Part shown: in pieces, positions 1-32,000 of the stretch
Layout of the letters: every line of letters begins with the position of its first letter
Position numbering within the stretch: the stretch's first letter is position 1
Source of the DNA: Candidatus Nanopusillus sp.
Lineage (GTDB): Archaea; Nanobdellota; Nanobdellia; Nanobdellales; Nanobdellaceae
Direction: 5' to 3'
Assembly: GCA_046533775.1 (NCBI GenBank)
Contig: JAWDOO010000002.1
Span: 1-32,000 of the forward strand
Length of the DNA stretch: 32,000 nt
Translations under genes and position numbers: made by a program
Notes under the pieces: model-generated
Told to the model about the DNA's origin: nothing
Seen by the model: the letters and a program-made list of their open reading frames with translations, nothing else
Databases searched by the model: none

Positions 1-957
1 TCATATAATAGTACTCCAAATATATATTCATGGTATGAAGGACAATTAAATTATAATGGAGTTACATGTGATGTATGGTGGATAAATTTACCAAATGGAA
101 TTCCTGCTAATTCAAATGTAACTATATATATGGATATAGGACCTAGTAGTTTTAATTATTATTTTTATTATTATCCATATGTAGGAACTAATGCACAGGT
201 TATAGGAACTATGGAATATGATAATGGAAATTATACATTTATAGCATATGGATATTTTGATAATACATTTGATGGATGGAAAGGGTATACTTCAGGATCT
301 TTTTCTCCTACAGCAACTTCAAATGGTATTGAAATGTTAAACGATCAAATGAATTGGGAAGGTACATATATTTTACCTCCAAATAATGGAAATATTCCCT
401 TAATACCTTTAATTGTTGAAGAAGCCTGGTACTATACTTCAGGTGCAGATGCAAATGTAATATCATTATTTGGAAATACGAATCAGCAAATTTATGCAGT
501 TATTATTGGATCTACTGATGGAGGTAGTACATTGGCATCTAATCTATCTACATTTGTACAATTTGAATATTGGAATGGAAATAGTCCTCCTTATTCTCAA
601 GCAACTATGTTAAAATCTGCAGCAACAGATCAATATTTAAATTATACATATTTTCCATCATCTAACGCAACAGTTTATTCATATCTAATTGTTAATTCAT
701 CTTATGCACAAACAGGATATTATATTTATACTTCTAATCAAGTATGGGCTCCATTAACATTATTAGATATGTATCCTTTATCCTATAATCCAAATTATGG
801 AAATTATACATATTCTAATTTAAATTATAATCCTTTCCAATATGGTACATTAGAAATAGGTGCAGGACAAAATGTTGCTTCATATCAATATATAGAATGG
901 GTAGTAGTTAGAGCATATCCTCCAAATGGTGTAATGCCTTCAATTTATATTAGTTAA
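1..957 (+). CDS. Secreted/surface glycoprotein-like protein, DUF2341-like plus LamG/concanavalin-like module; 5' end truncated by the window edge
   Basis: Frame 1 is open from base 1 (SYNSTPNIYSWYEGQLNYNGVTCDVWWINLPNGIPANSNVTIYMDIGP...), so tracked ORF 130..957 is only the Met-initiated tail. VWWINLPNGIPANSNVTIYM resembles the DUF2341 signature (vWvkvPsipa..nttiy). FDNTFDGWKGY...TSNGIEM and the terminal YIEWVVVRAYPPNG resemble the LamG-like module that follows it. The protein is Asn/Tyr-rich with several N-x-S/T sequons. Confidence 0.6.
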   Translation, partial: SYNSTPNIYSWYEGQLNYNGVTCDVWWINLPNGIPANSNVTIYMDIGPSSFNYYFYYYPYVGTNAQVIGTMEYDNGNYTFIAYGYFDNTFDGWKGYTSGSFSPTATSNGIEMLNDQMNWEGTYILPPNNGNIPLIPLIVEEAWYYTSGADANVISLFGNTNQQIYAVIIGSTDGGSTLASNLSTFVQFEYWNGNSPPYSQATMLKSAATDQYLNYTYFPSSNATVYSYLIVNSSYAQTGYYIYTSNQVWAPLTLLDMYPLSYNPNYGNYTYSNLNYNPFQYGTLEIGAGQNVASYQYIEWVVVRAYPPNGVMPSIYIS

Positions 958-1282
958 TTTTAAAATAGCAAACACCCAAAATGATCTTATATTTTTAATT
1001 ATGAAACATGAAATACAATATTTGTGATTATGATATTCAATAAATTTTAATTTATTTAATCTTTCTAGTAAATTGTTCTAAATATTTTATAAAATATATT
1101 TTCAAAAAATTATTAACAACATATAAAATCAATACTTTTTATTCTTCATATTATTTATTTTTTTATTGTAATATTAACTGCAAAAGTACCTGATATTGGA
1201 ACATCAATAATTAAATATTTATCTAAATGCTAGAAACTCTTCTAATATCAACATTTATAAATAATTTTTATAAAAATCTTAA

Positions 1283-2056
1283 ATGCCAGAAATATCATTA
1301 TTAGAAAAATCTACTGATAAATATGCAGTCGATAAAGATAGGAAAATATATAAGTTAAAATTATTGATAAGAAATGTAACCCCAAATTTCTTAAATGTTT
1401 TAAGGAGAGCAATCTTAGAAGAAGTAAAAACATTAGCAATTGAAGATGTTTATATTATAGAAAATAATTCTGCAATATGGGATGAAATGCTAGCACATAG
1501 ATTGGGTTTAGTTGTATTAAATACTCCTGAAAACATTAAAGAAAATGAAGAAATAAAATTTTATTTAGAAAAAAATGAAAAAGGATATATATATGGTTCT
1601 GATTTAAAGACAGATAGAGAAGATGTATATGTAGTTTATCCAGAAACAATGATTGCATATGTTGATGAAAATCAAAAAGTAAAATTAGAAGCTGTTGCGA
1701 TACTTGGTAATGGAAAACAGCATGCAAAATTTATACCTGGACATGTTTATTATTATAGAACTGGAGAATTGAAATTAGAAGGAAAATTAGATGAAAAAGA
1801 ATTAGAAAATTTAAAATTGCTGGGAGTAGAGATAAAGAAAAATAAAATACAAATACCAAAAGAAAAAGAATATGATAGAACTTTTTTAGATGCAGTAGAA
1901 AGAGCATCAAATGAAAAAATAAAGGTTATACCAAAAGACGAATTTGTATTTATTATAGAATCATTTGGACAATATTCAGCAGAAAAATTAATACCATTGG
2001 CTATTAAAGAATTACAAAATAAATTAAACAATTTGTTAGAATTTTTATCTAAATAA
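1283..2056 (+). CDS. rpoD: DNA-directed RNA polymerase subunit D (Rpo3)
   Basis: NVTPNFLNVLRRAILEEVKTLAIEDVYIIENNSAIWDEMLAHRLGLVVL is the conserved RpoD/Rpb3/alpha-like dimerisation motif. The 257-aa length fits. A TATA-like tttataaata lies at 1254-1263, about 20-29 nt upstream of the ATG. Confidence 0.9.
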   Translation: MPEISLLEKSTDKYAVDKDRKIYKLKLLIRNVTPNFLNVLRRAILEEVKTLAIEDVYIIENNSAIWDEMLAHRLGLVVLNTPENIKENEEIKFYLEKNEKGYIYGSDLKTDREDVYVVYPETMIAYVDENQKVKLEAVAILGNGKQHAKFIPGHVYYYRTGELKLEGKLDEKELENLKLLGVEIKKNKIQIPKEKEYDRTFLDAVERASNEKIKVIPKDEFVFIIESFGQYSAEKLIPLAIKELQNKLNNLLEFLSK

Positions 2057-2086
2057 ACTTATAAATAAATATTATATAATTTATTA

Positions 2087-2422
2087 ATGGATTGGAAAAA
2101 AGTTGTTTTAGTTTCTATATTTTCAGTATTGGTATCTTTTTTACCAGAAGTAGGAATAACAATAGCAATATCATTACTAGTATATATGTTAGTAAAGGGC
2201 ATGGATAAATGTATTATATCAAATCTAGGATTGGCATTGGAATTTGCAGGACTTCTAATATATATAATGGGAACACTATTACAAACATTATATTCAAATA
2301 CTCAATCAATAATGCAAGCTGGGATTTATTTATTAGTAGGTGGTATTATATTATTATTAGTAGGAATGCTATTAGTTATGTTGGTTAAAAACAAAGTAAA
2401 GGAAAATATATACGAAGTATAG
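2087..2422 (+). CDS. Small integral membrane protein (3-4 predicted TM helices), function unknown
   Basis: The 111-aa ORF has consecutive hydrophobic stretches (VVLVSIFSVLVSFL, ITIAISLLVYMLV, LALEFAGLLIYIMGTLL, AGIYLLVGGIILLLVGMLLVMLV). A TATA-like box lies about 30 nt upstream. It ends in TAG. Confidence 0.55.
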   Translation: MDWKKVVLVSIFSVLVSFLPEVGITIAISLLVYMLVKGMDKCIISNLGLALEFAGLLIYIMGTLLQTLYSNTQSIMQAGIYLLVGGIILLLVGMLLVMLVKNKVKENIYEV

Positions 2423-2453
2423 CCTTTTATATATTTTTTATATATATTTTTGA

Positions 2454-4688
2454 ATGGATAAGAGACCCGATTATAAAATAATTGAAAAGGAAATATTAAA
2501 CTTATGGAATAAAAATAAAGAAATTTTTAAATTTGATATTAATAAAGATAAAAGATATATAATAGATACTCCACCACCATTTACTTCTGGAGAGGCACAT
2601 ATGGGTCATGCTCTAGAATTTATATGGATAGATTTTTTAGCAAGATATAAAAGGTTGGAAGGATATAATGTATATTTTCCTTTAGGATTTGATTGTCATG
2701 GTTTACCAACAGAATTAAAAGTTATAAATAAATTAAAGATATCTAAAGAAAATAAAGAACAATTTATAAAAGCATGTATTGATTGGACAAATAAAATGAT
2801 TGAATCTATGTATAAAACATTTGAAAGATTGGGATCTTCATTTGATAGAGATAAAGTATATAAAACAATTGATAGAAAATATGAAGCATTTGTTCAATAT
2901 ACATTGATAAAAATGTTTAATGATGGTTTAATTGAAAGAAAAAGATATCCAATAATGTGGTGTCCAAAATGTCAAACAGCAATTTCAATGCAGGAAGCTG
3001 GATATTTAGAAAAGGAAGGATATTTAATATATATAAAATTACCAACAAATAATGGGAAATATATATTAATAGCAACAACAAGACCAGAATTAATTAATTC
3101 ATGTTCATTAATATTAATTGCAAAAAATAAATATGTAGAAACTGAAAATAATTTAATTGTATCAAAAATATATGCAGAAAAAAATAATCTAAAAATTATA
3201 AGAGAATATGATTATAAAGAATTAGAAAATTTAGAAGTTACAATTCCATTAATAAATAAAAAAGTAAAGATTATTTCTGATAATGATGTAGATTATAATT
3301 TTGGGACAGGAATTGTTTGGGTATGTACATATGGAGATCCTTATGATATAAAGTGGAAAGAAAAATATAATTTACCTGAAATAATTTCTGTATCAGAAGA
3401 TGGAAAAATAATATCATGTATAAATGAAATTAATGGATTAAAAGTTGAAGAAGCAAGAGAAAAAATGAAGGAAATATTAAAGGATTATATATATAAAATA
3501 GAAAAAATAAATCATAATGTATTATCACATACAGAGAGATCTGATTGTTTATCACCATTAGAATTTATTCCAAAAGAACAATTTTTTATAAAAATAAAAG
3601 ATTTAAAAGAAAAAATATTAGAATGGCAAAAAGATATAAAAATAATTCCCGAAAGTGAAGTAAAAAGATTAATTGATTGGATAAATAATATAGATCAGGA
3701 TTGGAATATTTCTAGGACAAAAATGTTATGGGGCCTCACATTTCCATTTTATGAAAAAGATGGAAAAATATATCCAGTAAATATAGAAGATTTACCAATT
3801 GATCCAAGAATAGATAAAGAAAAAGTAAAGAAATATAATGGTAAATTCTTTGAAGATGAAACAGTTGACGTATGGATCGAATCTTCAATAACACCTTTAG
3901 TAATATTATATTATGCATTGACAGAAAATAAAGAATTTAATCCAAAAGAATTACCAGAATTATTTAATAAAATAAAGGAATATTTACCTGTAGATTTAAG
4001 ACAACAAGGATATGAAATAATAAGAACATGGCTATTTGATACAATTGTAAGGGTAAATTTATTAACAAATAAAAATCCATGGAAATATGCATTAATTCAT
4101 GGAATGGTATTAGATGAAAAAGGAAGGAAGATGTCTAAATCTTTAGGAAATGCTATAAATCCAAATGAAATAACGGATAAATATTCTCCAGATGCTTTAA
4201 GATATTGGGCTCTACTAGCTGCACCAGGTAATGATTATAGATTTAATATAAAAGATATTGAATCTGGACAGGCATTTATAATAAAATTATGGAACATTGG
4301 AAGATATATTGAAATGAATATAAAAGAAAAGCCAGAAAAGGTTCTAGAATTAAAAGATGAAGATAGAGAAATAATAAAAATATTGGAAGAAAATATTAAA
4401 GAATCTAAAGAATATATTGATAAATTTAGATATTCTGAATATGTAAAATTATGGAGAAAATTTGCATGGGAGGATTTTGCAAATAATTATTTAGAAAAAA
4501 TAAAAGAAAGAATAAAAAATGATGATAAAACTGCAAAATATCTATTATATACAATATACAAAATAATATTAATTATGTTACATCCAATATTACCATATAT
4601 AACAGAATATATATACCAACAATTATATAAGGAAAATAAATTAATAATTGAAAATAAAATTGATGAAATAATGAAACTTATTTTATAA
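2454..4688 (+). CDS. valS: Valine--tRNA ligase (class Ia aminoacyl-tRNA synthetase, archaeal type)
   Basis: It carries the HIGH motif (PPPFTSGEAHMGHA), GFDCHGLPTE, TTRPE at the CP1 entry, GTGIVWVCTYGDPYD in the editing domain, and KMSKS (GRKMSKSLGN). The N-terminal pattern and modest length favour ValRS over IleRS. Confidence 0.8.
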   Translation: MDKRPDYKIIEKEILNLWNKNKEIFKFDINKDKRYIIDTPPPFTSGEAHMGHALEFIWIDFLARYKRLEGYNVYFPLGFDCHGLPTELKVINKLKISKENKEQFIKACIDWTNKMIESMYKTFERLGSSFDRDKVYKTIDRKYEAFVQYTLIKMFNDGLIERKRYPIMWCPKCQTAISMQEAGYLEKEGYLIYIKLPTNNGKYILIATTRPELINSCSLILIAKNKYVETENNLIVSKIYAEKNNLKIIREYDYKELENLEVTIPLINKKVKIISDNDVDYNFGTGIVWVCTYGDPYDIKWKEKYNLPEIISVSEDGKIISCINEINGLKVEEAREKMKEILKDYIYKIEKINHNVLSHTERSDCLSPLEFIPKEQFFIKIKDLKEKILEWQKDIKIIPESEVKRLIDWINNIDQDWNISRTKMLWGLTFPFYEKDGKIYPVNIEDLPIDPRIDKEKVKKYNGKFFEDETVDVWIESSITPLVILYYALTENKEFNPKELPELFNKIKEYLPVDLRQQGYEIIRTWLFDTIVRVNLLTNKNPWKYALIHGMVLDEKGRKMSKSLGNAINPNEITDKYSPDALRYWALLAAPGNDYRFNIKDIESGQAFIIKLWNIGRYIEMNIKEKPEKVLELKDEDREIIKILEENIKESKEYIDKFRYSEYVKLWRKFAWEDFANNYLEKIKERIKNDDKTAKYLLYTIYKIILIMLHPILPYITEYIYQQLYKENKLIIENKIDEIMKLIL

Positions 4689-4711
4689 AGGATAGAATTA
4701 AAGATAATATT

Positions 4712-5101
4712 ATGAGAGAGAATGTTGAATTATGGTTAAAACAATCTTTAGAAGATTTAGATACAGCAAAAGTATTATTAAATAATAATAAATATTATGC
4801 TTCTGCATTTTATTCACATCAAGCAGCAGAAAAAGCTTTAAAAGCTTTATTATTGTATTTTGGAAAGGATGTAAAAACACATGATTTAAGTAAAATGCTA
4901 GATATAATTAAAGAAGAAGTAAATTTAAATGTTGAAGAAATAAGAAAAGAAGCTTTAAAATTAAATCCAAATTATACTATTTCTAGATATCCTGATGCAG
5001 CAAATAGTTTACCATATTTATTATATGATAAAGAAGATGCAGAAGAATATTTAAATATGGCCGAAAAAATTGTTAATTGGGTTAAGAAATTTATTAAATG
5101 A
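4712..5101 (+). CDS. HEPN domain protein (HEPN-MNT module 1)
   Basis: YASAFYSHQAAEKALKALLLYFGKDVKTHDLSKML is the classic HEPN (PF05168-type) helix pair, and SRYPD lies near the C-terminus. It overlaps the downstream nucleotidyltransferase gene by 4 nt (ATGA). Confidence 0.85.
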   Translation: MRENVELWLKQSLEDLDTAKVLLNNNKYYASAFYSHQAAEKALKALLLYFGKDVKTHDLSKMLDIIKEEVNLNVEEIRKEALKLNPNYTISRYPDAANSLPYLLYDKEDAEEYLNMAEKIVNWVKKFIK

Positions 5102-5454
5102 AAGCAAAATCTGCTATTGAAAGTCAGAAAGAATTACTAAAGAAGGCTATGGAAGTAATAAATAATATAAAAAAAGAAATTAATATAATTGATGTTTATG
5201 TCGTAGGTTCTAGAGCTAGAGGAGATTATTTAGATACAAGTGATTTAGATTTAGTGATAATATCAGATGACTTTAAAAATTTAAGATATATAGAAAGGTT
5301 AGAAAAATTATATAAATATTCTAAAGGAGATATTGAATTCTTTGCATTTACAAAAAAAGAATGGGATAATCCAAAAAGTTTATTTATAATTAATATGAAA
5401 AAAGAGGCAAAGAAATTAGAAGAATTGTTAAAATCATATGAAATAAATTTCTAA
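5098..5454 (+). CDS. Minimal nucleotidyltransferase (MNT) domain protein (HEPN-MNT module 1)
   Basis: VYVVGSRARGDYLDTSDLDLVIISD matches the GSxxRG...DxD polymerase-beta-type NTase signature. It is translationally coupled to the upstream HEPN gene. Confidence 0.85.
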   Translation: MKAKSAIESQKELLKKAMEVINNIKKEINIIDVYVVGSRARGDYLDTSDLDLVIISDDFKNLRYIERLEKLYKYSKGDIEFFAFTKKEWDNPKSLFIINMKKEAKKLEELLKSYEINF

Positions 5455-5495
5455 ATTATTAAAAATACACTATAGAGATATATTTTATTTAACTA

Positions 5496-5784
5496 CTATT
5501 TATAATTCTTTCCCCCAATAATTTTTGTAACAATTATAGAAAATTTACTATAATAATTTTCTATAAAAGTTATCTTATCATAATAATTTTAATATTTCAA
5601 ATAAGCCATATATTAATTTTAATTTTTCCTAAATCTTTATAATACTCTGCTTCATCTATTAAAAAATAATATTTTTTACTATTTGTTATATATTTTTTAT
5701 AAAATCTTTTGGATTTTCTGAAATCTTATATAGAATTTCATTATCCTGAGAGGTTGAGTAAATAATATGATTTTCATAATACTG
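5496..5784 (-). pseudogene. Decayed gene remnant with a Walker-B-like IIFLIDEAEYY segment (ATPase-like), broken by a stop and frameshifts
   Basis: The minus strand reads coding-like in three successive frames. These are YYENHIIYSTSQDNEILYKISENPKDFIKNI*, then (after a -1 shift in a T6 run) FLIDEAEYYKDLGKIKINIWLI*, then DKITFIENYYSKFSIIVTKIIGGKNYK*. No intact ORF is present. Confidence 0.3.
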
Positions 5785-5848
5785 TAACTACTATTTTATA
5801 ATAGATAATAACGATATATTTAAAAATTTTCCTAATAATTAATATATC

Positions 5849-6544
5849 ATGGAAGGCGAATATGATCCTAAAGAAATTATAAAAAATAGCGACAAGTATC
5901 TTCAGCAAACAATAGAAGAAGCTAAGAATATATTAAACCAAAAAGCTCCGGATGTATCATCAAAAGACTTAGATTCTTTACTTAGATTTATGAAGGAATG
6001 GACAATATCTAATAATGATACTTTATTTAATTATATAGAGTCAGAACTTGGAGTAAACAAAAAGTATGGGAAATTTGGATATTACGTAGATAAAATTATA
6101 TATCATATGTTCGATAATTACTTTATGGCTGGTATAATAAAAGGTATTAGTGAATATGCAAAAAAATTAGATCCCAAAGACCCTGATTACAACGAAAAAG
6201 TCTATCATATAATAAAGTTTACAATTGATCTACTAAGTATATATACATTTTATACAATTTATGAAGGTTTTCTAAGAAAAGCGCTTAAGGAAAAGGAATC
6301 AGAGAATAAAGAAAAGTATTCTCTTAAAGATTACGACGATATACTTCAAAAAGAGTCTAACTATCTCACGAATATGATAGAAAATCTATTAGAAGATCCA
6401 ATAAAAAATAGAGAACAATTTTATAAAAGTCTTCTGGGACTTAGAAGCTACTATATGGGTAAATTAACTGAATCATTATCTAAGGCATTTGGAAAAATCG
6501 TCGGAAAAATTAGAAGTATATTTTATCAAGATGACGTATTTTAA
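5849..6544 (+). CDS. Orphan all-alpha-looking hypothetical protein, compositionally atypical
   Basis: This is a 231-aa ORF with an ATG start and a TATA-like box upstream. I recognise no motif. I count 13 CpG in 696 nt, against about 2 per kb in the core genes here. Confidence 0.55.
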   Translation: MEGEYDPKEIIKNSDKYLQQTIEEAKNILNQKAPDVSSKDLDSLLRFMKEWTISNNDTLFNYIESELGVNKKYGKFGYYVDKIIYHMFDNYFMAGIIKGISEYAKKLDPKDPDYNEKVYHIIKFTIDLLSIYTFYTIYEGFLRKALKEKESENKEKYSLKDYDDILQKESNYLTNMIENLLEDPIKNREQFYKSLLGLRSYYMGKLTESLSKAFGKIVGKIRSIFYQDDVF

Positions 6545-6808
6545 TGTATAAGTTTGATATATTATAGTTTTTTGTATTATAAATGACAAAATAAGAATAA
6601 ATAAGAATATTTTTATTTGATATCTTAATAAAGAATTATTTATTATTTTTTAACTATAAATAGCTATTTTTTAATATTGTTTCCTCTCCAGACTGTCTTA
6701 GTCCTTTAATTGCTATAATTTCTCTTCTATCAATATATTCTATATTATAATACTTTTTCTAAAAACTTCTTAATTTTGGCATGGTCAAAATTAAAATATA
6801 TTTAAAAA

Positions 6809-7474
6809 TTATCTTATAAAACCTTCTGCCAATTCTTTTATTTTTTCATAAAAATTATTAGCCTTTGTAACTGCGGATGATAATAAAACACCTTCAGCCC
6901 CATATTCCAATGCTTTCTTTACATCTTCTTTATTACTTATACCAGCCCCAACCAATACTTTAACATTTGGATTGACTTCTTTAATCATTTTAACAGAATT
7001 TATTACTATTTCTGGTTTAGCAGTTGATACAGAAATTCCTGTTCCTATTAATTCTGGTGGTTCTACAGCAACATAATCTGGATTTAATTTTGCAACTGCA
7101 GCTCCTACAGTTTCATCATTTGCACATACTATTGTAATCAAACCCAATCTTTTTGCTATATTTATTGCCTTTTCTATATCAATAATTTTCATTGGTTTTT
7201 CTGAATGATTTATTAAAGTTCCAACAGCACCAGCTTCTTTCACAGCTTCAGGTAATATATATCCTGTATGAGCACCTGGTTCAATAGGATCTATATGTTG
7301 TGCAAATATTTTTACTTTCTTTGCATTTTTTGACAGTAAATATATATCAGTAAATTGTGGAGCAATTCCTATATCAATACTATATTCTTCAGCAACCTTT
7401 TCAGCAGCTTCTAATAATTCTAATCCTCTTTTTCCAATTGTTTCTATATAAGATTTCAAATTTATAACTAACAT
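6809..7474 (-). CDS. tpiA: Triosephosphate isomerase (short archaeal type)
   Basis: The 221-aa length is typical of archaeal TIM. Motifs INHSEKPMK, AVEPPELIGTG and VLVGAGIS match its catalytic and phosphate-binding loops. Confidence 0.9.
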   Translation of the reverse strand: MLVINLKSYIETIGKRGLELLEAAEKVAEEYSIDIGIAPQFTDIYLLSKNAKKVKIFAQHIDPIEPGAHTGYILPEAVKEAGAVGTLINHSEKPMKIIDIEKAINIAKRLGLITIVCANDETVGAAVAKLNPDYVAVEPPELIGTGISVSTAKPEIVINSVKMIKEVNPNVKVLVGAGISNKEDVKKALEYGAEGVLLSSAVTKANNFYEKIKELAEGFIR

Positions 7475-7520
7475 TTTATAATTTTAATTTATAAAATTCA
7501 TAAATTTATAAGAATTTATA

Positions 7521-10079
7521 ATGTGGCATTCTTTACCTATTGAAGAGGTATTAAAAAAGTTAAATACATCAAATAAGGGTTTAGATGATTATGAAGCCGA
7601 AAGAAGATTAAAAATATATGGAGAAAATAAAATAATATTAGAAAAAAAGAATTTTATAGAAATTGTAATAGAATATTTAAAAAATCCTTTCTTATTATTA
7701 TTTCTTGTTGCAGATATATTATCCATTATTTTTGGTGGTATTACTGAAGGATCTGCAATAACATTATTTTTAATATTATATATAATATCAGATTATTTAC
7801 ATGATAAGAAATCTGAAAAAATAATAAAATCTCTAGAAGAAAATATAGAAAGTAATGTTTTAGTTATTAGAAATGGAAAATATAAATATGTAAAATCATC
7901 AAAAATTGTTCCAGGAGATATTATTATATTAAAATACGGACAGAGAGCTCCTGCAGATATAAGGATAATAGATTCAATTGATTTAGAAGTTGATGAAAGC
8001 TCTTTAACTGGTGAATCAGAACCTGTAAGAAAATATAATACAATATTACCAAAGGATATTCCAGTAAAAGAAAGAAAAAACATGATATTCCAGAATAGTT
8101 ATATAATAAAAGGAATTGCAATTGGTGTTGTAGTTGAAACTGGAAACAATACATATTATGGAAGTATATATAAAAATATAAGTAAACAAAGAAGGAATAA
8201 ATCTCTATTACAAGAAGAATTAGATAAATTTTCATATTATATGATAATAATTATATCAATAATTGTAATTATATCTTTTGTAATATTATTAATAAAAAAT
8301 ATACTAAATTTATACCAGCTAATAATATTTGTAATAGCTTTAGCTATTGTTGTAATACCTGAGGGATTGCCTGCAGCATTAGTATTAATATATACAATAA
8401 GCAGTCAAAAATTAGAAAGAGATAATATATATGTAAAAGATCCAAATATATTAGAAGATATTAGCAATATAGATACAGTTATTTTAGATAAAACAGGTAC
8501 AATTACATATAATGAATTAGTTATAAATAAATTTTTCTATAATGGTAAATTTTACAATGTAAAATATTATAAAGATAAGGCAGAAATAATTTATAATAAA
8601 AAAATAATAAATATAGATGAGGTAAAAGAATTTTTAATATTTTTATATAATTCAATAGAGGATTATTTAACAATAGATATAGAAAAAAATGTTGGAGATC
8701 CTATAAATTTATCAATATATAGATTGACAAAATATTTTAAGATTTCTAAATTTTTAGAAAGATATTCTGTAAATTATTTTGATCCATATAGAAAGAGATC
8801 TTCTGTAATAGTAAAATATAATGATAAGAAATTTGCAATAATAAAAGGATCTCCATCTTCCCTTCTATCTATTTCAAAATATATAATAATAAACAATAAA
8901 ATACTTAGAATAGATAAATATAGAGAAAAAATTGAAAAAATTGAAAAAGAATATGGAAAAAGAAGTTATAGAATATTGGCAATTGGTATTAAAGAAATAG
9001 AAGAAAATGAAGAACCAGAAAAAGATATAACATTCCTAGGATTATTATTTATAAAGGATAAAATAAGGAAGGGGGTTTTAAAATATATAAAAGAATTGGA
9101 AGATCTTGGTATAAATATATATATAGTAACTGGAGATAATAAAGATCATACCTTAGGAATATTGAAATTATTAAACTTAAATTATAAAATAATAGATGCA
9201 AATGAAATAAAAAAATTAAATGAAAATTATTTATACGATATATTAAAGGATTATCATGTTATAGTAAATGCAGATCCTTTAGATAAATATAGAATAGTAA
9301 AAACATTAAAAGATAAAGATCATAGAATATTATTTGTTGGGGATGGTACAAATGATGCTATAGCATTGAAGATATCAAATGTAGGTATTTCATTTTATAA
9401 TGCAACGGACATAGCAAAGGACTCTGCAAATGTTATATTAATGGATAAGGGAATAAATAATATAACAAAACTAATTATGGAAGGAAAAAGAATTATATAC
9501 AATCTAAAAGTATATATTTTAGTAATGTTATCAGAATTATTAGGAATATTTTTATTTATTTCAATTGGATTTTTTATATATAATCAGATATTTCTACAAG
9601 CTTTACAATTATTATTATTAAATTTAGTAATTGAAACAATTAATTCATTATACATGGGTTCATCAGATGTTAAAGATAAGAAAATGTTAAAAAAAATGAA
9701 GGTTAAAATATTTGATAGATCTACAAAATTAGAAATAATAAGAAATATGATATTTATTGGACTTACTTCTACAATTGTTGCTTTAGCTACAAATGATAAT
9801 AGCTATATAATAATATTATTCTTAATAGCAACACAGGGAATATTATATATACATTATGAAAAATTATTTTCATTAAATATAACAAAAACAAAGGAATATT
9901 ATATATCAATATTTCTATCTACATTTATAACATCCATATTTTTAATTGGATATTTAAGAAGAATTATTCAATTTATCATACCATCTTTAATTGATATATC
10001 AGTATTTGCGATAGTTTCATTATATTTCTTCTTTATATATTCAATAATAGAAAGGATAGAAAATGTCAGAGGTATCTGA
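7521..10079 (+). CDS. Cation-transporting P-type ATPase (P2-type features)
   Basis: The N-terminus is Cation_ATPase_N-like (LPIEEVLKKLNTSNKGLDDYEAERRLKIYGEN). It carries TGES, PEGLPA in TM4, the DKTGTIT phosphorylation site, TGDN and GDGTNDA. Confidence 0.9.
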   Translation: MWHSLPIEEVLKKLNTSNKGLDDYEAERRLKIYGENKIILEKKNFIEIVIEYLKNPFLLLFLVADILSIIFGGITEGSAITLFLILYIISDYLHDKKSEKIIKSLEENIESNVLVIRNGKYKYVKSSKIVPGDIIILKYGQRAPADIRIIDSIDLEVDESSLTGESEPVRKYNTILPKDIPVKERKNMIFQNSYIIKGIAIGVVVETGNNTYYGSIYKNISKQRRNKSLLQEELDKFSYYMIIIISIIVIISFVILLIKNILNLYQLIIFVIALAIVVIPEGLPAALVLIYTISSQKLERDNIYVKDPNILEDISNIDTVILDKTGTITYNELVINKFFYNGKFYNVKYYKDKAEIIYNKKIINIDEVKEFLIFLYNSIEDYLTIDIEKNVGDPINLSIYRLTKYFKISKFLERYSVNYFDPYRKRSSVIVKYNDKKFAIIKGSPSSLLSISKYIIINNKILRIDKYREKIEKIEKEYGKRSYRILAIGIKEIEENEEPEKDITFLGLLFIKDKIRKGVLKYIKELEDLGINIYIVTGDNKDHTLGILKLLNLNYKIIDANEIKKLNENYLYDILKDYHVIVNADPLDKYRIVKTLKDKDHRILFVGDGTNDAIALKISNVGISFYNATDIAKDSANVILMDKGINNITKLIMEGKRIIYNLKVYILVMLSELLGIFLFISIGFFIYNQIFLQALQLLLLNLVIETINSLYMGSSDVKDKKMLKKMKVKIFDRSTKLEIIRNMIFIGLTSTIVALATNDNSYIIILFLIATQGILYIHYEKLFSLNITKTKEYYISIFLSTFITSIFLIGYLRRIIQFIIPSLIDISVFAIVSLYFFFIYSIIERIENVRGI

Positions 10080-10122
10080 ATTTCATCATCTATCAGCTAA
10101 CTCTGACCTTCATCACTATTTT
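10060..10122 (-). ncRNA. C/D box sRNA (2'-O-methylation guide)
   Basis: The minus strand reads aaaata-GTGATGA(C)-aggtcagagttag-CTGA(D')-tag-ATGATGA(C')-aattcagatacct-CTGA(D)-catttt. All four boxes are canonical. There are two 13-nt guide spacers, a 3-nt D'-C' loop and a 51-nt core at 10066..10116. The flanks can form a short A-U terminal stem. The 3' part is antisense to the last 14 nt of the ATPase CDS. Confidence 0.8.
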
Positions 10123-10151
10123 TAATAATATTAATATTAAATATAATTTTT

Positions 10152-11279
10152 ATGGATCTTCCTAAAATATCAATTATATTTCCTATTTATAAAAAAAGTA
10201 AATATTTAAAAAATAATATTCAAAAAATATTAGAAGATCCCTATCCAAATGATCTAAAAGAAATAATAATATCAATAGACTCTCCAGAAGACGATTTCTT
10301 AAATAAATTAATAGAACTAAAAAATAAATATAAAAATATAACATTGATTATATCAAAAGAAAGAAGGGGAAAAGTTTCTGCAACTAATGATGCAGTAAAA
10401 ATATCTTCTGGAGAAATTTTATTTTTCTTTGATTCAGATGTTATTATCGATTATATCAATATAAAAGGGATTATTAATGAATTAAAAGAATATGATATGG
10501 TAGAATTCTATAAAGAAATAATTAAAAAAGGCTGGCTTGGTTATCTTATGTTCATAGAATTTTCTTCATATTTTGATATTATTGATCCAATATTAAATAA
10601 AACAAAAAGACCCTTATTCTTAAATGGTAGTGGATTTGCAACTAAAAAAAATGTATGGAATGATGTGGGGGGGTATTCTAAAGTATATGTAGAAGATGTA
10701 GACTTTGCTATAAAAGCTGGAAAAAAAGGATATAAATATCATATGTCAAAAAATGTAAAATTACTAATTGAACCATTAAAAGGTTTAAGGCAATGGATTG
10801 ATCAAAGGAAAAGATGGGGTTTTGGAGTAATAGAAGTAATACTAAATCATCTAGATTATATAGTAGATTTATTTATTCGCAATATGTTAACCTCTATATT
10901 GATACTTCTAATTTTATATTTACCATACATAATATGGACTTATATATATATTTACTTACCAGCCTCTTTCTTATATCAGGTTGCTATAAATATATATGAA
11001 AATCTATCTAAAAATATTAGTTTTATATACTTAATAATATTAAATCCCACATCTATTTTCAAAGTATTTTACATTCTATACCTAACTTTATTATATATAA
11101 TAACAACATCTTCTTATATATACTTATTACTTTCAATAAAAAGGAGAAAGTTTTATAATTTTCTTCCATTTATATTGTTTTCAATATTATATATACCATT
11201 ATATGAAATTATCATAATATATGATATAATATATTATGGAATATTTGAAAGGGCTCCAAAGATGAATTGGAAGGTTTAA
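10152..11279 (+). CDS. Family 2 glycosyltransferase, processive-type (D, DxD, ED, Q(R)xRW motifs) with a C-terminal multi-TM region
   Basis: The N-terminal GT-A start is ISIIFPIYKKSKYL, followed by IISIDSPED, FFFDSDVI, VYVEDVDFAIKA and QRKRWGFG. The last ~140 aa are strongly hydrophobic. Confidence 0.8.
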   Translation: MDLPKISIIFPIYKKSKYLKNNIQKILEDPYPNDLKEIIISIDSPEDDFLNKLIELKNKYKNITLIISKERRGKVSATNDAVKISSGEILFFFDSDVIIDYINIKGIINELKEYDMVEFYKEIIKKGWLGYLMFIEFSSYFDIIDPILNKTKRPLFLNGSGFATKKNVWNDVGGYSKVYVEDVDFAIKAGKKGYKYHMSKNVKLLIEPLKGLRQWIDQRKRWGFGVIEVILNHLDYIVDLFIRNMLTSILILLILYLPYIIWTYIYIYLPASFLYQVAINIYENLSKNISFIYLIILNPTSIFKVFYILYLTLLYIITTSSYIYLLLSIKRRKFYNFLPFILFSILYIPLYEIIIIYDIIYYGIFERAPKMNWKV

Positions 11280-12262
11280 TGATGAAAAAAATAACAATAT
11301 TAGGAACTACATCATCAATGCCTACTAAAAGTAGAAATCATCCTGGAATATTTATAAAATTTAATAAGAAAGGAATTTTACTAGATTGCGGAGAAAATAT
11401 ACAAAGACAATTAAGAATAATGAAAATCTCACCAACAGATATAGATTATATATTAATTACACATTGGCATGGAGATCATGTTCTAGGATTACCAGGTATT
11501 TTTCAAAGTTTATCTAGCATGAATTATAATAAAAAATTAAATATAATAATTCCAAAAGAAAATATAGAAAATTTAAAAAGAATAATTGAAGATTTTATTA
11601 TTCCAATAAACTTTGATATAAATATAATAGAAGCAAGAGAGGGTTTAATAGTTGATGAAGAAGATTTCCAAATATATGGAATAAAAACAAAACATTCCAT
11701 AATATCTTATTCATATTATATTATAGAAAAAAATTATATTAAACTAGATAAAGATCTTATAAATAAATATAATATAAAAGATAAAGAATTAATTAAAAAA
11801 TTAAAAGAAGGAAAAGAAATAAAAATAAATGGCAAAACAATATCTTATAAAGATGTAGGATATATAAAGAGGGGAATTAAAATTACATATATTACTGATA
11901 CAATATTTTTTGATAAATTGATTGATTTTGCAAAAGATAGTACAATATTAATATCTGAATCTACATATTTCTTCCAACCAGATCTGGCAAAGAAAAATAT
12001 GCATATGGATTTTTTAGAAGTTAGAGAGATGTTTAATAGAAGTAATAGCAAGATATTATTATTAACACATTTTAGCCAAAGATATGAAGAAGAAATGGAA
12101 AATATAAGGAAAGATATTGAAGAAAAAAATGAAAATATTTATATATTGGACGACTTTGATGAAATATATATATATAAAGATAAAATAGAATTAAAATTAA
12201 AGGGGAAGAGAATTATTTATAAATATGATGAAAAAACTGGAAATATATTAAGACTCAATTAA
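11279..12262 (+). CDS. rnz: Ribonuclease Z (tRNA 3' endonuclease, metallo-beta-lactamase fold)
   Basis: KITILGTTSSMPTKSRNHPGIFI, LLDCGENIQRQL and ILITHWHGDHVLGLPG (HxHxDH) are present. The tracked ORF starts at a TTG at 11267. ATG at 11279 (MMKKITILG), overlapping the GT2 stop by 1 nt, is the more likely start. Confidence 0.85.
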   Translation: MMKKITILGTTSSMPTKSRNHPGIFIKFNKKGILLDCGENIQRQLRIMKISPTDIDYILITHWHGDHVLGLPGIFQSLSSMNYNKKLNIIIPKENIENLKRIIEDFIIPINFDINIIEAREGLIVDEEDFQIYGIKTKHSIISYSYYIIEKNYIKLDKDLINKYNIKDKELIKKLKEGKEIKINGKTISYKDVGYIKRGIKITYITDTIFFDKLIDFAKDSTILISESTYFFQPDLAKKNMHMDFLEVREMFNRSNSKILLLTHFSQRYEEEMENIRKDIEEKNENIYILDDFDEIYIYKDKIELKLKGKRIIYKYDEKTGNILRLN

Positions 12263-12688
12263 CTTTTTCAATTCTTCTTTTAATTCTTCTAATTCTGAAG
12301 ATATATCATCTAGTTCTTTTCTAATTTGATTATTATCTTCCTTATTTTCTTCTTTTATTACCTCAACTTTTGGTTTCTTTCTTACTTTCTTTTTTTCTTT
12401 AATTTCTACTTTATCTAATTTTTCATAATTAATTTCTTTATATAATTCTTCTATATCTTTTGTTTCTGGTAATGAATTTAATAGTTCGTCTATTATATCC
12501 TTTATAGATTTTACATTTTCTAATAATTTATCTAATCTCTGACTCTTAATTTCATGATCCTTTATATCACGCAATACATCATATAGTTGCAAATATATAT
12601 TTCTTTTTATTTTCTTAACTATTTCCAATATATCTTTCTCAGATTTTATTTTTACATATAAATTATCTGAGGACATTGTATGAACCAT
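12248..12688 (-). CDS. Lys/Glu-rich coiled-coil protein, function unknown
   Basis: This 146-aa ORF has heptad-like charged helices throughout. Its ATG lies only 4 nt downstream of the tRNA-Gly discriminator. Its 3' end overlaps the convergent rnz gene by 15 nt. Confidence 0.6.
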   Translation of the reverse strand: MVHTMSSDNLYVKIKSEKDILEIVKKIKRNIYLQLYDVLRDIKDHEIKSQRLDKLLENVKSIKDIIDELLNSLPETKDIEELYKEINYEKLDKVEIKEKKKVRKKPKVEVIKEENKEDNNQIRKELDDISSELEELKEELKKLIES

Positions 12689-12692
12689 TTTA

Positions 12693-12763
12693 TGCGCCGG
12701 CCGGGATTCGAACCCGGGTCATAGGCTAGGCAGGCCTACGTCCTACCACTAGACTACCGGCGC
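12693..12763 (-). tRNA. tRNA-Gly (anticodon GCC)
   Basis: Folded by hand from GCGCCGG-TA-GTCT-AGTGGTA-GGAC-G-TAGGC-CTGCCTA-GCCTA-TGAC-CCGGG-TTCGAAT-CCCGG-CCGGCGC-A. All four stems pair. The T-loop is TTCGAAT and the anticodon loop is CT-GCC-TA. No CCA is encoded and there is no intron. Confidence 0.93.
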
Positions 12764-12771
12764 TCTCCATT

Positions 12772-13428
12772 CTATCTAAATATATCCAACACACTATTTA
12801 TATTACTTTTTGATTCTTCCAATTTTTCTTTTAATCCTTTTATACTTTCTAGTCTCTTATTTTCATCTTCCTTTAATTCATTAATTATTTTTTCTACTTC
12901 AGACATCTTTTCCTTTAATTGTTGTAATAGTTCCCTAACTCTTTTATAATCTTCTATCTTTATTAATAATTCTTTTCTTACTTCTAATGGTTTTTCCTCT
13001 TTTAAATGTTTTTTATGAACACTTTCTTTAACTTTTTCCTTCAATAATGGTTTATTTTCCTCTAAAGGTTGTTGTTGACTAAATCCTTGAGATCCAAACG
13101 TTGGTTGTTGATTCCCAAATCCTCCAGATTGTTGGCTATTAATATTTTGAACTCCACCCATATTTTGTTGGCTCATTCCTGCAAATTGTTGTTGACTAAA
13201 TCCTTGAGATCCAAACGTTGGTTGTTGATTTTGTTTTCCTAATATACTAAAACTACCCGGGTTGTTGTTATAATCATAAGGATTCTGGCCAGTTCCTGGA
13301 ATATTATAATTATTGCCCATATCTGTTGACATACTACCAATTCCTCCAAGTTGGTTTTTTAGATTATCTAGATCTCCATAAAAGTCCTCTTCATTCTTAT
13401 TCTTTTTCTTAAATAAACTTATTACCAT
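12772..13428 (-). CDS. Q/N/G-rich low-complexity protein with a duplicated QQPTFGSQGFSQQQ unit and a C-terminal coiled coil
   Basis: This is a 218-aa ORF. The N-terminus is MVISLFKKKNK, the middle third is Gln/Asn/Gly/Phe-rich with two identical 15-aa units, and the C-terminal ~90 aa are charged heptads. Its TAG stop lies 8 nt upstream of the tRNA-Gly 5' end. Confidence 0.65.
   Translation of the reverse strand: MVISLFKKKNKNEEDFYGDLDNLKNQLGGIGSMSTDMGNNYNIPGTGQNPYDYNNNPGSFSILGKQNQQPTFGSQGFSQQQFAGMSQQNMGGVQNINSQQSGGFGNQQPTFGSQGFSQQQPLEENKPLLKEKVKESVHKKHLKEEKPLEVRKELLIKIEDYKRVRELLQQLKEKMSEVEKIINELKEDENKRLESIKGLKEKLEESKSNINSVLDIFR
13069..13230. repeat. Perfect 45-bp direct repeat (13069-13113 and 13186-13230, period 117 bp) inside the Q/N-rich gene
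   Basis: ttgttgttgactaaatccttgagatccaaacgttggttgttgatt occurs twice without mismatch. Each copy encodes NQQPTFGSQGFSQQQ on the minus strand. Confidence 0.95.
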
Positions 13429-13464
13429 ATAATATAATTAATAAGTCATAAAATATAAATCTTA

Positions 13465-16278
13465 TTATTCTAAAAATATGATAGCTGGTTTATATGGCAT
13501 TGCCCTATTTTTTTTAGATTCTTTTGATTCTTCTTCATATTCTATAATTATATCTTTAACATTTAATTCAGATTTAAATAAATCAATAGAAGAATTTAAT
13601 AGTTCATATTCTTTTTCTCTATCCAGAAATTCGTCAAGTATGTATATATTTCTCTTTACAAACAATAATATATCTCTATAGTTTGGATACTCATTTAAAA
13701 ATTCATCAATCTTGTTTTTATTATTTTTCAATTTATTAAATAATTCATATTTTTCCTTACTTGCAATTATTATTTTTATTTTATTAAATTTTTTATTATT
13801 CATTAATATTTTTAATTTTATTAAATCATCTCTTACAGATTTTATATATTTTTCATATTTTTCATATTCATCAGTATAACTTAAATTTTCTGGATATTTT
13901 ATATTAAAAGGATCTAGATTAATTTTTTCAAATATTTCAGAAATAATATGGGGAACAATTGGATATAAAAATATTGCCTTATATTCAATATATTTATTTA
14001 TAACTTTTCCATTTATCTTACCAGAAGCTCTCTTTAAATACCATTCAAAAGAATTATCCAATTCAAATATCTTATTAATTACATTCATATAATTTAATTT
14101 CTCGTATTCATCTTCAATTTCTTTTGCTAATTTATTTAATTTATTTTCAAACCATAGATCTATATAACTTTTTTCATATTCCTTATATTTATTATAATTT
14201 TCTATTGAATAATTATAAAATGATATTAAATATTTCATTACGAATTCTGATTTTTCTAAATCTATCTTTGCATCATCATAAGATGAATTTGCTGACATTG
14301 CAATAATAAATCTTAATATATCTGCAGAATATTTTCTTAAAGCATCTCTTAATGATATATAATTTCCCAAAGATTTTGACATCTTTCTTCCCAATGCATC
14401 TACAGCATATCCATTTATAGCAATACCTCTTGGCCAATATTTTTTATCAAATATTGCAACATGATGAAATATGAAGAATGATAAATGATTTGGAATTAAA
14501 TCTTTTCCAGAACTTCTCAAATCGACAGGATACCAATATTCAAATTCTTCTTTCATCTTCTTTACAATATCTCCATATTTTCTTATTATTTCTTCTTCAT
14601 TTCCTTTATTCAAAAATATATAATCAAATAAATCATCTTCAATTTTATCTGGATCTATATTTTTTATTAGATGAGCAATTGTATAAAATGCCATATATAT
14701 TGTAGAATCTGATAATGATTCTATAACCCAAGATTTATCCCAAGGTAAAGGTGTTCCCAATTCATCTTTATTATGTGCACATGCCCAATCCTTTAACCAA
14801 TCTATTTTTTGATGAAAATCTTGTTTTACATAATCTGGATAAAAGTTCATATTATCTACACATTCATGAGCAAGTTTTTTCCACTCAGGATCTGAATATT
14901 TTAAGAACCATTGATTATCTATAATTTTTACAATACATGGATTACCATACCTAGATTCAAATCTTGGTTTTAATGTATAATGTATTTTTGCTATATTTTT
15001 CTCTATAAAATCTTTAGCAATATTATCCTTTGCCTCATATATTTTCATACCACTATATTTTCCAAAAATATCTGTTAATATTCCATTATAATATTCTAAA
15101 GAATATATTTCTTTTGTTGCATCTTCCAATTTTTTTACATCTTTTTGATTATTTATTTTCATTTTTTCAACAATTTCTTTTGCTGGTATATTATATCCAG
15201 GAACATTAAATAAAACTTTCATACTATCTAAACATTTCTTTGCTATTTCTTTATATTCTGTATTTAATAAATCTCTTAATCCAATATAATCATATGGAGC
15301 GTGGGAAGGAACACTCATAACAATACCAGTTCCAGTTTTTATATCAACAAATTCTGCAGGCAATATTGGTACTTCTTCACTTGTTAATGGATTTATACAT
15401 TCTTTTCCAATCAATTCTTTAACATCAATATCTTTAATTTTCTCTAATTTATATCCTTGTGCATTAAATTCTTCAACAATTATTGTATCGGGTAATATAT
15501 ATTTATTACCACTTTCTTTATCTAAATATATTGAATATTTTCCATTTGGATTTATCCATATATTAGTTACACCATATAATGTTTCTGGTCTTAATGTAAA
15601 TGCTGGTAATATTATATCCTCATCTTTTAATCTGAATAAAATTATATAACCTTCTGTAGGACCTATTCCAGCATATTCATCTGGCCTGTCATGGTCTCCA
15701 ACAGGTATATTTGCAACTGGATCATATACTACAGGATGCTTTCCAGTTATAACTAAACCCTTTTCTTTCAATTTTCTATATTGCCATTCTATAAATTTAT
15801 TATACCATGGATGTAAATATGTTGTATAAAATTTCCTTCTCCAATCTATTGAACATCCCAAATTTTTTATATCTTCCTCAGCTTTTTCTACAAAGTATAA
15901 AGCCCATCCTGCTGGATCTTTTAATTTTTCTATATCTTCATCAGAAATTCCTTCATCTTTTAATTCCTTTATAATTTTTTCATCTCCATTTCTTAATCTC
16001 CATGATTTTGCAACAATTGGAGATCCGGTTAGATGAAAACCTTGAGGAAATAATACATTATAACCTTTTAATCTTTTATATCTAGCAATAATATCTACTC
16101 TAGTTAAAGATAAGGCAGTACCAATATGAAGAAATCCACTTACATATGGATATGGAAATGTAACAAAAAACTTTTGTTTTTCTTTATCGGGATCTGAATA
16201 ATATATATGTTTTTCATCCCATATCTTTTGCCATTTTTTCTCTATCTCTTTAAAGAATTCTGTATTATTTTCATTCAT
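13465..16278 (-). CDS. leuS: Leucine--tRNA ligase (archaeal/eukaryal type)
   Basis: FFVTFPYPYVSGFLHIGTALSLTRVDIIARYKRLKGYNVLFPQGFHLTGSPI is the archaeal LeuRS N-terminus. GTGIVMSVPSHAPYDY lies in the editing domain, and GRKMSKSLGN is the KMSKS motif. Length is 937 aa. Confidence 0.92.
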   Translation of the reverse strand: MNENNTEFFKEIEKKWQKIWDEKHIYYSDPDKEKQKFFVTFPYPYVSGFLHIGTALSLTRVDIIARYKRLKGYNVLFPQGFHLTGSPIVAKSWRLRNGDEKIIKELKDEGISDEDIEKLKDPAGWALYFVEKAEEDIKNLGCSIDWRRKFYTTYLHPWYNKFIEWQYRKLKEKGLVITGKHPVVYDPVANIPVGDHDRPDEYAGIGPTEGYIILFRLKDEDIILPAFTLRPETLYGVTNIWINPNGKYSIYLDKESGNKYILPDTIIVEEFNAQGYKLEKIKDIDVKELIGKECINPLTSEEVPILPAEFVDIKTGTGIVMSVPSHAPYDYIGLRDLLNTEYKEIAKKCLDSMKVLFNVPGYNIPAKEIVEKMKINNQKDVKKLEDATKEIYSLEYYNGILTDIFGKYSGMKIYEAKDNIAKDFIEKNIAKIHYTLKPRFESRYGNPCIVKIIDNQWFLKYSDPEWKKLAHECVDNMNFYPDYVKQDFHQKIDWLKDWACAHNKDELGTPLPWDKSWVIESLSDSTIYMAFYTIAHLIKNIDPDKIEDDLFDYIFLNKGNEEEIIRKYGDIVKKMKEEFEYWYPVDLRSSGKDLIPNHLSFFIFHHVAIFDKKYWPRGIAINGYAVDALGRKMSKSLGNYISLRDALRKYSADILRFIIAMSANSSYDDAKIDLEKSEFVMKYLISFYNYSIENYNKYKEYEKSYIDLWFENKLNKLAKEIEDEYEKLNYMNVINKIFELDNSFEWYLKRASGKINGKVINKYIEYKAIFLYPIVPHIISEIFEKINLDPFNIKYPENLSYTDEYEKYEKYIKSVRDDLIKLKILMNNKKFNKIKIIIASKEKYELFNKLKNNKNKIDEFLNEYPNYRDILLFVKRNIYILDEFLDREKEYELLNSSIDLFKSELNVKDIIIEYEEESKESKKNRAMPYKPAIIFLE

Positions 16279-16333
16279 AAAGTAAATTTAAATATAAAAA
16301 TACTTTTAAAATTATTTTTTATGATTTTATTAA

Positions 16334-16951
16334 ATGGCATATAATAAAAAGTATGCTGATTGGAGTAAAAAAGTATGGATAGATATATATGCACCTGTAG
16401 AAATATTTAATGAAAATAAAATTGGAGAAACACCAGTAAATAAAGATAATATTGAAAATGTTATAGGAAGGACAGTAGATTTAAATCTCGCATTTGTATT
16501 GAATAATTTTAAATATCAGAACTATAAGGTTATATTTCAGATAAATAAAATATCGGGACTAAAAGCTTATACAGAAGTAAAAGAGATAATGTTATATCCA
16601 TCATATATAAGAAGAATAACTAGGAAAGGAACATCAAAGATAGAAGATTCATTTATAGTAAAAACAAATGATGGATATGATGTAAGAATAAAACCATTAG
16701 TTATTACAAGATTTAAAGCACATAGATCACAAAGAACTGAAATAAGAAAAGTATATAGAAAATATTTAGAAGAAAAAGTTTCTTCATTAAAATATTATGA
16801 ACTAATTGAAAAGGTGATAAATTATGATTTACAAAATGAAATAAAGCCAACATTAAATAAAATATTTCCTGTTAGTAATGTTGAAATAAGGAGAATAACA
16901 AAAATAAATCAAGTTAGACAAAAAATCCAACAAATAGTAGAAAATAAATAA
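16334..16951 (+). CDS. rps3ae: 30S ribosomal protein S3Ae (eS1)
   Basis: KKVWIDIYAPVEIFNENKIGETPVNK...GRTVDLNL matches the S3Ae N-terminal signature, and the 205-aa length fits. A TATA-like box lies about 25 nt upstream. Confidence 0.88.
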   Translation: MAYNKKYADWSKKVWIDIYAPVEIFNENKIGETPVNKDNIENVIGRTVDLNLAFVLNNFKYQNYKVIFQINKISGLKAYTEVKEIMLYPSYIRRITRKGTSKIEDSFIVKTNDGYDVRIKPLVITRFKAHRSQRTEIRKVYRKYLEEKVSSLKYYELIEKVINYDLQNEIKPTLNKIFPVSNVEIRRITKINQVRQKIQQIVENK

Positions 16952-18100
16952 TTATTTTTTAATTTCTATTAAAAATCCTTTAAGATAAGATAATTCTTTA
17001 TGCGGAAATATAACCTTATGATCTAAAGCTTGATTAAATTTGTATAATATTTCAAATTTCTTATTTTTTCTTCTTATTAATGTTCTAATTAATGAATAAA
17101 ATTTTCTTTCATTTAAATCTTGAGAACATGAAAATGTTATTAAATATCCTTCATCAATTAAATCTAAGGCAATAGAATTTATTAATATAAAACTCCTAAT
17201 TCCTTTTTCATAATTTTCTGCTAATAGATCTGGAGGATCCAATATAATTATATCAAATTTTCTTTTTTCTAAATAAAATTGTTTTAATATTTTATATGCA
17301 TTACCATTTATTACATTATAATTTTCTATATTATTTAATTTCAAATTTTTATATAACATACCAATTGACTCTTTATTTTTTTCAATAAAATATTTTTCTT
17401 CTCCATTAATAATTATACCAAAAGATCCTGAATATGCAAATACATCCAAAACTCTATCTCCATATAATTGGCTAACAATCTTTCTATTTTCTCTTTGATC
17501 TAAAAACCATCCAGTCTTTTGTCCCTTTAATATATTTATATAGAATTTTTTATTTACCTCTTCTATTTTAGTTTCATATTTATTTCCATAAATAAACCTC
17601 TCTATAGGTTTTAAATACGATCTTTCTCTTTGTTTTCCAATACTTTTTTCATAAATTGTAATATCTTTTCCATATATATCTATTAATGCATCCCTAATTA
17701 GATTAATATTTTTGTCAAAAAAAGCATTTGAATTTTGTATTACAAAAATATCATTATATTTATCTATAATTAAACCTGATAAAAAATCAGATTCAGAATA
17801 TATCAATCTATAATGATCTTTATAATTTATCGTTTTTTCTCTATATTCTTTTGCTTTCTTTATTTTTTCTTTTATCTCATTATATATATCTATATCTTCA
17901 TTATATGAAAATATTCTAATATAATGATATTGATCTTTTGGATTTATTATTCCCCAAGCTAAAAAATTATTATTATATTTTAATTTAACTAATTCGCCAG
18001 GTTCAGCCTCAATTTTTTTAATCCAATTTACAGAAAAAACCTGCCTTCCCTTTCTTATCTCTCTTTTTACCCTTTCTCCAACTTCAATTTCATATTGCAT
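16952..18100 (-). CDS. RlmI/COG1092-type SAM-dependent RNA (cytosine-C5) methyltransferase with an N-terminal PUA-like domain
   Basis: QKTGWFLDQRENR is the COG1092 hallmark. LDVFAYSGSFGI is the SAM-binding motif I and IILDPP is motif IV. Its stop abuts the rps3ae stop with zero spacer. Confidence 0.85.
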   Translation of the reverse strand: MQYEIEVGERVKREIRKGRQVFSVNWIKKIEAEPGELVKLKYNNNFLAWGIINPKDQYHYIRIFSYNEDIDIYNEIKEKIKKAKEYREKTINYKDHYRLIYSESDFLSGLIIDKYNDIFVIQNSNAFFDKNINLIRDALIDIYGKDITIYEKSIGKQRERSYLKPIERFIYGNKYETKIEEVNKKFYINILKGQKTGWFLDQRENRKIVSQLYGDRVLDVFAYSGSFGIIINGEEKYFIEKNKESIGMLYKNLKLNNIENYNVINGNAYKILKQFYLEKRKFDIIILDPPDLLAENYEKGIRSFILINSIALDLIDEGYLITFSCSQDLNERKFYSLIRTLIRRKNKKFEILYKFNQALDHKVIFPHKELSYLKGFLIEIKK

Positions 18101-19415
18101 ATTCTGTTGATAATATTAAATAATACAATCCTGAATTTATATGACCCATATTTATTAAATCTTTTCCAAATTGTAAATAATTATAGGAAGTTATAGAAAA
18201 TCCATATTTATTATAGTAATAATAATCTAACTGTTCTATTGCTTCTATAGTATCATTACTAACATAATTTGTACTATTTGCTATATAGAAGAAATATAAA
18301 TTGGATAAATAGTCCATTTTTTCAAAACAAGATAAATTTAATGGTAATTGATATTGATATAAATATTGCATTAGTGTATATTGTTGATCTATTAATGAAC
18401 ATTCATTTTCTTTATATATATTATCTGTTATTGGCAAAAATTGAGCCCAACCAATTGCAGAATAATATCTCCAATATGATTCTTGTAAATTATCCAAAGT
18501 TTCATTAGCATCTTCTAATCTTGATATAACTTGGTATTTTATTTCTTCACATTCATAATTTCCAAAACATTTATAATTATTTATATAATTATAAAAATCA
18601 TTTATATCTTGTTCTAATTCTTCTTCAGTTATATTTGGATAAAATTCTGGATTAGTAACTTTTTGTTCAAAACATAAACTTGCTGCTGTATAATAATCTC
18701 CTAAAGAAATATAATAATTTACAGTACTATTATTTATTCCACTACATATTTCATATGTTATATTTTTCATAACATCTATATAATCTTGAGGAACATTATA
18801 TGTATTATTAAATTGTTCTCCAAAATATATTTCTTCTAAATTAAGTATTGTATATACAGGAATTATTTTAGAATTATTATAATATGGAGCTACCATATAT
18901 GGGAAATATTGTAAAGTTGCATTTAATTTATATCTAATACCTTCAACTGGTGCTATTATTCCATTTGGTAACATAAAACCTGTAACTGGATAATTAACTA
19001 TTGCAGTTTTATTAGATAGAGCTTCTAAAATAAGTAATGTTAATCCAGCAGTACCTGAAAATCCTTCTGCAAACAATACATCATTTGAACTAAAATAGTA
19101 ATCATAATTATTACATATATTTGGATATATATTACATGCAGCATCTTTTGCAAATAAATATGATAAATCATAATCTTCATATGGTATTGGAGGAATACTT
19201 ACATACACTCTTCCAGAACCTGGAGATATTCTTAAGAAAAACTGTGTAACTTCTCCAGATAAATTATTTGATTGATTTAGAACTGCTGGAATGTATACTG
19301 AATATTCATTACTATATAAAAAATTAAATCTTTCACTATATAATAAAATTAATAGAAATCCTAATAATACTATAGATAATGCAATTAAGTAATATAATAT
19401 AATTCTTTTATTCAT
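18090..19415 (-). CDS. Membrane-anchored extracytoplasmic Lon-like (S16 fold, COG1750-type) serine protease with a Cys-rich C-terminal domain
   Basis: There is an N-terminal signal anchor (RIILYYLIALSIVLLGFLLILLY). IPAVLNQSNNLSGEVTQFFLRISPGSGRVYVSIPP and EGFSGTAGLTLLILEALSNKTAIVNYPVTGFMLPNGIIAPVEGIRYKL align with the Lon proteolytic domain pattern (GPSAG...TG.i..dG.v.pvgGi..K), including the Ser and Lys positions. There is no ATPase domain, and N-x-S/T sequons are numerous. The tracked start at 19424 is a TTG; ATG at 19415 is preferred. Confidence 0.55.
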   Translation of the reverse strand: MNKRIILYYLIALSIVLLGFLLILLYSERFNFLYSNEYSVYIPAVLNQSNNLSGEVTQFFLRISPGSGRVYVSIPPIPYEDYDLSYLFAKDAACNIYPNICNNYDYYFSSNDVLFAEGFSGTAGLTLLILEALSNKTAIVNYPVTGFMLPNGIIAPVEGIRYKLNATLQYFPYMVAPYYNNSKIIPVYTILNLEEIYFGEQFNNTYNVPQDYIDVMKNITYEICSGINNSTVNYYISLGDYYTAASLCFEQKVTNPEFYPNITEEELEQDINDFYNYINNYKCFGNYECEEIKYQVISRLEDANETLDNLQESYWRYYSAIGWAQFLPITDNIYKENECSLIDQQYTLMQYLYQYQLPLNLSCFEKMDYLSNLYFFYIANSTNYVSNDTIEAIEQLDYYYYNKYGFSITSYNYLQFGKDLINMGHINSGLYYLILSTEYAI

Positions 19416-19459
19416 TTTATTCAAAATATAGGAAATCTTTATAAATTTCTATTATACAC

Positions 19460-20302
19460 TTACTTTAAATATTTAATTAGTTCATTTAGATTTTTTAGAT
19501 AATTTTCTACTGTTTTTTTATTATATTTTATTCTTAAATCAATTTCAAAGTAATATATATTTTTATTGTTTATATTTATAGTTTCTTCATCTTTTAAACT
19601 TAAATTATAAGCATTATATTTTATTGCATATCTTTTAATTATATTAAAATTCTGTTCTATTATTTTTCTCGCCCAACGAAGATATTCTATATACTCAGAA
19701 TAAAAATAAATTTTTCCATAAAGATTAATTTTATCTATCTCTCCAATTAAGCCAAATTTTTGTGTCCTCTCTAATAAATATTGATATAACATTAATTGAC
19801 TTGAATTTATTTTTATTTTATCAAGAACTTTTTTAATTAAAACATAATCCTTTAATTCTTTTACATACTGGATAAAGCCAGTAAGATTAAAAGATTTTAC
19901 TTCAAAAATCTTTGCTTTATTATTCATATTACCTTCAAAACTTAATCCATCAGGCTCTCCAGCTATTAATATAGGATATCTATTATAGTATTCAATTGAT
20001 ATTAAATAATATCTCTTAGATTTTGTTGTTAATCTTAAAATTTTTTCAAAAAGACTTGCAAATTCTTTATTCTTATAATTCCAATGATATTCTTCAAATA
20101 TATTACTTCCTTTTTTATTGTATTTTTCAATAAGAAAAACTGTAGCTAATACAGGTATATTTTCATATTTCTTTTTTATATTATTTTTTAAAAAATCTTC
20201 TAATTTCTTTTGATATAAACTATCATAATTAGGATTATTCATTTTTATTTTTACGCTTTCTATTAAATTATCTAATGTTGTTACTATATAATAACCATAC
20301 AT
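19460..20302 (-). CDS. PD-(D/E)XK (Cas4/RecB-like) nuclease superfamily protein lacking the Cys cluster
   Basis: The motifs occur in canonical order: ILIAGEPDGLSF (GxxD), KIFEVKS (ExK) and SSQLMLYQYLL (QxxxY). The tracked ORF runs to 20407, but its first 35 codons overlap tRNA-Ser. The start is therefore reassigned to ATG at 20302 (MYGYYIV...), which has a TATA-like box at about -28 to -21. Confidence 0.55.
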   Translation of the reverse strand: MYGYYIVTTLDNLIESVKIKMNNPNYDSLYQKKLEDFLKNNIKKKYENIPVLATVFLIEKYNKKGSNIFEEYHWNYKNKEFASLFEKILRLTTKSKRYYLISIEYYNRYPILIAGEPDGLSFEGNMNNKAKIFEVKSFNLTGFIQYVKELKDYVLIKKVLDKIKINSSQLMLYQYLLERTQKFGLIGEIDKINLYGKIYFYSEYIEYLRWARKIIEQNFNIIKRYAIKYNAYNLSLKDEETININNKNIYYFEIDLRIKYNKKTVENYLKNLNELIKYLK

Positions 20303-20337
20303 AATTGTAGTAATAATTATAATTTTATAAAAATAAA

Positions 20338-20421
20338 CGCCGCGGGTGGGATTTGAACCCACGTCCCCTTTCGGGGAATGGATTAGCAATCCATCCCCTT
20401 GGGCCACTCGGGCACCGCGGC
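20338..20421 (-). tRNA. tRNA-Ser (anticodon GCU), class II with a long variable arm
   Basis: Folded by hand from GCCGCGG-TG-CCC-GAGTGGCCCAA-GGG-G-ATGGA-TTGCTAA-TCCAT-T-CCCCGAAAGGGG-AC-GTGGG-TTCAAAT-CCCAC-CCGCGGC-G. The anticodon loop is TT-GCT-AA and the discriminator is G. No CCA is encoded and there is no intron. Confidence 0.93.
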
Positions 20422-20444
20422 ATATTAAATTTTTTAAAAATTAC

Positions 20445-20453
20445 TATTTATAA
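20445..20453 (-). promoter_or_regulatory. TATA-box-like element (TTATAAATA) upstream of tRNA-Ser
   Basis: The box spans -32 to -24 relative to the mature tRNA 5' G. That is the same spacing seen between TATA boxes and ATG codons of the apparently leaderless mRNAs in this window. Confidence 0.5.
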
Positions 20454-20455
20454 CT

Positions 20456-20863
20456 TTAAGTTGATATATTATATTCTATATCGTATAAAACATTATCAAA
20501 TGTATATAATAATTGAATCAATGTATCATTTTCAATAATTATATTTTTTACATAGCATAATACTGATTGATTAGAATATATTATTTCATTTTCACATATT
20601 AAATTATATATATTCCCAGTTATATTTAATATAAAATTAGAAGTATTTATATATGGCAATTGATAATCAGTTATATTTAAATATAGAGTATTATTTATAT
20701 AATTTGTATTATATTGGTATGGATTTGGATAAAATGTTATATTTATTGGCATATTTTCTGAACTACTTATATTTTTACCAAACAATTTATAAAAAGCTAT
20801 ATAAAATATTACAAAAAATATTACTGTAATTACAATAAATGTTATTATATCTTCTTTTTTCAT
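20456..20863 (-). CDS. Small membrane-anchored, sequon-rich extracellular protein, function unknown
   Basis: An N-terminal TM helix (IITFIVITVIFFVIFYIAFY) is followed by an Asn/Tyr/Ile-rich region with about eight N-x-S/T sequons. Confidence 0.5.
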   Translation of the reverse strand: MKKEDIITFIVITVIFFVIFYIAFYKLFGKNISSSENMPINITFYPNPYQYNTNYINNTLYLNITDYQLPYINTSNFILNITGNIYNLICENEIIYSNQSVLCYVKNIIIENDTLIQLLYTFDNVLYDIEYNIST

Positions 20864-20898
20864 TAAAATTTTTTAAGAATAAAACTTAAAAAATATTA

Positions 20899-21105
20899 AT
20901 GAAAAAAATAAGAGTATTTATTGAAAGATATTATACTGAAAATAATATTGAATTTAATGGAAATAATGTAAGAGATTTATTAAATATGTTAAATTTAGAT
21001 CCTTCAAGATTTATTGTTGTAAAAAATGGAGAAATTGTAACAGAGGATGATATAATAAATGATGGAGATTATATAAAAATATTGGATTCTGTTTCTGGAG
21101 GATAA
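20899..21105 (+). CDS. ThiS/MoaD/SAMP-type ubiquitin-like beta-grasp protein with a C-terminal Gly-Gly
   Basis: It is 68 aa long. The pattern VRDLLNMLNLDPSRFIVVKNGEIVTEDDIINDGDYIKILDSVSGG matches the ThiS/MoaD family, including the diglycine end immediately before the stop. Confidence 0.65.
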   Translation: MKKIRVFIERYYTENNIEFNGNNVRDLLNMLNLDPSRFIVVKNGEIVTEDDIINDGDYIKILDSVSGG

Positions 21106-21136
21106 ATTTATAACATTTAAAATATTTCTCTATTTT

Positions 21137-22054
21137 ATGTATGACCCATTTTATTTAGATTATTATTCAATAATTAAAAAATATGAAAATCTTGAAGAAT
21201 TAGATTATAAAAAGGTATTAATATCTGGAATGGGAGGGTCTGGAATTTATGGAGATTATTCAAAACAAATATTAAATGATAGAGAAATAGTTGTTTGTAA
21301 AGATTATTTTTTACCAAAATTTATTGATAAGGATTGGTTAACAATATTTATATCATATTCTGGAGATACTGAAGAAACACTAAACTGTATGAACGAAGCA
21401 ATAAATAATGGAAATAAAATTATAGCAATTTCTTCTGGAGGAGAGATGGAAAAAATAGCTAAAGAAAAAAATTTATATTACATAAAAATTGATAATAATT
21501 ATCCAGCAACAAGATACACATTTCCAGTAATTTTAGGAATAATTTTATCAATACTAGATAAGAAAAAATATTATGAACTATTGGAAATATTAAAAAATTA
21601 TAGAGAAAGATTAAAAGATTTATCAATATTTGTAAATGATATAAAAAATCCAATAATGATTTATACTGATGTCAAACATGAACCTGTTGCTCTAGCATTA
21701 AAGATGCATTTAAATGAAGATGCAAAATGGTTCTCTGAATATGGAATAATTTCAGAATATAATCATCATGATTTAGAAGGTATATCAAAATTAAATATAG
21801 ATTTTATTTTATTGAAATTTAATTATTATGAAAGAATTGAATATAGAATTAATTATATGAAAGATTTATTGGAAATGTATGGAAATAATGTTCTTTTATT
21901 TGATTTAAGATATAGAAATTTAATGGAAGAACTAATTTTAGGCACATTATCATTAAGAACTTTTACATTAAAATTGGCAGAAAGGAATAATGTAGATCCA
22001 TATCATAGTAAAAACATTGCCGGACTAAAAGCATTTTTAAAAAATATTAAATAA
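21137..22054 (+). CDS. Bifunctional phosphoglucose/phosphomannose isomerase (SIS domain, archaeal PGI/PMI family)
   Basis: ISGMGGSGIYGD, ISYSGDTEETLN and IAISSGGEM are the conserved PGI/PMI family motifs. The 305-aa length fits. Confidence 0.72.
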   Translation: MYDPFYLDYYSIIKKYENLEELDYKKVLISGMGGSGIYGDYSKQILNDREIVVCKDYFLPKFIDKDWLTIFISYSGDTEETLNCMNEAINNGNKIIAISSGGEMEKIAKEKNLYYIKIDNNYPATRYTFPVILGIILSILDKKKYYELLEILKNYRERLKDLSIFVNDIKNPIMIYTDVKHEPVALALKMHLNEDAKWFSEYGIISEYNHHDLEGISKLNIDFILLKFNYYERIEYRINYMKDLLEMYGNNVLLFDLRYRNLMEELILGTLSLRTFTLKLAERNNVDPYHSKNIAGLKAFLKNIK

Positions 22055-22114
22055 GATTCTATTTCTGATTTTATTTGATGATAATTTTTTAACTTATAAA
22101 TCAATATTTAGTTT

Positions 22115-22678
22115 ATGGAATGGTATAATAAAGATGAAATGAAAAAGTTAATAAATAAGAAAAACTCTGTTCTTGTAGTATGGGATGTACAGGAAGCTCT
22201 AGTTAATTCAATATTTAATAAAGATGAATTTCTTACTAAACTCAAAGAATTAATAAATTCTGCCAGGCAATATAATATTCCAATAGTTTACACAAAGATA
22301 ACACCATTACCAGAAAGGTTTCAGCCTCCATACTTAAAAAGGAGATTTGATCCAGGCGATATAGTCAAAGAAATATATCCCAAAGAAAGTGATATAATAT
22401 TAAATAAAAACACGGCTTCTATATTTGTAGGGACTAACTTTGAGCTTATGTTGAGAAATGCTGGTATCAATGTAATTATTTTCACAGGAATTGCTACAGA
22501 TATTGGAATAGAGACATCGGCAAGACATGCCCAAGCTTTAGGATTTTTACCAGTAATAGCTAGAGAAGCTGTATCTTCATCTGATAAGCAAGCTCATGAA
22601 AGATCTTTAGCCAATATGAGTAAATTAATGTTAGTTCTAGACAACAAAGAAATAATAGAAAGGTGGAGTTCTGAATAA
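22115..22678 (+). CDS. Isochorismatase-fold (cysteine hydrolase family) protein with Gly at the canonical Cys position
   Basis: VLVVWDVQ (Asp), [20 protein letters not shown] (Lys) and [25 protein letters not shown] fit the family pattern G.atd.CV..Ta.dA. The Cys position is Gly131, codon gga at 22505-22507. Confidence 0.75.
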
Positions 22679-22755
22679 TCAAAATTTTTTAAATCATTTC
22701 AAATTCTTATCTTCCTTTCAACCCAATAAATATTAAAAAAGGGAAAAAATAATTT

Positions 22756-23646
22756 TTAAGAACTAATATACTTCCATGATAAAATTATACCAACTATAGA
22801 GAGAACTATAGCAAATACTATAAGATATATAAAATCTATTGCTAAGTTTGTTTGTATACCAAGTAGCATTCCCCTTATTATTGCATTTGAATAAGTTAAT
22901 GGATTTATTTCAGCAATTGGTTTTAACCAGGAAGGCATTGAATTTATAGGATAAAATGCATTGCTAGTAAATAGTAATGGTAAATTCAATAAATTCATAA
23001 CTGCCATTTGTGACTGCCATGAACTTGCTCTAATAGCTATCATCAAAAATAGGGAAGATAGTCCAAAGGACATTAAAAATAGAGCAGCATAAGCTCCAAG
23101 AAAGTCAAATATATTTATTCCAGGATAAAAGGACATTCCCAATAATACTGCAACAATTAAAACAATGGTAGCTTGTACCAAAGATCTAATTACTGAAGAT
23201 AATACTTTACTTATAATTATGTTACTCCTTGATACTGGAGTCGTTAAAAGTCTATCCAATACTCCCAATCTTCTATCCCATACCATTGACATACCACTTT
23301 GCATTGAAGTAAACAAAACTATAAAAGATAACATTCCAGCAGCCAGGTAAGAAAAATAATCTGTTGTTCCAAAAGTTTGTTTTAATATTTCTTGCCCAAT
23401 TTGATCAATTATATCTTTTGGTATATTCAATCCAGGTATTGAAAGAGTTGTACCTGAGAAAAGAGCCTGTAAGTTCATTGCTTTCCCAAAAAGTGCTATC
23501 CAAAATATTGGTTGTATAATAGATAATAAAAGGATTACTGGGGCTTTGTACCATTTCTTTAACTCTCTGTTTGTTAAAGTCCATAAACCATGAAAGGAAG
23601 ATCTATCTATATCTTCTTCTTCTTTCTTTTTTATTTCTGTAACCAT
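22756..23646 (-). CDS. ABC-2 type transporter permease
   Basis: It has six hydrophobic segments and an N-terminal TNRELKKWYKAPVILLLSIIQPIFWIALFG typical of the ABC-2/DrrB-like family. It lies 2 nt downstream of the ATPase gene. Confidence 0.8.
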   Translation of the reverse strand: MVTEIKKKEEEDIDRSSFHGLWTLTNRELKKWYKAPVILLLSIIQPIFWIALFGKAMNLQALFSGTTLSIPGLNIPKDIIDQIGQEILKQTFGTTDYFSYLAAGMLSFIVLFTSMQSGMSMVWDRRLGVLDRLLTTPVSRSNIIISKVLSSVIRSLVQATIVLIVAVLLGMSFYPGINIFDFLGAYAALFLMSFGLSSLFLMIAIRASSWQSQMAVMNLLNLPLLFTSNAFYPINSMPSWLKPIAEINPLTYSNAIIRGMLLGIQTNLAIDFIYLIVFAIVLSIVGIILSWKYISS

Positions 23647-23648
23647 CT

Positions 23649-24644
23649 TTATTCTCTAGCTCTTCTCAAAGTTCTTCTCATTGCAAATATTTCTTTAGAA
23701 TCAGCCTCTTCATCTCTCATTTTTCTACCTGTATATTCCATATAAACTTCATCCATTGTAGGTTCTGTTATTGACATCTTTAATACTTTTACACCACTTT
23801 TTATTAATCTTTCAAGAATTTTGGGAGCCATTTCTTCTCCATCCTTTACTTTTATCCTTAACATGTTATCAACTTTCTTTATATCAATTATACCATCAAG
23901 ATTTTGTAATAACTTTATAGCTTCATCATCATTTGAGGTATTTAAAGTAATTACATCACCACCTATACTTTCCTTTAATTCTTTAGGTGATCCTATAGCA
24001 AGTATCTTACCATGATCGATTATAGCTATTCTATCAGCATAAAGATCGGCTTCCTCTAAATAATGTGTAGTAACAAATATTGTCATACCATATTCTTTCT
24101 TAAGTTTTATAATATAATTCCAAATTGCACTTCTAGTTTGGGTATCTAAACCTATAGTTGGTTCATCTAAGAATAAAATCTTTGGTCTACTAATTAAAGA
24201 CATTGCTATTTCTAATCTTCTTCTCATTCCTCCGCTATATGTTTGTACTTTTCTATTCATTGCTTGAGTTAGTTCAACCATATCTAATAATTCCTTAGCT
24301 CTTTCTTTAGCCACATCTTTCTTTATACCATAAAGCCCAGCCATTAACATCATATTTTCCCATCCTGTCAAATCTTCATCAGCAGTGAATTCTTGAGGTA
24401 CTACTCCAATAGAGTTTCTTACTTTTGATGGTTCTTTAATTATATCATAACCATTAACTATAGCAGTTCCTTCAGTAGGTTTTAATATAGTAGTTAACAT
24501 TTTTATAGTGGTTGATTTTCCAGCACCATTAGGTCCTAGAAAACCAAATATTTCTCCCTCTTTAACTTCAAAATTTATATGATCAACCGCTACAAATTTA
24601 CCAAAAGCTTTAGTAAGATTTATTGCCTTTATTGCTTCACCCAC
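23649..24644 (-). CDS. ABC transporter ATP-binding protein (DrrA/CcmA-like exporter ATPase)
   Basis: Motifs present are Walker A GPNGAGKST, the Q-loop, the signature YSGGMRRRL, Walker B ILFLDEPTIGLD, and an H-loop TTHY. The start codon is GTG at 24644; there is no upstream in-frame ATG before a stop. Confidence 0.9.
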   Translation of the reverse strand: MGEAIKAINLTKAFGKFVAVDHINFEVKEGEIFGFLGPNGAGKSTTIKMLTTILKPTEGTAIVNGYDIIKEPSKVRNSIGVVPQEFTADEDLTGWENMMLMAGLYGIKKDVAKERAKELLDMVELTQAMNRKVQTYSGGMRRRLEIAMSLISRPKILFLDEPTIGLDTQTRSAIWNYIIKLKKEYGMTIFVTTHYLEEADLYADRIAIIDHGKILAIGSPKELKESIGGDVITLNTSNDDEAIKLLQNLDGIIDIKKVDNMLRIKVKDGEEMAPKILERLIKSGVKVLKMSITEPTMDEVYMEYTGRKMRDEEADSKEIFAMRRTLRRARE

Positions 24645-25067
24645 TTTTATGATTTTATCAATTTTCCTTAAAAGTTTTTCTATTTCTTCTCTATTATATA
24701 AAGTTGATTCTACATAAAATAAATTTTGTCAGATACCTTTCTAATATTTTAGACATTTAAACATAATAAAAATAAAAGAAAGGATTATATACTTTAATCT
24801 TTTTCTAATCTATTATAAGTCAACTTAAAAATAATAGTTCTTCCAGTAGAATATGGAAAAATTTTATATAACTATTAATGAATAAATAATAACCTAAGAG
24901 AACACAGAATATTGTAAATTTAAAATATGTTATAGATTTCTTATACCGACTACTAAGTTAAAAAACTCGAATTATTAAATCTTAAGTTACAAAGATTTTC
25001 CAATTTTGAGATTGAGAAATTTGTATGTAAAAAATTAATAAAAACTTTAAATAATTCAATTTAGAAC

Positions 25068-25412
25068 TTAATATTCTTCATATTTATCAATAAATTTTGA
25101 ATACCAATTTTTATATTCTTCTTCTGATATTATATGTAATTCTATAGGATCTTCTATACCTAATTTTTTATATATTTTCGCAGCAATTTCTGCTCTTTCA
25201 AAATTATCCTTAATATTTAGTAATATTATTAATACATCTATATCACTATCGATTCTATAATTTCCCTTAACAATTGACCCAAATAATATCACTCTACAGT
25301 TTTTATCTATTTCATTAATACAAATTTCTTTAATTCTTTTAACATATTCTCTTGCATTTTTTAATATTTTAATTCTTTCTTCCCACTTATTTTTAAAGTA
25401 TTCCAAGTACAT
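25068..25412 (-). CDS. Minimal nucleotidyltransferase (MNT) domain protein (HEPN-MNT module 2)
   Basis: RVILFGSIVKGNYRIDSDIDVLIIL matches the GSxxxG...DxD NTase signature. It overlaps the upstream HEPN gene by 20 nt. Confidence 0.85.
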   Translation of the reverse strand: MYLEYFKNKWEERIKILKNAREYVKRIKEICINEIDKNCRVILFGSIVKGNYRIDSDIDVLIILLNIKDNFERAEIAAKIYKKLGIEDPIELHIISEEEYKNWYSKFIDKYEEY

Positions 25413-25764
25413 TTAATATATTTTTAACTACTCGATAAGCCTTTTCTGCAGATTTTTTATCATATGTAAATGGTAAATATCTTGAAGAAATATATACTTG
25501 TTTTATTAAATCTAAAGTGATGTATTCCATATCCATTATTTCTTTTAATTTATTATCTTTCATTAATTCAGTAACTTTATTTAATAATAAAATAATAATA
25601 TCATGTGTTTTATCATATGTTCCAGTTAGTTCATATAATTTATATTTTAAACCTAATTGTAATGCCTGTTCTAAATGAAACATGGCTAAATTATATTTTC
25701 CTTCATTTAAATTTCTTTCTCCTTCTTTAAAGAAGTCTATTGAATTATTTTTAAGGAAATCCAT
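25393..25764 (-). CDS. HEPN domain protein (HEPN-MNT module 2)
   Basis: YNLAMFHLEQALQLGLKYKLYELTGTYDKTHDIIILL and SSRYLPFTYD parallel the module 1 HEPN motifs. The gene order is the same, with HEPN first and then MNT. Confidence 0.8.
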   Translation of the reverse strand: MDFLKNNSIDFFKEGERNLNEGKYNLAMFHLEQALQLGLKYKLYELTGTYDKTHDIIILLLNKVTELMKDNKLKEIMDMEYITLDLIKQVYISSRYLPFTYDKKSAEKAYRVVKNILNVLGIL

Positions 25765-25977
25765 AAAAATTTTTTATTTTATAAGTTTTAAAATCTTCAT
25801 TTTTTATTATACAAATTACTTATTCTTCTTTCAATTACTAGAAAATTTATTTAAGAAGCTATCTATTATTGATGGCCTTTACATTAAAATTAGTAGAAAG
25901 AAGTAATGTACGATGATTATAGTGTAGTCTTTATAAATTTAATTCTCTAAAAAATATTTTAAAAACTTTTAAAATTT

Positions 25978-25998
25978 TACTACTATAATATAGTAGTA
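25978..25998. promoter_or_regulatory. Perfect 10+1+10 bp palindrome TACTACTATA-A-TATAGTAGTA ending on the A of the ORF-A start codon (candidate operator)
   Basis: It lies between the TATA-like box (ttttaaaa, 25967-25974) and ATG 25998, over the expected transcription start of a leaderless mRNA. The core TACTAT-NN-TATAGTA recurs at 30405-30419 upstream of a paralogous gene. Confidence 0.35.
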
Positions 25999-27008
25999 TG
26001 AGTAAGTTATATGAAGAATATAAATGGTCAGAATTAGTAAATGATGAAGTAAGAAAATATAATGGTAGTATAATAAAGGGATCTCTTTTAGATGGATTCT
26101 TAGAACTTGCTAAGGAAAAGAAAGAGAGAGATCCAACAGTATATATAATAGATCGCTCTCTACTAAGAGAAATTGTAAAATGTGCTTTAACTGATGGATA
26201 TAAAATACAAGACCAACAAGCTAGATTAGAATACTGTGTTGATAAACATTATCCTGAACTACCAGCAGATATTAAAGGTATATTAAAAAGCATTTCTGAG
26301 GATGGTATACCACAAGAAAAAATTTACCTAGATAAAATACTACAAATGGATCCAAAATCTTTAGAAGACTTTATAGATCTATATACACAAAATATTGCTA
26401 CAGCATATACTTTTTCTCCCGAACCAATAAGAATAATGATAATAAAAGATGACTTATTTCCCAAATCCGACCCTTCACTTGCAACAATTATACATGAGTA
26501 TATTCATTCAACAAATAAAGACAATTATGATATTCGGCCAAAGATTGAATCTATAATAAATAAGGTAGTTGATAAGTATATAAAACCTCATGATCCTAGT
26601 TATGAAGAATACTATAATAAGAAAAAGAAAAATTCGATTTTAGATTGGATTTTAAACCTTGAAACTATAGCAGAACTAGCAACAATATATATATTGCAAG
26701 ATTCTAACTTAATAGAGCCATTTATAAATAGGAAAGAATTCTTAGAAGAAAAATTAGATCAAATTAAACAACTAAAAGAAAAAACTGGAATTTCTAAAAT
26801 TCCAAGAGAAGATAGAATCCTTGCTTATTTGATAGGATATTATATATTTGAACAAAGAGATAAAAATGATGATATAAGAGAAATATCGGGAAAGATTAAT
26901 AAGATCATAGAAGATGTCTTAAGATCATATATTGAAGGGGAACTAAAAAAAAATAATTTCAAAACGAAAATATTTATAAAAATCATTAATAGTAAACTAT
27001 CACAATAA
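25998..27008 (+). CDS. Orphan HExxH protein A (putative zincin/MA-clan or M78-like metallopeptidase fold)
   Basis: HEYIH sits at codons 166-170 (nt 26493-26507). It is preceded by TAYTFSPEPIRIMIIKDD and followed later by ILAYLIGYYIF. Both flanking motifs have counterparts in ORFs 29560..30318 and 30420..31268. Confidence 0.5.
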   Translation: MSKLYEEYKWSELVNDEVRKYNGSIIKGSLLDGFLELAKEKKERDPTVYIIDRSLLREIVKCALTDGYKIQDQQARLEYCVDKHYPELPADIKGILKSISEDGIPQEKIYLDKILQMDPKSLEDFIDLYTQNIATAYTFSPEPIRIMIIKDDLFPKSDPSLATIIHEYIHSTNKDNYDIRPKIESIINKVVDKYIKPHDPSYEEYYNKKKKNSILDWILNLETIAELATIYILQDSNLIEPFINRKEFLEEKLDQIKQLKEKTGISKIPREDRILAYLIGYYIFEQRDKNDDIREISGKINKIIEDVLRSYIEGELKKNNFKTKIFIKIINSKLSQ

Positions 27009-27223
27009 TGTTATCTAATAAAGTAAGATATCATAACAATTTAATTAAATATTATGAATACAAAAAGAATAAATAAATAAGTTTGATAGATACTATTATT
27101 ATTGATTTATATCTTTTAGTTAAATTGAATATAATCTTTTAATACGATACAACAATCACGCATTAAGATATAATATATCTATAATAAAAGCTAAAAATAT
27201 CATAAAATATTTATATAAATTGC

Positions 27224-28654
27224 CTATCCGCTCATCTTTTCTACTTTTTTCTTAAAATTAATAAGAATCCACTTATAATATGTACCTTCATGTGAAAAAT
27301 AATCGCACCAAGCTCCAATTTTTCCTATATTATCTTTAATGTGGAATAATCTATATGCAAGAATCGTCGATAAATAACTAGATTTATCAAATTTATTTGT
27401 TTCTTCAATAGCATCTAATATTTTTGTAATTAATCTTCTTTTCTTTCCATATTTTTTAACTATATGGTCTAAAAGTCTTATCAGATAATCCAAAGTTAAA
27501 CTATATTTACTTATTATGCCTTTATATATTTCTTCCAATATTTTAGAATCAGTTATAAGTTCATAAGGATCTCTTTTATTTAATTCATTTTCCAAATATT
27601 CTAAATCTTTTTCAGAATTTATCAATCTATATAATCTAAAAGAAACAAATTGAGGATAATATTTTAATATATTTGGATATTTTGTAAATAAATCTTTTCC
27701 CATTAAATTTATAACATTGTATAATCTATCATAATCTATAAAATTATACTTTTTGTTCTTTGTATGAATTATTATATATCTAACAATTCTTCCTCCTTTA
27801 TTTATTAACTGATTAAATATTTCCAATTTTATTTCTTGATTTATTTTTTCATTAAAATATATATTTTCAAAGTATTTTGTTAAAATAAATAATAGATCTT
27901 TTGCTTCTATTTTTTCAAAGTTTACATTATTTATAAGATCAATAATTGAAGGATCTCTAGTAACTTGATTTAAAAATGATTTTAAATTGTCTTCATTTTG
28001 TACTTTATAATATAAACCATTGGAAGAAAATATATTTAATAATTTTACAAATTTTTCCTTTGGAATTTTATCTTTTAATTCTATTATAATATATGGTCTT
28101 CCACTAAAACTTCCAATAACTTTTATTATAAAATCTTTTGCTATTTTAATATCTATATCTTTATCAACAATTAAGTTTAGACTATCAGATAAAGCCTCAT
28201 AAATAGTAATCTTTAATTTATATTTCTCTTTTATTAAATATTCTAATATTTCTAATAAAACATTTATTCTTTCATCGTTCAAATTCTCTATATTTTTTCC
28301 AATAGTTTTTATTATAAATGTTGTAGATATTTGAAATATTTCTTCATATTTTATTAACATACTTATCAAATCTTCTAAAATTTTTCCACCGAATCTTTCT
28401 TTAATTAAATAAATATAAGTTAAGAATTCTTTTGGAATATATAAAATAGTTTTTTCCTTAACTAACCATTGAAAATATTCAATCAACTTATCATTATTAA
28501 TTATTTCTTCAATAGATTTTTCACCCCTTAATTTTAGTAGATAATCTATATTTTCTTGAACAATTTTTTTCATTTTTTCTATATCTAAATTATCATAAAC
28601 TTCAGGATATCTGCCTTTTGTTATTTTACTTAAAAATTCTTCATAGTATTCCAT
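27224..28654 (-). CDS. Large orphan helical protein (476 aa), function unknown
   Basis: This long uninterrupted ORF is significant in a stop-rich AT genome. There is no Walker or other catalytic motif. An internal duplicated segment is visible (FIIKTIGKNI / FIIKVIGSFSG). An inverted repeat TAGTATT-CCAT-AATACTA (28644-28661) spans its start codon. Confidence 0.6.
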   Translation of the reverse strand: MEYYEEFLSKITKGRYPEVYDNLDIEKMKKIVQENIDYLLKLRGEKSIEEIINNDKLIEYFQWLVKEKTILYIPKEFLTYIYLIKERFGGKILEDLISMLIKYEEIFQISTTFIIKTIGKNIENLNDERINVLLEILEYLIKEKYKLKITIYEALSDSLNLIVDKDIDIKIAKDFIIKVIGSFSGRPYIIIELKDKIPKEKFVKLLNIFSSNGLYYKVQNEDNLKSFLNQVTRDPSIIDLINNVNFEKIEAKDLLFILTKYFENIYFNEKINQEIKLEIFNQLINKGGRIVRYIIIHTKNKKYNFIDYDRLYNVINLMGKDLFTKYPNILKYYPQFVSFRLYRLINSEKDLEYLENELNKRDPYELITDSKILEEIYKGIISKYSLTLDYLIRLLDHIVKKYGKKRRLITKILDAIEETNKFDKSSYLSTILAYRLFHIKDNIGKIGAWCDYFSHEGTYYKWILINFKKKVEKMSG

Positions 28655-28671
28655 AATACTAATATTTAATT

Positions 28672-28818
28672 TTAAATTTTAACCTTTTTAGAAAATATTA
28701 GAACAAAGAACTTGGTTTTCAAATATAATAGCACCCAAATTATTAATATTATTAAAAGATTTATTACACGATAACATACATTTATCATGATTATTAATTT
28801 TTTACGTAAATCTTTCAT
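28672..28818 (-). CDS. Possible 48-aa single-TM micro-protein upstream of the 476-aa orphan
   Basis: The untracked ORF reads MKDLRKKLIIMINVCYRVINLLIILIIWVLLYLKTKFFVLIFSKKVKI*. It ends 17 nt before the 476-aa gene start on the same strand. A stop-free run of 48 codons is uncommon in this composition, but there is no other support. Confidence 0.25.
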   Translation of the reverse strand: MKDLRKKLIIMINVCYRVINLLIILIIWVLLYLKTKFFVLIFSKKVKI

Positions 28819-28854
28819 AGAAATTTTATGAATGTATACAATTAATAAACAATT

Positions 28855-29079
28855 ATGTCTACAGTCATTAGCGTTAGGATAAAAGAAGAAATAAAAGAAG
28901 AATTAGAAAAACATGGAATAGATATTAGTCAAGAAGTAAGAAAATTTTTAGAAGAACTTTATATAAAGGTCAAGGCTAAAGAGTATGTAAATAAATGGAT
29001 TGAAGAATTAAAAGATATTAAACCTAGTGAAGAAGGTTTCTCTACAAAATCTGTGAGAGAAGACCGTGAGAGTCATTGA
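28855..29079 (+). CDS. vapB: VapB-type antitoxin (ribbon-helix-helix/CopG-like N-terminus, toxin-binding tail)
   Basis: VISVRIKEEIKEELEKHGIDISQEVRKFLEEL fits a strand-helix-helix layout. The C-terminal SVREDRESH tail is typical of archaeal VapB. It overlaps the downstream PIN reading frame by 14 nt. A palindrome TGTATACA lies in its promoter region. Confidence 0.7.
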   Translation: MSTVISVRIKEEIKEELEKHGIDISQEVRKFLEELYIKVKAKEYVNKWIEELKDIKPSEEGFSTKSVREDRESH

Positions 29080-29461
29080 TTCATCTTCCTTAGTAAAATT
29101 TTTCTCTAAAGAAGAAGGTTGGGAAAAGGTAGCTCAAATAATAGAAGAAGAGGTTATAACTTTAGATTTATCAATAAAAGAAATTGCCAATGTTTTATAG
29201 AAAAAGATTCTTATGGGAGAAATGAAAGAAGACATTGCAATTAAAATAATTTATGACCTATTAAAAAATGAAGCTATAATAATTGTAAACCAAGATGACT
29301 ACTTAATTGAAGCATTTAAAATTGCTAATAGGAATAAAATAACTATTTATGACTCTTTGTTCATTGCATTAGCTAAATCAAGGAACTTTGAGTTAGTAAC
29401 ATCTGATAAAAAACAATATGAAATTACAAAAAATGGAGGAATAAATGCTCAATTGATATAA
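29066..29461 (+). pseudogene. vapC: PIN-domain toxin VapC interrupted by one in-frame TAG (29198-29200)
   Basis: From GTG 29066 the frame reads MRVIDSSSLVKFFSKEEGWEKVAQIIEEEVITLDLSIKEIANVL*KKILMGEMKEDIA...ITIYDSLFIALAKSRNFELVTSDKKQYEITKNGGINAQLI. All PIN acidic positions are present (D5, E16/17, YD, TSD). The stop sits where PIN proteins have the conserved Trp (N.LWKK), so TGG to TAG is the likely change. The tracked ORF 29213..29461 is only the C-terminal part. Confidence 0.75.
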
Positions 29462-29559
29462 GGAAACATTAATTAAAATTATAAATTTTATTATATCTAT
29501 AAAATTTAGACATAAAATATTAAAAATTTATAAAATTTTATTTTAATTATTACTCAATA

Positions 29560-30318
29560 ATGTCAGAGGATATGTACAGTTTAAATCTTTTTATAAAAAA
29601 TAGTTTTGATGAAGCTATAAACTATCTTAGTAAAATTGGTATAAAAATTGAAGGACTAAAATTAAAAATAGTAGATTTATCAGAGTCTTTTAATTTATTA
29701 CAGGATATATATGGTAATTTATTAGAAAATATATATGGAATTGGCGGAATATATGCTTCAAAAACAAGAGAAATCAGTATTATAAAAAATGTATTAAAGG
29801 GATTTATAAATCGAGAATTAAACAATCCAAATAAAATTTTTATTGGTAATCTATTTACTATAACACACAACAGTATACTATACCCAATATATAAAAATGA
29901 TAATGATATAGAAAAAGTTATAGCAAAAGCTGTTGTTGATCCAATAGTGATTCATGAAATTGGACATGATATAATTGGTCAAGGTAATTGGAGAACTTGT
30001 ATTTTTGAATTTTTAGTATATTTCTATAAAAACGAGTTATATAAATATCCAGAGGTATATAAAATTATGGAACAAAATATAGAAATATGTAAAAGACACC
30101 TACAAGAAAAAAATCCACGACCTACTACTTTAGGAGCATGTTTTGCAAATGATTTTATATATACTTATGAAAATTTATTAAATAAAGATAAACAATCACC
30201 AAAACTAAATATAAAAGATATAATAGAAAAACTCAAATATTTCTCTGAAGATGAGTATATAGATGCAACCAAAATGATTAATACATTAACTAAAATTCTA
30301 ATGTTATTATATAAATAA
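29560..30318 (+). CDS. Orphan HExxH protein B (paralogue of A and C)
   Basis: HEIGH sits at codons 132-136 (nt 29953-29967). LKLKIVDLSES...IGGIYASKTREISIIKN parallels C (KLKILESKSLIAGEYSPSKNQIIISKK). C-terminal TLGACFANDFIYTY parallels C (DLGLCYGNIIVAKY). Confidence 0.5.
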   Translation: MSEDMYSLNLFIKNSFDEAINYLSKIGIKIEGLKLKIVDLSESFNLLQDIYGNLLENIYGIGGIYASKTREISIIKNVLKGFINRELNNPNKIFIGNLFTITHNSILYPIYKNDNDIEKVIAKAVVDPIVIHEIGHDIIGQGNWRTCIFEFLVYFYKNELYKYPEVYKIMEQNIEICKRHLQEKNPRPTTLGACFANDFIYTYENLLNKDKQSPKLNIKDIIEKLKYFSEDEYIDATKMINTLTKILMLLYK

Positions 30319-30403
30319 TATTTAGGCTAGATTAAAACTTTAAGACAATAAAACATATTTTTTAATTATTTATTTAGAATGATAAAGGTTTATAAATTTT
30401 ACG

Positions 30404-30420
30404 TTACTATTGTATAGTAA
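30404..30420. promoter_or_regulatory. Inverted repeat TTACTAT-TGT-ATAGTAA ending on the A of the ORF-C start codon (candidate operator, same core as at 25978-25998)
   Basis: It lies between the TATA box (tttataaatt, 30389-30398) and ATG 30420. 13 of 15 positions match the ORF-A element (TACTAT-NN-TATAGTA). Confidence 0.35.
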
Positions 30421-31268
30421 TGAATAATTCACTAGATAAAATTATAGAAGATGAGTTTAAAAAGTTTATTGAAAATCTACGAAAATTTCATATAATAGAA
30501 TATATAGAAAGTAACTATAAAATAAAATTTACAGAACCGAAATTAAAAATATTAGAAAGTAAATCTTTAATTGCTGGAGAGTATTCACCATCTAAAAATC
30601 AAATTATTATTTCAAAAAAATCCATTGAAAGATTGACAAATAGTCAATTAAAATTTTTAGGTTATAAAGAAATAGAAATATCTATTATTGATATACAACA
30701 TATAGAATATTTAAATATACCATATAAATCATATAAATCAACGTTCGTATATCCATTATATATAAAGAAGAGGAATATAATAGAAACTATAAAAGAATTC
30801 TTTATTCATTTGGCAATGTCTCATGAAGGTTGGCATGCTATTGATCAAATCATCTTAAATAAGTTGGCCGAGGATCCTACTATTAAAGATAGGGGCTATC
30901 TTCTTACCATTTTAAATAATCATGATAATCTTGAATTGAGAGCTTCTGTTTTTCAATTTATAGATTATTATTTAGCAAAAGGTTTTCATAAGGATGAAAG
31001 AGGATATATAGCTGCATATTTTAATATACCTACATGTATCGACTATATTAAAGAATTAGCTGAATTAGAAAAAAATAAATATAAGAGTAAACTTGTTCCT
31101 TACGATTTGGGACTTTGTTATGGAAATATTATTGTAGCTAAATATAGATCGTCATTAGAGAAAAATATATATAAAGTAATAGATGATATCATACATTTAG
31201 ATAAAGAAAAGGCTATAGATGTAATTAAAAATTATGTATATAATCCTGATAAGTTATTACATGATTGA
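30420..31268 (+). CDS. Orphan HExxH protein C (paralogue of A and B)
   Basis: HEGWH sits at codons 135-139 (nt 30822-30836). It shares the N-terminal G-x-Y-x-x-S-K-x-x-I-x-I-x-K and C-terminal G-x-C-[FY]-[AG]-N motifs with ORF B. CpG is enriched, with 8 in 849 nt. Confidence 0.5.
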   Translation: MNNSLDKIIEDEFKKFIENLRKFHIIEYIESNYKIKFTEPKLKILESKSLIAGEYSPSKNQIIISKKSIERLTNSQLKFLGYKEIEISIIDIQHIEYLNIPYKSYKSTFVYPLYIKKRNIIETIKEFFIHLAMSHEGWHAIDQIILNKLAEDPTIKDRGYLLTILNNHDNLELRASVFQFIDYYLAKGFHKDERGYIAAYFNIPTCIDYIKELAELEKNKYKSKLVPYDLGLCYGNIIVAKYRSSLEKNIYKVIDDIIHLDKEKAIDVIKNYVYNPDKLLHD

Positions 31269-31562
31269 ACATAGGCATCTGTACATATAAGTGGGTATTA
31301 TGAAGCTTCAATTTTTTATTTAATAATTAACCTTGCTTAACCTTATTAAAATTTATATCAAAAATTATTTCAAAATATGCACTTACCCCTTAAGGCCCAT
31401 GTCGCATAACCAAGATTATCCGTCATCTACATAGATGTCTACATATCTTATCTAATAAAATTTAAGATATTATATAATAAATTAGGCTAGGTTATACATT
31501 ACAAAATTTTATTGAAGTTATATTATGATCATTTATAAACGTTTCTATATAATTACTACTAA

Positions 31563-32000
31563 ATGAGTGATACTGTCTCTCAGCCTACTGAAACACATCG
31601 AAAACCTCTTTATATAATTATAGATGAAAGAACACCTGAGGATGATAAACAGAAAGTTATAATTAACCTAGAAATTTTACTTAGAAGATACGAAAGAGAG
31701 GCAGGGGTTTCAATAACAAGACAGTATTATTATAGACCATGGTGTGAAAATCCGGACCAACCTTACTGTCGTCCTCAATATTATATTGAAAATTGTAGAG
31801 ATTCTAATGGTAAAATAAATGTTGACTGCATATTTAATCTTAGTAGAAACGAACCTTGGCAACAAACAAACCCACATTATGATATATACATAATAGATAA
31901 GGACATAATTTATGATGGTAATCCATCTACTAACTTTTTATTTGGATCTACATTACCAGCAATTTTACCAAGTGGATATATATATCTTGGTTTTGCAGGT
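31563..32000 (+). CDS. Cys-containing hypothetical protein, 3' end truncated by the window edge (possible archaemetzincin-like N-terminal region)
   Basis: This is not in the ORF track because it has no stop. ATG 31563 opens 146 stop-free codons to the window end (MSDTVSQPTETHRKPLYIIIDERTPEDDKQKVIINLEILLRRYEREAGVSITRQYYYRPWCENPDQPYCRPQYYIENCRDSNGKINVDC...DIYIIDKDIIYDGNPSTNFLFGSTLPAILPSGYIYLGFAG). A TATA box atttataaac lies at -32 to -23. DKDIIYDG....NFLFGS resembles the D-I/L-Y...G.NFVFG segment of M54 archaemetzincins, but the catalytic region would lie beyond the window. Confidence 0.55.
   Translation, partial: MSDTVSQPTETHRKPLYIIIDERTPEDDKQKVIINLEILLRRYEREAGVSITRQYYYRPWCENPDQPYCRPQYYIENCRDSNGKINVDCIFNLSRNEPWQQTNPHYDIYIIDKDIIYDGNPSTNFLFGSTLPAILPSGYIYLGFAG

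Follow-up and report, generated by a model that had tools for sequence, protein, structure and literature searches.

What is encoded on the minus strand where a P-type ATPase gene gives way to a GT2 glycosyltransferase gene? The two flanking genes, ATPase (7521-10079, plus strand; Pfam domains E1-E2_ATPase, Cation_ATPase_N and Hydrolase; TGA stop at 10077-10079) and glycosyltransferase (10152-11279, plus strand), lie in the window, by which we mean the whole stretch of 32,000 nucleotides that was analysed. The initial annotation had placed a box C/D sRNA here. Canonical boxes, matches to 23S rRNA, the presence of the genes for the RNP proteins, conservation, covariation and a counterpart in Nanoarchaeum equitans all substantiate this reading, and judged from its sequence the locus RNA is a true C/D box guide RNA of archaeal type, though an ordinary one. 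Our preferred interpretation, to which we assign a probability of roughly 93%, is that of a double-guide C/D sRNA which would direct methylation at two sites in 23S rRNA and whose overlap with the ATPase gene reflects genome compaction.

Box architecture and flanking sequences

The strict C/D arrangement can be read directly from the minus strand between 10116 and 10066, where the order of the boxes, their spacing and the core of 51 nt are exactly as had been described. Box C (GTGATGA, 10110-10116), which has the form RTGATGA in every orthologue, is followed by a D' guide of 13 nt (10097-10109), by box D' (CTGA, 10093-10096), which is conserved among relatives, and by a TAG loop of 3 nt (10090-10092). 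The second half consists of box C' (ATGATGA, 10083-10089), likewise conserved and degenerate (ATGAAGA) in one genome, G004, a D guide of 13 nt (10070-10082), and box D (CTGA, 10066-10069), which lies inside the ATPase reading frame on the opposite strand. The terminal boxes C (RUGAUGA) and D (CUGA) are those required for the k-turn of an archaeal C/D sRNA, and the short loop between D' and C' corresponds to its k-loop; the sequence of this loop is free to vary in relatives (TAG, TAC, TAT, AAT, TTA and others). Both spacers exceed the canonical 12 nt by one, a length that we count as conforming to a spacing of about 12 nt.

Could such a motif have arisen by chance, or be the decayed relic of an RNA that is no longer expressed? 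For the strict box pattern, the expected number of chance matches is 3.8e-5 per genome (2e-6 per window); the pattern is absent from all 60 first-order Markov genomes, while the real genome contains six; the box arrangement is non-random, far beyond chance. In favour of a chance or relic motif it can be said that we only infer expression of the sRNA, and that its Rfam matches all fall under the gathering score. However, with about 4e-5 chance matches expected per genome, with rRNA matches for both guides, and with an sRNA that has been kept, covarying with its target, across genera whose flanking proteins have diverged widely, we give this explanation next to no credence.

As for the ends of the RNA, a TATA-like, AT-rich element on the minus strand (TTATAT/TTTAAT, 10129-10146), 21-30 nt upstream of box C, is a putative box A promoter. 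Most orthologues, among them sRNA26 of N. equitans, have TTTAAA, TTATAT or TATAAA at a distance of about 21-31 nt upstream of box C, and a box A of the sequence TTTAAA at -26/-27 has been described (Randau, 2012; PMC3491384). The promoter assignment is nevertheless weak, as such elements have low specificity in a genome with a GC content of 24% (76% A+T). Directly after box D, a pyrimidine- or T-rich tract (10058-10065, minus strand) may represent a terminator or the region of the 3' end; in N. equitans sRNA26, the 3' end is located 5 nt beyond box D. The flanks, which had been described as A-U-pairable, can indeed form five A-U pairs, but relatives lack this pairing, which probably results from base composition. 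A terminal stem was rejected for this lack of conservation and in view of the unpaired ends reported by Randau (2012; PMC3491384).

Predicted targets in domain IV of 23S rRNA

Where would such an RNA act? For both guides, neither of which had initially been matched to an rRNA site, the genome's own 23S rRNA provides a target with 11 contiguous Watson-Crick pairs, above the minimum of at least 9 bp for a C/D sRNA and including a Watson-Crick pair at N+5 in each case. Positions 2-12 of the D' guide, counted from box D', pair with the loop of helix 69 (LSU local 1980-1990; about 2427-2437 on contig C8 of this genome, G000:C8), and the N+5 rule predicts Cm at local C1983, which equals E. coli C1914. 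Positions 2-12 of the D guide, counted from box D, pair with helix 68 (LSU local 1929-1939; G000:C8, about 2376-2386), with Am predicted at local A1932, about A1848 in an E. coli numbering that derives from a pairwise alignment with an indel nearby. Equally good matches were obtained with 49 of 20,000 shuffles of the D' guide (0.25%) and 22 of 20,000 for the D guide (0.11%). Within domain IV, 51 nt separate the two sites. Targets in tRNAs and 16S rRNA were rejected, the best alternatives for either guide having at least two mismatches in addition to G-U pairs.

The machinery required for guided methylation is encoded in the genome, with the genes for fibrillarin and Nop5 adjacent on contig C4 and that for L7Ae on contig C2 (bit scores of 286.9 for PF01269, 186.9 for PF01798 and 102.3 for PF01248). 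In the mechanism we envisage for this organism, a thermophilic nanoarchaeon of the family Nanopusillaceae, a mature RNA that probably spans about 10061-10118 on the minus strand would be bound by L7Ae at the k-turn formed by boxes C and D and at the k-loop formed by C' and D', and would then be joined by Nop5 and fibrillarin. Its two guides of 13 nt would pair with the nascent 23S rRNA at the two sites in domain IV, and fibrillarin would 2'-O-methylate, for each guide, the rRNA nucleotide that faces the fifth position upstream of the D-type box, yielding the predicted products at C1914 in the helix 69 loop and at about A1848 in helix 68. By holding both segments simultaneously, the RNP may also aid the folding of domain IV at high temperature.

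This last aspect might even be the main one, such that the sRNA would primarily be a chaperone of rRNA folding, with selection acting on the joint pairing to helices 68 and 69 and with methylation being secondary, or absent at one site. Both targets lie within a single domain at a short distance, chaperone roles have been proposed for double guides (Dennis et al., 2015; PMC4644070), and for either guide the duplex is conserved while the nucleotide at N+5 differs by one position among lineages: the D' guide points to U1915 instead of C1914 in G015, and the D guide to U1847 instead of A1848 in genus g3 and in N. equitans. Since the methylated nucleotide shifts in this way between genera, the precise sites are less certain than the duplexes. 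However, a Watson-Crick pair at N+5 is retained in all lineages with an intact guide, and the fibrillarin gene is intact. Furthermore, the D' guide is still present in G005, whose D guide has decayed, so the guides can be selected separately. Chaperoning is an addition to guide-directed methylation and no substitute for it, and as the main role of the sRNA we consider it possible but doubtful. A more elaborate variant, in which selection in Nanopusillaceae would act on a clamp between helix 68 and helix 69 with the methylated nucleotide being secondary, and in which the RNP could also, given the antisense position of its gene between two genes of like orientation, place a 2'-O-methyl group on the final sense codon of the ATPase transcript, appears improbable.

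Conservation and the overlap with the ATPase gene

The full sRNA is found in 11 of 12 genomes of the same genus, the twelfth having a variant, and the order of ATPase, sRNA and glycosyltransferase is kept in three further genera, that is, in at least four genera of Nanopusillaceae in all. Across these genera the flanking ATPase and GT2 proteins are only 32-45% identical, while the guides are nearly invariant: sRNA variation is limited to the loop, to guide ends that do not pair and to changes compatible with G-U pairing. In the D' guide, which is conserved across the genera, substitutions within the duplex yield G-U pairs only. In the D guide, A-U pairs are replaced by G-C pairs at two sites (about E. 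coli 1849 and 1855), the guide having changed from A to G where the 23S target has changed from U to C. Thus, with two compensatory changes and synteny in four genera, the guide tracks its target; the comparison of pairing comprised the genomes other than G004, G013, G016 and G019, whose 23S rRNA is not assembled or not found. These extremely reduced ectosymbiotic archaea accordingly keep the guide under strong purifying selection. In G019, the same guides are found in another genomic context, as two separate sRNAs.

The position of the sRNA gene opposite the end of the ATPase gene suggests a further role. The sRNA might mainly be a cis-antisense regulator of the ATPase mRNA or of a bicistronic ATPase-GT2 transcript, where perfect pairing with the 3' end or the intergenic part might affect termination, stability or downstream translation, or might direct 2'-O-methylation at the last sense codon or in the region of the stop codon. 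The overlap itself, to which the initial annotation had drawn attention, is real: it covers the last 14 nt of the ATPase reading frame, comprising box D with 10 of the 13 nt of the D guide, which thereby overlaps the final ATPase codons with the TGA stop. Moreover, both neighbouring genes are located on the opposite strand only 72 nt apart, the GT2 gene starting 35 nt from box C and diverging from the sRNA, so that transcription reading through both would yield an mRNA complementary to the sRNA over its full length, and the arrangement is retained in the four genera. The regulatory meaning that this overlap seemed to imply did not hold up, however, as its extent differs between genera. Measured by frame extension, most members of the genus have an overlap of 14 nt, and G004 and G015 one of 27 nt, while genera g2 and g3 have values between -5 and 64 nt; an overlap conserved as such was therefore not found between genera. 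What the guides covary with is 23S rRNA, and they occur in other contexts, both in G019 and in N. equitans sRNA26, which lies between NEQ455 and NEQ457. Most C/D sRNA genes of N. equitans overlap mRNA sequences (Randau, 2012; PMC3491384), making overlap the default state in such genomes. Nothing supports a conserved antisense function of the sRNA, a mainly antisense role is very unlikely, and the 14-nt overlap seems to be a side effect of the high compactness of the genome.

What, then, does the guide RNA contribute? With it, Nanopusillus-type genomes gain an unannotated but well-supported RNA gene; our literature search found no C/D sRNAs described for them. It also offers two concrete predicted sites of rRNA modification at the subunit interface, in helix 69 and helix 68. 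Our understanding of C/D RNPs is unchanged by it.

Relation to known C/D RNAs

In eukaryotes, ribose methylation of helix 69 is guided by box C/D snoRNAs such as yeast snR63 (Am2256), which has in common with the system proposed here the chemistry of the RNP and the rRNA helix. The eukaryotic helix 69 snoRNAs differ from the locus sRNA in the nucleotide they address, in their greater length and in not being symmetric double guides, and they share no sequence homology with it.

A search of the window with Rfam at gathering thresholds yielded two tRNAs only, and no family at the sRNA locus. In a permissive search, the sub-threshold matches at the locus were all to archaeal C/D families, led by sR5 with 22 bits (E 0.005) and followed by sR2 and sR3 (RF01304, RF01139 and RF01133). 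These align end to end with the locus sRNA in box positions and length, but score 17-22 bits against gathering scores of 40-42 bits, and the likeness is in the boxes only, the guides being unrelated. Membership in any of them was rejected, sR5, the best of them, scoring 22 bits when its threshold is 40.

By its targets, the locus sRNA is, as far as its sequence tells, a conventional double guide, and the region it addresses is an established hotspot of methylation in archaea. The double guides are defined by Dennis et al. (2015; PMC4644070) as a class with targets within 100 nt of each other, and the same authors describe a hotspot in helices 68, 69 and 71. In these RNAs, as proposed here, both guides are used; their targets in the helix 68-71 hotspot are separated by less than 100 nt and belong to the part of domain IV that surrounds E. 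coli A1912 at the subunit interface. The supplementary sRNA lists of that study, which cover seven species, yielded no guide pair directed to helix 69 C1914 and helix 68 A1848, and a text search of these lists for the D' guide gave no match.

The closest counterpart is C/D box sRNA26 of N. equitans, also listed as Neq sR26 and as snoscan sRNA19 (Randau, 2012; Dennis et al., 2015; PMC3491384, PMC4644070), an abundant RNA verified by RNA-seq with 55,200 reads, for which PLEXY predicts the target 23S-1955. The exact Nanopusillus guide strings are absent from the N. equitans supplement, and the match emerged only after allowing for an A/G difference that is also seen in the 23S target. N. equitans shares phylum and order with the organism studied here, and its sRNA26 is equally compact, with spacers of 13 and 14 nt and a D'-C' loop of 3 nt. 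The D guide addresses the same segment of helix 68 (GGUACCUGAAC there, GGUAUCUGAAU here) with compensating guide changes; because the D spacer is one nucleotide longer than here, N+5 falls on U1847 instead of A1848. The genomic neighbours differ, and the D' guide is directed not to the helix 69 loop but to about E. coli G1896 (segment GGCCGGUAAACG). Sequence comparison thus suggests a partial, modular relation, in which D guide and target are shared while the D' guide is different. The guide modules would then have been re-paired by family, helix 68 being combined with helix 69 in the RNA described here and with E. coli 1896 in that of N. equitans.

The sRNA gene and its genomic setting

What kind of RNA does the minus-strand element of the window specify? 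Read directly on that strand, it runs from box C (GTGATGA, 10116-10110) through a 13-nt spacer that holds the D' guide (10109-10097), box D' (CTGA, 10096-10093), a TAG D'-C' loop (10092-10090), box C' (ATGATGA, 10089-10083) and a second 13-nt spacer with the D guide (10082-10070) to box D (CTGA, 10069-10066); the box order, spacing and 51-nt core claimed in the initial annotation are thus all exact. The element sits at a gap of 72 nt that separates two genes of the plus strand, for a P-type ATPase (7521-10079; Pfam E1-E2_ATPase, Cation_ATPase_N and Hydrolase) and, on its other side, a GT2 glycosyltransferase (10152-11279). It overlaps the ATPase gene by 14 nt on the opposite strand, the D guide containing the ATPase stop TGA (10077-10079). 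Sequence, target, machinery and comparative evidence together give good support for a genuine double-guide C/D box sRNA of conventional type, with predicted expression and methylation activity.

The window corresponds to C2:1-32000 of the source genome G000 (589,867 bases in 20 contigs, 23.6% G+C). From the base composition of this genome, the strict four-box pattern is expected 3.8e-5 times per genome and 2e-6 times per window, and it was absent from 60 first-order Markov genomes. The real genome has six matches, or seven with one relaxed C' box, and a less strict scan, in which only candidates with rRNA complementarity were retained, gives eight such genes. Thus, the genome carries a small family of C/D sRNAs, of which the window sRNA is one member. 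Further canonical candidates lie outside the window, on contigs C1 (83132-83182, plus; 54291-54338, minus), C2 (40910-40957 and 78891-78939, plus; 100714-100760, minus), C3 (5774-5821 and 19985-20034, minus), C12 (6679-6726, minus) and C16 (3424-3471, minus). Most have 9-11 bp matches to 16S or 23S rRNA; examples are C1:83132, both of whose guides match 16S, and C2:100714, whose D guide matches 23S at local positions 2115-2125. An Rfam search returned no family at threshold for the window sRNA.

The protein machinery is encoded in the same genome, by adjoining genes for fibrillarin (C4:132-779) and Nop5 (C4:812-1438) and a gene for L7Ae (C2:47993-48265), all of which clear the Pfam cut-offs by a wide margin. 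G+C content is much higher in the rRNA and tRNA genes than in the genome, a contrast that usually marks a hyperthermophile when the genome is AT-rich, and C/D sRNAs are most numerous in thermophiles. Contig C8, the site of the rRNA genes, has 29.5% G+C as a whole. Most orthologues, and also Nanoarchaeum equitans sRNA26, carry a TATA-like motif (TTTAAA, TTATAT or TATAAA) some 21-31 nt upstream of box C, in agreement with the nanoarchaeal box A position (Randau, 2012; PMC3491384), and box D is followed by a pyrimidine- or T-rich tract; in a 76% A+T genome, such promoter and end signals are weak evidence. By analogy with sRNA26, which extends 2 nt beyond box C at its 5' end and 5 nt beyond box D at its 3' end (Randau, 2012), the mature window RNA would span roughly 10061-10118.

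Guide targets in 23S rRNA

The 16S and 23S genes lie on opposite strands of C8, about 6 kb apart, and therefore do not form one operon; the target search also covered 40 tRNAs called with aragorn. The initial annotation had named neither target and had proposed a search for complements in rRNA and tRNAs, and these were found for both guides in the organism's own 23S rRNA. Each guide forms 11 uninterrupted Watson-Crick pairs, with only its first and last nucleotides unpaired. The D' guide pairs with LSU local positions 1980-1990, which puts C1983 at N+5, the nucleotide opposite guide position 5 from the box and predicted site of 2'-O-methylation; the D guide pairs with 1929-1939, with A1932 at N+5. 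The two target sites are 51 nt apart. Equally long runs including position 5 arose for 49 (D') and 22 (D) of 20,000 shuffled guides. When the 23S is aligned pairwise with E. coli rrlH, C1983 corresponds to C1914 in the helix 69 loop, a secure assignment as the flanking sequence is nearly identical, and A1932 to about A1848 in helix 68, approximate because of a nearby indel.

Conservation and the ATPase overlap

The full pattern, allowing up to three mismatches, occurs in 11 of the 12 same-genus genomes. The twelfth, the complete genome G005, has a variant (locus L079, about 1480-1530, minus strand) with a 12-nt D' guide that keeps its helix 69 match and a diverged D guide that has lost its helix 68 pairing and is mismatched at N+5, perhaps a double guide on its way to becoming a single one. 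With half-patterns, the sRNA was also recovered from another three genera of this family (g2, g3 and g4), and the order ATPase, sRNA, GT2 is common to all four genera (g1-g4), with the ATPase and GT2 proteins of g2-g4 only 32-45% identical to those of the window. The carriers named by a scan of public genomes are Ca. Nanopusillus acidilobi, Ca. Nanobsidianus stetteri, Ca. Nanoclepta minutus, Nanoarchaeota archaeon YN1 and several Nanopusillaceae MAGs.

Variation is found in the D'-C' loop, at the first and last nucleotide of each guide, which are unpaired, and as substitutions compatible with pairing (A-U to G-U). In the window's close relatives, the 23S target of the D guide is GGTATCTGAAT; in G001, G010 and G015 it is GGTATCTGAAC, and in genus g3 and in N. 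equitans it is GGTACCTGAAC. The D guides carry A-to-G changes at precisely the two guide positions that face these target changes. Wherever sRNA and 23S are both assembled, guide and target of the same genome form a duplex of 10-14 bp, G-U pairs included, with a Watson-Crick pair at N+5, the G005 D guide excepted. This tracking of the target by the guide is the most telling of these results.

With the duplex retained, the N+5 nucleotide moves by one between lineages, because the duplex is separated from the D or D' box by a spacer of varying length: for the D guide from A1848 here to U1847 in g3 and N. equitans (14-nt spacer), and for the D' guide from C1914 here to U1915 in G015. The loci compared with window 10066-10116 were L035-L037 and L039. 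The shift is compatible with, and only hints at, a role for the duplexes, as a chaperone-like clamp of helices 68 and 69, that is no less important than the precise ribose to be methylated.

Does the complementarity to the ATPase mRNA, which the initial annotation had noted, reflect a conserved antisense function? The overlap itself is real. Three results argue against such a function: by frame extension, the overlap varies between lineages, with 14 nt in most of the genus, 27 nt in G004 and G015 and anything between -5 and 64 nt in g2 and g3; the guides track rRNA, not the ATPase C-terminus; and in N. equitans, overlap with mRNA sequences is found for most C/D sRNA genes (Randau, 2012). We take the overlap to be a by-product of compaction. 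The sRNA could conceivably act on the ATPase mRNA; with the D guide, N+5 would there fall on A10074, where the last Ile codon begins. At three loci of g2 and g3 (L021, L022 and L036, each in a different genome), the ATPase frame, extended from the end of the tblastn match, spans the whole sRNA with an overlap of 61-64 nt; either the ATPase C-terminus is antisense-coded to the sRNA there, or the ATPase gene really stops in a different frame.

Comparison with known C/D box sRNAs

The papers searched contained no description of C/D sRNAs of Nanopusillus. In N. equitans, the match (403502-403517; locus L073) falls inside the published sRNA26 (403464-403522), an RNA detected experimentally with 55,200 RNA-seq reads (Randau, 2012, supplementary file 2), so that the window D guide has a homologue in a demonstrated sRNA. 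The predicted targets of sRNA26 are 23S-1955 (CCGGUmACC) for D and 23S-1989 for D' (Randau, 2012), and it is also listed as NeqsR26 (Dennis et al., 2015; PMC4644070). The D' guides differ, however, that of sRNA26 being directed to about E. coli G1896 and that of the window sRNA to helix 69. In G019, from a neighbouring family, the helix 69 and helix 68 guides reside on two different sRNAs (L020 and L072). Guide modules have been re-paired from lineage to lineage. In hyperthermophilic archaea, helices 68, 69 and 71 are hotspots of 2'-O-methylation, with dense predicted sites near A1912, and sRNAs with two targets within 100 nt are termed "double guide" (Dennis et al., 2015), a description that the window sRNA fits.

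Follow-up and report, generated by a model that had tools for sequence, protein, structure and literature searches.

Two new families of putative zinc metallopeptidase-like HExxH proteins in a possible conflict region of Candidatus Nanopusillus

The 32,000-nt stretch of DNA analyzed here (the window) ends in a segment encoding three HExxH proteins, O1, O2 and O3 (Table 1). Our preferred reading is that O1 on the one hand and O2/O3 on the other form two new, cytoplasmic families of zinc metallopeptidase-like proteins within a variable region of conflict type, in which both the binding of metal and the cleavage of peptides are putative, as is the kind of target. The probability of this reading is roughly 0.45, slightly short of even.

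Results

Organization of the region

The three plus-strand ORFs of the original prediction, each with a single HExxH, were found again at precisely the coordinates given, as were the minus-strand ORF of 476 codons, VapB with a broken VapC, and a truncated ORF at the end of the window. VapB scores 71.3 bits against its NCBIfam profile (curated cut-off 60). The VapC frame is broken by a TAG at 29198..29200, a codon that is TGG (Trp) in the intact orthologue (131 aa, locus L001); the in-frame translation contains this one stop, and the PIN match lies on the C-terminal part. The HEPN and nucleotidyltransferase (NTase) genes share 20 nt; HEPN and O1 are divergent, while O476 is convergent with O1. 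No segment of O1, O2, O3 or O476 passes the hydropathy threshold for a membrane helix.

Table 1 Features of the variable region
Feature	Position	Strand	Basis
MNT-type nucleotidyltransferase (minimal NTase), partner of the HEPN gene	25068..25412	-	Pfam NTP_transf_2, 1.2e-10
HEPN domain protein	25393..25764	-	Pfam HEPN, 2.8e-24
O1, 336-aa HExxH protein (HEYIH, residues 166-170)	25998..27008	+	ORF, 66 homologue clusters
O476, 476-aa protein without assigned function	27224..28654	-	ORF; adjoins O1
VapB antitoxin	28855..29079	+	NCBIfam NF050799 (TA_anti_VapB_Sulfo), 7.6e-20
VapC (PIN) pseudogene, GTG start at 29066	29066..29461	+	Pfam PIN, 1.3e-8
O2, 252-aa HExxH protein (HEIGH, residues 132-136)	29560..30318	+	ORF, 229 homologue clusters
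O3, 282-aa paralogue of O2 (HEGWH, residues 135-139)	30420..31268	+	ORF, 112 homologue clusters
Divergent archaemetzincin-like gene, 5' part of 146 codons	31563..32000	+	Translation, full-length orthologues

Two separate HExxH families

The three proteins had been described as orphan paralogues. They are not orphans in the strict sense, as each has 60-230 homologue clusters, all within hot-spring Nanoarchaeota. The paralogy holds for O2 and O3, which match each other in BLASTP (E 8e-5) and whose family profiles align with the HExxH columns in register (hhalign probability 99.4%, E 8e-22), and fails for O1, whose profile reaches a probability of only 0.4-1.5% against O2/O3. By sequence comparison, O2 and O3 are true diverged paralogues, whereas O1 forms a family of its own, without detectable relationship to them and with only the HExxH motif in common.

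The same division applies to the two further collinear motifs that were thought to unite all three proteins. In 76 sequences from the O2 and O3 families, residues Y65, K76, G192, C194 and N197 (O2 numbering) show little or no variation. O1 homologues vary at the Tyr in TAYTF and at the Lys in IIK, and nothing in ILAYLIG corresponds to the G/C/N residues; the resemblances appear to be coincidental and fall on a beta-hairpin. The strings given for the downstream motif are all present, but their order was mixed up: O2 contains LGACFANDFI, O3 LGLCYGNIIV and O1 ILAYLIGYYI.

The description as lineage-specific and fast-diverging is supported. All genome matches of O2/O3 are in Nanopusillus or Nanobsidianus, only 40 of 1.84 billion cluster representatives belong to the O2/O3 family, and identity between loci is far below that of the flanks.

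Conservation of the HExxH motif

The genes of the window encode 9,430 residues, of which 1.05% are His; 0.084 HExxH motifs are expected among them and three are observed, all in the O1-O3 region. The motif is strongly non-random and far from chance. Of 297 full-length homologues, 292 retain it (108/108 for O3, 122/127 for O2 and 62/62 for O1) at an overall identity down to 40-60%.

A downstream Glu is conserved as well. In O2, E150 is invariant and lies 14 residues past the second His of HExxH on the next helix, and C177/C194 are conserved; E172/R174 are invariant in O3, and the invariant residues of O1 are H166, E167, H170, E222 and E226, with the last two on a later helix. At the position equivalent to O2 E150, the O3 of the window and a third subfamily have Gln, and at that equivalent to O3 E172, the O2 of the window has Asn. 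Judged from the alignments, the candidate positions for the third zinc ligand differ between subfamilies and its identity is unsettled.

These data bear on the possibility that the proteins are non-catalytic, with HExxH as a structural element or metal-binding remnant of a pseudo-peptidase, adaptor or scaffold, or that the genes are drifting to loss in a shrinking genome. HExxH is lost in five O2-family proteins and two distant representatives that are otherwise intact (degenerate forms YEIGY, REIGH, DEIGY, HGISH and GYVLS), so catalysis is not always needed. The lack of significant similarity to any enzyme, the split copies of O2, O3 and O476 in several strains and an O3 dN/dS of about 1 would also fit. 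However, in a proteome with 1% His and with most other positions variable, 98% of members, among them every O3 and O1 protein, retain the Glu and the two His, a pattern that is typical of an active site. Full-length intact variants, moreover, number in the hundreds, and we regard the non-catalytic explanation as unlikely.

Profile and structure comparisons

Neither O1, O2 and O3 nor O476 has a match in Pfam, NCBIfam, PADLOC, PHROGs or PDB sequences. The suggested resemblance of the HExxH proteins to ImmA/IrrE (M78) or other MA-clan zincins found no support, as no such profile matched O1, O2 or O3 at a meaningful level and the Peptidase_M78 profile had no match in any of about 100 members scanned. 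Below the Pfam threshold, weak matches were to Zincin_1 and DUF2268 for O2/O3 and to MPTase-PolyVal and M41 for O1.

The AlphaFold models of O2 (pLDDT 89.2, pTM 0.89) and O1 (pLDDT 86) are confident and predict a zincin-like order of elements. The O2 model has five strands followed by helix 117-139 with HExxH and helix 143-157 with E150; that of O1, with four predicted strands, has a beta-hairpin (136-150) followed by helix 160-172 bearing HExxH. Foldseek searches with the predicted structures returned no significant neighbor, zincin or otherwise, so that the expected zincin-like fold is putative, suggested by the element order of the models and not by any significant structural match. The best non-significant matches of O2 include three different HExxH zincins, namely anthrax lethal factor, the M1 aminopeptidase IRAP (TM 0.42, probability 0.35) and DPP III, and the match lists of O1 contain essentially no zincins. 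In both models HExxH sits in a helix after a beta-hairpin or sheet, which we counted for the zincin reading.

Rapid divergence of O1, O2 and O3

Between related loci, O1, O2 and O3 are 42-87% identical, whereas the flanking genes are 92-98% identical. O1 shares 42-76% identity with its orthologues (O1 flanks 92-95%) and O3 53-59%. The dN/dS ratio is 0.05-0.2 for the flanks, 0.28-0.51 for O2, 0.62-0.68 for O1 and 0.99-1.24 for O3 (bootstrap 95% CI 0.68-2.1, dS equal to the flanks), rising to 3.5-4.6 in O3 windows over residues 21-80. O3 is the fastest-evolving gene of the region; relaxed constraint would also be expected to give a dN/dS of about 1. O476 is 78-92% identical with a dN/dS of 0.17-0.55, and O1 and O2 occur as deep allelic lineages.

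Such rates could also arise if the proteins were effectors directed at the crenarchaeal host (Acidilobus or Sulfolobales), that is, proteases delivered into or onto its cells and diversified by an arms race. The families are confined to obligate ectosymbionts, occur in several copies per roughly 0.6-Mb genome and combine a dN/dS of about 1 or above with invariant core residues. Published single-cell work on Nanoarchaeota reports that the density of non-synonymous SNPs is higher in hypothetical proteins, including predicted surface-exposed ones (PMC6142677), which would fit this explanation. However, the window's proteins have no hydrophobic N-terminal or internal segment, no secretion-related neighbor is present, and possible membrane hairpins occur only in a few distant family members. 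Any export is putative, and we find delivery to the host distinctly unlikely.

Recurrent gene neighborhoods and toxin-antitoxin modules

Gene neighborhoods recur in related genomes, as two blocks: MNT/HEPN-O1-O476, and VapBC-O2-(O3) followed by the divergent archaemetzincin-like gene. O476 always adjoins O1 (window, L002, L010/11, where it is split, L012, L013, L014 and L015). The NTase (92-95% identical in L010, L012 and L014) is always beside HEPN (93-94% in the same loci) and O1, and VapB is 88-99% identical in related loci. Gene content varies from strain to strain, with VapC, O2, O3 and O476 repeatedly pseudogenized. Every genome compared belongs to the same narrow clade, and a conserved gene order therefore says little about whether the genes are functionally linked.

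This arrangement might suggest that the HExxH proteins are ImmA/IrrE-like regulatory proteases of the adjoining toxin-antitoxin (TA) modules, MNT/HEPN being the module of O1 and VapBC that of O2/O3, and that they release the toxin, for instance through cleavage of an antitoxin or repressor. O1 is divergent from HEPN/MNT and adjoining or near it in the window, L010/11, L012 and L014/15, and at this locus 8 of the 9 haplotypes observed have VapB-VapC immediately upstream of O2 in the same orientation. Yet VapC is broken or a stub in four haplotypes in which O2 is intact, O2-family genes occur without VapBC (L002, L003, L005 and L006), and L012 has VapBC without O2 as well as a second O1 paralogue without HEPN/MNT beside it. 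The functional tie to TA modules, as originally suggested, is thus not required. The HExxH proteins also have no M78/ImmA profile match and no Xre-type partner, and co-evolving partners would not be expected to differ as much as the TA genes (88-99% identical) and the HExxH genes (42-87%) do. The genomes are all close relatives and synteny may be merely inherited; a role in TA regulation appears very doubtful.

The archaemetzincin-like gene

The last ORF is cut by the window end before the HExxH of the gene. HELGHLFGLPN-x21-HCSYEYCAM is present in its full-length orthologues, which are 267-268 aa long and 82-87% identical. Of five homologues tested, four have NCBIfam archmetzin as their top match, the best being that of L012 (E 3e-8, 33.8 bits, below the curated cut-off of 145); the family profile has no Pfam M54 match and no PDB AmzA match. 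The resemblance to archaemetzincins noted in the truncated ORF therefore stands, as that of a divergent archaemetzincin-like family. In L023, L026, L027 and L030-33 the gene follows O2/O3 in the same orientation.

Discussion

Proposed function

We propose that O1 and O2/O3, two families restricted to Nanopusillus/Nanobsidianus, would most likely be zinc-dependent HExxH metallopeptidases of zincin, gluzincin-like type that are soluble and reside in the cytoplasm. Zinc would be bound by both His of HExxH on the "active-site helix" and by a conserved Glu on a following helix. The Glu of HExxH would activate water, and the substrate cleft would be lined by the beta-strand just upstream of HExxH. 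While the remainder of the protein diversifies very fast, the catalytic core would remain constant. A constant core, an O3 dN/dS of about 1 and the deep allelic lineages of O1 and O2 are as expected if the target changes rapidly. We read the strain-variable, decay-prone segment with MNT/HEPN, VapBC and the archaemetzincin-like gene as a conflict (defence or host-interaction) region, not as a single operon or system.

Comparison with known systems

Like the gluzincins and minimal zincins of clan MA (thermolysin/M1-type catalytic domains, "mini-zincins" such as Zincin_1/Acel_2062 and minigluzincins), O1 and O2 are predicted to place an HExxH helix after a mixed beta-sheet and N-terminal helix, with a conserved Glu on a following helix. 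The minimal zincin scaffold is described as having a three-stranded sheet, compared with five strands in many zincins (PMC3890501); five strands are predicted for O2 and four for O1. The weak best structural and Pfam matches point to zincins, none at significance in sequence or Foldseek searches. Unlike clan MA zincins, O1, O2 and O3 have large C-terminal helical domains without counterpart and are confined to one nanoarchaeal clade, and O2/O3 insert 50-70 residues between the conserved Tyr strand and HExxH, with a third ligand position that shifts across subfamilies.

A short spacing of about 15 residues between strand and HExxH is typical of minimal zincins including M78, and O1 has such a spacing. 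With ImmA/IrrE the HExxH proteins share small size, solubility and a place beside addiction or regulatory modules. They differ in lacking an M78 profile match and an Xre/HTH partner, and their neighbors are VapBC and MNT/HEPN, in an association that is not obligatory.

The last ORF family shares with archaemetzincins (peptidase M54, AmzA; consensus HEXXHXXGXXHCX4CXMX17CXXC, PMC3427221) the HExxHxxG followed by H-C-x4-C-x-M. It differs in an insertion of about 21-24 residues between G-L-P and H-C, in a single conserved Cys about 29 residues past the Met in place of the final CxxC, and in scores far below the curated cut-off.

Compared with TA-rich (HEPN/MNT, VapBC) defence or conflict islands, the region has no mobile-element genes, no genes found in viral contigs and no deviation in base composition from the rest of the window, and PADLOC recognizes none of O1, O2, O3, O476 or the archaemetzincin-like fragment as a known defence protein. 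It resembles such islands in having two TA modules within 4 kb, neighbor genes that vary by strain, frequent pseudogenes and fast-evolving genes in between.

Gene organization of the segment

The segment consists of the gene pair O2/O3, the unrelated gene O1, an archaemetzincin-like gene, the gene O476 for a 476-aa protein convergent with O1, and two toxin–antitoxin (TA) modules, one of them decayed. The coordinates and HExxH motifs that the original prediction had assigned to O1, O2 and O3 were all borne out; the finding is real and better structured than the term orphans implied, yet less unified than proposed. The window, an archaeal sequence from a Candidatus Nanopusillus sp. MAG, is very AT-rich (19–31% GC); the three RXQ68 proteins identical to the products of O1, O2 and O3 are encoded on a 103-kb contig. 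Furthermore, a compositional island was ruled out, as the segment (19–27% GC) matches the rest.

Genes of the segment and further features of the window
Feature	Position	Strand	Match or product
HEPN, second pair	4712..5101	+	Pfam HEPN, 8.5e-34
Nucleotidyltransferase, second pair	5098..5454	+	Pfam NTP_transf_2, 1e-10
Hypothetical gene	19460..20407	-	no Pfam match
tRNA-Ser	20337..20422	-	
MNT nucleotidyltransferase	25068..25412	-	Pfam NTP_transf_2, 1.2e-10
HEPN	25393..25764	-	Pfam HEPN, 2.8e-24
O1	25998..27008	+	product 100% identical to RXQ68_00890
O476	27224..28654	-	476-aa protein
VapB	28855..29079	+	NCBIfam NF050799, E 7.6e-20
VapC pseudogene	29066..29461	+	Pfam PIN, 1.3e-8
O2	29560..30318	+	product 100% identical to RXQ68_00910
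O3	30420..31268	+	product 100% identical to RXQ68_00915
Archaemetzincin-like ORF	starts 31563, runs past window end	+	146-codon fragment

The MNT and HEPN genes overlap at 25393..25412, as genes of a HEPN/MNT module do. A second such pair with a 4-nt overlap lies about 20 kb away. VapB was identified as predicted, and its toxin is indeed broken: the PIN gene carries a single in-frame TAG (29198..29200) where the intact 131-aa orthologue has Trp. VapB in the window thus overlaps no intact PIN toxin gene, and the module is VapB plus a VapC pseudogene. VapC was inactivated independently in several strains, by the nonsense codon in the window, by reduction to stubs of 57–61 aa (L010/L011, 13265..13438; L032/L033, from 1695) and by absence in L025. 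VapB is intact and 88–99% identical throughout these strains, which suggests that the antitoxin was kept after its toxin was lost.

Two gene blocks recur in related loci from other strains and genomes (L001–L033), in line with the expected conservation of the neighborhood. The first, MNT/HEPN (-), O1 (+) and O476 (-), is found in the window, L010/L011, L012 and L014/L015, with outer flanks that vary from locus to locus and, in L014, an additional 208-aa gene between HEPN and O1; the O1–O476 pair is present in L002 and L013 too. The second, VapB–VapC–O2–(O3) followed by the archaemetzincin-like gene on the same strand, is found in the window, L001, L004, L010/L011, L023, L025–L027 and L030–L033. 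In L001 the ABC transporter is followed directly by VapBC–O2, without MNT/HEPN, O1, O476 and O3. L004 has the nucleotidyltransferase and O476 reduced to stubs and O2 split, and L010 has an inserted CTP synthase and a split O476. O2 is split in two haplotypes and O3 in one, and VapC is broken or a stub in four. In L012 a serpin gene (10034..11404, -) follows VapBC in the slot held by O2 in the window, so that a protease inhibitor occupies the same variable slot as the putative proteases. A provirus or mobile-element origin was rejected, as no relatives of O1, O2/O3 or O476 turned up on viral contigs.

Two families of HExxH proteins

The original prediction had treated O1, O2 and O3 as three paralogues. 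This holds for O2 and O3, which are related by BLASTP (E 8e-5, 21% identity) and whose family profiles align over 212 columns by hhalign (probability 99.4%, E 8e-22). HExxH, a subsequent RAS-AFE helix and the LGxC[YF]xN helix are in register, and O3 has about 25 additional residues after HExxH. O1 shows no similarity to O2/O3 by BLASTP, and hhalign gave a probability of 0.4–1.5% with an alignment limited to the motif or a hairpin. There are therefore two families rather than three paralogues. Likewise, the two accessory motifs said to be shared by all three are upheld in O2/O3, where Y65, K76, G192, C194 and N197 are conserved over 76 sequences, whereas the equivalents in O1 vary within its own family.

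None of the three is an orphan, as homologue clusters were found for each (O3 112, O2 229, O1 66). All named homologues are from Nanopusillus, Nanobsidianus or "Nanoarchaeota archaeon", and the others are metagenomic. When the O2+O3 profile was searched exhaustively against 1.84 billion cluster representatives, only 40 matched, and a scan of species-representative genomes detected eight O2/O3 loci, all in Nanopusillus or Nanobsidianus, several in each genome.

The O2/O3 family has a third subfamily (272–340 aa; HEMGH, HEEGH or HEEEH), encoded immediately 5' of an O2-like gene in L003 (1312..2130), L005 (8905..9927) and L006 (8912..9916), a second genomic locus with tandem paralogues in Nanobsidianus and Nanopusillus. 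Length-variation hot spots occur among O3 homologues (e.g. P0006, P0010, P0034, P0035; P0095–P0111): one group has a tandem duplication of a strand–helix unit of about 60 aa at the conserved Tyr, and other O3-family proteins have LDIDNILN-type short repeats immediately past HExxH. In three distant O2/O3 representatives (P0304, P0309, P0326), the stretch from the first strand to the conserved Tyr strand has borderline hydrophobic segments in place of soluble helices, and some members may be membrane-anchored; in the proteins of the window no segment exceeds the hydropathy threshold. The automatic names on P0239, P0241, P0013, P0019 and P0024 (among them "Txe/YoeB family toxin", "ribosome assembly protein YihI" and "uncharacterized protein YqgQ") disagree with one another and with the profile results for O1, O3 and sampled family members, and look spurious.

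Conservation of the motif and predicted structures

Only 1.05% of residues in the inferred proteins of the window are His, and 0.084 HExxH motifs are expected in 9,430 residues; the three observed are solely in O1, O2 and O3. The motif is invariant in the alignments of O1, O2 and O3 (A1–A3) and proved conserved in 292 of 297 full-length homologues (O3 108/108, O2 122/127, O1 62/62). Further invariant residues are W144, E150, N173, C177, G192 and C194 in O2, E172, R174 and A175 in O3, and T135, E222 and E226 in O1. The Glu residues downstream of HExxH (O2 E150, O3 E172, O1 E222/E226) are candidate third zinc ligands, and no position is acidic across all subfamilies: Gln occupies the O2 E150 position in both the third subfamily and the window's O3, and Asn occupies the O3 E172 position in the window's O2. 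Five otherwise intact O2-family proteins (P0171, P0198, P0224, P0309, P0311) have YEIGY, REIGH, DEIGY, HGISH and GYVLS in place of HExxH, and the archaemetzincin-like genes of L029/L030 have QALGY. Family members with a replaced motif are possibly pseudo-enzymes.

AlphaFold2, run with the family alignments, modeled O1 and O2 with confidence. The O2 model (pLDDT 89.2, pTM 0.89) has a helix (8–25), five strands (34–38, 63–66, 71–75, 98–103, 106–111), a helix with HEIGH (117–139), a helix with E150 (143–157) and four further helices. In the O1 model (pLDDT 86.2, pTM 0.86), strands 5–9, 47–52, 136–139 and 145–150 precede HEYIH on helix 160–172, and E222/E226 lie in helix 213–235 of a long C-terminal helical domain. 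HExxH is thus within an alpha-helix in both. At E <= 0.001, neither model had a Foldseek match in PDB. Anthrax lethal factor (E 0.6) topped the non-significant matches of O2, which also included the M1 aminopeptidase IRAP (TM 0.42, probability 0.35) and DPP III; all three are HExxH enzymes. The matches of O1 were generic helical bundles only, and O1 had no match in BFVD.

Rapid divergence and possible functions

Evolutionary rates were compared between the window and syntenic loci of related genomes, with the flanks as internal controls. Identity is 92–98% for the housekeeping neighbors (PGI, isochorismatase, ABC transporter and a methyltransferase), 92–95% for the nucleotidyltransferase and HEPN, 88–99% for VapB and 78–92% for O476, and falls to 42–76% for O1, 51–87% for O2 and 53–59% for O3. 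The Nei–Gojobori dN/dS is 0.05–0.2 for flanking genes, 0.28–0.51 for O2, 0.62–0.68 for O1 and 0.99–1.24 for O3 (bootstrap 95% CI 0.68–2.1); the method is crude at 22% GC, and the 10–20-fold contrast with the flank controls is robust. The dS of O3 (0.19–0.23) equals that of the flanks, and windowed dN/dS reaches 3.5–4.6 in residues 21–80. For O1 and O2, dS rises to 0.55–0.66 in the pairs that diverge most, 2–3 times the flanks, which points to old allelic lineages or paralogue exchange rather than acceleration alone.

Outside the flagged region, the hypothetical gene at 19460..20407 is 51–73% identical to its orthologues versus 87–98% for its neighbors. Its pairwise dN/dS of 0.96–1.5 marks it as a further hypervariable gene, and its true start is further downstream, since the GTG start overlaps tRNA-Ser.

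A dN/dS near 1, the few members that lack the motif and the split copies would fit inactive or decaying proteins. We consider this unlikely, as the two His and the Glu are almost universally retained in a His-poor proteome and hundreds of variants are intact. If it were so, the segment would still record the erosion of TA-rich variable regions in reduced archaeal genomes. That O1 and O2/O3 regulate the neighboring TA modules appears very unlikely: the association is non-obligatory, VapC was lost repeatedly with O2 persisting, and the supposed partners differ strongly in rate.

On the most parsimonious view, O1 and O2/O3 represent two families of soluble HExxH zinc hydrolases, confined to one clade and most probably peptidases. 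From motif and topology, we put a peptidase function at about even odds.

The genomes of Nanopusillus and its relatives, which live as obligate ectosymbionts, measure about 0.6 Mb, and to our knowledge hardly anything is known of how these archaea cope with hosts and viruses. Several copies of the two unannotated families are retained despite the small genome. Host-directed effectors would agree with this biology and with the rate pattern; the window's proteins lack an export signal, however, and we regard such a role as quite improbable.

O1 and O2/O3 are good candidates for conflict or interaction factors because the putative active site is fixed and diversification is 10–20 times that of the neighbors. 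On the reading favored above, the catalytic core would be held fixed and the rest of the surface would diversify, in a strain-variable, TA-rich segment of a kind typical for conflict loci. It is conceivable, though rather doubtful, that they are hitherto unseen structural families of HExxH metalloenzymes, arisen or radically remodeled in terrestrial Nanoarchaeota as the variable recognition-plus-cleavage arm of an arms race. They would then be either proteases delivered to manipulate the crenarchaeal host from within, or sensors/effectors that cleave viral or TA proteins. Both versions would place the diversifying selection in the N-terminal alpha/beta part of the protein (residues 21–80 in O3), which would line the substrate cleft. 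A role in conflict or interaction is testable, as N. acidilobi grows in co-culture.

Comparison with known metallopeptidases

The 146-codon fragment of the last ORF had no profile match by itself. Its orthologues (267–268 aa, 82–87% identical; 255 aa in L012) continue with AAHELGHLFGLP[ND], about 21 residues, NHCSYEYCAM, about 29 residues and one Cys. The archaemetzincin signature is HEXXHXXGXXHCX4CXMX17CXXC (PMC3427221). Both the HExxHxxG and HCx4CxM parts are present in the last-ORF family, but HELGHLFGLPN and HCSYEYCAM are parted by an insert of about 21 residues and the terminal CxxC is absent, so that the contiguous M54 signature does not occur in the orthologues. NCBIfam archmetzin (NF033823) was the top match, at E 3e-8 for the L012 homologue (33.8 bits, cut-off 145) and at 0.02–0.08 for three other homologues, all far under the cut-off; Pfam gave weak metzincin matches only (Reprolysin/M10), and the family profile (A6) against PDB sequences did not find AmzA. 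The predicted resemblance therefore stands as a divergent likeness, and these sequence features support "divergent archaemetzincin-like" rather than regular family membership. Residues ~34–91 of A6 weakly resemble mitochondrial bS21 (E 0.004 against PDB sequences), centered on a Cys/Tyr/Arg-rich stretch, probably by chance. Against O1 and O2/O3, hhalign alignments of this family are limited to 13–19 residues around HExxH, as between O1 and O2/O3. It would thus be a third family with only HExxH in common, and a common origin of the HExxH families is undemonstrated.

O1, O2, O3, O476 and the last ORF had no significant match in Pfam, NCBIfam, PADLOC or PHROGs, and profiles A1, A2, A3, A5 and A6 had no relevant match among all PDB sequences. 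No curated peptidase profile (Pfam/NCBIfam) matched O1, O2 or O3 significantly; member-by-member Pfam scans of 102 homologues (76 O2/O3, 26 O1) gave sub-threshold matches in one or two members each (MPTase-PolyVal 0.008, Zincin_1 0.066, DUF2268 0.075, M41 0.17). We found no description of either family in the literature; if the reading is true, they would be further zincin families missed by present profile libraries.

The ImmA/IrrE (M78) type suggested originally is marked by a Peptidase_M78 match and an adjacent Xre/HTH repressor gene, and neither turned up for O1 or O2/O3. M78 is neither in the complete O1-family match list nor among the 25 commonest of the 70 families that O2/O3 members matched, and the neighbors are VapB, PIN, HEPN and nucleotidyltransferase genes, with no HTH_3/Xre gene. 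These scans do not support an M78 placement. Zincins have a minimal scaffold with a three-stranded sheet, five-stranded in many (PMC3890501), and their order of N-terminal helix, mixed sheet, HExxH helix and conserved-Glu helix is the order in our predicted models.
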